A DNA stretch of 64,000 bases from an uncultured Thermoplasmata archaeon (lineage in GTDB: Archaea; Thermoplasmatota; Thermoplasmata; Lutacidiplasmatales; UBA184). Where the stretch lies: the NCBI GenBank assembly GCA_963749205.1, contig CAVVLW010000009.1, positions 53,622-117,621 of the forward strand. Reading direction: 5' to 3'. The position numbers and the translations under genes were made by a program. Below, piece after piece: positions 1 to 64,000 of this stretch. Position 1 is the first letter of the stretch. Every line of letters starts with the position of its first letter. The notes under the pieces are model-generated. The model was not told the DNA's origin. It ran no database searches and worked only from the letters and a program-made list of their open reading frames with translations.

Positions 1-63
1 GGCAGGAGGAGCCAGAGAACAGCGAGCGCGGACGATTCGAACGGATCCAGCACGGGACCCCCG

Positions 64-1650
64 TTAGGGCTCCCGCACGAACCGCTCGATCGACGCCGCT
101 ACCGCCGCGATCTTCCGAGGGTCGACGCTCTCCTCGGCTTCGTGGATATGGGACTCGGGGTCACACACCCCGAAGACGAGGGCGGGCATCGGCTGGTTCG
201 TCGGCGTGCGGAGGTTCCGAAGCGCGCTCGCGTCTGTTCCGCCGTACTCTCCTCGGATTCCGTGCACTCCGAGGGTATCGCGGAGGATCCCCTCGAGCTT
301 GATCAGCGCGGGGTGGTCGAGCGGCAGGGCGTAGCCGGCGCGGCCCCCACCGGGGGGGGACTCGATGCGGGCGAGCGGGGCATGCGCCGCGGTCCAACTG
401 CGAACGTAGCTCAAGGCCGCGTCGATCCCCTCCTTGAACTCCATCTCGGGTGGGAGCCGTAGGTCGATGACGAAACGCGGCGTGCACGTCGCCCGACCGT
501 CGAGCCATCCGCGGTCGATCGCCGCCCGCAGGATCGTGAACGTGACCGGGACCGGGTTGTGAGCCCGGTGGGGGTAGCCGCCGTGCCCGGATTCCCCGAC
601 GAGCTGCATCGCCTGGGCCCCGGGCGGAATGACAAGGGCCGCCGCTCCGGCCGACTCGAGCCGGTACGGGGCGGGGACCAATGCCGAGAGCCGGGTGCGC
701 AGTGTGTCGACCTCGGCGGCCGGCCCCCCGACGACCCACGTAACCACGCGAGCGATCTGGTTGCCCGCGTCGTTCTCGGAGTGGGCAGCCAACAGACGGA
801 TATGGGCTGGGTCGGGGACGGTGCCTTCGAGATCGAAGCGGGTCACGGTCGCCCGGCCCGTGATCACGGGCTCCGGAGCGTGGCGGTCCGGCCAATCCGG
901 TGAGAGGTACTCCGATTTCCAAGTGCGCGCCACTTCATGAAGGCCGACGAGCGCGCTCCCGTAGGCCAGCGTGTCGAGCAGGGATACCGGCGCGGAGAAC
1001 GTCCCGACGAGCCCCCCCGCTCCGCTCGAGCCCGCGGTCGCCAGCGGGCTACCGTCGGGAATCAGGGCAACGTCTCCTTGGAGGAGCCGTTCCGGGTCGT
1101 CCGGGGCTCGGAGGCCATCGTGTTCCTTGACCGCCTCCACCCCGCCCTCGCCCCCGGTCTCCTCGTCGCAGCACGCGATCAGGCGAACGTTCCGGGGCGA
1201 CGGCGTCGGTCCATTCGCGAGGCGACGCATCGCCTGCAGGGAAGCGACGACCCCACCCCCGAGGTCATCGGCGGCGCCACGACCGTAGAGACGACCGTCG
1301 GACCGCAACGACAAGCTGTGCGGCGGAGTGCGCCATCGCGGCCACTGCTCGGCCGGGACCGGCACGACGTCGAAGTGCGCGAGGATGAGCACGGTCTCCT
1401 TCGCGCCGACGTCGAGGTCGATGATGACGTTCGGTCGGTTGGCACCCTGCCAGTCCCCCGGGATGTCCCCCGCGACCAGCGGGTCGTAGATGCGGGTCGA
1501 TAGGCCCGCGGCCCGGGCAGCCCGGACGATCACGTCCGCGGCCCGGAGGTAGTTGGCCTTATCCACCCGCTGGTGCGCCCGATCGATGAGATTGGTCGGA
1601 GCGGCGGCGACCAGCTGGGTGAGCAGTCGGAGCGACTCCTCGTCGCCCAT
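64..1650 (-). CDS. M20/M25/M40 family metallo-hydrolase (DapE/ArgE-like)
   Basis: Motifs HFDVVP, GRGAADD, DEETGG and C-terminal HIHEAEE. Start taken at MGDEESL (ORF extends to 1692). Confidence 0.85.
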   Translation of the reverse strand: MGDEESLRLLTQLVAAAPTNLIDRAHQRVDKANYLRAADVIVRAARAAGLSTRIYDPLVAGDIPGDWQGANRPNVIIDLDVGAKETVLILAHFDVVPVPAEQWPRWRTPPHSLSLRSDGRLYGRGAADDLGGGVVASLQAMRRLANGPTPSPRNVRLIACCDEETGGEGGVEAVKEHDGLRAPDDPERLLQGDVALIPDGSPLATAGSSGAGGLVGTFSAPVSLLDTLAYGSALVGLHEVARTWKSEYLSPDWPDRHAPEPVITGRATVTRFDLEGTVPDPAHIRLLAAHSENDAGNQIARVVTWVVGGPAAEVDTLRTRLSALVPAPYRLESAGAAALVIPPGAQAMQLVGESGHGGYPHRAHNPVPVTFTILRAAIDRGWLDGRATCTPRFVIDLRLPPEMEFKEGIDAALSYVRSWTAAHAPLARIESPPGGGRAGYALPLDHPALIKLEGILRDTLGVHGIRGEYGGTDASALRNLRTPTNQPMPALVFGVCDPESHIHEAEESVDPRKIAAVAASIERFVREP

Positions 1651-1705
1651 CGTCGCCGCGGCGCCCTTTAGGTCCGGTTCCGAGGAGACCACGTCGACCT
1701 CCGGA

Positions 1706-3521
1706 TCACTTCAGGGCGAATGTGACGACGAGGGAGCTCATCAGCAGGAGGAGGAACGTGGCGACCGCCATGTTCGTGAACATCGACAGGGTGTCGCCGA
1801 GCGAGGTCAAAAGCCGTGCGGTGAACCCGGGTCCGAGGACCTGGACCGAGGGGACATCCTTCGAACCGAAGTAGGCCTCGGCGGGAGCAAGGTCGGCCTT
1901 TGCGCTCTCGAGGACCGCCGCTGCGTCCCGCGTGAGCGCTTCGAGGGAGTAGCGCTCTCCGACCGGGTTGATGCCCCGTCGACCTCGTGGACGACGTGGT
2001 TGTCGGTCGTGAGCACCTCCGCGACGTCGACGACCCGCTCGAGCGCCCGGACGATCGGGTCCCGGAATCCCTGAACCAGGTTGTTTCCGTCGATGAGGAC
2101 GTACCCCGAGGTCCGGCCGGCGGCTCGGATGACGAGGGCGCGAATTCCCTGGGGTCCGATCCCGGTCACGCCGATGCTGTAGCCTCCCCGTCCCGCGACC
2201 CCTACCTCGATCCCGCCGGGGACCGCCGCGGCCTGGGCGGCCTGGAGGGCGGCTCTGGTATCGGCGACGAGCTTCTCGGCGGTCGGGGTGCCGTAGGTGA
2301 TGTCGCCCTTCCCTTCGACGTACGAATTGTGGGCATCGATGAGCGCGAGGCGAAGGGTCCCATCCCGCCCGAGCTCCCGGTCGATCCGGTCCCCGACGCT
2401 AAACGCGATATCGTCGGTCGGGTCGGGCGCCTGCGTCATGACCACCAACGCGACATCCCCGATCCGCTGGACGCGAGCGAGACTTCCGCGATACGGAGAA
2501 ACTGAGCGGACTCACCCGGTGCGCCACCGGGGGGCCGAACGAGCGGAGGACCTCTCGGCCGGCGGCGCCAATCCGGTCGACCGCGCTCTCCGCGGGAAGG
2601 TCGAGATCATGGTCGCAGGGCGTGTGCGGCACCAGCACGACGCCGGCATCCGTCCCGAGCTGGTCGGAGAGCTTTCGGGGGAGGTCGCTCGCCCCAAGGG
2701 CGGCGAACGGCCCCGGGTGCACCGTCGGGAGCGCGACCGTGGCGCGCGCCTTCCCGTCCCGGAAGAACGAGAGGAGGCTGACCCGCAGGTCGACCGGGAA
2801 CGAGTGCTTCTCGAAAAACGCCTCGAGCGCTCTCGTCGCCGCCGGGTCCCGCAAGGCGACGTGGTCGATCAACGGTCGGATGAGAGAGATCCCCGAGCTC
2901 TGGAACTCCCGGCGGAGCGGGCGGTCGGCGGCGCGAAGGAGGACGACCGCGCACAGGAATCCGATCGCGAGGAAGAAGAACGCGGCGACGACCACGTGCA
3001 GGGTCGGCGGGGCGAGGACGGAGAGACCGAGCAGGGAGAGGACCGGCTGTAAGAGGGTACCGGGGAGCGAGAGGGCGTGGCTGGGTCGCGACAGGCCGAA
3101 GAGGCTCATATGTCGGAACCAGACCGCGGGTCCCGCGAGGAACACCCCGAGAAAGACGACGCTCGGGACCTGGGTGGGCCACACCATGAGCGCCCCGCGC
3201 CACACGAGCGCGATCGGGAGTTGCACCCCCAGCACGAGAAGCGACAGGAGCATCGCTCGCCGGAACTCGAGCCGGCCCCCGAGCGCCCGGGAGAGGGGAG
3301 TCGTGGCGAATCGCCGCGATCAGCGCCGGGAACGCGAACCCGAGCAGTAAGCCTTCCCCGACGAGCGTGACGTTGGGCCACCAGAGTACGAAGGCGAGCG
3401 CCGCGCTGAGCCCGAGGATCCCACCGATCGCGACGGGGGGGCTGGGGGCCCGGAAAATCAGGGTGCCCCGATGCACAACGCCCGGTCCAGTATCGCTGGA
3501 AGGAGGACCGTCAACGGCCAC
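1706..3521 (-). CDS. DUF2070 family membrane protein (neutral ceramidase-like), frameshifted
   Basis: Multi-TM N-terminus plus VHPGPF, PHTPCDHDLD, IDAHNS, IDGNNL and TTDNHVV motifs, spread over ORFs 2399-3253 and 1807-2448. C-terminal TM helix ends near 1706. Confidence 0.8.
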
Positions 3522-4278
3522 GATCGCGTCGCACCTCCTCAAGGATCCCGCGGAAACCGTCCCCCAGCCCCTCTTCCTCAGTGATCGTCCCGGTCACGAG
3601 CAGCTGAGCTCCCGCGTCGAGGAGCGAGCGGGCGTCAGCGCCGGTGCGGATGCCTCCACCCACGACCAGGGGGATCGAGAGCGCCGAGCGCACCGCCCGC
3701 ACCATCGGTGCGGGCACGGGAGCGGGGGCTCCGGACCCCGCCTCGAGATAAACGAAACGCATCCCCAGTAGCTCCGCGGCGAGGGCGTACCCGGCCGCGG
3801 CATCGACGTCCTCCCGGGCAACGACGTCGACCTGACCGACCTCTCCGACCCGCATTCCGGGGGCGATCACGAGGTAGCCGAGGGGGATCGCCTCGAGGCC
3901 CATGCTCCGGACGACCGGGGCCGCTCGGGCATGCGTACGGATAACGAGGTCCAGGTTGCGGGAGTTGAGTAGGCTCATGAACAGGACGGCGTCGGCCTCG
4001 GGCGTGAGGGAAGTCGCGCCCTCCGGAAAGATCACGACGGGCGCGTCCACCTCGGCCTTGACCGCGGAGGCGGTCGCGCCCATGACCTCCCGGGAGATCC
4101 CGGTCGACCCACCCAGCAAGATGACATCGCTTCCTAGGTCGACCGCCCCACGAGCGACCTTTGCTGCCCTCTTCCCGGGGGATTTGTCGGGGTCGATCAG
4201 CGTGAAATGGACCGGTCCCTTCTCGAGATGCTCGTGGAGATACTCCTCCACCCGGCCGTGCCGGCGAGAGGGCGTCAA
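3511..4278 (-). CDS. geranylgeranylglyceryl phosphate synthase (GGGPS)
   Basis: HFTLIDPDK, LLGGSTG, FMSLLNSRN, YLEAGSGA, VGGGIR. Confidence 0.95.
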   Translation of the reverse strand: MTPSRRHGRVEEYLHEHLEKGPVHFTLIDPDKSPGKRAAKVARGAVDLGSDVILLGGSTGISREVMGATASAVKAEVDAPVVIFPEGATSLTPEADAVLFMSLLNSRNLDLVIRTHARAAPVVRSMGLEAIPLGYLVIAPGMRVGEVGQVDVVAREDVDAAAGYALAAELLGMRFVYLEAGSGAPAPVPAPMVRAVRSALSIPLVVGGGIRTGADARSLLDAGAQLLVTGTITEEEGLGDGFRGILEEVRRDRGR

Positions 4279-5123
4279 CGGAACGCCACCGCCAGGAACG
4301 CAAGCAGTGCGACGGTCATCGCGACCTTGCTCATCGTCTGCTCCCAGTGGAGCCGTTGGGGCAGGAAGGCCACCGACACCACGAAGACCGCATCGGCGGC
4401 GAGGACCAGCCCGAGATACATAATTCCGGCTACCGAGGCGACGTGGACGAACCAGAACAACGGAACGAAGCTCAGCGCGATCGCCGTACCCGCTGCCACC
4501 CGAGCCACCACCCCGGAGACGGAAAGACCGTGGGTCTTGGGAAGGGTCTGCCGCGTCACGTCCCCTGCGACGTCTTCCATGTCCTTGATGACCTCACGGC
4601 TCAGCGTCGCGAGGAAGGCCATCGCAGCGAACGGGGCGAGCAGGAGGGCATTTCCCCCAGCGGCGCCCCCATACAGGAAGACCAGTCCGGTGAGCAGAGC
4701 GACCGCGAGGTTGCCGCTGAGCCCTGCCGCCTTCAACCGAAACTCGTAGCCGAGCATGGTCGCGAGCGCGATCGCGAGGACCACTCCTACCAGCGGGTAC
4801 AGCAGGATGACCGGTAGCGCGGCCTCAATCCCGCCCACGAACAATCCGATCGCGATGATGCGCGCGCCCTGAACGGAAATCGCGCCGGTGACCAAGGGTC
4901 GGTCCGGATGGTTGACGCGGTCGCCTTCGACGTCCTCAAGGTCGTTGAGGACGTTCCCGCCCGCGGTCACAAGCGCTGTCGACATGGCGGCGAGAAGGAG
5001 GATCGCCCAGAACTCGAGGGACCCCGCGATGCCCATTCCGTGCGCGACGAGCCCCCCCACGACCGTCCCCACGAAGGAGACGACGAGGTTCCCCACGCGC
5101 ACCAGCCGCAGCGCCGGATGCAC
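4275..5123 (-). CDS. digeranylgeranylglyceryl phosphate synthase (UbiA family, DGGGPS)
   Basis: NDxxDxxxDxxNHPDRPL and REVIKDMEDVAGD motifs, multi-TM; 4-bp overlap with GGGPS. Confidence 0.93.
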   Translation of the reverse strand: MHPALRLVRVGNLVVSFVGTVVGGLVAHGMGIAGSLEFWAILLLAAMSTALVTAGGNVLNDLEDVEGDRVNHPDRPLVTGAISVQGARIIAIGLFVGGIEAALPVILLYPLVGVVLAIALATMLGYEFRLKAAGLSGNLAVALLTGLVFLYGGAAGGNALLLAPFAAMAFLATLSREVIKDMEDVAGDVTRQTLPKTHGLSVSGVVARVAAGTAIALSFVPLFWFVHVASVAGIMYLGLVLAADAVFVVSVAFLPQRLHWEQTMSKVAMTVALLAFLAVAFR

Positions 5124-5275
5124 GCCGACGGATGGCCGAGCGGGTCGCTTAACCGTTTGCTTGAACCGCCCTCGGGGCGAAGGTGTCGGGGAGCGGCCGC
5201 TCGGTGGGTCCAGGAGCCGCTGCTTACGCCCCAGTTCGCGGCCCGTTATATGCCCCCGCGCCTCGATGGGGAGGA

Positions 5276-6596
5276 ATGGTCCGTTCGCGAGTTCCGAGAC
5301 CCGCGGTCGACCAATTCCGCCTCCCGAACGGTCTACGGGTCATCCTCGCTCCGAATCCGGCGAGCCCGACCGCGAGTGTCTGGGTCTGGTATCGCGTCGG
5401 GTCCAAGAACGAGCATCCCGGGATTACGGGCGCGTCCCACTGGGTCGAACACATGCTGTTCCAGGGGTCACCCCGGTACGGGAAGGGAGCGATCGACCGG
5501 GCGATCGTCAGCCTGGGCGGGGAGCTGAACGCGTTCACGGACACCGACTTCACCGCCTACTTCTCGACCGTCCCGCGGGAGTCCCTCGCCGTACCGCTCG
5601 ACATCGAGGCCGACCGCATGACGCGAGCGCTGATCACCGACAAAGAGGTCGAACGCGAGCGCACGGTGATCCATTCGGAGCGCGAGGGGAACGAGAACTG
5701 GCCCGAGTTCCGAGTGGAAGAGGAGCTCTACCAGCTGGCGTTCCGAGTTCATTCCTATCGGTGGGAAGTCTTGGGTCGTCGGACCGATATCGAACGACTG
5801 ACTCCGAGCGAGTTGCGGGACTACTATCATCGGTTCTACGGGACCCGCAACGCCGTCCTCGTCGTCGCCGGCGGGTTTGACCGCGCGGCGGTCGCCCGGG
5901 ACGTCGCGGCGTCGGTTCTCGCGCTTGCCCGCGAGCGGGAGCGACGTGGCCGTGGACGACGCGGAGCCGCCCGCACGCGGCGAGCGGCGAACGGAGCTCT
6001 CGGGGCCGGGCACGACCCCGTACCTCCAGATGGGGTGGCGCTCTCCGGCGGTCCACGACCCCGAGACACCGGCGACGATGGTGATCGACACTGTGCTGGG
6101 AGGCGAGACTCGGCTCTTCTCCGCGGGTGCCGGATGGGGTCGCGCGAGCGAACACCCCTCGGCACGCCTCTATCGCGCGCTGGTCGACACCGGACTCGCG
6201 GTCCGGGCGACGAGCGAGTGGAGGCCGCGCGATTACCCTTCGCTTTTCACTGTCCAAGCCCAGGCCGTGAAGGGGGTGTCGCTCGACCGCCTTGAATCTG
6301 CCGTCAACACGGTCGTGGCGCGCTTGGCGCGAACCGGTCCTACTCCCCGGGAGCTCGACGACCTCCGCGCAAAGATTCGCCGAGGCGCCGCGTTGTCGTA
6401 CGAAGGCGCCTCTCGCACCGGGTTCCGCCTGGGATACTTCTCGACCCTCGGCTCTCCCGAATACGAGGACGAACTGTTCCACTCCCTCCTAAGGGTCACC
6501 GCCGGCCAGATCCGAGAACGCGCCCGGGACCTCTTCCGCGCCGAGAGCCGAGTCGTAGTGCGCTACACCCCGAAAACGGAGGGCGAGGACGATTAG
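5276..6596 (+). CDS. M16 (pitrilysin family) peptidase, catalytic subunit, frameshifted near 5900
   Basis: LPNGLRV, VGSKNE, HWVEH (HxxEH), NAFT, ERERTVIHSE. Confidence 0.9.
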
Positions 6597-6633
6597 CGAG
6601 TCCGACCCGCTCCGGCTCGAGTACGGAGCAGAG

Positions 6634-7859
6634 GTGGCCGGCCTCTGCGTCGTGCGACAAGCCCCACCGGTGGGCGCCGCCAGTTTCTCGGCGAGCTATG
6701 TGGGTCCGGCCGGATGGGGGTTCGACCCCGTCGGAGAGGAGGGTGTGGCCCGCATCGTCAACCATCTGGTCACGGTGGCCGCTGGTCGGTATGACCGCGT
6801 CGCTCTCGCCCGGCGGCTCGACCGCGCCGGCGCCACGCTGTCCAGCCACGACAGCCCCGAAACGGTCCAGGTGACGATCTGGGGACCGGTGGAGGATTGG
6901 GAGTCGTTGCTCTCGTTGCTCGCTCAGGTGGTGCTCGAGCCCCGATTCGACCCGGACGACCTTGCCCGGGTCCGACGGCAGATGTTCGAGCGTCAGCTGC
7001 GCGAGAGAACCCAGCCGGGGAGCCGCGCGGAACTCGAGCTGCTTCGAGCGGTCTTTCCGAAGGGCCATCCCTACCGGGCGACGGGGTTCGGCGGCCGGGC
7101 GTCCGTGACCAGCCTGACCCGTTCCCGACTCGCGCAGTTCCATCGCGAACACTACACCAGCGGCGGCGCCTCTGTCGTGCTCACGACCCCCGCCCCGCTT
7201 CGGACCGTCGAGCGGGCGGTGCGCGAGCAGCTCGGCGCCTTCCCGATCCGAACCGGTCCGCGGCTCCGCATGCCAAGGATGACGACGGTGCGACCGAAAG
7301 AAATCCAAGTCGACCTTCCGGGCCGGTCGCAGGTCGAAGTGCGCCTCGGGGGCCCCTCCGTCGCCCGGTCTTCCCCCGATACCCGGCGGCGTTCCTCGCG
7401 AACGAGGCGCTCGGCGGTCGGCCCATGCTTGCCCGGCTCTTCCAGCGGGTCCGCGAACAGAACGGGCTCGCCTACCACGCCTCGAGCCACCTCGAAACGA
7501 TGCGGCTGGGGGGAGTCTGGTCGGCGGGAGCAGGCACCGGAGCGGACCGATGGCGCAGGGTCGTGCCGATGCTCGAACAGGAGGTGAACCGTCTCCGCCG
7601 GGTTCGAATGTCCTCGAAGGAGTTGCGCTCGGTGCGGGAGAGCGCGATCGGCGAGATCCCTCTCGCTCTCGAATCGACCTCCGACGCGCACGCCCTCGCG
7701 GTCGACGCAGCGTATCATGAGCTCCCTCCGGACTTCTGGCTGAACTGGCCCGCCCAGCTCCGCGCAGTGACCCCCCGCGACGTGCTCCATGCCGCGCGCA
7801 CCGCGTTCGACCAGAATCGGTCGGTCACCGTCGTGGTCGGTCCCGTTCGCTCGGGCTAG
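6634..7859 (+). CDS. M16B peptidase non-catalytic partner subunit, frameshifted near 7380
   Basis: HPY, RLFQRVREQNGLAY; HxxEH replaced by RIVNH; adjacent to the catalytic subunit. Confidence 0.85.
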
Positions 7860-7972
7860 GTCGCCCAGGACCCGGCCGGGGCCCCCGGTCCGCGGCCCTC
7901 GCTGCTTCCGGTCGCTCGGGGCGGAGCGGATTCGCCAATACGCACATATACGTCCCTTGCTCAGGGAGCCGC

Positions 7973-8236
7973 ATGCGGCTCCAGCAGAAGGGAGACTCGC
8001 CCGTCCAAGGGATGCTTCGGAAGAACATCACAATCACGCCGGACGAGGAGGAGTTCCTCGCCCGCCACCCTGAGATTAACCAGAGCGCGCTGTTCCGGCA
8101 GATCGTGGAGAGCCTGATGCTCGCCGAGCGCAGCCCGAGCGTGGCGTCGACCCAGCAGGTTCGCCTCGGGAAGGCGGTCTACCGGTCGGGCGCGATCATG
8201 TTCCAGAGGCCGACCGAGAAGCGCACGGAGCGTTGA
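7973..8236 (+). CDS. small ribbon-helix-helix-like protein
   Basis: RKNITITPDEEEFL...INQSALFRQIV is a beta-alpha-alpha RHH pattern. Confidence 0.6.
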   Translation: MRLQQKGDSPVQGMLRKNITITPDEEEFLARHPEINQSALFRQIVESLMLAERSPSVASTQQVRLGKAVYRSGAIMFQRPTEKRTER

Positions 8237-9055
8237 GACCCGACGCCCGCGCGGGAGCCTCGCCGTCCCGGAGTCGTGGTCCCACTCCGGTGAGCGCCGG
8301 TAGCCTGGCGTCATCCGCGCGCGAATAGAGGATGCCTTCGACGCCCGGGGTTCCGTTCCAGGCCGCCCGGGCGGTCGGTGCATCCAGCACCTCGAGAGCG
8401 TGCCGGGAGATTAGGTGGCCGAACGCCCAGCTCCTACGGCGGGCGAGGTCGGTGAAGTGCGGGGCATAGTGCCCCCCTCCGACCCCAAGCGCGACGCGGT
8501 CGAGAGGGTCCGGCGCGATCTCGGGGATCACGCGCGCCAGTATTCGTACCGCTTCCTCGGGAGGATGGGGGGCAGTGCCGTATCCGATCTCGACGAAGAA
8601 CGCGGGGAGCTCCACCTCAGGACCGTGGTGGGTCGACTCGAACGTTACGGCCACCTGCGCGCCGCGCGCAACCTCGTCCAGCCCGCGCAGCGCCGCGGTC
8701 ATCCGACGCGGGTCGGTGGGGGCCAGAATCCGTGGTCTGCCGCCGACCTCGGCGTTCGGGCCGGGATTTCCGAGGGGGTGCACCGTAAGGCACTCGATGT
8801 TCTGTTCGCTCCGGTGGATGGAAGGGAAGATGAGGGTCGGGTGTCGGCCCCGCAATTCGGCCGGAAGTCGAAGGTCGACCCGTTCGTCGTGGATGTGAAG
8901 GCCCGGCCGGGCAGGAGGAAGGAGTCGGGGCCTAACTTCCGGATAGGGGCCCCGTCCACGACCCATCCCGTGGCCTCGCGCGTCCCCCAGTGGTCCGCCA
9001 CGAGCGAGGCGACCGGGTCGACCGCCGACACGAGTACGACATACGGTGAGTCCAT
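8196..9055 (-). CDS. dtdA: archaeal D-aminoacyl-tRNA deacylase (DTD2), frameshifted
   Basis: DPVAS N-terminus, SIHRS, LTVHPLGN, ESTHHGP, FVEIG, GGGHYAP, FGH. Confidence 0.9.
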
Positions 9056-9387
9056 CGACCCGTCACTGCCGGGAGGCTCAAGAGATTGCAGGGACCGGTC
9101 GGTGGCCGTCCGTTGGGGAAAGACGCTTCGGGGCGATCTCAGGGGCTTGTAGCCTCGAGCCTGGCCCGGGCTCTTCGGCAATCTGAGCTCTGAGAGAGCG
9201 GGAGGTGTCCTCCCCGAGAGGTCCCGAGTTAAGTGGGGGGCGTGATCCGAACGCCGAAGATCTACCGAACCCCGCGTTTCCAAAGAGGTCCTAGCAGGGG
9301 CCCGGTCGTTCGCGGGGACCCCGCTGCCGAAACTACTTGAAGCGGGGGGGCGCATCTTACCGACGCTGGCGACACTCCTCGAGAGGG

Positions 9388-10297
9388 ATGCCGCAGGGGG
9401 TCCACCGCGGCCGCGAACAGTCCATCCGCCCCAGGGACCGAACTCCGCATCTCGACGGGCAACCGCGGCCTGGACTCGATGCTCGAAGGTGGGGTGATCG
9501 CCCGGCGCCCGTATCTCCTCGTGGGCCCGGCGGGCACCGGAAAAACCACACTCGCGCTACAGTTCTTGTGCGAGGGGGCGCGTCGCGGCGAGCGTTCCCT
9601 CTTGGTCAGTCTCGAGGAGCCACCGAACGAATGCCGGTTCAACCACCGGGGCCTCGGTCCCGAGTTCGAACGCGTCGAGGTGTTCGACGCTGATCCCGGA
9701 CGTCATGCACTACGAACGGGTACCGTTCAAGGATATTTCGGCGGTTCGCTCGGCGATGCCGTTCAGCCATGTGCCGTTCGTCATCCGACGTACCCCGGAG
9801 CTCACGGGCGTCGAGGTGACGATCACCGCACTCGAGCAGATGCTCCGCAGCGAGGTCGCCCGTCTCGGGTACGCTCGGGTCGTCATCGATTCGCTGACCG
9901 CGCTCCAGTACTTCTGCATGAAGGGACTCGACGAGGTCGCCGGCGCCCAGACGTTCCTGCGGTTCCTCTCGGACCTCCAGGTCACGACGTTCCTCACGGT
10001 CGAGTCCTCGCTCGAGGAGGTCGACTCGGTCGAGCGGATGCTCGCCCGCGGAGTGATCCGATTGTTTCGCTGGGAGCAAAACGGGTCGACGGTCCGCGCG
10101 ATCGGGGTGGAGAAGTTCCGCGGCAGCTCCCACGACGTGAGGCTGCACCCTTACCGTATCGGCCCCGACGGCCTCGACATCAACGTCGGGCTCACGATCT
10201 CGCGGCGAGGCGGCAAGGCGTGGAGGAGGCCCTAAGGACCGAGGTTGGAAAAACCGGCGATTTCGTCGGAGCGAAATCGGAACCGCCGCGCGAGTGA
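9388..10297 (+). CDS. RAD55/KaiC-family RecA-superfamily ATPase, frameshifted
   Basis: TGNRGLDSMLEGG, Walker A GPAGTGKT, SLEE, VVIDSLT, VEKFRGSSHD. Confidence 0.88.
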
Positions 10298-10585
10298 CCG
10301 AGAACAGCGACCGGGTCGGACGAGATTTCCCCCTTGGGGATGGTGCTCCCGGCGGAAGTTTCCCGGGCCTGTCCGTGAGGGCCGGCCGTTTTGAACCCGC
10401 GTCAGAGGCTCGAGAGGCCTCTATCCTTGACCACTAGACTACGGGAGCGCCCGGGCTCCGTAGGGGGCTCGCTCTTTGAGCCTTTCTCCGTGGGCTACGG
10501 GGGGGCCCCCATCCTTCCGCCCATCGGCGGCAGATAGTGCCCCCGGGCCGAAGCCCCTAAGAGGCCCCCCGTTCCTCTTCCGTCC

Positions 10586-11041
10586 GTGACCCCGCCCGTG
10601 AAGGCCCGCAGTGGCCACATCCTCCTCGACCCGAAGCGCTCGTACCAGGACCTCGTCCGGGTCTATCCGGAGATCCACCGGCGCGTGGTCGAGATGAATC
10701 GACCGTTCGTGAAGGAGACCGACCCCCTTCTCCCCGAGGTACTGCTCGATGAGAATCTCCGGGACTTGAAGGGGGATCGCAAGCCCACCGGATACAACCG
10801 GGAAGATGCCTTCGGCCTCCGCCTCATCTTCCCGCTGTCCGATGAACGGCGGGCGGAGTTCTATTTCACGAAGCCGGCGCGGTGCCAGGAAGTCGTGCAG
10901 ATCACCGAACAGGTGTCGGTCCTGCTCCGCCGCCGCGGCATCAAGCACACGGTCGAGTACGATCGCCTACCGCTCGGCCCGCCGCGCGGACCTCCGGGCC
11001 TTCCCCCCATCGGGGCGGCGACCAGCTTCGCTTCCAGTTAG
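10586..11041 (+). CDS. hypothetical protein
   Basis: Intact ORF with typical codon usage and a globular composition; no family recognised. Confidence 0.6.
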   Translation: MTPPVKARSGHILLDPKRSYQDLVRVYPEIHRRVVEMNRPFVKETDPLLPEVLLDENLRDLKGDRKPTGYNREDAFGLRLIFPLSDERRAEFYFTKPARCQEVVQITEQVSVLLRRRGIKHTVEYDRLPLGPPRGPPGLPPIGAATSFASS

Positions 11042-11045
11042 ACGG

Positions 11046-14000
11046 CTACGGGTCGCGGGGCGGCCGACGGAAGGGCCAGAACGCGGCAGGAGGCGACGCG
11101 GCGGGGGCCGCCGCCGGAGCGGCGGCGGTCGCCCCGGGTACCGCTGGGGCGGGTTCTCCCTGGAGGAGGCGAAGAGCCTCACGCGCCTTCTCGAGGGCGG
11201 CCGGGTAATCCGACTCTCGGAGGCGGATGGATTCGGCGAGCAGCTGGCGGGCCTGGGTCGTGTCGACCCGGCTCTGGTGGGCGCGGGCGAGCGCCGCGTC
11301 GATCAGGTAGTGGAGGTTCAACAGCTCCCGGTGCAGCGACTTGCGAAGGTTCAGCTCTTCCTCGGCGGTAAGAAGGGCGCGCCCGGCGTCCAACAGGTGA
11401 CCTTCCCGCTCGAGCGCTTCGATCTCGTGGAGACGCTCTTGGACGGGTCCGACGCTGACATGGAGCCCTTCCTGGGCGAAGTTCAACTCGGTGGCGACCT
11501 CCTTGAGCCGTCGCGAGAACGGCTCGCGGACCGCCTTCACGAGGGCGGGGAGCGCTTCCGCGAGCAAGCGACTGGCTTCCTCGAGCTTGCCGGCATCGGT
11601 GGCGCTGCGGGCCTCGCTGAACGTTTGCATGACCGGGGTCGTGTCGAGTCCGAGTCGTTCGCCGACCCAGAGCTGCGCCTTCAGTTCGACGATCTGAGCT
11701 TCGACGCGTTCCCTTCGGTGGCGACGGAGGAGCTCGAGCTCGGAGCGAACGAGGTCGAGCGCGGCCGGGAAGTCGCGTTTCTCCCGGAGGGCCCCGAGGT
11801 GCCGGCGGACCTCCTCGCGGCGGGCGGATTCGGCCGCCGAGACGGCGCCGGTATGGAGGGCGTCCGCCTCGACCTCGCGCCAGCGGACGTCGACGACGGT
11901 CTCGAACGCGCGGCGGCTCGCGAGCTCGCCACGCTCGATCGCCTCGCGCGCCTGCTTCCATTCCCGGGCGCGGAGCGCGGACTCCCCTTCGGCCACGATC
12001 GCCTCGACGGGGTCGAGCTCGGTCGTGAGTTTCTCGCGACGGCCTTGTTCGACCACCCGGCGAAGCTCGCCGAGAGGGCCGGCGAAGAGCCGCTCGATCG
12101 CCCACCGGGCCATCTCGGTCGCCTCGCGGGCGGCCCGGATCGACTCCGGGTAGTGCCCACCGTCCGAACGCCGACGGGCGTCGGTGAGGCGCGCCGTCGC
12201 CTCGGTGCCGTCGGCGCCGAGCCCAGTCGCCTCCGAAAGCTGCCGCTCGGCCGCGGCGAGCGCGTCCTTGGCGCGGCGATGGTTCTCGCGGACGACACCG
12301 AGCGCGTCCGAAGCCGCGAGCGCGTGCTCGAGGACGGAAGGATAGGAGTGCTCTTGGAACGCGGTCTTCGCGGCAGCGACCTCTTCGGCCGCCTCGGGCG
12401 CGACCACCCCCTCGCTCTGAGCTCGATTCAGGGAGCGCTCGGCGGCCTGGACCGACCCCTCCGCCACGCGGCGCTGGAGGTCGGCCCGTTCGAGTTCGGA
12501 TTCGCTCCGGCCCGCGAGCTGGAGGGCTTCGACCGCCTTCCCTTCGTCGAGCGCGAGCCGGGCCTGGTGGAGGAGATTCTCGGCGATGGTCGTGTCCCCG
12601 CCTTCCCGGCGGAGCCGGGTGAGCATCGCCTGGAAGCTCGCGAGGGTCTTCGACACGTGTTGGTACGTCGCTTGCAACAGCTCCCGCTCGAGTGGGCCTC
12701 CGAGTTCGACGACTCGGGCGTACTGCCGCTGGGCGAGGCCGGTCTCCAACCGCTCCATCGCGGAGCGCAGCGAGGGGACCTCGACGTGGAGGAGGTCCGC
12801 CTGGGCGAGCGCCTCGCGCGCCCGTTTTGCGACCCGCTCGGCGTGTTCGACGAACCCGCGCGTGTCGACGAACTCGGCGCGCGCCTCGTCGAGGAGGGCC
12901 GCCGCGCCCGAGGGCACCGGGAGGGCGATGCGCCGCCGCGCCTCGGAGAGAGGCGCGAGGATGCGGTCGACGTCGACCCCGGCGCCCCGCGCGATGTCGA
13001 GGTCGCGTTCGAGTCCCCGCAGGTTCTCCTCCAGCACCGGACGCACGAGCGCGACGACCTCCTCGTGGACGATCCGTGCCTGGGTGCGGGTCGCCTCCGG
13101 GGGAGCGGTCGCCTGCTCGGTGCGCATCCCGGCGAGCCGCGACGCGAACGACTCCATCGGGATCCCCAGTCGGCGCCCGTCCTCGATCATCCGTTCGAGC
13201 TCGGTGAGGAATTTCCCGGTCTCGGCGCGGGCTTCCTCGTCCCCGAGGCCCCGCTGCACCGTCTCCAGTAACGCACGAGCTTGGTCGAAGTCGAGGGCCT
13301 GGAACGCGACACGCGCGTCGCGAAGTGGCTCGTAGAACGGGTTCGGGTCGGTACCGGACTCTCGGACGCGACCGAGCACTTCCTGGGCCCGGTTGAGTCC
13401 CTCTACGATCTCCTGGGCGGTGCTCCAGGTGCGCTGGGCCGCCTCCTCGAGCTGCGTCGCCGCCCGGTACGCCTCCGAGTACTCGCCGGCCCGCGCAGCG
13501 GATTGTGCGGAGTCGAGCTGCCCTCGGAATTTCATCAAGTCAAGACCCATCGTCTCCAGCTCCACGAGGGCGAGCTTCGCGTGGGAGACGGCCTCCTCGC
13601 TCCGCAGCAACTGTTGGCTCTGGGCGCGCTTGCGGATCTCCTGGGAGGCCCGCGACGCCTGGACGAAGTCGCCCATGTTGAAGATCTGTTGGACTTCGTC
13701 GATCTGTCGTTGGATCTCGTCGCCCGCGCCGCCCATGGCCTCTAGCACCTGTCCTTCGACCTCGAGCCCTTCGACAAGGGCGGAGGCGTGGGCGGCAAAG
13801 ACCGAGGCAAAATCCCGTTCGGCTCGCCGGAGACTTTCGATCGACCCGACCAGGTCCCGCTTGACCCGAAGCGTCACGTCCGCGTCGGCCAGGAGCCGGC
13901 GGGTAGGGGCTGCGAGCGCTTCGTCCGGGATGTCCGAGAAGCCGCGTTCCATCTCTTCGATGCGGCGGGCGACGTACGGTTCCGCGGCGGTGCGGAGGCC

Positions 14001-15570
14001 GACCTCGACCTTCGCGAGCTTTTCGACGCCCTCCGCGAGGTTCCCCGACTCGAGCAGGGCGTGGACCTCCGTCATCGCCGCGTCCGTTTCCGCCGGTAGG
14101 AACCCACGCTCGCGGGCGTACCCCCGGACCCCGTCCAGCGAATTCCATCGTTGGAGGAAGAACTGCAGCGCCTCGCGGCCGATCGCGAGGACGGTCTCCT
14201 GCAGCAGCTGACGGGCCGCCGGCGCCTCGGCCCGCTCGATGTGCGTGCGGACGCGTTGGATCTGCGTGTCGAACGTCTCCGTAGCGAAGTGGACGCGCCG
14301 CAATCGTTCGAGCATCTCCTCGACCGCGGCGAGTTCGTCGCGCACCGTGTCGAGGTCCTCGGTGAGCTGGCCGACTCGGTCGACCGCCTCCTGGCTTGCG
14401 GCCAGCGCCTCGGAATAGATCTTCAGGCGGAGCGCCTCGCGCGCGCGATTCATCGCGGCGAATACCGTCGCTCGGGTCCCGGCCGAGGCGGCGGGCCTCG
14501 GCGATCCTCGGTCGGACCTCGTCCAATAGGCCCGCGACGACCGCCACGATCGGCTCTTCCGCGGCGCGCCGGGCCTCGGTGAGGAGCGGGGTGATCTCAA
14601 GCGGGGAGGCGGTGGTCAGGCGTGCGGAAGCTTCCTCGACCGCCTGCTGGGCGGTCGTCGGGTCCACCCCATACTCCCGCGTCGCGGTCAGGGCCGTCGT
14701 CAGCGAGTCGAGCGCCTGGATCCCACGTTCACGGAGCCCTTCCCCGACGTCGACCAACGCGTCCTCCATCGCTCGCACCGTTTCGGGCCAGCGTTCGGTC
14801 GTCGCATCGGTGTCGGCGAGAACCGCCGTGTCGAGCTTCGACGTGGTTGCCCCGTACTCGCGGGCCGCGGCCACCATTCGGGCCGCGGCCGCGCGCACGT
14901 CGTCGCGGCGGGTCTGCGCCTCGGGCAGCCCTTCGGCGAGCGAGCGGCGGATCTGGTCGATCGCCTCGACCACCCTGCCTTCGGCCGCGGGGGCGGACGC
15001 GGCGTCGATCAGCTCCTCGAATTCCTTCCGACGTTCGGGCGAAAGAACGGCCCAGTCTGCGACCTCCAGCGCTCGGGTCCGTGCAAGGGTGACATGCTCC
15101 TGCTGGGCGGTCGCGAGGGCGGCCTCGACCTTCGCGAGGCGTCCGACGTGGTCCGCCCACGAGGCACCTTCCGGAGGGCGCTCGAGCTGACGGAGTTCCT
15201 TCTCCACTTCCGGAGGCACGGTGATGCCGGCGCCGGCGAGGCTGCCCGCGGCCTCCACCGTGCGTTTCCGGCGGGACTCGATCGTGCTCGGGACGGTCTT
15301 GCCGAGATAGTCCGAGAGCGCCTTGGCCTGAAGCTCGACCCCATCCCAGTCGGAACGACGGGCGAGCTCGCGCAACTGGACCAACCGTTCCGGGGCCTCG
15401 GGAGGAGAGATCCCCAGGGTCTCGAGGAGCGTGACCTGCTCTTCGACTTCTTTTTGCAAGGCTTCTGCGGACTGCCGCTTTTTCTTGAGGGCCTCGGCCT
15501 TCTCCTGGAGGATCCGGGTGAGGCGGGAGGACCCGACGCTGCCGATATTACCGGGCCCTGACGTTGGACT
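11046..15570 (-). CDS. giant (~1500 aa) alpha-helical repeat / coiled-coil protein, frameshifted near 14470
   Basis: ORFs 13540-15459 and 11046-14600 join into one Ala/Glu/Arg-rich helical protein with recurring G-x-D...A..LL..A..A...G.Y..A units. Start uncertain. Confidence 0.75.
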
Positions 15571-15706
15571 CCCCCTAGACCCCCAGAACCGTACAACAGC
15601 GATCGGGCATCCGGGGCAATCGATTCATGCCCGGACCCCCTTATAAATCAAGCGCGGAGCTCCCTCGGTGGCAGCGTGCGGGACGGGGGGCCGGCGACCC
15701 CGACGA

Positions 15707-16093
15707 TTACTTCCGGGTGATCCGGCGTTTTCCCATCGCATCGAGGTACTGCACCTCGCCGCCCGGAGAGAGCTGGCCCTTGACATCCGGCTCGAGCGCG
15801 AGGAAGAACGTCTCGTACGTTTCGAGGTCCATCAACTGGACCTCGGTCTCGGTGAGGGAGAGGACCTGAGCCGACCGTTTTCCGATGAGGGGGACCTGGA
15901 CCTTGTGGGTCACCGGGAACACGACGCTGCGCTTGCGTTCGTCGAAGATCCCCATCGCGTCGATCCGGGCCTTCGCTTCCCCGTGCTTCCCCGGTTTCGA
16001 CATCTGAATGCTGAGGATGCGGCACGGCTCCTCGTCGATGAGCATGTACCGCCCTTCCCTCAGTTCGCGAACTTCCTGTTGGGTCCAGGCCAT
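15707..16093 (-). CDS. eif5a: translation initiation/elongation factor 5A
   Basis: Hypusine loop [12 protein letters not shown]; [11 protein letters not shown]. Confidence 0.97.
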
Positions 16094-16235
16094 CGAGACT
16101 CCTCGGCCGGTCGGGGAGGTTCGGGGCGGCATAACCCTTGCGTGAACTGAGCAGAGACTCGGGCCATCCCCTCGGGCCGAGGGTTTATTCGCGGGCTCCT
16201 GCCTAATGAGTTACCGGACCCGCGGTGACCAGCTG

Positions 16236-19200
16236 ATGGCGACGCTTTCCGAGAAGCTGAACCCCGCGGCAATCGAGCAAGAGGTCCGGACTCTCTGGAC
16301 CGCCCAGGGGTTGCCGCCCCCGCAGGAACCGATCGGGCCCCCTGAGGGACGGGTCGCGCACCAATTCCTCGGGGCGTTCGCGCCGCAGGAGGCGGGTACC
16401 TCGTCGCCCAACGGGCGATCGCCGCCGACGTGGATGCCCGTGCGATGGCCCTCGCCGGTCGCCGTTCCCGGGGCGTCCTGAGGAAGGAAGAAGGGGGTCC
16501 GGCAACGCCTACTCCCCGGATGGAACCGGTACTCACCGCGCTGGGGGTCTGGGTCGGGGGTCTCGACGGTCATCCGTGGGATGGCCTTCCCCGTCGGGCC
16601 GAGGTGCAAACGCTCGTTGGACGACTCGCGCACATGGGCGCGCTCGCCGTCCGCGACGTTTCGCTCCGGATCTGTCCCGCCTGCGGGATGGCCCGGTCTC
16701 CCGAGCGCATCGTCTACCAGGAGGAGAACGGGGAGACGTTGCTCGTCCGTTTCGCCTTCCCGGACAAGGACCGTGCGGTTTCCGCGCTCGTTTGGACCGA
16801 CGCGGCCTGGCGCCTTCTCGGCACGAGCGCCCTGATGGTCCACCCCGAGCTCCCGTACGTGATCGCGCGTTATCAACGCCGGGGGCTGGACGAGCTCGTC
16901 TTCACGTCGAAGTCGTCCCTCGAGCGACTCCGGGGTTGGCTGCCCGGCGCGGAGTTCGAGGTACTCGAGGAGCATCCGGGCCGCCACTGGGAAGGAACGG
17001 CGTACGTCCACCCGTTGCGCCACGAGTTCCCGATGGGGGGGAATCTCGAGCCACCGGGCGGAACGATCGTCTCCGTCGCCGACGTCAGCGATACGGGAAC
17101 TGGGGTGGTCCCCCTCGTCCCCGGTCACGGAGGCACGGACACTCAGATCGCCGACCGACTGAACGTTCCCGGCTGGCCACTCATCACCCCGAAGGGGCGG
17201 TTCGACGTCCTTTTCGTGCACAAGTACGCCGGCCTCGAGCTCGAAAGCGGCAGTCAATTTGCGGTCCGCGACCTGGACGAGGACGGCGCGATCTTCGCGC
17301 GCCTCCGGGTCCGACGGGGAGTCCCGCATTGCGTCCGATGCGGCACTCCGCTGATCTGGGCCCCGGGACGGGCATGGTGCCTCGAGCCGTCACGCCTCCC
17401 GGCCGAGCGGGTCGCGCTCTACCGTTCGTTGCTCCCCCGCGACCGTGCGATCGAAAAGCTCGAGGCCGTTCCGTGGCCGGTCAGCGAGCCCCAGCGGAGC
17501 GACGACCCGCTCGCGATCTCGCTGCTCGAGTGCACCTCCTGCGATCGGCTCGAGGCGTTGGGAAAGGAAAACGAGCGCTGCGTGTGCGGCGGACGCCGGC
17601 GGGTCGTCCGCCGTCACCTCCTTCCGGCGTTCGATGCGGCCGCGGCATCCTGGGCGTCCGTCGACCCGTTTCCCACCGCCGATACCGCGCGCCTCTACGT
17701 GAACGAACGCCGCCGCGCACCCACGGTCGTGCACCACATCGCCGCGATGAGCGGGGTCGGCGGGAACGTCGGCGAGGTCCGGCTCACCCTCCTTCCGACC
17801 GTTCCCGATGCGGACCTCCTCCCGCTGATCGCCGCGCACGGGGCGGACGCGGTGCGCGCTGCGTTGGTCCGAGCTCAAGACTCGGAAGGAGCGACCGCGA
17901 CGTTCGCTGAGCGGTGTGCTCAGGAAGGTCGACGTCTGGAATCGTTCTGGCTGACCGCACGCGCGGTCCTGGCTTCGATCGATGATGCGACGCTCTCCAC
18001 CTACGCGCAGCCGATCGGAGGCTCGCTCGGGGACCTCGAGCCGGAGGACCGGGCGCTCCTCGCGCGATTCGAGCGCCTGCGGATCCAGTGCGTCGTCGAC
18101 TTCGACCGCTCGGCCCCGCACCTCGTCCACCGGCACCTCTTCCGGTTCCTGGAGAACGATTTCGCGGCGTACCGCGAGTGGGTGGCCCCGCGGGTTGCGC
18201 TCGAAGGGACCCCTCCCTCCAAACGAGCCGCGTTGCACACGCTCGTCCACACGCTATTCAGCTGCACGCAACTCCTCGGTCCCATCGCTCCCCACACTTC
18301 CGAAGCGGTGCACCGCGCCCTGCGTCGGAGCCGAGCGAGCCTGTTCCAGGAGCCGGCGGTCGAGGTCGACCGGGCTCTTCTCGACCCCGCGCGGGCGAAG
18401 GCGTGGGACCGGTGGATTTCGGTGATTCGAGCGCTCGAGCGTTTTCGGCGACAGGCGGGCGTCCCGCCGAACGGGCCGATCCCGTCGGTCGCTCTCGTCC
18501 TCGACTCGGAGGCGGTCGCCGAGGAGTATCGCGCTGAAGCTCCGACCCTCGAGCGGCTGGCTCGGGTCCGGAAGCTCGAGGTCGGTTCGGCCGGCGCCCC
18601 CTGGGCGGGGCGGCGGCGGCAGCTGCGACCGCGGGAGGCCGAGATCCAGCGCGTCTACGCGAGCCGGGCGGCTCAGATCATCCACCTGTTGCGACGCATG
18701 CCCGAACGAAAGGGGACGGACCCAGAGTCGGGCCCGGGTTTCACGATGATCGTGAACGGGCAGCCCACCCAGATCCTCCCATCGATGATCGCCTGGGAGG
18801 AGACGCTCCCCGAACGATTCGTTCCCGTCGATTGGCCCTCCGGCGAGCTGTACGCGGAGTTGCCCGCCGGGTGCGCGCTCCCACGGGCGCCGCCGCCCCC
18901 GCTTTCGCCCGACGCGTTCCGGGTGGTGGCCCGGATCGGGCAGCGTGTTCGGTCCGTTCCCGCGAGCGCGCCCCCGGTCGTGATCCTCGCTGCGCCGCCG
19001 CCGCTCGCCACGGAGCTCTCGAACGTTTTGGGCCGCGTCGGAAACTATCTCGGCCTCGCAGAGCTGCGGATCGTGGCGTCCGACAGCGAGCTGCCGACCC
19101 ACGGACGCGGATTCGGCCGGACCAAATCCGGAACGGCTTGGTCGTTCTACGTGTCCGACCGGAGCGGCGACGTCGCGCCCGTCGAAGCTGCGCTCGGTGC

Positions 19201-21221
19201 GGTCCCACGGCGGCCGCGTGCGCCCCGCGTTCGCGCCCGGGGACCTCGCCCCCACGGTCCAGAACTACGCCGACGCCGAGGTGATCTCCCGCGAGACCGC
19301 GGTCCGGGCCCTCGGGGAGGAGCTGGACGAGATCCTGGGGGCTCCCCTGCTCGGCCCCACGAAAGTGGCGGCGGCCTGGGATGCAGGCCTCCGGAACATC
19401 GACGCTTTCCGGGAAGCCCCCTGGATCACCCTCGTGGGACTCCCCGGGTTCGGAGTCCCGGTGGCGACGGCGCTCGTCACGAAGTTTGGGGGAACGGTGC
19501 CCCCGAGGCCCCCAGCCCCGAGTCGGCGCGGGGGTCCGCAACCGCCGGGTGACGTGGACGACGCCGGACCCCCCGGTCATCCTCAATGGGTCGAGCCCGG
19601 CGTTCGAGTCACCGCCGCGCTGCCTCCCACTTTCGTGGTGGTTCGGCCGCCGCTTGTGGTTCCCCCTTCTCCTCCCGCGTCGTCCTATCTCCCCCTCACG
19701 CCGCCGCCCGCCACTCCGATGTTGGGAGGTCCCGCGCCGACCGCTCCCCTGCCGGCGCCGCTCCTGCCCGAGATCGCTCCCGTGATCGAGGTCGTAGCCA
19801 CGGAAAATGAGGCGACATCGCCGACGGTGCCGCTCGCGCCTCCGGCCGCAAGGGACGAACCCGGGGGTCTCTCGCCCGCTCCTACCGAACTCCCCGACGA
19901 ACTGCTCCCTCCCATGGTCGAATCCGCCGTCGCAGCCGAATCCGCACCCCCGCCCCGGATTCGGAGCTCACCGAGGAGCCGATTTCGCCCGCTCCCGCAG
20001 AAGACGAGTCGTGGCAACCCGCGCCCGGCATGCCACCGGAGTTACCCGCCACAGAAGGGGAAGCACCGGAAACGGGGCAGCCCGCAACGCCGGTATCCGT
20101 GGAAACGGGAGACGAGGTCGCTCCAACTACTCCGGCCGAGCACGTTCTCGAAGAGACCGGTCTGCCGAGCGAGTCGCCGTCAGTGACAGTATCCGAGCCC
20201 GCGCCGGACGTTCCTTCCGCGGAGGAGGGCGTTGGGCTCCGACCCGAGGAACTCGACATGCCGGCGAGCGGAGCCCGAACTGATTCCCGTCGCTGCGTCG
20301 CCGGATCTCCTGGCGCCTTCCGGGCCACCGGAGGTCCCTACCCCGGAAATGGATCCGACGCCGGTGACGGGACCAGAACCGGCGCCGGTCACCAAGTCCA
20401 CGGATCTCATGCCAGCTTCCGGAGCGCCGGAGCTCCCGACGATCGTCGAACCGGAGCTGCCGAGCCCGGGCGTGGAACCGCAATCCCTCGCCCCCCCCGC
20501 AATCGCTGCGTCAGAGACACCTCCCACGACGCTGCCACCGGAGCCGTCGCCGGGGCCCCCGACGTCCCAACTTCGGGTCGAGCCGATCGCAGGATTCCCT
20601 CCGCCCCCACCCGCAGAACCGACCCCGCTGGCGCCCGAACTGCCTCCTCCGCCCTCACTCGCGGTGGGAGCGGCTCCACCGGCCCCGTCGATCGCGGAGG
20701 CGCTGGGTTTTCCCCCGATCGAGAACGCCCTTACGGTGCCGGCGCCGGAGGCGCCCCCCGCACCGCCTACGGGGGGGATCGACCTCGCCGTCGGTCCGAG
20801 CTACTTCCCCTCCCTCGAACGATTCCTCGAAGCGACGGCGGCGGGCCACCAGGGCATCTGCGTCGTGCGAGATTCGCCCGAGAGGGTTCGAGCGTATGTC
20901 GGTTCGAGGCCGGTCGAGATACGGTGGCTCACGAACATCGGCCGCGGACCGACCTTGAAACCGAGCGACCTCGATGGATTTTCCGCGTTCCTCGCCCACG
21001 CGGTCTCCACCGGTCACGTCACCGCGTTCTTCCTCGAAGGCGTCGAGTACCTCGTCCGGTTGCACGGGCTCGACCGGGTCGTGGAACGGATGGTCGACTT
21101 CGACCGGCTCGCGCGCGAGCACTCCGCGCGCGTCTGGGTCCCGCTCAACCCGAAGCTGCTCTCGCCCGCCGAGCTGGACCGGTTCGTGACCGCGTTCGGG
21201 GGGGGGACGCCCATCTCTTGA
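16236..21221 (+). CDS. degenerate isoleucyl-tRNA synthetase paralog fused to HhH, Pro/Glu-rich linker and DUF835 (several frameshifts)
   Basis: IEQEVRTLW N-terminus, CP1-like WTDAAW and GTGVVPLVPGHGGTD, Zn knuckles, HGADAVR, LGPIAPHTSE. HIGH and KMSKS are absent. HhH (LGPTK...LPGFG) near 19350-19490; DUF835 (WLTN, FLEGVEYL) near 20780-21221. Confidence 0.8.
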
Positions 21222-21297
21222 CGGGCGGCGCTGCGGCATCTGCCCCCGGAAATTGCAAAAGATAGGTTGATTAGCAATCAGCAGCGTGGGCCTGCAG

Positions 21298-22047
21298 ATG
21301 GGAGCTTCCGCGCGGCCGCCGTTCCGGCGCCGGGCGGCCGTTGTGGTCGGGTTCGTTTCCCTCGCCCTTGCTTTCCTCGTGGTCGCACCCATGGGAGCCC
21401 TCGCGGCTCCCTCGAATGCGTCTCCCCTCACCATCAAAGAAGGTCCGGCGGTCGGCGAGCTGACCGCACGCGCGCTCTGGAACGGGGTCAACATTGTCAC
21501 CGCGAACACGACCAGTTCGGCGTTTCACATCTCCTTCAATGGCGCGGTCAACGTAGTCTACACCTTTGCGCAGCCGCCGGGGGCGGGGGCCGCTTGGTCG
21601 ATCAATGATGCTCGCCTTCAGATCTTCTACTTCGGCTTCGCCCTTGGCACCCGCGACATCACCGAATCGGTCGGAATGGTATCGGGCACCATCACCATGG
21701 GTAACTGGAGCACGGGACCTCTGCAGTACATCCTCGCCGGGACGTACCTCCTGACGGCGAGTCTGATCGCGGTGAACGGCACCACGGCCTGGAGCCAGTC
21801 GTTCTGGGTCGACGTGGCCGCGCCGTACTACATCCTGGCGCTCCTCCCGATCGTACTGATCTTGCTCTCGGTCTACGAGGCCTACGCTCTCTGCTGCTCC
21901 GGAAAACACGTCTCGAGGGGCAAAGTACCCGGCGGTGGCACCCCGCCCGCGACCCCGGCCTCCACGGGGGGCGGGGGGTCGGGCCGGGTCATGGAACCTC
22001 CCGACCCCGCGGTTGCGTCCACCCCACCGCCCGGAGGAGCGACGTGA
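21298..22047 (+). CDS. secreted/membrane-anchored hypothetical protein
   Basis: Signal-peptide-like N-terminus, beta-rich middle, C-terminal TM helix and Pro/Gly tail. Confidence 0.75.
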   Translation: MGASARPPFRRRAAVVVGFVSLALAFLVVAPMGALAAPSNASPLTIKEGPAVGELTARALWNGVNIVTANTTSSAFHISFNGAVNVVYTFAQPPGAGAAWSINDARLQIFYFGFALGTRDITESVGMVSGTITMGNWSTGPLQYILAGTYLLTASLIAVNGTTAWSQSFWVDVAAPYYILALLPIVLILLSVYEAYALCCSGKHVSRGKVPGGGTPPATPASTGGGGSGRVMEPPDPAVASTPPPGGAT

Positions 22048-22304
22048 GCGCGACCTCGGCCGGTACCAGCAGCGGCGTCGTGCTCGGGATCGCGCTCGTC
22101 CTTCTTGGCCAGCAGTTCGGTTACTACAGCCTGAGCGACCTGATTCCCGCGATCGAGTACATTCTGATCGCGGCGGTCATCGGCGGCCTCGTCGGCGCCG
22201 TCATCGGCTACGCACTGGGTCGCCTGTATCTTCACCGGCACCCGCCCGTCGACCCGACGACCGCAACGGATGCGGCAGGCACCGGCGCGAGCCCGCCCCA
22301 ATAG
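22044..22304 (+). CDS. small two-TM membrane protein
   Basis: Two hydrophobic helices; GTGA overlap with the upstream gene. Confidence 0.7.
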   Translation: MSATSAGTSSGVVLGIALVLLGQQFGYYSLSDLIPAIEYILIAAVIGGLVGAVIGYALGRLYLHRHPPVDPTTATDAAGTGASPPQ

Positions 22305-22475
22305 ATACCCGCCACCCAACGCATACTCCCACCCTGCGGGCTTAGGGTTAAATCCGAGGGGGAACCCTTGGCAACGGTGCGGGAGGCGAGTCACATCGCC
22401 ACCGGCTTCAATGACGGTCTGCCCTCCCTACTCAGCACCGCATGGAAGGGTCCGGCGACCGAGGGACCCCTCTCT

Positions 22476-23552
22476 GTGACCGAATGCGCCGCGTGCGGCC
22501 GGGCGAACCTGGACAGCGCGCAATTCTGTGGCGGCTGCGGGCGCCCCCTGTCGACGGCGGTTCTCCCCCCTCCTCCGCCCCCGCCTCCGGCTGCTCAGGG
22601 AGGGAAACCCGCCCACCGTCTCGGGCTCCCCCGCTGCCCCCGGGGGCGCGCGCCTCCTCCGGATCCTGCTCCACCCGAACCCGCGGATGCTGCTGGCCGT
22701 GCTTCTCGTCATCGCGTTCGTGCTGGGCATCGTCTCCCTCGGGACGGCGTGGTGGTCGTACTCCTCGTCGGGTGGCGGCACGAGCCATTCCTTGTACTTT
22801 CTCCCGGGGGGAACTACAACGTGACGTGTTCGGGCTCAGGCTGCGCCGGCTTTTCAGCGGGGTCGTTTCCCTACAGCAATTTCGGCGGTTCGATCGTCAC
22901 CCTTTACGGAGTCGTTCTAGGGCTCATGGGATTGGGCGTGGCGCTGACCGGCCTCGCCGCGATCGTCGCGGTGCTCGCGGTGCTCGGGCGGAAAACCGGA
23001 TGGTGGCAGCGGTCGGGGAGTTTCGTGTTTGTGTTCCTCTCGGTGATCACGACGTTGATCGCGCTCGTGGCGGCCGTCACCGCGCAGCCGGGCGCGTTCG
23101 CTTCGAACACCACGTTCCCTGGTCTCGGTTCGGGAGGGGCGTCCCCGCTGACCTCGTTCTGGGGGTCGAATCCCGCGGGGACCGCGACGTGGGGGGCCGG
23201 AGTCGGCTGGTACGTGGCCCTGGTGACGGTCGTCCTCCTCAGCGTGGTCACGGCGATGATCATCGTGCATGGCCGCGAGCGCCTTGCCGTTCCGGGACGA
23301 CGGACCCGCGCCGCCGCACCTCCGCCCGCTCCGGTGGTCCGAGGGTACACCGCTCCACCCTCCGCTACGGCTGGTTTGAGACCCGCGGTGATGCGGCCTC
23401 CCATTCACACAGCGACGACGGTCCGACCTCCTCCGCCCACGATGTCCGGCCCAACGGAGGTTCCCGAGATGATCGCGTGCCCCACGTGCGGAACGGAGAA
23501 CCTTGCCAAGTCCCGCACGTGCTCGTACTGCCAGCGTTCGCTCCGATCGTAG
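22476..23552 (+). CDS. membrane protein with N- and C-terminal zinc ribbons, frameshifted
   Basis: CAAC..CGGC at the N-terminus, CPTC..CSYC at the C-terminus, about 4 TM helices. Confidence 0.75.
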   Translation: MTECAACGRANLDSAQFCGGCGRPLSTAVLPPPPPPPPAAQGGKPAHRLGLPRCPRGRAPPPDPAPPEPADAAGRASRHRVRAGHRLPRDGVVVVLLVGWRHEPFLVLSPGGNYNVTCSGSGCAGFSAGSFPYSNFGGSIVTLYGVVLGLMGLGVALTGLAAIVAVLAVLGRKTGWWQRSGSFVFVFLSVITTLIALVAAVTAQPGAFASNTTFPGLGSGGASPLTSFWGSNPAGTATWGAGVGWYVALVTVVLLSVVTAMIIVHGRERLAVPGRRTRAAAPPPAPVVRGYTAPPSATAGLRPAVMRPPIHTATTVRPPPPTMSGPTEVPEMIACPTCGTENLAKSRTCSYCQRSLRS

Positions 23553-23697
23553 CCGAGCGCGTGGGCAGGAAATCTCTGCCCGCGAGGGCGAATATTCGGC
23601 GTACGTTGCCCAGCGAGGGGCGGTCCGGACGGACCGCGCGAGGCGTTATCCGTCCGCACCCCTCGGGGAGAAGGTCCCGGCGGGGACCTCCGTTGCC

Positions 23698-25455
23698 ATG
23701 ACAACCACGTTGGATTCCGAAGCGAGCGCGTCGAGCGAGTTCCATGCCTTCCTCGACCGGGACTGGAAACAGTGGCTGGAACAGGCTCCCGAAGTGGCGA
23801 CGGCGGTCGGCGCTCCCGGGCTCAACGACCGGTGGACCGATGACTCGGCGGCCGGGGTCGCCGCCCGACGCGTTCACCTCGCCGAGAGCCTCGCGAAGCT
23901 CGACCGCTTCGACCGGGAGGCCCTCACCGCTGCCGAGCGCCTGAACCACGACCTCCTCCGCGAACTGCTGGTCAGCACCGAGGAGGGGCTCCAGTTCGGG
24001 AACGACCCGTTCCCGTTCCGATTGGGCTCGCCCCACAACCTTCGGATGCCGGTCAACCAGATGGAAGGGGTTCAGCTCAGCGCGGCCGACATCGGCGACA
24101 TCCAGCCCCTCGTGACCGTGCGCGACTTCCAGGACCTGCTCGCCCGTCTCGATGCGTTCCCCATTGTCGTCGAGAACAACCTCGCGCTGCTGGACGCCGG
24201 GCGACGGCTCGGGTTCGGTCCGCCGAAGATCACGCTGGTCGGCATCCCGGGCCAGATCACCTCCCAGATCACTCCCGACCCGATGTCGAGCCCCGTGCTG
24301 AAGCCGTTCCGAGAGTTTCCGGGCACGGTCCCCACCGCCGAGCGGCCGCGGCTCACTTCGCAGGCGGTCCAAGTGTACCGCGACCGGGTCGTACCCGCGC
24401 TCTCGAAGTTGCGCGAGTACCTTCACACGGTCTACCTTCCCACGGCCCGGGAGACCATCGGCGCGAGCGCACTCCCGAACGGGCCGGCGCTTTACTCCTT
24501 CCTCGTTCGCTGGCAGACCACGACGGGCCTCACCCCGCAGCAAGTGCACGAGATCGGGCTCGCGGAGGTCCGACGGATCCGTGCCGAGATGGACCAATTG
24601 ATCCGGACCGACCGGGTTTGCGGGGAGCTTCGCGGAGTTCAACGAGTTCATTCGTACCGACCCCCAGTTCTTCTACAACACCCCGGAAGAGCTCCTCGAT
24701 GGGTATCGCGTCATCGCGAAGAAAGTCGACCCCGCACTCTCGCGAGTGTTTGGCCGCCTGCCGCGGCTCCCCTACGGCGTCCTCCCCGTACCGGACTACC
24801 GCGCCCCCACCGCGCCGGGAGCGTACGCTACATGCCCGGTGCTCCCACGACGGGCCGACCGGGATATTTCTACGCGAACACGTACAAGGTCGGGGTGCGC
24901 CCTCGATGGGAGATGGAGGCACTGACCCTCCACGAGGCCGTGCCCGGCCATCACCTTCAGATCTCGCTCGCCCAGGAACCGGAGGAGCTGCCCGAGTTCC
25001 GTCGTCAGACAGGATTCACGGCGTTCGTCGAGGGGTGGGGGCTCTACGCCGAGAGCCTGGGGGAAGAGCTGGGCCTCTATCGGGACCCGTACTCCAAGTT
25101 CGGCCAGCTTACCTACGATATGTGGCGGTCGATCCGCCTCGTGGTCGATACCGGGATGCACGCGCTCGGGTGGAGCCGGGAACACGCGATGAAATTCTTC
25201 CGAGAGAACAGCGGGAAGAGCGACCAGGACATTCAGGTCGAGGTCGACCGGTACATCGTCTGGCCCGCTCAGGCGCTCGCCTACAAGATCGGTCAGCTCA
25301 AGATCCGCGAGCTCCGGACCCTCGCCGAGCGGAAGCTGGGGGACCGTTTCGATGTTCGTGCGTTTCACGACGTCGTCCTCGAGCAGGGGGCCCTCCCGCT
25401 CAACATTCTGACCGAGCGCGTCGACCGGTGGATTCAGTCGCGGACCGCCGCGTGA
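23698..25455 (+). CDS. DUF885 family protein (putative metallopeptidase), frameshifted
   Basis: HEAVPGHH, FVEGWGLYAE, RLVVDTGMH, EVDRY, QALAYKIG. Confidence 0.92.
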   Translation: MTTTLDSEASASSEFHAFLDRDWKQWLEQAPEVATAVGAPGLNDRWTDDSAAGVAARRVHLAESLAKLDRFDREALTAAERLNHDLLRELLVSTEEGLQFGNDPFPFRLGSPHNLRMPVNQMEGVQLSAADIGDIQPLVTVRDFQDLLARLDAFPIVVENNLALLDAGRRLGFGPPKITLVGIPGQITSQITPDPMSSPVLKPFREFPGTVPTAERPRLTSQAVQVYRDRVVPALSKLREYLHTVYLPTARETIGASALPNGPALYSFLVRWQTTTGLTPQQVHEIGLAEVRRIRAEMDQLIRTDRVCGELRGVQRVHSYRPPVLLQHPGRAPRWVSRHREESRPRTLASVWPPAAAPLRRPPRTGLPRPHRAGSVRYMPGAPTTGRPGYFYANTYKVGVRPRWEMEALTLHEAVPGHHLQISLAQEPEELPEFRRQTGFTAFVEGWGLYAESLGEELGLYRDPYSKFGQLTYDMWRSIRLVVDTGMHALGWSREHAMKFFRENSGKSDQDIQVEVDRYIVWPAQALAYKIGQLKIRELRTLAERKLGDRFDVRAFHDVVLEQGALPLNILTERVDRWIQSRTAA

Positions 25456-25719
25456 TCTTCCTCGGAGATCATTTCGAAAAGTCGGCCTGGGCCGGGATTG
25501 GCTAGACGCCCGTCCCCCCCGGAACAGTGCCGCGCGTCGGGACGGGTAGAAAGACTCGGCGAGGGGCCCGGGGAACCTCCGCGGGTTTCGAAGGTGGAGC
25601 CCATGGGAAGGGAGGGACGAGATTCGACGCCCCCGGCCCGAAGAGTAGATCCCTCGACCAAATCCCAAAGCCGTCACCAACGAATAATTTATAGGACGGG
25701 GGAACCGACCCTACCCTCG

Positions 25720-28700
25720 ATGCAGTCCCGCAGGGTTGCGCTATCGGTCTTGGTCGCCGGAATCATGGTCCTTAGCTTCCTGGCCGCACTCACTTCCGCC
25801 GGTGGCTCCGAGCTTCCTGCCTCCCCCGCATCGCATGTCACCCCCGAAGTAGCGCCGAGTCCGTTGGTCGCGACGGCAACCTCAGCTCCCGGAACGAGCC
25901 CCGACAAGCCGCTGTTGGCCGGTCTCGCCATGGGCACGCCTTCTACCCTTCTCTCCCCGCACGTGCGTCCGGGGATCTCAATGTACGAGTTCATCCTTCC
26001 GGATGGGACCTACACCGGTGGCGCTACCATCAGCCAGGTCGGCAACGTCTACACCCTGGAGGCCCCTTTCATTGGGGCCATCGTGGACGAACGTAACGGC
26101 AGCACCTTCCAGGGCCAGGGAAACACGGTCACAACCACGGGCGCGCTCGTGTGGGGGTTTCAGGTCAACACGACCCATGGGGTGACGGTCAACAACCTAG
26201 TCGTCACCGGGGAGGCCAACGGTTTCGAAGTTCTGAACTCCACCGACGTGACCATCTCTACTTCGACGGCGGGCGCGGCCACCGGTTATGGCTTCATCGC
26301 CGAATACAGCACAGGCGTCACGTTCCATAGCGATTACTCCAACACGAGCGCCGACGGATTCGCTGCCCTATATTCTTCCGACGTGGCTTTCACCGATTGC
26401 GTCGCGAACTTGGACGACACCGCCTTTACGCTGAACTCCGACAGCACGGCCATCCTCGAAAACGACGAGGGCGAGCACGCCAGCACGAACGGACTCTACG
26501 GGCAGCTCGACGTGGGCGTGGACCTGATTGCGGACATATTCTCCTCCGCCCGGGACGATGGGGTCTACCTCGTGGTGAGCTCGTACCTGGAACTAGACTC
26601 GGTGGTTGCCGAGTCGTGCGGGGTCGGCTTCCTCGGGGTCGTAGACTCCTATCTCAGCATCGGCGACTCGAACTTCAGCCTCGCGACCCATTTCGGGGCG
26701 GAGATCGCTTATTCGGATGAGGTCACCGCAGATTTCGACCAGTTCTACCAAGCGGGCGCCACCGGGCTCGAAGTGGACGGGGGAGGTACGACACCCTTGA
26801 GGGGATCTCCGCGAACGATTCGGGAGTCAATGGCATCGACCTCTGGAATCTCAGCGCTGTGGACCTCTCGGATTCGTACGCGTCGCACAACGGCTGGAAC
26901 GGACTCTCGCTCGAGTTCACCCAGGGCGCCACCGTGAACAATGACGCGTTCAATTTCGCTACGGCGGCAGGTGGAAACGGGACGTTCATCTCTCACACTT
27001 CGGGCGCAACCTTGAAGGGCGATGCGGACGGACACGACGGAAACTACGGGGTCTTGGACATCGGATCCCAAGGGCTCGAGGTCCTCTCTACCAATGCGTC
27101 GAACGACGGGGACGCTTTCGTCTTCGACTCGGACGAATCGCCGTCGGTGGAGTACGACATCGCAGACCACGACACCGAGGGTATCGTCCTGGAAGAGGCC
27201 AGCGACTTCTTCGTCGAGTACGGCAACCTGAGCTACGATACCTTCGGGGCCATCGATGTCGGCGGAGTGGACGGCCAAATGTGGTTCCTTTCCGTCTACA
27301 ACTGCACCGACGGGATCGAGGTCGTCGAGGACACGAACAGTTGGTTCTACGATGACCTGACGAACGACACGCCTCTCGGCCTCCTCGGCGAGCTGGACGC
27401 GGGCACTCTCTTCGAAGAGATGCTAATCTCGGGCGCCTCTACCGTGGGCGTGGAGTTCGAGTCGACCACGGACGTTGTCCTGGCCTACAGCACCGTTTCG
27501 TACTCCGCCATCGGGTTCGAGCTTCGTCGACGCGGCCTTCACCTACATCTACAGCAACAGCTTCGACCACGACACCGCCGACTTCGATATCGACGCCGCC
27601 GGCCTCTCGGCGTCGTGGTCTATTGGAACAACTTCGTGGACGGCTCGGCTGGAAGTTCGATGCCGTCGAGGTATCCTCCGCGTCGATCGCCTTCAACGAA
27701 AGCTACCCTCCCGGAGGGAACCACTGGAGCAACTGGACCAGCCCCGACACGATGAGCGGGCCGGGCCAGAACGTGCCGGGCTCGGACGGTATCGTCTGAC
27801 GTCCCGCTCCCCATCGGGGGAGGTTACGAGGATCATTACCCGCTCACACGACCCTTCGCCGATAGCAACCTCACGATCACCTTCCACGAAACGGGGCTGC
27901 CGTTGGACACTAAGTGGGGAATCAACTTCGGGACCTACGGCGGCTCCAACACGACCTACTCTTCGATCTACGAGGATACGGGGGCGGTCGCGTGGGCGAC
28001 CTACGACTACTCGGTCTACGCGCCTGCCGGATGGATTCCATCCCCGAACCCACTCGAGCATCACTACCAACGGGACCCTCCAGTCGGTCACGATCGGCTT
28101 CACTCAGGTGGACGTACACCACGACCTTCACCGATCGGGGCTCGTGCCGGGCGTCAAATGGAACGTGACCGTGGGCGGAACGAACTTCTCCGGGACCGGG
28201 GCGACCATCACCGTAGCCTTGGGGAACGGCACGTACAACTACAGCGTCGCCGCGATCGGGATTACGTCGTCTCGCCAGCGTCCGGCCAGGTCACCGTCAA
28301 TGCGAACCGCCGAACGTCGCGATCGCGTTCACCGCGGTCCTCTACACCGTGACCTTCACGGAGGCCGGTCTCCCGCAGGAACGTCCTCGACCGTCACCTC
28401 GACGGAGTACCCGGGACCTCTTCCGGGTCGAATGTCGCGTTCCACGCTGCCATCCGGGAGCTACGCGTAAGGATGGCCAACGTGTCGGGGTATTCGCTCG
28501 TCCCGTGGTCCGGGTCGAGCTCTGTCGGGCCGGGAGCGGGCGTCACGGTCGCCTTCACGGCCAACTCCTCGTCATCGGTTCCCGGGGCACCGACCTCTTC
28601 TGGGCGTTGTTGGCCGCCGTGATCGTCCTCGAGTATCGTGGTTGTGCTCGCGCTCCGCGGCCGGGAAAAAAGCCCGACGATGCTTCCGCCGCGTCGTCCC

Positions 28701-28850
28701 CACCAGCGGGCGCCCGGCGCCCGCCCCATCTCCCGCCGGGACCGCGGGCGCGCCCCCACCGGGCGCGATTGCTCCCCCCCGCCGGAATGGAAGGAAGCCA
28801 GTCTTTATCCGCCGGCACGGCGAGGTCCGACACGTCTCCCGTTCGTGAGT
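25720..28850 (+). CDS. secreted right-handed beta-helix (NosD/pectin-lyase-like) surface protein with thermopsin-type C-terminal repeats, multiply frameshifted
   Basis: Signal peptide, PbH1-like repeats, GNxWSNW motif, F.E.GLP...W repeats, C-terminal TM. End approximate. Confidence 0.7.
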
Positions 28851-30774
28851 CAGAGGGCAGGAGCCAGCATGAGGGGACACACACTCAGGTTGCGGTTGGA
28901 GCCGTGCCGGATCCCGGCAGCGGCAGGCCGCCCGCCCCTTAGCTGACGGGAGGGAACGCGCCATCCGACACGAGGGCGGCAAAGTCCTCGCGTAGGCTCA
29001 TGTACGTCTTTCCGAGGTCCGTCACCATTCCCCGTCCGTTGCGGAACTGATCAGAACCGTCCAAAGTCTCGACGTCTCCAGCGTCTCATCGCGAGCGCAG
29101 AGCCTGGAGCAGACGATCGTCCCGGAAGAAGCGCGACGGCCCCCGCAGAGAGACCATTGAGATGGAACACGTGACCTCCCGGGGTAGGTGGGTGCCGCAG
29201 CGACATCTGCCGGACGTTCCGACTGGCCGTTCCGACAAGTCGGGGTCTGCTCCGGATCGAGCGACGTTATCCCTGCGTGTTTCCACGGCAACGCGGGTCA
29301 GTGATTCCGGAGGAATGGCGACGGTCGTATGAACCTTCTCGGGTTCTCACCCCGGTGCAGCGTCCCGAGGGCGGCCCTCGTGTCTTTGCCCCTGACGCTC
29401 TCTTCGAACTAACTGGGCGGGAATGGAATCGACCCAGAAATTCGACGTGTCGATGTTGTGCATAGCTTTGATCCTCCATCCTGCCGATTCACCTTCCACG
29501 ACCACCGCGGTCCCATGGCATCGGGTCCACGGTCTATCCTCAGCGTCCCGGGCACGGTCATTCGCCAGTCGACATCGACGCCGCCGATCCAGTCCCGAAG
29601 CACCCGGATACCGACCGCGTCCGGCTCAATGGCTCTCCCGGAGGCGCCGAGGCGAAGACGGTGCGTGGAGGTCTGCGAATGGCCGCGCGACCGTGAACGC
29701 TGGCTCCTTGCCGGTTCGTGAAGTCGGCGTCTTTCCAAAAGACTCGGCGGATCCGTTTCAGGATCGTCCAGTTTCCACGCCGCCATGAACCTTTCGACGA
29801 CCAGGGCACGGATGTCATCCTCGGGGCGTGGGTCGAGAACCTCTTCTCGGCACGGCGTCCGCCCGCGAGCCATCCCAGCGTCATCTGGATGCGTCAAGCC
29901 CCAGCCCCACGAGCACGCGGCAGCAACTCCACGGTTGGATTGCTCCAGTCGGTAGGTCCGCATGGTGCAGGGGTGGAAAATATCCCGAGACCGGCTTCCG
30001 CTACCTTTCGGTGCGAGCTTCTGCTCGTTCTGCGGTGCGTCCCGTCGGAGGCGAGAGGCTTCCCCTTCTTCCCACCTCTACCAATATCGGCCCCGCCCGA
30101 TTTCTGCATTTTTCCGCGCGATGCCCTCTTCCCCGCTCCTCCACCCGCCAGTCGGGTCCCAGCTGATCGTAGCAGTGGTCCTCGTCGCGATAGTACTCAT
30201 CGTCGCCGCGTTCGCCAGCCAGACGTCTCCTTCCCTCCCGTTCAGGTCGGGGCAATGGATGGTCTGCGGCACCGGACAACATTCTGCGCCTGATGCGAAT
30301 CCGATCTTGTTGTTCCAGTTGAGACGGCTCCACCGGGCCGCTGGGCGTCGACTTCGAATCCACTTCAATAGCTCTCTGTGCACGTCACAATCTCCACGAA
30401 CACCTCGGATTTCGCCTCTTTCGCGGATCTGGATACCGCTCCCGATTCCTGCGAAGGGAACAGTGATGAAAACACCATCACAATTCCTCCCATCATCGTC
30501 GTTCTCGGGGACCTGAATCTCGTGTTCAGCTAATCGACGCATCTTCGCAGTCCTCGCCCCATCGGCCTCCCACCGTGGGCCGAATTCAAACGCCGTGAGG
30601 AGGGCGATCCGGGGGGACGATCACTCCTCATTAGCGAGGTCTCCGAGTGGTTCGCGGGGATCTCCAGGAGCAGTCGGGTCACGATGCCACGACCTTCCCG
30701 CCCCAGCGGAAGCCGTTTTCTGCTCGGAGAGGGTCTATCCCGCGTGCCGTCGAACCCCGACCGTCAGCGCCGAC

Positions 30775-31292
30775 ATGAACGTGCGAATCGTGCGCCATGC
30801 GCCGACCAAGCTGTACCCGTTCGAGCGATTCTTCCACGGGTTCGAGGCGGTGCCTACGATCCGGGAGCTCTTTGGCCCGCAGACGCGCGCGGTGCTTCGG
30901 AACCTCAAGGTCGAGTTCTTTTCGGCCCGGTTCGGCTACATGAGCACGAGCGATGTGGACGGTCACCTGATCATCAGCAGTCAGTACCTGCGAAGGGGAG
31001 AATTCCGGTCATTTACCGGACCCCCGTTTATGAGCTCTGCCACGTCCGGGAGTTCCGTGGAAGCAGCCGCTGTTCTACCCTAAACTCAGCTACGTGGACG
31101 GCCCCCCGTCCCAGATCGAGGCCTACTCGATCACGGTCAAGGAGGGAAAGCGGCTCTTTATGACGGACGCGGAGCTGTTTTCGACTATCTCACGATCGAA
31201 TGGATTGACACGGCCGCCTCCGTCGCCTCTCGCGCCGAATGGGATTGTGTTTACCGCAAAAAGTTCCCAAGCCCCATCGCTCCCGGCCTTGA
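30775..31292 (+). CDS. hypothetical protein (HExxH-like motif), frameshifted
   Basis: MNVRIVR... continues in another frame as VYELCHVR and then EAYSITVKEGKRL. Confidence 0.5.
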
Positions 31293-31342
31293 TAATAGCG
31301 GGTGGGGCACCGGACGCCGGGCGCGCGGGGGGGAGGGTTCGA

Positions 31343-33114
31343 CTATCCGGGTGGGTTGGCCCCCGGAATTTTGATGTTCGCTGTAGCTCGGGTAGCACGG
31401 TGTCCATTGCGTCGGAACGAGCCGTTCGCGGAGCTCCTCGGGGGTCGTCTGAGGTGCGTTGCCCTGTCCTCTGGGCTTCCAGCCCGACCGCCATTCCCAT
31501 CTTCTACCGCGGTGCGGCGCAGGTCTCGATCCGAGGAAGGAGGCGGCGCGGTGGGGTCGACGGAGTGGGGGGATTCCCGGCGAGTGCGCGTGCCGCGACG
31601 AGGATGATCTCGTTGGTGATGCGAGGGTGCTTCGTTGGCGACCACGCCGAGGCCGACCGCGGGGAAGATGTAGACATTGTTGCACTGGGCGATGGAGATC
31701 CGACGAGTCCCGAAGTCGACCGACTGGAACGGCGAACCCGTGGCGATCACGGCCCGGCCGTTCGTCCAACGAAGGAGATCCTCGGGCACCGCTTCACTCT
31801 TCGCGGTCGGATTGGACAACGGGAAGATGATCGGTCGCTCGACGGCCGACCCCATCTCCCGGACGAGCGGTTCGTCGAAGGCCCCGGCGATGTGGAGAGC
31901 CCGATCAGGATCGTCGGGTGCACCTCCCGGACGACCTCCGCCAGGCTGGCGCGTCTCGGGTCGGTCCTCGACCATTCCGCGACCTCGCCCCACGTTCGGG
32001 CATAGACCAGCTGCTCGGGCTTGAGGTCCTCTCGGCCCCGATGCAGGAGACCTCCCCGGTTCACCATCCAGAAATGGCGACGGGCTTCTTCGCTCTCGAC
32101 CCCGCCCTGCTCCAAAGCGGCTCGTATCGCGTCGGCGACCCCCACCCCCGCTGCAGCCGGCTCCGAAGATCACGATCCTTTGCTCGGAGAGGGGGGACCC
32201 CGTGACCTGCAGCGCCGAAAGGATCGCGCCCAGCGCCACCGCGCCCGTCCCCTGGATGTCATCGTTGAAGGTCAGGGCACGGTCGCGGTACTTCTCGAGG
32301 ATTGGGCGAGCGTGGTCGGCACCGAAATCCTCCCACTGGAGCACCGTGCCGGGGAGCTCCTGCCGCACGGCGAGGACGAAGCGGTCGATGAACTCCTCGT
32401 AGTCGGGCCCGGTGACCCGTTCGTGGCGCCAGCCGAGGTACTCGGGGTCGCGAAGTCGTTCGAGGTTGTTCGTGCCGACATCGAGGACGACGGGGAGGGT
32501 CCGTTCGGGGCGGATCCCGCCGATGAGGGTATAGAGGGAGAGCTTGCCGATCGGGATCCCGAGACCCCCCACCCCCTGGTCCCCGATCCCGAGGATCCGC
32601 TCCCCATCGGTGACGACGATCACGTCGACTTCCTGGTTGGGCCGGTGCTGAAGGAGGGTTCGTATCGAGTCCCGCAGGGGATACGGGATGAACAGTCCCC
32701 GCGCGCGACGGTAGATGTGACTGAACTCCTGACAGCCCAGTGCGACCACCGGAGTGTAGACGACCGGCATCATCTCCTCCATGTGGTCGTGCAGGAGCCG
32801 GTAGAACAGGACCTCGTTCGTGTCCTGGAGGGCTCGGAGGTAGATGTGGCGCTCGAGGTCGTCGGTCTTGCGACGGAACGCCTCGGTACGCCCAGGACCA
32901 CCTGCTGGTCGAGGGACTCGACCTGGGGAGGGAGGAGCCCATGCAGGCCGAGCGCGCTGCGCTCGTCGTCCGTGAACGCCGTCCCCTTGTTGAGGAGCGG
33001 AATATCCAGGAGATCCTGTCCCCGGAGCCTCGGAAGCGGGGAGTAAGCCCGTTCCGAGGGACGACGCGGAGGCGGCAACGCCGTAGGGCCTGGGCCTGTG
33101 CGCGCGGCTTCCAT
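31343..33114 (-). CDS. maeA: NAD-dependent malic enzyme, frameshifted
   Basis: [56 protein letters not shown]. Confidence 0.93.
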
Positions 33115-33255
33115 CGCGTGAGCGTGGGTGCCCCCTCAGATGTAGGCGCGCTCAAGGCGGCTTGACGGGCACGACTCCACGGACGGAGTCCGATTCGCGG
33201 AGCTTCCGTGTTCCCTATTATGTAGGCCGGTCGCCTCCCTCGGAGGGTCTCGACC

Positions 33256-33809
33256 ATGGCACCTTCAAGGAAGAGGAAACGAGGAATACGCCGAGCGGCC
33301 TCCCGGCCTTCTCCGATCCCCCCAGGCTACCCGACGGTGATTCCCTACCTCGCCGTGACGGCAGGAGCGGCGGCCCTCGATTTTTATCCGAAGGCGTTCG
33401 GGGCCAAGGTGCTCGCCCGGGAGTTGACGCCCGACGGAAAGCTGGTCCACGGACGGCTGCGCATCGGCAACTCGCTCTTCATGGTGTCCGACGTCTTCCC
33501 CGGTGGCGATGTCGCCGCTCCATCGACCGTGGGGACCACCACGGTCACCCTTCACTTGTACTCGAAGAACGTCGACGCGCTCTGGGACCGCGCGGTCGCG
33601 GCGGGCGCGAAAGTGACGATGCCGCTGGAGAACCAGGACCTGGGGGGAGCGGTACGGCCACCTGCAAGATCCGTTCGGCCACCACTGGTCGCTCTCGATG
33701 CGGGTCAAGATGAGCCGGGCCGGAAAAGGCGGCGAAGCAGAAGGAGGCGATGGCCTCGTTCGCGCGAGGGGAACATCCGGGGCGAGAACCTCGCGACAGC
33801 GACGCCTGA
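33256..33809 (+). CDS. VOC family (PhnB/glyoxalase-like) protein, frameshifted
   Basis: PPGYPTVIPYL, FYxxAFGA, HGRLRIG, DPFGHHW in the shifted frame. Confidence 0.85.
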
Positions 33810-33841
33810 GCGGCTTGCCATCCGGGCCGTAGGAGGTCGAG

Positions 33842-34110
33842 TTGAGCGAACCGGACCCGTGCGATTTGCACGACGCCGCGATCCGCGTGGGGTCGGGCGA
33901 GGCCGAAACCCTCCACCGACTGGCTCGGAGCCCGATCGCCGACGAATGCCGGAGCTGCGCGGTCTGCCGCTTGGCTCGAGAGTACGTGAACGACGGCTCG
34001 CCGAGCAGGCCGGTCGGGTCTTCCCGCCGGCAGAAAGCGGGGAAGCCACCTGGCAGAAGCTCCAGGCGGCGGTCAACGGTGTCAAGGTTACCGTCCACCG
34101 GCCCGCCTAA
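33842..34110 (+). CDS. possible small Cys-containing hypothetical protein
   Basis: CRSCAVC motif; appears to continue after a frameshift to ...KVTVHRPA*. Confidence 0.3.
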
Positions 34111-34343
34111 GTCACGGGGAACCTTTCCGGCAGGGGAACCGCTGCGCCCCAACCACTTCTGTTCTGGAATCCCCCACGATCGACAGCCTGGGGTAGTGGA
34201 TGGGAGCGACCACCCCCCCGCAGTTGTAGAAGGAGGTTCCACTTGCGCTCCGCAATTAATCGACCCTCGGTCCCGTGGACCGAGGGCGTTGTGAAAGGGT
34301 TGGTCAGGGTGCCCGGGTTTCGAACCCGGGCGGTGGGCCTTCC

Positions 34344-35761
34344 TTAGAAGTGCGTCGCTGAGCACCCCTACGTTCGGCGTCCCTACGCCGGAGGCTGCGT
34401 CCCAGCTGGTCGTCGCGAGGTAACCCTCTCCGAGGTAGCCGGGGAACTCGATAGTGTTCGACCCGACCGTGATGTCATGGAACGACGAAGTACCGATCAG
34501 GCTGTACAGGGTCGGAGCGAAGTTGCCGAGTGGGGCTCCGTTGAGCTGGTCCAGAATCGAGGCAATGGCCGCCCACTGCGGAGAACCGGCACTCGTTCCA
34601 CCGACGATGTAGAATCCCCGCTGTGCCGAGTTCGGGAAAAAGCCGAAGTACGTCAGCACTCCGCCATCCACCCCGGCATTGTAGTCCACGTCCCCGAGTT
34701 CTTTCCTGCAATGAAGTGCGGCGACTTCGTGATGCACGTCAACGGCGTGCCCGAGCACTGGTACGGGTAACTGTGCGTCCCGTCTGCCACGGGGTGGGGG
34801 CGAAGTAGTGGCTCGGGGAACCTCCGGTTCCGCCGTAGATCATGCCCTCGGAAACCAAGAGGGGGTTCTCAAAGTCGTTCCAAGTCGCCTCATAGTTGTA
34901 CGTACCCACCATCGCACCGGTCGCGAAACTCAGGTTGAGGTACGACCCGGCGACCCCGATGTTGTTCGGGTTGTCCGCTGGGAAGCTCGCCGATGGGGTA
35001 GGACATCCCTCCTGGGCCCAACCGTCCCCCGCCGAGGCGAAAATCGAGATCCCTTCCGCGGCCGCCTCCGCGTAGATCTTGTTGTTCTGCGGAAGCCAAG
35101 CGTGGTCAGAGGCGGGGAAGAACGTGCACTCGGGGCTGCCAAAGCTCTGGGACCAGATGTTCCCCAAGTGGTGGTTGAGGGCGTAGTTCTCCGTGCCCAC
35201 GAAGGCGGTGTTGTTCTCGGACGGGGCGATTACGAGGTCGATGGTCGCGGCCGGGGCCATCGCGTGGCTGTATTGCGTGTCGAGCGAGATCTCCCTGCCC
35301 AACCCTCCGAGAGTGAGGTCTGGGGCGAGGCACCCGTCTGAATAGGGCAGCCCGCGGGGCAGATGACGTTCAAGGTAGCCCCCGGCAGACCGAACTGGGC
35401 GTCAAACGTGGCGAGGTCGGCCCGGACGGTCGGGTCGCCGTACGCATCAAAGATCACGATCGTCTGACCTTCACCAGCGCTCGCGTAACCGCCGACGCTG
35501 GTGTAGGCGGGACCGTAATTGTAGGCGGACTGGATGTCTTGCGGCGAATAGCAGTGGAGCAGGTTCCGGATAGCTGCCGCATTGCCCGTTCGTGGGGAGC
35601 CCGCTGATTCCTGCCCCGTAGTAGACCGCCTCATAACTGGGGTGCTCGACAGCGTTCTCCACCGCGACCACCCCGGCCGCAAGCCCGCCGGACACCGCCG
35701 AGACGAAGCCGAAACTCACCATCACCAAGACTACTAACCCGACCGTTGCATGTCGCAACAT
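34344..35761 (-). CDS. S53 (sedolisin-like) secreted peptidase, frameshifted
   Basis: Signal peptide; EISLD (Glu/Asp), SQSFG, ASAGDG, GGTSAGSP (Ser), HDIT.GSN, WDAASGVGTP. Confidence 0.88.
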
Positions 35762-35992
35762 AGCAGGGCCGCGAATGCGTTGCAGTATAACAAGGTTTCC
35801 GAAATCGGGGGGGATTATCGTCCCCAAGCCCCAGTTCTGGGCGACTGGGTCCTTTCCCTTCGGTCACTACGAGGACCCCCCACGGCGCCACGATCCCCCC
35901 GCGAGTCCACCAGTTGGGCGAAGTCAGAATCCTAAAGCCGTGACCCGGCACCATCTATCAGTTCATGAAGGGACGGAGCCTTCGGGTGGCCG

Positions 35993-36435
35993 TTGATCGC
36001 TATCGCAGATGTCGCCGTGGTCGTCTCGAACGCGAAGGCATCCGCCAAGTGGTGGACGAAGAATCTCGGCTTCTCAACGTATACCGTCGGGGTGCCGGGC
36101 ACGCGATCCTCGTCGCCCCGCCGGGGGATCGCTTCGTTCTGCACCTGTGCGAAGGCTTCGCCCCCCTTGAGCCCGGGGACACCGGGATCGCCTTCCTCAC
36201 CGATGAGATGGACTCCACGGTGGCTCGCATGGCCAAGGGAGCGGTAAGATTCCCCATCCTCCCCGGAAACATGCGCGGGCACGATGGCCAAGTTTGCGGA
36301 CCCCGACTGGAAACATCTTCTGGCTCATCGAGGCGCCTACCACGATGGTGCGGGCCACGGCGAGCTCTCGGGCCCCGAGCCAGAAACCAGGCTCGAGCAG
36401 GCGCCCCGTTCGTCGTCGAAAGCACTAGGCGCTGA
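35993..36435 (+). CDS. VOC family protein, frameshifted
   Basis: IADVAVVVS...WWTKNLGF, TGIAF, AKFADPD. Confidence 0.75.
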
Positions 36436-36854
36436 AATCGTTCGCCCCCCCTCGGGAGCTCGCTCCCTACCCGTCGAGACGCGAGGCTTCGCTGTAGGCG
36501 ACCGAACGGACCGAGTCCAACTGGAAGACCCCCCGCTCCGAATGCTGGGGGGAGCGGTCGCTGGAGCCACCCTTCCCCAGCCGTGAAACGAAATGGGGTG
36601 TCGTGGCCCGAGATCCGGGGGCCGTAGGCGCCGCTCAAATCGAATGGCCCCCTCCTAAGGGAGAGTCGCTTCTAGGGCACACGGGGTCGCGCAGCCTCGG
36701 CGACCCAGGTACCCCCGTCGGGGCCGTCGCCCAGTTCGAGACGGACGGACGTCGCGGCGCACCGCTTGCCAGGGGCGCGAATCGCGCGCCGTATGGGACT
36801 TGTGGCGGCGACCCGGAGTCGGAAGCAGCATCGCCCGGCCCCGAACGGGCGAGC

Positions 36855-39350
36855 CTACGGCCCCCCTCTGCGTTGGTCGCCTACCGACATGGCGGAGGCG
36901 GACCACCAGGTCCCGGCGGAAGGTTTCCTCCGGGTCCCGCCGGAGGAGGCGTGCCCGATTGCCCGGGGCTGCGTGGTGGTCGGCTTCTTCGGGCGCCGCA
37001 TCAGCAGCACCGCCGACAAGATCACCACGAGTACCAACCACGACTCCGACGATCAGATAGGTTAGCGTTGCACCGCTCAGGCTCGGGCTGGCGGAGGGAA
37101 CCGCGTTGACGGTGATGGTGACCGAGTTCTTGGCCGTTCCTCCGAGGCTATCGGTGACCGTCAAATTCACGACGTAGCTGCCCACCGTCGCGTAGGTGTG
37201 CGCCGCGGGATCCTGAGCGGTGCTCGTCGCTCCATCGCCGAAGCTCCAGGCGTAGGTGTACGTCCCGCTGCCACCGGTCGGGCTCGTCGCGAAGGTGACC
37301 GTCCCGCCCGCAGTAATCGTCAGTCGCCGAGGCAGTGATCATAGCCGCCAGGACCGCGTTGACGGTGATGGTGACCGAGTTCTTGGCCGTTCCTCCGAGG
37401 CTATCGGTGACCGTCAAGTTCACGACGTAGCTGCCCACCGTCGCGTAGGTGTGCGCCGCGGGATCCTGGGCGGTGCTCGTCGTTGCATCGCCGAAGCTCC
37501 AGGCGTAGGTGTACGTCCCGCTGCCACCGGTCGGGCTCGTCGCGAAGGTGACCGTTCCGCCCGCAGAGACTGTCGTGGCGGAGGCAGTAATCGTAACCCG
37601 CCAGGGCCGAGTTCACCGTCACACTGACGCTCGAGCTGGTGACGCTGACGTAGAAGAAGTCTGACCAGGTCACGGTGCAGGTGAAGGTCCCAGAGTTCGC
37701 GTAGGTATAGGGGATTACCGTCGAGAACGCCGATAAGCTGTCCACGTCGGTCGCCGCCCTCGACGCGGTGAAGTGGCCGTCACCGGTCGCAAGGTTCCAA
37801 CCGGCAGCGCATCCCGTTCCGGTCCCGACGACCCACGACTCCGTGAAGTTTACCCCCATTCCCAGGTCGACCGGGGTGGGTGTTTCGGTCAGCGTCGCCT
37901 GGGGCGGGGTCTCAAAGACCCATTCGTTCGCGTCGCAGTTCACGGGATAGTAGCAAGAGCCGCCGAGCAGGAACACGCCGATGCCGGTGGAATTCACGGC
38001 GAGGGCGGGCCCCTCCACCGGGACGAAGGCGGCCGGGGCACCGAGGCTGATCGCATGCCAGTGTCCGGCGAGGAACTCCCAGCTGTCGTTGTACTCCCCG
38101 TAGGTGCTGGAATTGTACCCGACGGTCAGGAAGATACCTCCGAGTTGGGCATCCCAGGTGATTCCCATGTCGGACCGCCCAGGCGGGGTGCATCCGATGG
38201 CGCAACCCCCGTCCCGGGCCGAGATGTTGACCCAGTTGTCGGCAAACGCAGTGCCCCCGGAGTAGGTGTAGGTATAGTTTGTACTCCCGGTACTCGGAGT
38301 AGTAGTCCCATCCCCGAAGAGGACCATGTACCAGTCGAGCGCGTCGTAGGCCATCCCCGGTCCATCCAGCCAGGTACCGTTGAGCAGGGCACCGGGCCCG
38401 TAGTCGATCGTGTGCCGCCGGTCGCGTTCAGGAGCCACGTGTACAGCTTCCGAGTAGTCGCAGTCGTTGTCGTCGCATCCATCGGCGAGCAAGAATCCAT
38501 GGAGCGCGGGGTCCCAGGCGCCCGCGGACGCGCCGATGCCCCCTTCCGGTAGGTAATCGCCGTGCTGGTCTAGAAGGGGCCCCGTGGTCGCCGAAATGTT
38601 CTTCCAAGTGCCCGTGAACAGCCATGTGTCGTTGAGACCCAGGTCGTTGGTGTTCCACCCCCCGACGAGGATGACCCCGCCCATGGCGGGATCATAGTCG
38701 AATCCGGGGTACCACCGCGGCGAGGGCACGGTGAGGCCGAGGATAGTCGTCAGGTTGGTCCAGGCGTCCCCGTTGTACACCCAGGTATCGCTTTCGTAGG
38801 GGTAGGACGGATTCTCGATGGAAGTACCAGTGTAGAGCACGACTTCGCCGAGGAGAGGGTCGAAGGCCATCCGCGCGCCGTACCCGGTGACGGGGACAAC
38901 TCCCGCCGACGCCCCGGCCACGTTCGTCGTGACATTGTACCACTTCGGATCGGTGCCCGAGGCCGTCGGAGCATGAGATGGTGAGGCCAACGGATGGACG
39001 AGGATCGCTCCACCCGGTGAGGCCGTCGCGATGGTCGGGTTCCGCCGGGCGCTGTCTCCGAAATTCGGGATGGCGCGCGGGGCCGACCCGCCACAGATGG
39101 CCATCGTTCCGGAGGCAACCGCACACGTCGCGGTGGATCCGGATCGCGCGTCGCCTGCATTGATGCCCGCCACAGCCTTCTGGAGCAATGCAGTCCCGGC
39201 CGGCGTGGCACCAGAGGCCGGATGGACTGAGCCTGTTGGCGCGCCCGAGCTCGGCCCGACGACACCCGAAGCGGCGGAGGCGAACCCACTGCCCAAAATG
39301 GCTATGACGACAATCGCCACGACCGCGGTCAGGAATGGCATCCGCGACAT
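36855..39350 (-). CDS. secreted kelch/galactose-oxidase-like propeller plus PKD-domain surface protein, frameshifted
   Basis: Signal peptide, kelch-like repeats (MAFDP, NDTW), PKD motifs (YAWSFGDG, AHTY, TVTDS.G), C-terminal TM. Confidence 0.85.
37100..37604. repeat. near-identical tandem duplication (~253 bp unit) encoding two PKD domains
   Basis: Copies begin accgcgttgacggtgatggtgaccgag at 37100 and 37353 with only scattered mismatches. Confidence 0.92.
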
Positions 39351-39794
39351 CCGCTGACCGTGGGTGTTCTCGTATATCTACCTCTCTAGCGAACCTGATC
39401 GGATGGCCGGCGTCGCTCCGCTCCCCCCTCGACCGGAGTAAACAGGGGCTCCACAGAATCTCGCGAGTACGAGCATGCGCACCTACGCGGTCTTCTATTT
39501 TTTTCCCTGGGCGGGATCTCTCCCATGCTCGCCCGAGGAAGTCTGCGAGAGCATGCGGGTCTCTCGTTCATCGCGCCGAGCTAGGCGGGAGTCCTCCCAA
39601 AGGGCTGGCAAACGCCCCCGAGCCGGCCGAGGTAGACATTCGCCGTCCCCCAAGACTCCATCGAGACATTCTCGAACCAACGACACACTTTGGGGTGGGC
39701 GACGATTCGCGGTGTCCCGTCGGCCGTGGCTGCCCACGCCTCGATAGTAACACCCGCCGAGGGAAGATCGCCGGATCTGCCATCTCGTAGGGAA

Positions 39795-39891
39795 TGGTTC
39801 GGTCGGATTTGAACCGACGAACTCCGGAATGTCCAGCGCTCCCAGACCAGGCGAGCATGAGCCCGACCAATGCGATCAGAGCCACTGACAC
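39795..39891 (-). pseudogene. tRNA-like element (degenerate intron-containing tRNA-Met-like)
   Basis: Minus strand has a perfect T-arm GTCGG-TTCAAAT-CCGAC, CGGGCTCAT anticodon context and GTGGCTC at positions 7-13. Acceptor and D stems pair poorly. Confidence 0.3.
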
Positions 39892-40369
39892 GGCGACCCA
39901 TCAGAGGGTCCGAGACGGGGGGCGATGTATGCTATAACGTGCGGGGACGGCCTGAGGAGATGAGCCTTCCATTCCGGTCCCGGTCCGTCGACCAGAGCGC
40001 AGTTGCCTGAAGAGCCCCTTCATTTTTTGGGTCGAGGAGGAGGGGGGAGTCCCGCACCGAGCCGCGGCTCACATTCCCCTTCCGCCCGCATGGACGGAAG
40101 GCGCCCAAGGCCCGGGGGGTTTGTTCCTAGGGCCCCGATTGCGGTGCTCCCTCACCCACGGTGCCCGCCGCCCAAGGGCACGTTTTCCCGCGGGCAGCGC
40201 TCACGCGTTTGGGTCGTGGGCGGCGATGCCCCGCCGGTTAAACGAACGGTAGACAGGGCGACTCCGCTAGCCCTGCGCCGTAGCGGCAACGGCGTCCCTC
40301 GCCATACCACCCGGCCTATTCGCAGGAGGCGGGTGTGGTCGGTCGGACGAGCCGTCAAGCTGCCGGGGC

Positions 40370-41700
40370 TCAGGGGCCCGAGACCGTTGCGTTTTCGGCC
40401 GGCGGTGGCCTCCGAACTCGGATCCAAACGGTGGAGACGAGCGCTACTCCCCCTGCGACCGCGGTGATCAGCACTACCCAGCTTAACGGGGAAGGAGGCG
40501 GGAACCGCGGGGACGTGGGCGATGGGAGGGTGATGCTCGCGATCGGGGTGGCGTTCGACGCGAAAACGGTGACGTTGGCCGACTTCCAGTCCGTGACGTA
40601 CACCTCACCCGTTCGGTTGTCGACCGCGATGCCCTCGAACGGGGCGCCCCCGGTCGGTCCCTTGGCGACGACCGAATTGGTCGCGTCCGAAACCACATAC
40701 ACCTGGTTTGAGAAGGGCCCCGCGGCCCAGATGTCCCCCGTGCCGCCGTCCAGGGCCAACGCCGTGGCCGACCCGGGCAAAGGGACCGTTCCCACTTCGG
40801 TGTTGGTGGCGGTCGATACGATCGCTAGTCCGTTCCCGGCCTCGCACGACGCGTGCACACGTGCCCCGTCGCGGGATCGCTCACTACGCCGAAGGGATCC
40901 TCTCCGAATGTGCCGGGTCGTTCGGCGCATCCCACCGGCACCGAGGCGGTCACGGAATCGGATACGTCCGAGATCAATGTCAACGTGTCGGAGTAGTTCC
41001 CGAGCGAGTTCGCTACGAACACCTCTCCCTTTGCCTGGATGTAGGCGAGGCCGAGCGGCTGTTCGACTCGACCTTCTGAGATCGTCCGGACTGGGGTCCC
41101 CGAGGGAAGGGAAAGTACGCTGATGTTCCCCTGAATCAGGTCCGTCACAAACAGTTGGTCCTGCCCGCTATCGTAGGCAATGTTCCACGGACCCCCTGCG
41201 ACGGGGAAGGTCGCCTCCACCGAATCATTCTCATCCGAGATGACCGCGATGGCGCCGGCACCGGTTTCGGCGACGAATACCTCCCCGAGGGCAGGGTCGT
41301 AGGCTAGACCGAACGGATTTACACACGCCTGTCCGAGGGAGATCACCTTCACGATAGTGTTCGACGTCTCCGAAATGACGTACACTTCGTTCGTCAGCGA
41401 ATCGGCAACGAACACCTGACCGGTCCCGTAATCGTAGACGGCACCGGAAGGTCCGTAAGGCGAACCGTAGAAGCCGCACTGCGACGCCGGAGATCCCGCG
41501 ACGTCGGAGAACCGGCCCAGACTGGGGGGAGTTAGAGGCCCCGAAAGGCGCAGGACGGTCGAGACCCCCGCTCTGGCCGCCCCCGATGAGTGGCTGTGTG
41601 CCGCCAGGCCCGTCGCGTCCGTTAGCAGCAGCCCCACGGCGATGGCTGTCACTACCGACCAGACCCCCGCTCGCTGTGAGCGTCGCGCTCGCTCCGACAC
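40370..41700 (-). CDS. YncE/YVTN beta-propeller secreted protein with C-terminal TM, frameshifted
   Basis: Repeats P.G.AYD...GEVFVA...VIS; signal peptide. Confidence 0.85.
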
Positions 41701-42134
41701 GGACTAATCTCGCGTTCGTCCTCGATGGGGTGGCAGCGGCTTAACGAATTCGTACTGGCCAGAGACTCGGGGTCGACGCAGTCCCCTCTGAGGATCACTC
41801 CTCTGGACGAACCCTCGAATCGGCCAGGACCCCAGCGCGGGAGAGCGGGCGACCCGCTCGGTGTGAGTGAAACGGAAGAAAAGCGGGCCCCCGACTGTTA
41901 AGCGAAAGGGGGCAGAACGGCTTCGACTACCCTCCTGACGTGAGCTGGGCCCCCGGTTCTCGGAAGGGGGCGACAGGAGGGGCGGGATTGAGCCGAGGCT
42001 TTCCCGTTCTCGCCACCGGCGCGGTCGAGCACGCTACCCTGAGGACACGAGACTTCCTGCTTGGAGTCTGACCCAGAGGGCTGTGGGCAGCCGGACCGGC
42101 CACCCGCGCCCAGAAGGGGTTGGCGAAGAATCCG

Positions 42135-44195
42135 CTACGTGAAGGTCGCCGTGATCGTTCCCGGCCCCTTGATCGTCGCGGTGGTCCCCGAGGAGGTCGT
42201 CGAACCGATCGTAGCGGTCCCGGTTGTCTGGCTCCATGCCTTGAACGAGGATCCGGTCACGTTCTCCCCGAGGATCGGCAGCACCGTCCCGACAAAGTAC
42301 CAGGTCGACCCCGACGGGCTCGTCGAGCCGGACCCCACCGTAGTGAACGTAACGTACACCACTTTGGCGAAGACAGTCGCAAGGTACGTCTGGTAGGGGG
42401 CGGTGAAGCTGAAGGAGGTACTCGTGGCCTCCCACTGCGTCCCCGCCACGCCGTAGTTGTTCGTGTACGCGCTGCCACTGTAGCCTCCGTAGTTCGACCC
42501 CGAGATGTTCAGCCACGGCGTGCTGGAGAAGTACGGCACACCGTTCACGGCAATCCCCCACGAGGAGCCGGATGGGAGACCGTACTCGAGGAAGTGGAGC
42601 GTCACGTGCGGGGAGATGAAGTTCTCCGTCACCACTCCAGGCCCGGTCACCTTCATGGTGGTCGAGGCGCTCGAGGTAGACCCGAGGGTGACGTTCGAGC
42701 TGCTCGGGCTCCACGAGTTGAAGTTGTTCGTTGAAGAGGCGATCGCGGAGAGCGCGTTCACCGAGCCGTCGACGTACCAGCCGCTCGATATCGTAGCCGA
42801 GCCGCTCCCGAAGTACGGGTTGTTCTGGAACGTGACGTAGTCGTACTTCTCATAGACCACCTGGATCGAGTTCGTGGAACCGAGGGGCCAATAACTACTG
42901 GCAGTCCCCACGGGGTAGTACGCCACATCGTACTGCCCGACGCCGACCGGCGAGAACGCGCTCCACGAAAGCGCCGTCGTCAGGCCGGTGAGCACGAGCG
43001 AGGTGCTGCCGGTGGGATGGTAGTACCCGTTGACATAGACTCCCCAGGCGGTGTTGGCAGGCAATCCGATCTCGTGGAACGTAAGCGTGCACGTCGTGCA
43101 TGGTGTCCCGGCGACGAAATCCGCGATCACGTCCCCGGACGCCTTCACGGTCGCATTCGTGCCCGCGAGAGCCCGACTGCCGAGTCCGACCCTCGTCTCG
43201 TTCACGGTCCATGCCTTGAAGATGTACGACGACGAGGGGGTCGCGAGCAGGGGGAACGACGAACCGCTCGTGTAGTAGGCAGCGCCCGAGGGGGTGGTCG
43301 AGCCGGCTCGCCCGGGCTCACCGAGATCGTGACCTGATACTGCTTGACGAAGACGATCTCCTGGCTCAGCTGGTAGGGGATGTTCATGTAAGCGGTCGAC
43401 GGCGAGGGCGTGTACTGGATGCCGCTGCCCGCGGCGACAGCTGCGACGGTCCAAAGGTCGTTGCCCACGGTATTGGATGTGGAGGTCGAGCGTCGCACTC
43501 GTGCCGCTGGACTTAACCCCGTTGAGGATGACGCTCCAAGGCGTGCTGGCCGGCAGGCCCGACTCGGAGAAACTCGCGGTGTACTTGCTCGTCGCGAAGT
43601 GCGCCCCCACCGTTCCGGGGTGGTTGATCTGCAGGCGCGTCGACTCGAGGGCGGAGCTCGAAAGGACGAGGAGCGAGGCGTTCGACACAGTCCAGTCCGA
43701 CCAGGAGTACCCGACCGCCGCGGAACCCGAGATGGAGAGGTTAGTGTAGGCGTTGTACCAGTTGGACCCGGGGATGGCGGAACCCGCCGACGTCGGGGCG
43801 ACGGTGAAGGTGACGTAGTACTGGGTCGCGTAGACCACGGCGACCTTGTCCTCGTACGGCACGCTGAGATACGCCGCGCTGGTGATCGTCGCGTACTGGA
43901 CGTTCACCTTTCCTCCGATATCGTTGCTGACGGAGTAGTAGTACGAGCCAGCCGCCACTCCGGTGACCGTGATCGTGCTCGTGGTTCCCGGATGCGCGAC
44001 ACTGTTGAATGTCACGGTCCAGGAGGTCCCGGACGGGAGACCGCTCTCCGTGAACGATACGCTGTAGGTCGTCGCCGGCGGGACTGCCGCGGCGCTGGCG
44101 ACCGTCCCGATCATCAATGCCGCCACTAGCACAACCCCCAACGCAATCCAGGACCCCCATTTTCCGATCATTGCTTTCCCAGTGTTATCCGACAC
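42135..44195 (-). CDS. Ser/Thr-rich secreted surface protein with alternating thermopsin-type and InlB B-repeat-like domains, frameshifted
   Basis: Signal peptide; repeated F.ESGLP..T.W.V units and F..W...G.I.A.F units. Confidence 0.8.
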   Translation of the reverse strand: MSDNTGKAMIGKWGSWIALGVVLVAALMIGTVASAAAVPPATTYSVSFTESGLPSGTSWTVTFNSVAHPGTTSTITVTGVAAGSYYYSVSNDIGGKVNVQYATITSAAYLSVPYEDKVAVVYATQYYVTFTVAPTSAGSAIPGSNWYNAYTNLSISGSAAVGYSWSDWTVSNASLLVLSSSALESTRLQINHPGTVGAHFATSKYTASFSESGLPASTPWSVILNGVKSSGTSATLDLHIQYRGQRPLDRRSCRRGQRHPVHALAVDRLHEHPLPAEPGDRLRQAVSGHDLGEPGRAGSTTPSGAAYYTSGSSFPLLATPSSSYIFKAWTVNETRVGLGSRALAGTNATVKASGDVIADFVAGTPCTTCTLTFHEIGLPANTAWGVYVNGYYHPTGSTSLVLTGLTTALSWSAFSPVGVGQYDVAYYPVGTASSYWPLGSTNSIQVVYEKYDYVTFQNNPYFGSGSATISSGWYVDGSVNALSAIASSTNNFNSWSPSSSNVTLGSTSSASTTMKVTGPGVVTENFISPHVTLHFLEYGLPSGSSWGIAVNGVPYFSSTPWLNISGSNYGGYSGSAYTNNYGVAGTQWEATSTSFSFTAPYQTYLATVFAKVVYVTFTTVGSGSTSPSGSTWYFVGTVLPILGENVTGSSFKAWSQTTGTATIGSTTSSGTTATIKGPGTITATFT

Positions 44196-44714
44196 CCGGT
44201 GTCGGATAACCCGGGAACGGCTACTCCTACTTCAAAGCCTCGTGCGCCCGCGCTGGCGGCGCCCCCGACGAGGTGGTCCCTGACCGTTCCAGGCCGCGCA
44301 GTCCACCCGACGACATCTCGATTGGAACGTGGTGACCGTCCTCGTCGGGGTCCTGATCGACCTCGTCGCTCCATTCACGGTAGCGATGTCGCACTCTTTC
44401 CCCCAACAGTTCACGTCGTCACTTGGGTCGAAGGGATTCACGTCGACCCCGCTTCCGACGGCGCGTCGCTTACTGGCAACCTATTCGACTCCCGATGGCT
44501 TCGTGCGCCGGATCGAACCGCGCGGATCCTCGCCGTCGGCTGGATTGGGCGTCGCGAGGGATGCCCCCGACTGTCGAACGAAAAGGGGCAGGGCGTCTCC
44601 AGACCCAGTGAAGAGGGGAGAGACGAAAGAGTCCGCGCGCCTGGCTACCCGTCGGCACAAGCGGATCCGCTGGGTGACCAATTCCCGTCCCGCACACCGC
44701 TGGTGGACGCAACA

Positions 44715-45823
44715 CTAGAGGAGTTTTCCGGCGCGAATGACTGGAGTCCCGTCGACCGCGACCTGGGAACCGGCGAGAGAAATCCAACTCATGAAGTTCG
44801 ACCCGGTGGTGCCCCCCCCGATTGTCAGGGAAACGCAGCCGCGCTCGATGGTCTCCAAGTTGGGGACGTCCTTTGCGGCCGGGTTCAGCCCGAAGGTGAG
44901 ACCGCTGGCACGGCCCTTGCCCGCCGTGCCGTTCTGGGTACTGACGGGCAAAGTCTTCCTCTCCCTCCTCGAAGGAATACGAGGTAAGCCCACCGTCAGC
45001 GAATTCGAGGGTTCCCCCGGCGTGCGAGTGCCACCAGATATTGGTCCGGCGGTTGGCGTGGATGCTCCCCTCCGCGGTTTTGGAGTCGAGGGCCACGTCC
45101 ACGCGTCCGGCGGGGATCTGCGTCAGCATGTCATAGGGGCCGTATCTCTTGTCGTGCGGGTGGGGTCTCCCGTCGTGCAACCGTGGAGCCGCCCCGACCA
45201 GGGCAACTTCCAGGTCGGTTCCATTGGAGTGGGTGATCCGCACCTTCTTCCCTCGTGAGAGCGCCTTGCAGAGCCGAGCCCCGTTCTTGGCCATCTCTTC
45301 CGGGTCGACGAGACATGCCCGCAGCACGCTTTCCTTCCACTGCGCAAGGGCCACTCCCCACTTCTGGGCCCGTCCCTCCGTCACGAACCCAGCGGTCATC
45401 CGCGCACCGCGGAGCCCCGTCTTCCTGGCGACCTCGTACCAGGGCGAGTTCCAGGCGAGCGCTTCGTCGAAGGTCCGCTCGTCGCCGGAAAAATGATCCT
45501 TCTCGATGCGGTCGGTGTCGCCCGGACCCCAGAACATCACGTACACATCCGCGGCCTTCATCGCCGCCCACTCCGGGGCGCTTGACCTGCCGAGGAGCTT
45601 GCTCTGTTTCCGGTCGATCGCGCGCCACCACGCGTCCTCGTCCTCGTGGACGAGGAGCGCGTTGCCGCCCACGCATCGGACCTCATCGACCATCGCCGAG
45701 GCCATCGGCATTGTGTGGTCCCATGACTCGACGATCGCATACTCCCCCGCCCGGACCTTGAGGGTACTTGGTCACGATGTTCCGGGCCGCGTCGCGCTGT
45801 AGCTTCGAGGGGGTTTCCGGCAT
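44715..45823 (-). CDS. M29 aminopeptidase (AmpS/AmpT)-like protein, probably catalytically inactive, frameshifted
   Basis: LKVRAGE, GKKVRITHSNGTDL, IPAG, FGLNP, VDG..VI..GK; the expected metal ligands are not seen. Confidence 0.7.
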
Positions 45824-46207
45824 GGTCCGGGGCCGAAGTCGACGGGCCTACTTGTAACCCGCCCGGGGTTGCGAAGCCGTGGGCACATCGGCACACCCTC
45901 CCACCCCTCCCACCGCTCGTTCCGACTCTCTCAATCCGAGGCGGGGCGCCTCCCGCTCCTCGGGCCCAAGGGGCTAGGGGTAGCCGTTCCGGCCCACCGG
46001 GTGTCCCGACCGAGCGCCCGCCACGTACCAGCAGGTCGGCGGAGCTCGCTACCTGATGGGCGCCGACGACCACTCTCACAAGCGGTTCCGCGGCAGAGGG
46101 ACGAGGGGGAGGGGGCCGGCCGCACACAGCCAGGCACCCCGGAGGGCACGATCACGGCGGCGACGAGGAAGGGCGAGATCTGGCGATTGGGGAGCGCCAC
46201 GCTGGGC

Positions 46208-49200
46208 CTAGGTTGGGGGTGTGACCGGAGCGAACTCCACGGCGACCAGCCGGCGGTCTCTCTTCACTTCGATCGAGCCGGACGACGGGGTCGCGGTGTA
46301 GTCCCTCACCGGGGCGACTTTGAAGGAGTGCGCGCCATCCGCAACATGGAACTCGATCGTAGAGCCGGTCGAGTTCTGAAGCTCCCCGTCCAGCGTCACC
46401 GACCACGAGGTCCCGCCAGGGAGCCCCGATTCCGTGAACACGAGGGGATACCGGTGCCGCCGAGCCACCAAGAAAAAGAAGATGAGGAGGAGCGAGGCGA
46501 TGATGAGCCCGCCGATCAACGCGAGGTCGGTGCTCGAGAGACCGCCGAGGCCGGACGAACCGGGGGTCGAAGTGGATTGGGCCGTGAAGCCGATCTGTAC
46601 TTCCTTGTTAGCTCCGGAAACGACCACAGACCCCGAGGTTACGTTCGCGTTGTAGCCCGTCACGGTGCCCACGGTGAAGTCGTAGGTCCCGTCCGCCTCG
46701 GCCTCCGCGATGGTCGCGGTTGGCTCGGTGAGGAGCGTGCCGGCTAGAGTAACCGACCAGCTCGTTCCCGACGGGAGACCCGTCTCTACGAATGTGATGA
46801 GGTAGGTCCCCGGCGGCGTGGCCGTGAAGGTGGCGGTGATGGTGCCGGTCGCCGATATCGTTACGGTGGTCGCGGACGAAGTGAGGGAGGCGACGGTGCC
46901 TGCCGGTACTGCTCCACGAGGTGAAGGTCTCCCCGGTGCACGTGACCGCATCGAGAGAGTAGGGGCCCGACACGACACCGGTCGCCTGTTCACCGTTCGT
47001 GTACGGGTTCCCGTTGAACATCAGCGAGCACGTCGAGGGGACGACGTCGATCGTGACGGTGTATCCTGTAATGGTCGCCGTGAAGGTACCTGTCACGGTG
47101 CCGTTGGCGGAGACCAGAATGCTCGTGGACGCTGAGGTCGGCGAAGTGACCGCACCCGCCGTGCTGCTCCAACCGCTGAACGTCTCGCCGGTGCAGGTCG
47201 GGGCAACGAGCGAGTAGCTTCCGGCAGCGACGCCCGCGGCCTGTTGACCGTTGGTGTAGAGGACGCCGTTGAAGGTGATGGAGCAGGAGGTGGGAACCGT
47301 TTGGAACGTCACGGTGTAGGTGGAGGACGAGATTCTGGTGCCCGGGTCGATGAACACCACCGACCCCGAATCATAGTTGGAGACGAATGCCTCCCCCGAA
47401 GATGCATCGACCGCGATGCCAAAGGGACGTTGGCCAACTGTCAGGTTGACGAGGGCCCCGGAAGTCACGTTGACCTCCGTCACAACGTTTGCGTCATAGC
47501 CGCCGTTGGTTTCGTTGTACGGTTGCGGAGCGTAGAGGAGACCGTTGACCGGATCCGATGCCAGGTAGAGGCTGTCGTGATAGAGATTGATGCTCCCGAC
47601 GGCTGACTGGGAACCTGGATCCCACTCCTGGATCACGAACGTAGGCCCGTTCGTGTCTTCAATGTAAATCAAGCCCGTCAGTGCGTCGTACGCGGCTCCA
47701 AACGGCTGGTCGAAGGCGAGGTCGGTTTCCCCGACGAGGGTATTCGATGCGACCGTGTAGACTGCCCCGTAGAGCTCCCCCGCGACTTGTCCAACGAAGT
47801 AAAGGTCCCCGGTGGTCGGGTCGTACATCGCCGCGCCCGGAGGCAGACCCGGGAGGGCGATGTTGGTCACCGTCGCGTTCGTCGCGGGGTTGATGACGGT
47901 GACGTTCCCGTTTCCTGCGGTTCCTCCGTTCCCCACGTAGAGGTACCCGTTCGCCGGGTCGTACGTCAGCGTGAATGGTTCCACCCCGACCGGGATCGAT
48001 CCCGTGGCCACGAAGGTACGGGCGTTGAACACCGTCAGGTTGTCCACGTGGCCGGCCGGCGGGGGCCCAAAGTTCGCGATGTACCCATATCCGGTATTCG
48101 GGTCGACCCAAACGGCGCGCGGGTCAACCCCCGCCGGAACGTAGGCGACGATCTTCCCCGTGCTGGGGTCGATTACCGAAGCATTCCCGTAGGTCCCGAT
48201 TCCGGGCAGGGGCACGAAGAGATACCCCGTCAACGGGTCGAAGTAGCTCTGCCCGAACGGATTGACCGTGGACACGGGCTGTCCCACGACCTTAAGGGTC
48301 GACGACATCAAGACGAACCCCGAGGAATCCCCCGCCTGTACTCCGGCGAGCAAGAGTCGCCCGCTTCCGGAGGAGTAGGCAATGCCGGTGTCCTGGCCCG
48401 GAAGGGCCGGAGAGGATGCGACCCATCGGTGAGTGGCAGGGTCCAGCTCGGTGACGTTGTAGTTCGGATAGTCGGTGACGACGTAGACCATGCCGTTGTC
48501 CGGATCGAAGGTCGATGCCGAAGCTACCGCCGGCCCTGCCGAGAGGGAGAGCGTGGGGCCCAAGGTGTTCGTCGCGAGGTCGACGGCCGAGGTATTGATT
48601 CCCCACGGCACGTAGAGTTCGTCCGTCTTCCAGTCGACTGCGGGGACCCCGGGGTAGACGTCGGGCGCCGGTAGCGTGATCGTCTTCCAGACGGTGTCGT
48701 TGTTCGGACCGATGAACTGAATGAAGGGGTAGTTGGCATAGTTTTGCCCCGCTTGGTACACCTCGCCCGTTTGATTGTCATAGACGACATCCATCGCCCC
48801 GGCCGCAGCGCTGATCAGCACGGTGGCGTCGTTGGCAATGTTCACATCATAGACGCCGTAGCAGGGCGAGGCGAGGAAGAGGTGCCCGCTCGAGTTGTTG
48901 ACGGCCACCGACCCGTCCACGCAACTGGAGGTCGGCAAGGCGAGAGAGCCGACGACCGCGTTCGTGCTCGGGTCGACGACGGAGATATTGTTCGAGTCGT
49001 GGTTAGCCACGTAGAGCAGGCCGTTGCTCGAGTCGAAGGCGACCCCGTCCGGGTGTAGCCCCACGGGGAAGAGCCGGACGAGGCTGTCCGTCGCGGGAGA
49101 GATCGCGGCGAGATACCCCGCGTAGATCCCGCTCGTGTTAAATGTCACGTTGGAAACGGTCTCATAGAAGAGATTCGTGCTCGGGTCATACGCCGGAGTC

Positions 49201-49499
49201 GTCCCCGAATCGAGCCCGCCTCCTCCGGACACGGCGGTATCGACCGATCGGTAGAGCCCCGAATACACGGTATTGTTGATCAAGACCGTGGTCTGACCGA
49301 CGCTCGGGGGCACGGGTGAGACCGACGGCCCCACTCGAGACGGCACCGGGGAACTTCCTGAAGCGGGAGCGGACGTCGCGGAGTTGAGCCCCTGGGGGAC
49401 CGAGTGAGTGGAAACGGAAGCGCTGGACGTCGGGACGGTCACAAGAACGATGAGGACAAGAACAACGGCCGACCAGGGGGTCAACCGGTGAGACCGCAT
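46208..49499 (-). CDS. large YncE/YVTN beta-propeller surface protein with Cys-containing repeats, thermopsin-type repeats and TM anchor
   Basis: Signal peptide, many YDP..G.LYV repeats, two TVP..C...C.GETF..W repeats; frameshift near 46905. Confidence 0.85.
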
Positions 49500-50050
49500 C
49501 GCGCCGCGGAACGGTGGGGGGCTAAATAGCCTTCTTAGCAGGTTAACAGAGACCTCACGCACTCACGAGGATCCTCGGACGAAGCCCCTGGCGCCGGAGA
49601 ACGCCGCCGGCGGATCCTCCGCGTCGCTTCGGCGTCGTGCTCCGAGACGACGACCCGTCCCAGGCCCCCATCTGAAGAACGCGACGGCCGTCCGGCGACG
49701 GGCAGCGCCATCGTTCGCGAGAGGGGGAGATCGGTGTGCCGGGCGAGATCTAAGTGATTGGTGTCGGTAGAGTTCGCTCCGGCGACCGCCCTCCTTCCCC
49801 CCTGAGGGGCCTCCCTACACCCTCGGGAGGACCTATCGGTCCCCGCCCCCACTCCGCAGGCCTGCAAGCTTGCACCGAGCACGAGCGGGCCGTAAAAGGT
49901 TCCCCGCGACCCCGGGTATCGGTGAGTGGCCCGCAGCCGGGTCAGGGGCCCCGATATCCACGATATCGGGGGGGTGGGTTCCCGTAGCCACAGCCTTTCG
50001 AGAGAGGGAGAGAGACCGCAGGGTATCGGTGGGTGCTCCACACCCCCGAC

Positions 50051-50102
50051 TGTTTAACGAAAAGTGCACAATAGTTAAATATTAGTTATATTGTGTTAAA
50101 CA
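50051..50102. promoter_or_regulatory. AT-rich nested inverted repeat (candidate promoter/operator)
   Basis: TGTTTAAC...GTTAAACA and CACAATA...TATTGTG flank TTAAATATTAGTTA directly before an RHH gene. Confidence 0.55.
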
Positions 50103-50503
50103 TCGTGCGAACTGCTCGGGCCGACGCTCCCGCGACTCGATTTCTCGGCGTGCGCCTCACCCTGGAAGAAGAGTCGCTCCTCGAACAGTTCCGGTCGACG
50201 AACGAACTCCCCAATCGCTCTGAAGCGGTCCGGGCGCTGGTGCGCGGGGCGACGGATGCTCGTCCCGACGATGTCAGCGTTCCGGCGACGCTGCGGAACG
50301 AACTCGAGGAGTTGGTCGAGGACGGATATGCCCAGGATCTCGACAGCGCGGTGACGCTGGTCCTGACCCTTGGGCTCGGGGAGGTCGGGCGGATCCACGC
50401 GGAACGGCTGGCGGCGCTGCGCGAGTACGCGCGCTCCTCGGCCGGGCGGCGGGAGGGACGTCGACGGGCGGATCGCGAGGGTCGGGGGCTCCTCGGGCGC
50501 TAG
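50093..50503 (+). CDS. ribbon-helix-helix (CopG-like) regulator with tandem RHH-like units
   Basis: FLGVRLT.EE..LL...NRSEAVRALV, then VSVP..L..EL..LV..GY. True start may be GTG 50106. Confidence 0.75.
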   Translation: MLNIVRTARADAPATRFLGVRLTLEEESLLEQFRSTNELPNRSEAVRALVRGATDARPDDVSVPATLRNELEELVEDGYAQDLDSAVTLVLTLGLGEVGRIHAERLAALREYARSSAGRREGRRRADREGRGLLGR

Positions 50504-50530
50504 GCCTTCAACACGGGGTTGGGTTGCAAC

Positions 50531-50758
50531 ATGGAGACAATAGGGAAGGCGTGGAGCGAGCGGAGTGGATTCATTTGCCGACTGTGCCGACAGGACGCCA
50601 AGCATAATGAGGTGCTGCACATCTCGTTCTGTCCCGTACACGGTCTGAGCTCTCCGCTCGATGCGCTCCCGTGGCGGCCGGAGATGAGAGTATCCCGCGT
50701 CTCTACACCCGGACCGGCGACCGAGGCACGACGGGTCTCGCCGGTGGTGCGCGGGTAG
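50531..50758 (+). CDS. small zinc-finger-like protein
   Basis: CRLC...HISFCPVH; 3' part overlaps the next gene. Confidence 0.45.
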   Translation: METIGKAWSERSGFICRLCRQDAKHNEVLHISFCPVHGLSSPLDALPWRPEMRVSRVSTPGPATEARRVSPVVRG

Positions 50759-51250
50759 ACAAGGACTCCCCCCGCATCCGCGCCTACGGGACCTTCGACG
50801 AGCTGGGCTCCCAGCTCGGCCTCGCCGAGGCGGAGCTTCCGGACTCCGCTCGCGGACGCTCCGGGCGACCCTCCTGCGGCTCGAGCACGAGCTCTACATC
50901 GCCCAGACCGAGCTCGCCGTGGCCCCCGGCGTCGAACCGCCGAAGCACCGGATCGAGGTGCGACACGTCCGTCGACTCGAATCGGACATCGACCGGTTCG
51001 ACGCCCTCCACCCTGAGCTGCGCTCCTTCGTTCTACCCCGAGGGTCGAAGCCGGCCGCGCAGCTCCACGCTGGCCCGGACGGTCGCCCGTCGCGCGGAAC
51101 GCGAGCTCTGGACCCTGAATCGCACGCGACCCTCAGCGACCCGAGCTCCTCGAGTGGACGAACCGCCTGAGCGACCTCCTCTTCGCGCTCGCGCTCGCGA
51201 CGAATACGCGCTCGGGGTGGTCGAGCTCGCCGCCGGACTATTCGACCTAG
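50671..51250 (+). CDS. PduO-type ATP:cob(I)alamin adenosyltransferase, frameshifted
   Basis: LYTRTGDRGTT, RIRAYGTFDEL, FVLP, ARTVARRAER, NRLSDLLF. Confidence 0.9.
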
Positions 51251-51272
51251 CGAAGACCGAGGGAGCGTCGTC

Positions 51273-52479
51273 GTGGAGGTCGGCATCGTCGGAAAGCCGA
51301 ACGTCGGGAAGTCGACGTTCTTCAACGCGCTCACGCTTCTCGACGTGCCGATGGCGCCCTACCCGTTCACCACCACGTCGCCGAACCGCGGGGTCGCGGC
51401 GGTCCGCGCGCCCTGCCCGCACGTCGACCGAAGGGCTCCCTGCACCCCCGGGAATGCGAAGTGCGTCGACGGGACCCGCTGGATCCCGGTCAACCTCGTC
51501 GACGTTCCCGGGCCTCGTCCCGGGCGCCCACGAGGGCAAGGGGCTCGGCCATCAGTTCCTCGACGACCTGCGGGCCGCGGACGGGTTCATCCAGGTCGTC
51601 GACCTCTCGGAGGCGACGACGCCGGAGGGCGAGATCGTGTCCCGCCGGGGACCTACGACCCATCGGAGGAGGTCCGACTGGCTCGAGGAGGAGCTCGTCG
51701 CCTGGATCGCCGAGATCCTCTCCCGGGACTTCCTGCGCCACGCCCGCTCCGTCGAGCTCGACGGGCGGGAAGGTCGAGGAGTTCCTGGCCAGCGGCTGAC
51801 GGGCCTCTCGATCTCCCGCGTTCGCGATCTCGCCGCGCTCCGGACCGTCCCCGTCGACCGGCTCCATCCCGCGCGTTGGTCGGACACGACCGCGCGCCCT
51901 GGCGCGCGAGCTCCTGCGCGTCTGCGAAGCCGCGCTGTCGCGGCGAACAAGTGCGACCGGGCGACCCCGGCAGGCGGCGCAGCCCTCACCGAAAGGTCAG
52001 ACCCGATCCCCTGTCGTCCCGACGTCGGCGGAGGCGGAGCTCACGCTCCGCCGGGCCGCCCGCGCCGGTCTGGTCGAGCTACCACTCCGGGGGACCCGAC
52101 GTTCGCGATCCGCGGAGCCGGCCGAGCTCTCGATCGGACAGCAGAACGCGCTCGCGGAGATCCGGTCGATCATGAAGTCGCTGGGGGTCGACGGGCGTCC
52201 AGGCCGCCCTCGAGACGATGGTCTACGAGCGCGCTCCATCAGATCGTGGTCTATCCCGGTCGAGGACGAGACCCACTGGACCGACAGTCGAGGACCGGGT
52301 GCTCCCCGATGCGCTCCTCGTGCCCGCCGGGACGCCCGCCGAGCGAGGTCGCGTACCGCGTCCACACCGACCTCGGGAAGAACTTCATCCGCGCGATCGA
52401 CGGACGCACCCATCGCGCGCTCGCGGCCGACCATCCGGTCGAGCCGAACGCGGTGATCCGGATCGTGGCCCGGAAGTGA
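51273..52479 (+). CDS. ychF: YchF/OBG-family ATPase with TGS domain, frameshifted
   Basis: GIVGKPNVGKST, YPFTT, GAHEGKGLG.QFLDDL, AANK.D, VHTDLG. Confidence 0.9.
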
Positions 52480-52489
52480 GCCGGCGGTC

Positions 52490-53489
52490 GCCCGCTCGGC
52501 GACGCTGGAGCGCCGTCGGAGAGGCTCGCGCCTCTCGCGCCGCTCGGACAGCGAACGGCACCCCACCGGCGCGCGCGATCCGTCGCACGAGCTCGGTCTC
52601 CTTCCCGGGGATCGGGAGGCACGACGATCGAACCTCCGGCGCCCGCGCCGGTGAGCTTCGCGCCATCCGCAGCGGGCGCCGCCGCCTCGAGCAGGTCCTC
52701 GATCCGTGGGATGGGAGACGCCGACCTCCCGCAGGAGCTCCTGGTTCTCGAGAAAGGAGTTCCGCGACCGCGGACCGATCCTCGCGGTCCACCGCCTCGC
52801 ATCCCTCCGTCCGCGCCACCGCCCGGAACTCGCGCGAGCAGCGCGGGCCCATCCGGCTCGGCGAGGCGCTCGCCCACGGCCCGGACGGCCTCGGCGGTGT
52901 AGCGCGGGATCCCGGTGTAGGCGACGACCCAGACCCACCGCGGGTCCGTGACGCGCCGGACCGTCCAGCGTCGCGTCGCCGTCCTCGACGGTCCAGAGTC
53001 GGCGACGCCGATCCGCCGTTGATCGCGAGGAACCCTCCGCCCGACGACGGCCGAGGTGTCGCCCGGGCTCCCGACACCCTGCGCCGCCTCGTTCGACCTC
53101 GAACGCCCGCTCGGCCAGCGTCGGACGGGTCGATCCCCCCGGTCGCCGAGCCGAGCGCGGCGGTCAGCGCCGCGAGAACGCGGCCGAGGAGCCGAGTCCC
53201 GCCGCGCGGGGGACTGCGGGAGATGGCCGCGGACGTCGATCGGCGGTCCGTCGGACCAGAGCGGACGCGAGCGCCCGCGAGAAGTACGGGTTCTCCTCGG
53301 CGGCCCGGGGTCCCCGTTCAACGCGAGACCGACGACGGTCGAACGAAGACCTGGTCGTAGAGGTCGATCGCGAACGACGAGCTCGGGCGCGCCGTGGACG
53401 ACGGCGTGCTCGCCGAAGAGGATGCACTTCCCCGGGGCGCGGACCGCCAGGGGGAGTGAAGCGGCAGGGATCGGGGAGATCTCGGCCAT
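52490..53489 (-). CDS. mvk: mevalonate kinase (GHMP), heavily frameshifted
   Basis: APGKCILFGEHAVVHG, GLGSSAA, QGVGSPGDT, GVSHP, KLTGAGAGG. Confidence 0.85.
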
Positions 53490-54042
53490 CACGCGCCGTC
53501 CGGCCACCCGACCTTCTTCCCCGCGCGCGCGGCACGATCACGCTGGCGAGCCCCGGGCCACGTCGCGTCGTTCGAGGGGAGGCCGAGGAGCCGGGCGAGG
53601 AGGACGGCGAGCGCTGCGACCTCGCTGTGGGGCTGATTCCCGACGGCGACGTTCACGATGCGAGGCGAGTAGAGGTCGGAGGGGACCTTCGCCCCGCCGA
53701 CGACGAGCAGGATCCGCGGGCCCGGCGCAGCCGCGGCGAGACGCGCTCGAGCGGCTGACCGTACATCGTGAGGTGGACGGACAGTCCCGCGAAACGACCG
53801 GACCGACCGCTTCCAGTTCTCGCAACCCACGACCTCGAACGAACCCCCCCACCGTTCGCCCGAGCGCGGCCGACGCGGAGCGGCGAGCGGCGGATCGGGA
53901 GGTTCGAGGCACATGCGCTCCGCGCCGAAGGCTCGAGCGGCGAGGCGAGGTGGGTGGTGAGGCGGGGGTCGCGCCCGCGCGGTGTCCGAGGCGCAGGACC
54001 TCGACGACCTGGGCGTCGCGAACTACGGGCTCGCTGCGGCAT
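53489..54042 (-). CDS. tRNA (cytidine(56)-2'-O)-methyltransferase aTrm56, frameshifted
   Basis: VLRLGHR..RD.RLTTH, WGGSF, VHLTMYG, VVGGAKVP, NVAVGNQPHSEVAALA. Confidence 0.92.
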
Positions 54043-54541
54043 GGAATCGCTCGATCCGATGGCCACGGTACTCGAGCTTGTCGGAGCGCCGCACCAGACC
54101 CTTGAGGCGGGTGGGGGACATCTCGAGCTCCTCGGCCACGTCGGAGAAGAAGCGGCCCTCGGGTCCCCGACGGCGTCGTAGATCCGCTTCTCGAGCTTCG
54201 CGTACTCCTTGTCGGCTCATGCTCGCGATCGCGAGGATCTCGGAGACCTCGGCGAGCGGGCCGAGGTCGTGCTGATGTTGATCGTCGAGTAGTAGAAGTG
54301 GTAGCTCTTGTCGGGCTGATTCCGCCCCTCCCGCGCGACCCAGCGGGTGTCGATGAGCTTCGAGCTTCTCGAAGAAGAGGAGGGCCTTGATCCCCTCCTT
54401 GCCGAACTCCTTCTCGACGTCCTCGTCCGTCAGCCAGGTCTCGCCGAGACGCTGGACGAGCCTGAGCTTCAGCGGGGAGTCGACCGCGCGAAGGATCGAG
54501 ACGAGGTCGCTGACGTCGTTGACGACCTTGATCCGATGCAT
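54023..54541 (-). CDS. ArsR-like winged-helix protein, frameshifted
   Basis: [19 protein letters not shown]...[11 protein letters not shown]; helix-turn-helix-like C-terminus. Confidence 0.65.
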
Positions 54542-54559
54542 CGGAGGCCACGAGACTCA

Positions 54560-54746
54560 TCACGCTCCGGTCCCCTCGGGGAGTCGGGTCGCTTCGGTAA
54601 GCACGCACGCGGTACTTCCCGTACCGGTCCTGCGGGGAGAACCGGGCGGGATGGGGGGTCCGCGTCCGGCCGCCGCAGCCGGGGCACTTCTCGTGGAGCG
54701 AGTAGCGGTCGCAGGCGCGACAAACGTGGAGCATCGATTCGGTCAT
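54560..54746 (-). CDS. nop10: H/ACA RNP protein Nop10
   Basis: CRAC.RYSL..KCPGCGG...[16 protein letters not shown]. Confidence 0.92.
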
Positions 54747-55522
54747 GCGCGCGCGAAGGTCCCCTCCCCGCCGGCGGCCTTGATCGACTTGAGCGCAGCC
54801 TCCGTGGCTCGCTTGAGGGTCTCTTCGGCCTGCTTGTATTGGCTCGCGAGACCTGGACGCGGTACTTCGGGGCGCCGACGTACTGGACCTTGACCGCTTC
54901 CGGGTCGATCTCTTCGGCCGCGAGCAAGCGCCTCCCGGACGGCCTCCACGCCGTTCGGGATCGGGTCGGAGACCTCGAGGGTACCCGAGGATCGTGACGT
55001 GCGGAGGAACGATGTTCTCCTCGGCGACCTTCAGGAACGCGGTGACCCAGGCGCCCTCTCCGTTCTCCTGCGGGAACCGCTTCGGCTCGGCCGAGGCGAC
55101 CTCGAAGGCCGGGAACAGGGAACCGTAGCTTTCGATCAAGGTCGTCCCCGAAGAGCTCGCTCGCTTCGTCGGCGGTGATCTTCAGCGCTCCGCGACCGCT
55201 GCGACGAACCGGATCGCGCGCCTCTCGTTCTTCCATTCCTGGATCTTCTCCCGGCGCTGGTGGTCGTTGATCCGTTTGAGCGAAAGGTCGATCTGGCTCT
55301 TCACCGGGTCGATGCTGCAGGACCCGGGCGACGATCTTCTGACCTTCTCGGATGTGGTCACGGATGTACTTGACCCACCCGGTCGCGACCTCGGAAAGGT
55401 GGATGAACGCCTCCCGTCCCGCGATACTCGTCGAGCGTGACGAACGCGCCGAAGTTCCGGATCGAGGTGACGGTCCCGACGACGAGGTCGCCCTCCTCGG
55501 GATATTCTGCTCGGAGGGGCAT
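54743..55522 (-). CDS. eif2a: translation initiation factor aIF2 alpha subunit, frameshifted
   Basis: [42 protein letters not shown]. Confidence 0.93.
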
Positions 55523-55540
55523 CCGCGGTCGGCTTCCGCT

Positions 55541-55717
55541 CTACGCCGTGACGGGGCGGACGAGTTCGCCCCGGAGCTTCGCCTGACCGCCAGTCGGTGT
55601 GGCGAGCGTCGCACCGCAGACCCCGCAGTTGACCACCGTGGCGGGACGGCTGAAGATCGTCTGCTCGGTCGAGCAGTCGGGGCACTTGACGACCCAGAAT
55701 GGAGAGGGACCTCGCAT
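55541..55717 (-). CDS. rps27e: 30S ribosomal protein S27e
   Basis: VKCPDC..EQTIF...[16 protein letters not shown]. Confidence 0.95.
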
Positions 55718-55728
55718 CGGGACTTCGC

Positions 55729-56014
55729 CTAGTGGTGCTCGACGAGTTCGAGGCTGCTCGCGCGCCAGCTCGCGGGCTGGACGATGTACGCGCACTTCTT
55801 GCATCGGAACCTCAGGTTCACCCGTCGGACCGCCTTCGCGCGGCCCTCGGGCTTCGGTCGCGGGAAACCCCCGTAACCCGCAGGTGGCCCGGCGGAAACG
55901 GCGTTGCCCCCACTTCAGCTCGGAGGCCGTGCGCTTCTTGACCTTCTCCACTTCGTGCTCCGTGTGGACCTTGCACTTTGGGCAATACGTGGACACGACC
56001 TTTGGATAGTGCAT
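55729..56014 (-). CDS. rpl44e: 50S ribosomal protein L44e, frameshifted
   Basis: [12 protein letters not shown]...[10 protein letters not shown]. Confidence 0.95.
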
Positions 56015-56029
56015 CGGGGGGCCGCGAGG

Positions 56030-56052
56030 CAGGATACATATATAGGGTTAGA
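56030..56052 (-). promoter_or_regulatory. TATA-box candidate for the L44e operon
   Basis: Minus-strand CCCTATATATGTA about 25-30 nt upstream of the ATG at 56014. Confidence 0.55.
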
Positions 56053-56230
56053 GGCAGCGGTCTTCGGAGGGACCACGGGGCGAGTGGGTTGGAGAGACGG
56101 TACCGCCTCCCACTTTCCCTGAGCGGTCCCGGCGATACCCGCGGGCGGTTCTCGGCGGTGTACCGACGGCGCCCCGTCCGAAGGCTTATGTAGCAAAGCC
56201 TTCTCGGCGGCCGCGCTCCCAGAGGAGAAA

Positions 56231-56872
56231 ATGGCCGATCGACCGTCGACTGGCTGTGGTCACTGAAGCCCTCGGGAAATCTCCCGAGCGCAGGTTTCTC
56301 GGAGATCGGTGGAGGTCTCGGTCAACCTCAAGGAACTCGACCTCACGATCCCCAAGAACCGTCTCGAGGACGAGGTGCAGCTGCCGAACGGACGCGGCAA
56401 GACCGTCAAGGTCGCGGTCTTCGGGTCGCCGGAACTGTGCCAGAAGATGCGAGGGGTCGCCGACCTCGTAGTCCCGGCGAACAGCTCGATGAGTTCGCGA
56501 AGGACAAGAGGGCGGCCAAGAAGGTCGTCGACCGACATCGACTTCTTCCTCGCGGAGGCCCCGCTCATGCCCACGATCGGTAAGCGACTCGGGATCGTGC
56601 TCGGTCCGCGCGGCAAGATGCCCCGACCGGTGCCGCCGGGGAGCGACCCGACGAACCTCGTCAACGCACTCAAGCGGTCCATCCGCATCCGCTCGAAAGG
56701 GAACCGGACGTTCCACGCCCCGGTCGGCACCCGCGGGATGACGCCGGAGCAGATCGCCCAGAACGTGGACGCAGTGCTCGAACGGGTCGTCGGGAAGCTC
56801 GAGCGAGGGCGAACGAACATCGATTCGGTCTACGTCAAGACGACCATGGGCCCTGCCGTCCGGTTGTGGTGA
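56231..56872 (+). CDS. rpl1: 50S ribosomal protein L1, frameshifted
   Basis: VNLKELDL..PKNR, FFLAEAPLMPTIGKRLG.VLGPRGKMP, VKTTMGP. Confidence 0.95.
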
Positions 56873-56882
56873 GGAGAAAACG

Positions 56883-57776
56883 ATGCCCGGTCGAGGTTCC
56901 GTCCCTCCGGAGAAGACTCGCGTCGGTCGACGCGCTCGAAGGCGTGCTCTTTTCGCCGCCCGATGACCGCCATCGTCGGCGTGCGCGGCGTTCCTGCTTC
57001 GGCGCTCCAATCGTATGCGCCGGGAACTTCGCCAACGGGGTCATCCGATTCAGGTCGCTACCAATACGTCCATCCGCTACGCGATCGAGAAGGCGAGCAA
57101 GAAGCGACCGTCCCTCGGAACCGCTGCTCGGGCAGGTCGAGGACCAGACCGCGGTCCTGACCACCCAAGGAAACCCGTTCTCGCTCTTCCAGGGAGTTCT
57201 CCCGGACCCGGTCGCCGACACCGGCGCGCGGCGGCGAGATCGCCCCCACGGACATCGTCGTCCCGGTCGGGCGCAACGAGCTTCAAGCCCGGACCGATCG
57301 TCGGAGAGCTCCAGCACGCCGGATTCCCGGCGGCGATCGAGAAGGGAAAGGTCGTCCTGAAGAAGGAGACCACGATCGTCAAGGCAGGGGGGACGATCTC
57401 CCGGGAGGTCGCCGGGCTGCTCACTCGCCTCGAGATCTTCCCGCTCGAGGTCGGCCTCGAGCTGCGCGCCGTCGTCGACGGGGAGACGTTCTACCCGCCG
57501 TCGGTGCGTCCGTCGACCTCGATGCCCGACGGGCGGACGTCGGCCGCGCCGCCCGGCGCGCCCTCGCGCTCGCGATCGAGATCGGCTACACGACCCCCGA
57601 GACGATCCCGCTCCTGTCACCAAGGCCCACCGACGCGCGCTCGCGCTCGCGGTCGACGGCCGGGTACACGACCAAGGAGACGCTCCGAGCCGCTCTTCGC
57701 GAAGGCGATGCGCGAGGCGGCGGCGGTCCACAAGACTGACAGGCAACTGAGGGTCCACCCCAAAGTCACGGAGTGA
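56883..57776 (+). CDS. rpl10: 50S ribosomal protein L10 (P0), frameshifted
   Basis: [25 protein letters not shown]; located between L1 and L12. Confidence 0.92.
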
Positions 57777-57783
57777 GACAACG

Positions 57784-58099
57784 ATGGAGTACGTGTATGG
57801 TGCGCTGCTGCTCAACGCCGCCGGAAAGCCGATCGACGAAAAATGCCTCTCGGGCGTCCTGACGGCGGCGGGCCTCGCGCCCGACGCGGCCCGGGTGAAG
57901 GCGCTCATCGCCTCGCTCGAGGGCGTCAACTCGACCGACGTCCTCGCGAAGGCCGAGACCTTCGCCGCGCCGGCCGCTGCGGCCGCGGCCGCCGGAAAAG
58001 AAGGACGGCAAGGGCGAGAAGAAGGAAGAGGAAAAGAAGGAAGAGAAGGGCGTCACCGAGGAAGAGGCGGCCGAGGGCCTCTCCGCGCTCTTCGGGTGA
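57784..58099 (+). CDS. rpl12: 50S ribosomal protein L12 (P1/P2)
   Basis: [10 protein letters not shown]...[12 protein letters not shown]; C-terminal [13 protein letters not shown] in the shifted frame. Confidence 0.95.
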
Positions 58100-58184
58100 A
58101 GTTCCCGCCACCGCGAGCGCACGGCTTAAGACGCGCGGCCGGGTGGCTCGGGCGGGAGGCGCCACTTCCGCCCTCGGTTGAGCC

Positions 58185-59593
58185 ATGCCGGCGAGGGACC
58201 ACTGCGGCGTCGTAGGGGTCTCGCTCCAGGGAAAGGGCGGCGCACCGTACCTCTATCCGGGGCCTTCGCGCCCTCCAGCATCGGGGCCAGGAGTCGGCCG
58301 GGATCGCGACGACGAGCCACGGCGTTCTCCATCACCGCAAGGGCATGGGTCTCGTCCACGAGATCTTCACCCAGGAGATGCTCGACGCCCTTCGCGGGCT
58401 CGATCGGGATCGGCCACGTGCGCTACTCCGACGACGGGCGACCGAGCTCGAGAACGCGCAACCGATCGTCTTCAAGCTCCGCGACGAGGACGCCGCACTC
58501 GCGCGCAACGGCGACATCGTCAACTACGAACGGGTCCGTCGCCGCCTCCAGCTCCAGGGGGTCGAGTTCCTCGGCAGCGCCGACACCGAGACGATGGCCC
58601 AGAGCGATCGCGCTCGAGTTCGACGCATACCCGGGACCTCGATGCGGCGATCCGCCGCGCGTGCCCAGAACTGATCGGCGGCTACGCGGTGATCATGATC
58701 GTCGGGAACCGGATCTTGCCTTCCGCGACCCCCTCGGGATCCGCCCGCTCGTCTACGGCACGGTCGAGGGCGGGGTCGCGGTCGCGAGCGAGTCGGTCGC
58801 GCTCGAACTGATGGGCGGGAAGCTCATCCGCGACGTGCTCCCCGGCGAGGTCGTCGTCCTCGAGAAGGGCCAGCTCGCCCGGACCTCGCGCATCCCGAGC
58901 TCCGGAGAGCGCGCCCACTGCATGTTCGAGTGGGTCTACTTTTCGCGTCCGGACTCGATCGCCGAGGACCTCCCGATCTACGACGTGCGCCATCGGATCG
59001 GGGTCCGGCTCGCGAAAGAGAGCCCGGTCGAGGCCGACCTCGTGGTGCCCGTGCCCGATTCGGCCCGCCCCCAGGCGCTCGGCTTCTCAGAAGGTTCGAA
59101 GATCCCGTACGCCGAAGCATTGATCAAGAACCGATTCGTCGAACGGACCTTCATCCTGCCGGACCAGAAGCGGCGGGAGTCCGAGGTTCGTGTGAAGCTG
59201 CACCCCGTCCCGGGGTCGCTCAAGGGAAAGCGGATCGTCCTGCTCGACGATTCGATCGTCCGCGGGACGACCTTCCGAGAGATCGTCCAGATGGTCCGCG
59301 GCGCCGGCGCGACTCGCATCGACGTGCGGATCGGTTGCCCGCCGATCCGCGCCCCGTGCTACTTCGGCGTCGACATGAAGGAGCGGCAAGGAGCTCGTCG
59401 CCACCGGGCGCGACGAGGCCGAGATCGCGCGGGTGGTGGGTGCGGACAGCGTCCACTACCTCTCGATGGCCGGGCTCGTCGAGTCGATCACGCTCCCAGC
59501 CGAGAGTCTCTGTCTCGGCTGCCTCACGGGCAATACCCGGTCGATGTCCCGGAGGAGCACCACCGGTTCCAGAAATCCCTCGAGGAGTTCTAG
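58185..59593 (+). CDS. purF: amidophosphoribosyltransferase, frameshifted
   Basis: [56 protein letters not shown]. Confidence 0.95.
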
Positions 59594-59596
59594 GGT

Positions 59597-60511
59597 GTGG
59601 CGAGCGCGGTCGTCGTGGAGCTCGGCGCGCAAATCTTCGTAGTGGGTCCGCCGCCCTCCCGACCGGTCGCGTATTCCCTGGGGGCAGAACGGTCCCCGGC
59701 GGCTGGCTATAACCCGCCGTCGGACCGCCTTCCCGGCCGCCTCCTCGAAGCGCTCCGAGTGCTGCCCCCCGGGACGGCCCTTTCCGCCGACACCGAGGTG
59801 CTCGCCTCCGCGGTGGGCTCGAAACTCGCGCGGGTCGTTACGGTTGCGACCACCCTCGACCTTCGTACTGCGCGTGCCGCATTGCCACTCCCGGCCCCGG
59901 GGGACGAGCGACGGATCCTTCTGGGGGTCGCCCGGGACGCCCTCGAACGGGCCCTTCGCACTCCCGAAGAGGTACTCATCACACTGACCCGGGAGGAAGA
60001 GCGGGTCGAGCGGGCGGTAGGGCGGGAAGCTCGCGCGGCGGAGTCCTTTCTCGTATTACCCGGGTCGTCGCTCGCCGAGTACTCCCGGAAGTGGACTGGC
60101 GTGCGGGCATCGCTCGCGCAGCATCACGAGATGCTCGCAGACATGGTCCGTCTCCACGCGCGAGCCCTCGTGCCGAACCTCTCCGCGGTCGTCGGGGAGA
60201 GGGCGGCGGCCCGTCTCGTCTCGGAAGCCGGGGGAGTAGCGGCGCTCGCCCGCATGCGTGCCGGGCGGATCCAGCTCCTCGGCACCCGACGTCGTCCCTC
60301 TCCCGAGCGCGGACCGCGCTACGGGATCCTTTACCGGGCAGAGGGGATGGCGGAGGTTCCCGCCGGCCGTCGCGGAGCCTACGCGCGAAGCCTCGGCGCC
60401 ATCGCCGCCATCGCCGTCCGCGCGGACGCGACGACGCACGCCCAGATCTCTCCGGCGCTCGTAGCGCGGCGGGACCGTCGCATCGCGCAGCTCCGGGCGA
60501 GGCCCGGATGA
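59597..60511 (+). CDS. Nop5/Nop56-like C/D box RNP protein (divergent, short)
   Basis: VPNLSAVVG...AARLV..AGG...LA, IQLLG, PRYGILY, RGAYARSL; overlaps fibrillarin. Confidence 0.75.
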   Translation: MASAVVVELGAQIFVVGPPPSRPVAYSLGAERSPAAGYNPPSDRLPGRLLEALRVLPPGTALSADTEVLASAVGSKLARVVTVATTLDLRTARAALPLPAPGDERRILLGVARDALERALRTPEEVLITLTREEERVERAVGREARAAESFLVLPGSSLAEYSRKWTGVRASLAQHHEMLADMVRLHARALVPNLSAVVGERAAARLVSEAGGVAALARMRAGRIQLLGTRRRPSPERGPRYGILYRAEGMAEVPAGRRGAYARSLGAIAAIAVRADATTHAQISPALVARRDRRIAQLRARPG

Positions 60512-61278
60512 GGGCACCGCGCCGGTTCGTCGGGGACCGGAAGTCTGCTCGACTCGTCCGGTCCCGCTTCGCCGACCGGACCGAGATCTTCACCGAGGCC
60601 GTTGGGACTCCGCCGCCGGTATACGGGGAACGTTGGGTCCACTCCGGCAACCGGACGTTCCGGTCGTTCGAACCCGGACGCAGTAAACTCTCCGCCGGCA
60701 TCGTGCACGATTGGGCAGGACCGATCCCCTCCGAGGGAGAACGGTGGCTGTACCTGGGGGCCGCCAGCGGGACCACGGCTTCTCACGTCGCCGACCTTGT
60801 CGGTCCGTTCGGCCGCGTCTACGCCCTCGAACGAAGTCCCCGCCCCTTCGCGCGGCTCCTATCCCTCGCCGAACGCTGGCCGAATCTTCTTCCGATCCTC
60901 GGCGACGCCCGTGAGCCCCGTACCTACAGCCGCCTCGTCCCGCCGGTCGGCGGTCTCTACGCCGACATCGCCCAGCCGGACCAGGTCGAGATCGTCCGGC
61001 GGAACGCCGAGCTTTTTCTCGACCTTCCGGGAGCCGCGGTCCTGTTGGCGCTAAAGACGGCGAGTATGGGTCGCGACCGAACCGCCGCCGCCCATCTGGA
61101 CGCCGCGGAGCGTGAGCTCGCCCCGGGGGTCGACCTCGTCGCGTCGGTCCGGCTCGACCCGTTCCACAAGGGCCATTATCTCGTCGGCGGGCGAGCCCGG
61201 CCCGAGCTGTTCCGGCCCCGGAGCGGGCGTCCCGTCACGCTGTCGCGCGGGCCGCGCCTCGCGCGACGACGACCGTGA
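60508..61278 (+). CDS. flpA: fibrillarin-like rRNA/tRNA 2'-O-methyltransferase
   Basis: VYGE, RSKLSA, LYLGAASGTTASH, PILGDAR.P, DIAQPDQ. Confidence 0.93.
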   Translation: MRAPRRFVGDRKSARLVRSRFADRTEIFTEAVGTPPPVYGERWVHSGNRTFRSFEPGRSKLSAGIVHDWAGPIPSEGERWLYLGAASGTTASHVADLVGPFGRVYALERSPRPFARLLSLAERWPNLLPILGDAREPRTYSRLVPPVGGLYADIAQPDQVEIVRRNAELFLDLPGAAVLLALKTASMGRDRTAAAHLDAAERELAPGVDLVASVRLDPFHKGHYLVGGRARPELFRPRSGRPVTLSRGPRLARRRP

Positions 61279-62356
61279 CGATGTCCTCGTCGGCAAGAAT
61301 GTGGTCCCGGCCCACGGTCTGGCCGGGGAAGCGCGCGCTCTTGCCCCACACCTGGGCCGCCTTGAACGTCCGGTCGAGCTCTGTTGGCAGGCGCGCGAGC
61401 AGCGCCTGGACCGTGTCCCCTTCGCGCAGGATGACCGGTTCGTCCTTGTCCGGCGGGCGGCCGGGGGGTTTGACGTACGCCCGAATGAAGCGGAGCGCGT
61501 GGCCGACCCGGTCGACGAGCGCGTCGAGCCCGAGCCGGTCGCGTGCGGAGACGAAGATCGGGTCGTACGGGCGCTGTTCGAGCACGAACTTCGCCCGGTC
61601 CGCGGCGGTGAGCTGCTCGCTCTTGTTGACGCAGAGCAGCGCGGGGACGTAGACCCGGTTGCCCGCGAGCACATCGATCAGCTGGTCGGGGGTCGCGTCC
61701 TCCCGGAAGATGATCGAGCCGTTGTGGAAACTGAACTCGCGGGCGATCTGCGACGCGAGACCTCCCCCGAGATGGGTGAGCCGAACAGTGCTCGAAACCG
61801 TGAGCCCCCCGCGGTCCGAATGCGTCACGACGATACGGGGCGGGCGGGCGTTGATCCGAACGCCCGAGCCTTCGAGCTCGTTGACGAGGGCCCGGAGGTT
61901 CGTGTGTTCCGGGTCGATCATGAAAAGGATCAGGTCGACCGAGCGGACGACCGATAGCACTTCGCGCCCGCGTCCCCGCCCGCGCGCGGCCCCGGGGACG
62001 AGCCCGGGCATGTCGAGGATCTGGATGGACGCCCCGCCCCAGCGGAGCATCCCGGGGATGATCGACAGCGTGGTGAAATCGTAGGCCCCGGTCTCGCTCT
62101 CGGCCGAGGTCAACCGATTCAGCAGCGTCGACTTCCCGACGGACGGATAGCCCACCAATCCGACCGTGGCGTGCCCGCTCTTTCGGACCGCGTAGCCGAG
62201 ACCACCGCCCTTCCCCTTGGCGCGGAACTCACGCTCGAGGCGCAGGACGGCGAGCTTCGCCTTCAGCCGACCGATGTGGCCCGAGGTCGCCTTGTTGTAC
62301 GAGGTGTTCCGGATCTCGTCCTCGACCTCGGTGATGTGTTCTTCGAGCGACGACAT
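61235..62356 (-). CDS. DRG/Rbg-family GTP-binding protein with TGS domain
   Basis: YNKATSGHIGRLKAKLA, GYPSVGKST, YDFTT, LDMPG, VWGKSARFPGQ.VG. Confidence 0.95.
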   Translation of the reverse strand: MSSLEEHITEVEDEIRNTSYNKATSGHIGRLKAKLAVLRLEREFRAKGKGGGLGYAVRKSGHATVGLVGYPSVGKSTLLNRLTSAESETGAYDFTTLSIIPGMLRWGGASIQILDMPGLVPGAARGRGRGREVLSVVRSVDLILFMIDPEHTNLRALVNELEGSGVRINARPPRIVVTHSDRGGLTVSSTVRLTHLGGGLASQIAREFSFHNGSIIFREDATPDQLIDVLAGNRVYVPALLCVNKSEQLTAADRAKFVLEQRPYDPIFVSARDRLGLDALVDRVGHALRFIRAYVKPPGRPPDKDEPVILREGDTVQALLARLPTELDRTFKAAQVWGKSARFPGQTVGRDHILADEDIVTVVVARGAARATA

Positions 62357-62430
62357 CGGAGGACGGACCTAGTTCCCTCCCGACTCCCCCGCCCACTTGA
62401 GGGTGACGACTCCGGCAGCGTTCATCGTTC

Positions 62431-64000
62431 ATGGCTCTGGAAAGAGCCGAGCCACGGTCGGTCCCCCTCGGGACCATGAACGGGCCGCGCACGCCGGGGA
62501 GCTGGCGGTTCCGACCCCAATCGTCCCGGGAGGTCCGGAGAGACGACGGTGCGGCGCAACGAGACCGTCTCGGAGCGGCACTTCGGGCCGGGCACGGAAC
62601 CGGGGCGTCGTTCGGATTTTCCCTGAGCTCCGGGCCGGAGCCGACCTTGCGTCTCCTCTCCCGTGATCCTACGTCCGTCCGTTGGGCAGCACGGGTGTTC
62701 ACCACCGCCTACGAGCGCCCTCAGTGGTCCTGGACCTTGGAGGGAGACCCCTCCGGGGATCTTTCGGGGGTCTGGCATGGAGATCGCGCACGTCCGTGGC
62801 CCAACCCGCTCCGTTCGGCGGCGGATGGGGTACCGATGATCGACGCGGTCGTCCTCGTGTTCAGCGCCCTCCCCCCGGGGGCCCGGTGCGTCTGGTGGGT
62901 TCGCCCGCTCACGCTGACCCACCCGCGATGGTGGGACATCGACCCTCCCGCGCCCGTGCCTCCTCCGCGACGTCCTGGGCCTGACTCGCCCCAGTGGCGC
63001 GCCCGTCCCGAACCGCCGGAGGAGGGACGGGATCGACCTCTCTTCTGGGATGTTCGGGTGCTCATCGGGTCGGACCGGGAGGTGGGGGGAGTTGCCCTCG
63101 CAAGCCGTTCTGCGCGGGCGCTCGAGTCAGCGACTCGGACCGTCCGGGGAAACGGGCTCCGCTTTCACCGGCGGCACTGGTGGACCGGCGACCAGGGCGC
63201 GGGCTTCGTCGTCGCCGAGTCGGAGCTGACCTGGGTCCTGCCGAGCCCTGCGTGTCCCGCGACCGGCGCTGCCTTCCGTCCCTCGACGGCACGGTTGGAC
63301 TTACTTCCCCTCGGTAGGACGGCGGCCGGAACAGTGATCGGCCCGAGAATCGAGCCCGGACAGGGACGGCACCTCGCGGTCCTCGGGGAGACGGGCATGG
63401 GAAAGAGCTCGCTCCTGATCGCCGTCGGTCGACGGGTCGTCGAGGAGTCGGGCCTCATCTTGTTCGACCCGCTCGGCGACACGACCCGGGCGCTTCGCGA
63501 GGAGCTCTCCGCCGCGACGAAAGCTCGCATGACCTGGATCCAGTCCGGCGCCGCGGTGGGTCTCAATGCGCTCGAGGGGATCGGGGGACGTCCGGGCACG
63601 GCGAGGCCGGTCGGGAGCGCCAGCTCAATGACCTCGTGCACTCGCTGCGCCGAGTTCGTTCCGGACGGTACGCGGACTCGGGATTCTGGGGCCCGCGATT
63701 GGAGGAGATGCTGACCCGAGCGCTCCGCGCCGCTGCCGCTTTGCCCGGAGGGACCCTGGTGGACGCCCACGCCCTTCTTGCGTCGGGGGGACGGGGGTTC
63801 CGCACGATTCCGGGAGATGCGATCGAGGCAGTCCGGGAACTGGGCGACCGGATCCGGAGCCGTCCGGAGGACGCCGACGGGGCCCGCCGCTTGTTGTACG
63901 AGGTCACACGGAGTCCCATTCTCGTACGGATGCTGTGCGACCGACAGCCGTCGCTCCGGGCGGCGGACCTCGTCGCCCCGGGTCGGGTCGTCCTGATCGC
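62431..64000 (+). CDS. HerA/VirB4-like (DUF87) P-loop ATPase, frameshifted and truncated by the window edge
   Basis: RHLAVLGETGMGKS, FDPLGD, GLNAL, FWGPRLEEML in the shifted frame. Confidence 0.75.

Follow-up and report, generated by a model that had tools for sequence, protein, structure and literature searches.

The window, a 64,000-nucleotide stretch of DNA from an uncultured Thermoplasmata archaeon, carries a gene that encodes an IleRS-like module (pseudo-IleRS), a probable helix-hairpin-helix (HhH) domain, a proline-rich linker and a DUF835 domain, in that order (Table 1). Its start agrees with the MATLSE... start of its homologs. An earlier sequence-only reading had proposed this fusion and had quoted a series of motifs; all of the quoted strings are present in the implied frames, and in intact homologs one ORF spans the fusion with HhH domain, disordered linker and DUF835. 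In the public gene call of the contig, the protein is represented only by a fragment of 290 aa.

Table 1. Features of the pseudo-IleRS locus (window coordinates)
Feature	Position	Strand	Remarks
aIF5A gene, divergently transcribed	15710..16093	-	adjoins the pseudo-IleRS gene wherever the flank of a related locus is long enough
Divergent intergenic region between aIF5A and pseudo-IleRS genes	16094..16235	.	142 bp
Whole gene: pseudo-IleRS / HhH / Pro-rich linker / DUF835	16236..21221	+	no internal stops, 1,662 codons
Five in-frame pieces of the gene	16236-16397, 16397-19162, 19164-19952, 19952-20269, 20271-21221	+	
IleRS-like module	16236..19162	+	~975 aa: Rossmann halves, CP1, Zn knuckles, anticodon-binding helices, type-2 C-terminal domains
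HIGH-loop position	16365..16441	+	reads FLGAFAPQEAG(TL)VAQR..., without His; hhalign to the genome's own IleRS; 0/120 homologs with H.GH
CP1 peptide WTDAAW	16793..16810	+	canonical WTTTPW
CP1 motif GTGVVPLVPGHGGTD	17096..17140	+	universal Asp retained; His after GTGxV replaced by Pro
Strand and short loop LTLLPTVPDADL...HGADAVR	17783..17857	+	expected KMSKS-loop site
Anticodon_1 (PF08264) match	18047..18481	+	aa 540-684 of ORF 16430-19552
C-terminal alpha/beta domains	18470..19162	+	aligned with type-2 IleRS C-terminal tRNA-binding region; model residues ~746-985
HhH domain	19263..19493	+	model helices 1014-1101; HHH_5 23.9 bits in intact L008 homolog; PDB profile matches
Linker	19494..20771	+	Pro/Ala/Glu-rich, acidic, variable
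DUF835 / inactivated KaiC-like (RecA-fold) domain	20772..21218	+	without P-loop
Frame break 1: one C missing from C-run	16398..16398	+	C inserted behind 16398 in X1 and X2 contigs
Frame break 2: one extra base, GAGCGG context	19163..19163	+	one letter absent from X1 contig
Frame break 3: one C missing from C-run	19952..19952	+	C inserted behind 19952 in X1 and X4
Frame break 4: one extra base, GAGCGG context	20269..20269	+	one letter absent from X1, X2 and X4
Motifs quoted earlier	IEQEVRTLW 16272-16298; FLGAFAPQEAG 16365-16397; CPAC 16673-16684; CVRC 17330-17341; CTSC 17531-17542; LTLLPTVPDADL 17783-17818; HGADAVR 17837-17857; LGPIAPHTSE 18275-18304	+	

The gene belongs to a sizeable family. 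At least 120 homologs share the architecture at 47-76% identity, and at least 112 of these (112 of the 120 best matches) are intact proteins of 1,380-1,819 aa with Anticodon_1 and DUF835 in one chain. Judged from these proteins, the recurrence of the architecture is far beyond chance. A relative is encoded in 100 species genomes, and all true members found belong to a single GTDB family of Thermoplasmata. NG86 dN/dS values are 0.12-0.27 for the synthetase part, 0.12-0.38 for the HhH domain, 0.25-0.64 for the linker and 0.07-0.22 for DUF835, so that purifying selection holds across the folded parts (0.07-0.38). The locus is a real, conserved archaeal gene under selection that encodes one protein of ~1,660 residues.

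In the window sequence itself, four frame breaks divide the gene, close to where they had been guessed (near 16400, 19190, 19950 and 20270). Short-read contigs from three public runs of two studies (X1, X2 and X4) carry a compensating indel at all four breaks; these contigs are 95-99+% alike to the window and may derive from sister strains, so alone they are no proof of an intact gene in the window's own strain. Of the five indels in the stretch, three consist of a C missing from a C-run. Genome-wide, the assembly contains 592 same-strand frame switches without a stop (2.9 per 10 kb), compared with 44 in the 1.05 Mb covered by 54 related loci (0.42 per 10 kb), a density about 7 times higher. 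The valS gene of the same assembly is also split, at model position ~162, and a neighbouring gene for a 1,528-aa protein is split in the window and a single ORF in L008. Because of the compensating contig indels, the excess of frame switches and the split valS, the four breaks are errors of one base each in an assembly rich in indels, not decay.

It is most improbable that the gene is instead a genuine pseudogene, recently inactivated in the window's strain by four true frameshift mutations. The breaks are indeed present in the window sequence, and the possible sister-strain origin of the contigs (in record 7, 35 of 1,263 letters are different) would allow such a reading. Against this, the whole assembly is rich in frame switches, down to the essential valS, and the 1,662 codons hold no stop, deletion or other lesion besides the four single-base indels. 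The six differences from the contigs that fall in folded parts upstream of 19440, among the 40 listed of 81, are all synonymous. Pseudogene status was thus rejected, as the contigs restore all four frames, the assembly has an excess of indels throughout, and the dN/dS values of the folded parts are low. As a practical warning, the same kind of error splits hundreds of other genes in this assembly.

Profile and fold both identify the first part of the protein, over its full length, as an IleRS paralog. The aminoacylation motifs, whose loss the sequence-only reading had seen in one member, are gone throughout the family: H.GH is absent from the first 150 aa of all 120 homologs, and [KR]MS[KR][ST] is found in none of them. 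In an hhalign comparison with the genome's own IleRS (probability 99.2), HLGH lies opposite a gap and LA, GWDCHGLP (the GWDxHGLP motif) opposite a deletion, and DQTRGW (DQxRGW) opposite N[DE]RRR. The structure model leaves only 7 residues between strand and helix at the expected KMSKS loop, and the other pairing that hhalign offers for KMSKS is AMSGV, without either Lys. The NCBIfam ileS model TIGR00392 scores 120.7 bits, below its 621.4 cut-off, and the Pfam tRNA-synt_1 model has no match at E <= 0.01, while Anticodon_1 scores 53.1 bits against a cut-off of 25.1. A canonical ileS is present elsewhere in the genome, intact and with 764.9 bits to TIGR00392. Since HIGH and KMSKS occur in none of the 120 homologs, GWDCHGLP is deleted and the ileS score is under the cut-off, pseudo-IleRS is, on these alignments, a type-2 IleRS paralog that is probably no longer able to activate an amino acid.

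The loss of motifs was not accompanied by loss of the scaffold. The AF2 model has a pLDDT of 85.5, and its top Foldseek match is the type-2 IleRS 8c9d (E 3.5e-44 over ~1,107 columns), with yeast IleRS-tRNA complexes also among the best matches, indicating that the full-length type-2 IleRS fold is retained in the model. The CxxC pairs of the Zn knuckles are invariant. The share of invariant columns is 21-23% in CP1 and the CP2/Zn region and 8-9% in the Rossmann halves. The description "catalytically eroded" therefore stands as regards the missing motifs but not as regards decay, since errors of the assembly account for the frameshifts and the CP1 and Zn modules are the most conserved of all. 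We looked for the three findings that the sequence-only reading had named as speaking against it, namely real stops in the gene, homologs that keep HIGH or KMSKS, and an absence of purifying selection, and encountered none.

Within CP1, conservation and remodelling coincide. The Thr-rich peptide and His positions of CP1 are important for IleRS editing. The His after GTGxV is a Pro, and W[VT]D[AS][PA]W stands in place of WTTTPW in 118 of 120 members. The universal editing-site Asp is invariant, CP1 is noted to hold two invariant Asp, and the family adds invariant residues of its own (D189, H298, H329, Y331, R345 and D346). A new enzymatic site would be an equally good reading of these family-specific Asp, His, Tyr and Arg. 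The protein might still be an enzyme, whose remodelled CP1 pocket hydrolyses or modifies aminoacyl-tRNA or another substrate, by trans-editing or a new activity, with the DUF835 tail serving only to localise or oligomerise it. The high conservation of CP1 (21% invariant columns) and its retained and newly fixed residues fit this view, but with the Thr-rich peptide and the His both replaced, we regard it as improbable.

Downstream of the synthetase-like part, the HhH region is modelled as a helical bundle at residues 1014-1101. In the intact L008 homolog, HHH_5 (PF14520) reaches 23.9 bits, below its gathering score of 27; a precomputed PF14520 match exists on 19 of 120 homologs, and a PDB profile search over the region matches the L32e N-terminus and Pol X. 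The linker that follows is 133-555 residues long, acidic, proline-rich and disordered. DUF835 (PF05763) scores 39.4 and 41.9 bits, over the 33.1 gathering score, and the domain is modelled with an AF2 pLDDT of 89.9; its Foldseek matches include FlaH 4yds (5e-5), KaiC, PH0284 and Rad51 (TMq 0.55-0.65). The Walker A motif, GK[ST], is absent at the P-loop place in 24 of 24 alignment rows, where VGPSYxPxLxxFL follows strand 1. The earlier description of DUF835 as an inactivated KaiC-like (iKaiC) domain is borne out by this RecA/KaiC fold without a P-loop. The DUF835 subfamily of pseudo-IleRS is found in this fusion only.

An HhH domain followed by a RecA core is also the domain order of RadA/Rad51. 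The C-terminal half could accordingly be a RadA-paralog-like module, making the protein a scaffold in DNA or RNA transactions whose synthetase-like head binds nucleic acid or protein and has nothing to do with the charging status of tRNA. Rad51 and DMC1 do appear among the Foldseek matches, and Pol X among the profile matches over the HhH. However, the best folds are FlaH and KaiC, Pfam gives DUF835, the long disordered spacer between HhH and core is unlike RadA, and the conserved neighbourhood is without repair genes. This explanation is accordingly considered quite unlikely. Compared with RadA/Rad51 themselves, the pseudo-IleRS tail shares the placement of an HhH ahead of a RecA-fold domain, but lacks Walker A and has a truncated core of ~150 aa.

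The neighbourhood offers another candidate partner. In all 74 related loci with sufficient flanking sequence, aIF5A lies divergently upstream of the pseudo-IleRS gene. By analogy with EpmA, a LysRS paralog that acts on EF-P, pseudo-IleRS might bind the tRNA-like aIF5A, perhaps with the hypusine side chain in an acidic CP1 pocket, to which the two invariant Asp of CP1 would contribute. Yet all members belong to one GTDB family, so this synteny may simply have been passed down and tells us little. The gene for the 1,528-aa protein lies in the same aIF5A block and also occurs in genera of the same family where pseudo-IleRS was not found, and the adenylation site used by EpmA is absent from pseudo-IleRS. 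The chance that aIF5A is the partner is therefore slim. A KaiC-like gene in the window (9452-10181), ~6 kb upstream, has no counterpart in 80 related loci, and no candidate ATPase partner is conserved close by, which speaks against the proposed relay to KaiC-type ATPases; the genome has 15 matches to PF06745.

The reading we favour, with a probability of roughly 0.45, is that of one intact protein under selection, in which a non-catalytic type-2 IleRS paralog is joined through an HhH domain and a long tether to an iKaiC domain and would serve to read tRNA, the frame breaks being artefacts. The synthetase-like head would bind tRNA, and the remodelled, most conserved CP1 pocket would read the state of the tRNA 3' end as its ligand. 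Occupancy would be passed to the iKaiC tail, which would join or regulate KaiC-like ATPase rings. Such a relay of tRNA status through iKaiC, close to the sensor suggested by the sequence-only reading, is a plausible hypothesis.

In archaea, such a mechanism would parallel that of GCN2 and its pseudo-HisRS sensor. The HisRS-like domain of GCN2 is the eukaryotic sensor of uncharged tRNA, which binds uncharged tRNA and switches an output domain. Pseudo-IleRS shares with GCN2 the joining, in one polypeptide, of a synthetase paralog that lacks catalytic motifs to an output domain for signalling. The parallel is one of architecture only: pseudo-IleRS is archaeal, derives from a class I IleRS and not a class II HisRS, and ends in a KaiC-like domain without a P-loop and not in a kinase. 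To our knowledge, these archaea lack RelA and GCN2. The stronger proposal, that this soil and peat Thermoplasmata clade has a true GCN2 counterpart in which a dead IleRS reads tRNA charging via CP1 and switches a KaiC-type ATPase hub through tether and iKaiC, appears doubtful. Since members were found only among uncultured archaea of one GTDB family, the protein cannot serve archaea in general as a starvation sensor.

Canonical type-2 IleRS (P. megaterium IleRS2, 8c9d; yeast IleRS-tRNA, 8wnd) has the same full domain order and fold. Unlike it, pseudo-IleRS lacks HIGH, KMSKS and GWDxHGLP, has changed DQxRGW, the CP1 Thr-rich peptide and the His, and carries ~680 extra C-terminal residues. HisZ, EpmA/PoxA, AlaX and YbaK/ProX are duplicates of synthetases or editing modules in regulatory, protein-modifying or trans-editing roles, and are small and single-module. 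Pseudo-IleRS is likewise a synthetase paralog, but the entire synthetase is kept and a signalling-type domain is added. A table in PMC5847659 gives DUF835 as an iKaiC domain that serves archaeal response regulators as output. Like the regulators covered there, pseudo-IleRS places a C-terminal DUF835 with a RecA/KaiC fold behind an input module; unlike them, its input is a 975-aa synthetase paralog with an HhH and not REC/PAS, and its disordered tether is very long. Our literature search found no paper that describes a fusion of an IleRS paralog and DUF835.

Non-catalytic synthetase paralogs are among the few known cell devices for reading tRNA status, and we know of none described in archaea within a protein of signalling. 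In pseudo-IleRS, the complete IleRS scaffold has stayed under purifying selection in ~100 species after the loss of every aminoacylation motif, and it is joined to DUF835, a domain class proposed as archaeal signalling output. The protein is an expressible candidate for studying how some archaea sense translation status, which partners DUF835/iKaiC domains bind and what fates are possible for a CP1 pocket. If the stronger proposal of a GCN2 counterpart is true, tRNA status would be linked directly to cell signalling in these archaea.

The gene studied encodes a protein that follows an isoleucyl-tRNA synthetase (IleRS) with its synthetic site lost, continues into a helix-hairpin-helix (HhH) domain and a Pro-rich linker, and ends in an inactive KaiC-like DUF835 domain. 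The window has a G+C content of ~69%. As overlapping long open reading frames (ORFs) are abundant in it, frames were assigned via homology. Using three intact homologs as tblastn queries, a single plus-strand gene was recovered whose frame shifts along its length, and a direct three-frame reading of the window agrees: frame 0 from 16236, frame 2 from ~16398, frame 0 from ~19163, frame 2 from ~19952, and frame 0 from ~20269 to the stop. The five pieces total 1,662 codons and contain no internal stop. The motifs quoted in the sequence-only reading are all present in the gene, in the frames that it implied. Within the fusion protein, Pfam recognises Anticodon_1 (53.1 bits, cut-off 25.1) and DUF835 (39.4 bits, cut-off 33.1), while the score for the NCBIfam ileS model, 120.7 bits, falls short of its 621.4 cut-off, and valS models score lower still.

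Whether the four frame breaks are assembly errors or genuine lesions was addressed by comparing Logan contigs from four public short-read runs with the window over 16100-21300. Five indels were listed in all. Four coincide exactly with the frame breaks, which lie near the places guessed in the sequence-only reading, each mending the frame, and the fifth lies in an intergenic spacer (see table). Three of the five are a C missing from a C-run, and both extra bases (19163, 20269) occur in a GAGCGG context, which suggests systematic base-calling error, perhaps modification-linked.

Positions in the window of the fusion gene, its frame breaks and neighbouring features (X1, X2 and X4 are short-read runs)
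Feature	Position	Strand	Detail
D-aminoacyl-tRNA deacylase (PF04414)	8199-9062	-	151.6 bits
KaiC-like gene (PF06745)	9452-10181	+	spread over two frames, break ~9688
151-aa protein	10538-11041	+	no family match
1,528-aa protein	11046-15624	-	split ~14462
aIF5A	15710-16093	-	divergent neighbour
Fusion gene	16236-21221	+	
C added in contigs X1, X2	behind 16398		frame break
One base fewer in contig X1	19163		frame break
C added in contigs X1, X4	behind 19952		frame break
One base fewer in contigs X1, X2, X4	20269		frame break
Stop codon of fusion gene	21219-21221	+	frame 0
C added in contigs X1, X2	behind 21242		intergenic spacer
~249-253-aa predicted membrane protein	21286-22047	+	no family match
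DUF885 protein	23503-25455	+	495 bits

The contigs are 95-99+% identical to the window and may originate from sister strains, in which case they would not by themselves vouch for this genome; the indel load of the whole assembly was therefore examined. A codon-model Viterbi scan, trained on the genome's own long ORFs, counted same-strand frame switches without an upstream-frame stop within 45 nt. It returned 592 candidates (2.9 per 10 kb), 32 of them in the window and the whole set distributed evenly among the contigs. Run as a control on 1.05 Mb of other assemblies, covering 54 related loci, the scan found 44 switches (0.42 per 10 kb), 15 of which fall within 24 kb of a single locus, L067, likely another indel-rich assembly. 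Other genes of the genome are also broken. The essential gene valS is divided, near model position 162, between two abutting open frames, as the Viterbi scan also finds, and the split 1,528-aa neighbour is a single ORF in L008, a locus carrying an intact fusion homolog, and in other genomes. The scan also reports two frame switches within the DUF885 gene, at 24612 and 24826. The genome comprises 2.03 Mb in 11 contigs with a marker-gene completeness of 60.6%, a value that is consistent with a long-read assembly with broken marker genes and is probably an underestimate owing to its indels. The four breaks in the fusion gene are thus almost certainly assembly artefacts.

The sequence-only reading had named an absence of purifying selection as the mark of a decaying pseudogene; such selection is found here. 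From 45 loci with a long ORF, 38 pairs share >72% identity in the synthetase part, and NG86 estimates for the 25 closest gave dN/dS of 0.12-0.27 in the synthetase-like part, 0.12-0.38 in the HhH domain and 0.07-0.22 in DUF835, although dS runs from 0.55 upward, with several pairs close to saturation. The linker gave 0.25-0.64 on an unreliable alignment. Among 40 listed out of 81 differences between window and contigs, all six in the folded parts before 19440 are synonymous; the linker holds 8 synonymous and 24 nonsynonymous changes, and DUF835 one of each.

The synthetic site has been lost throughout the family. H.GH is absent from the first 150 residues of all 120 best homologs and a KMSKS-like motif from the same 120, extending to the family what had been noticed in the single gene. 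Searched with the Pfam catalytic-core model, the intact L008 homolog yields no hit at E <= 0.01. A canonical ileS, which the sequence-only reading had asked for elsewhere, is intact in the same genome, with HLGH, GWDCHGLP, WTTTPWT, GTGLVH...D and KMSKS. Aligned with this enzyme (probability 99.2, 655 columns, 25% identity), the family profile places a two-residue gap and 'LA' opposite HLGH, lacks GWDCHGLP and the segment behind it, and has N[DE]RRR opposite DQTRGW. KMSKS either pairs with AMSGV, both lysines being absent, or sits in a model loop just 7 residues long.

The scaffold, by comparison of structures, is that of IleRS. An AlphaFold2 model of a 1,107-aa homolog (P0005; 49 aligned rows, pLDDT 85.5, pTM 0.76) retrieved only IleRS at Foldseek ranks 1-19, led by the type-2 IleRS of P. 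megaterium (E 3.5e-44). The top alignments span ~1,107 columns and include the C-terminal tRNA-binding domain of type-2 IleRS. Yeast IleRS-tRNA complexes come next, ValRS appears at rank 20 and LeuRS later, and a PDB profile search concurs. All four CxxC/CxC pairs are invariant in the family. Invariant columns make up 21% of the editing-type insertion CP1 and 23% of CP2/Zn, against 9% and 8% of the two Rossmann halves, the inverse of the pattern of real synthetases. CP1 retains its universal Asp (D302) without exception; its Thr-rich peptide has become W[VT]D[AS][PA]W[RK]LL in 118 of 120 members, and Pro replaces His behind GTGxV, with D189, H298, H329, Y331, R345 and D346 as new invariant residues. 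The head is a tRNA-synthetase scaffold kept under selection with a dead synthetic site and a highly conserved, remodelled CP1.

The tail, likewise under selection, begins with an HhH of nucleic-acid type, runs on through a flexible tether and closes with an inactive KaiC-like domain. The HhH domain corresponds to helices 1014-1101 of the AlphaFold2 model; it scores 23.9 bits for HHH_5 in the L008 homolog, under the cut-off of 27, and matches the L32e N-terminus and Pol X in a PDB profile search. Measured in 44 members, the linker spans 133-555 aa (median 430); Pro accounts for 26% of its residues, Ala for 15% and Glu for 13%, its net charge per residue is -0.13, and scarcely any of its columns are conserved. 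A hydropathy window over 1.8 occurs in 17 of 120 family proteins. The last 161 residues are predicted to fold (pLDDT 89.9) and match FlaH, KaiC, PH0284 and Rad51/DMC1 in Foldseek; GK[ST] stands at the P-loop position in none of 24 aligned rows. The anatomy of the fusion protein and the artefactual nature of its breaks are given a probability above 0.9.

This architecture was found only in a narrow group of archaea. A word-seeded protein search (8,000 candidates scored) returned 299 proteins at E <= 0.001. The best 120 of these, all from Thermoplasmata metagenome-assembled genomes, are 47-76% identical and 1,012-1,819 aa long, with query coverage of 72-100% (>= 92% for all but one). PF08264 and PF05763 occur together in 112 of them, and PF14520 also on 19; the eight without DUF835 measure 1,012-1,620 aa, five being named 'partial' at source. 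Each is called 'class I tRNA ligase family protein', 'DUF835 domain-containing protein' or 'hypothetical protein' by its source. Among GTDB species genomes, relatives are encoded in 100 stretches, of which 80 loci were retained. Across 301 sampled genomes of the class, every strong match (E < 1e-100) falls in the GTDB family to which the window belongs, where 24 of 37 genomes have one (21/28 in genus g1 and 3/3 in genus g3), a tally that, like that for the 1,528-aa protein, includes one unpublished genome, G098, a g1 match. The remaining matches (E 1e-20 to 1e-36, 21-30% identity) are canonical IleRS. Exhaustive phmmer against 1.84 billion representatives showed a sharp step between the two: ~100 proteins matching in a single stretch are family members, many of them fragments, and two-stretch matches to ordinary IleRS start at ~E 1e-42. 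Searching with the DUF835 domain of the fusion retrieved only members of the same fusion, including a 290-aa fragment called on CAVVLW010000009.1 itself. Elsewhere in the genome a single DUF835-like protein is encoded (421 aa; contig C7, locus L087, 1759-3024, minus strand); it scores 28.2 bits, below cut-off, and its N-terminal 280 residues match no known family.

The surroundings are also conserved. aIF5A adjoins the fusion gene in 74/74 loci with enough flank, and the 1,528-aa protein stands beside aIF5A in 52/52. The latter has no Pfam or NCBIfam match and falls into unnamed Thermoplasmatota clusters in the ESM Atlas; it is present in 109 of the 301 genomes and so is not specific to the fusion. 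The 151-aa protein occurs in 47/47 loci with enough flank (74-97% identity over nine related loci inspected). Downstream of the fusion gene, 27 of 45 loci carry the predicted membrane protein, which has hydrophobic segments at both termini. The KaiC-like gene was considered as a conserved partner and rejected, as the overlapping window ORFs match 0/80 related loci. Across the genome, PF06745 matches number 15. The D-aminoacyl-tRNA deacylase lies ~7 kb upstream, and is found in 13 related loci. ARAGORN and Rfam detected no tRNA genes or Rfam families in the window.

In PMC5847659, the sole DUF835/PF05763 paper located, DUF835 is listed among the output domains of response regulators, as 'iKaiC' in the arrangement REC-DUF835; the words 'synthetase' and 'tRNA' do not appear there. 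The literature search, which covered main texts, returned nothing on an IleRS pseudoenzyme or on synthetase-like proteins with KaiC and tRNA in archaea; titles listed for Thermoplasmata isoleucyl-tRNA synthetase paralogs deal with rooting the tree of life. As for function, a sensor is a tentative proposal, to which we give rather less than even odds: the head would bind tRNA, CP1 may sense either the 3' end of that tRNA or some other ligand, and the tail would couple this to KaiC-like ATPases.
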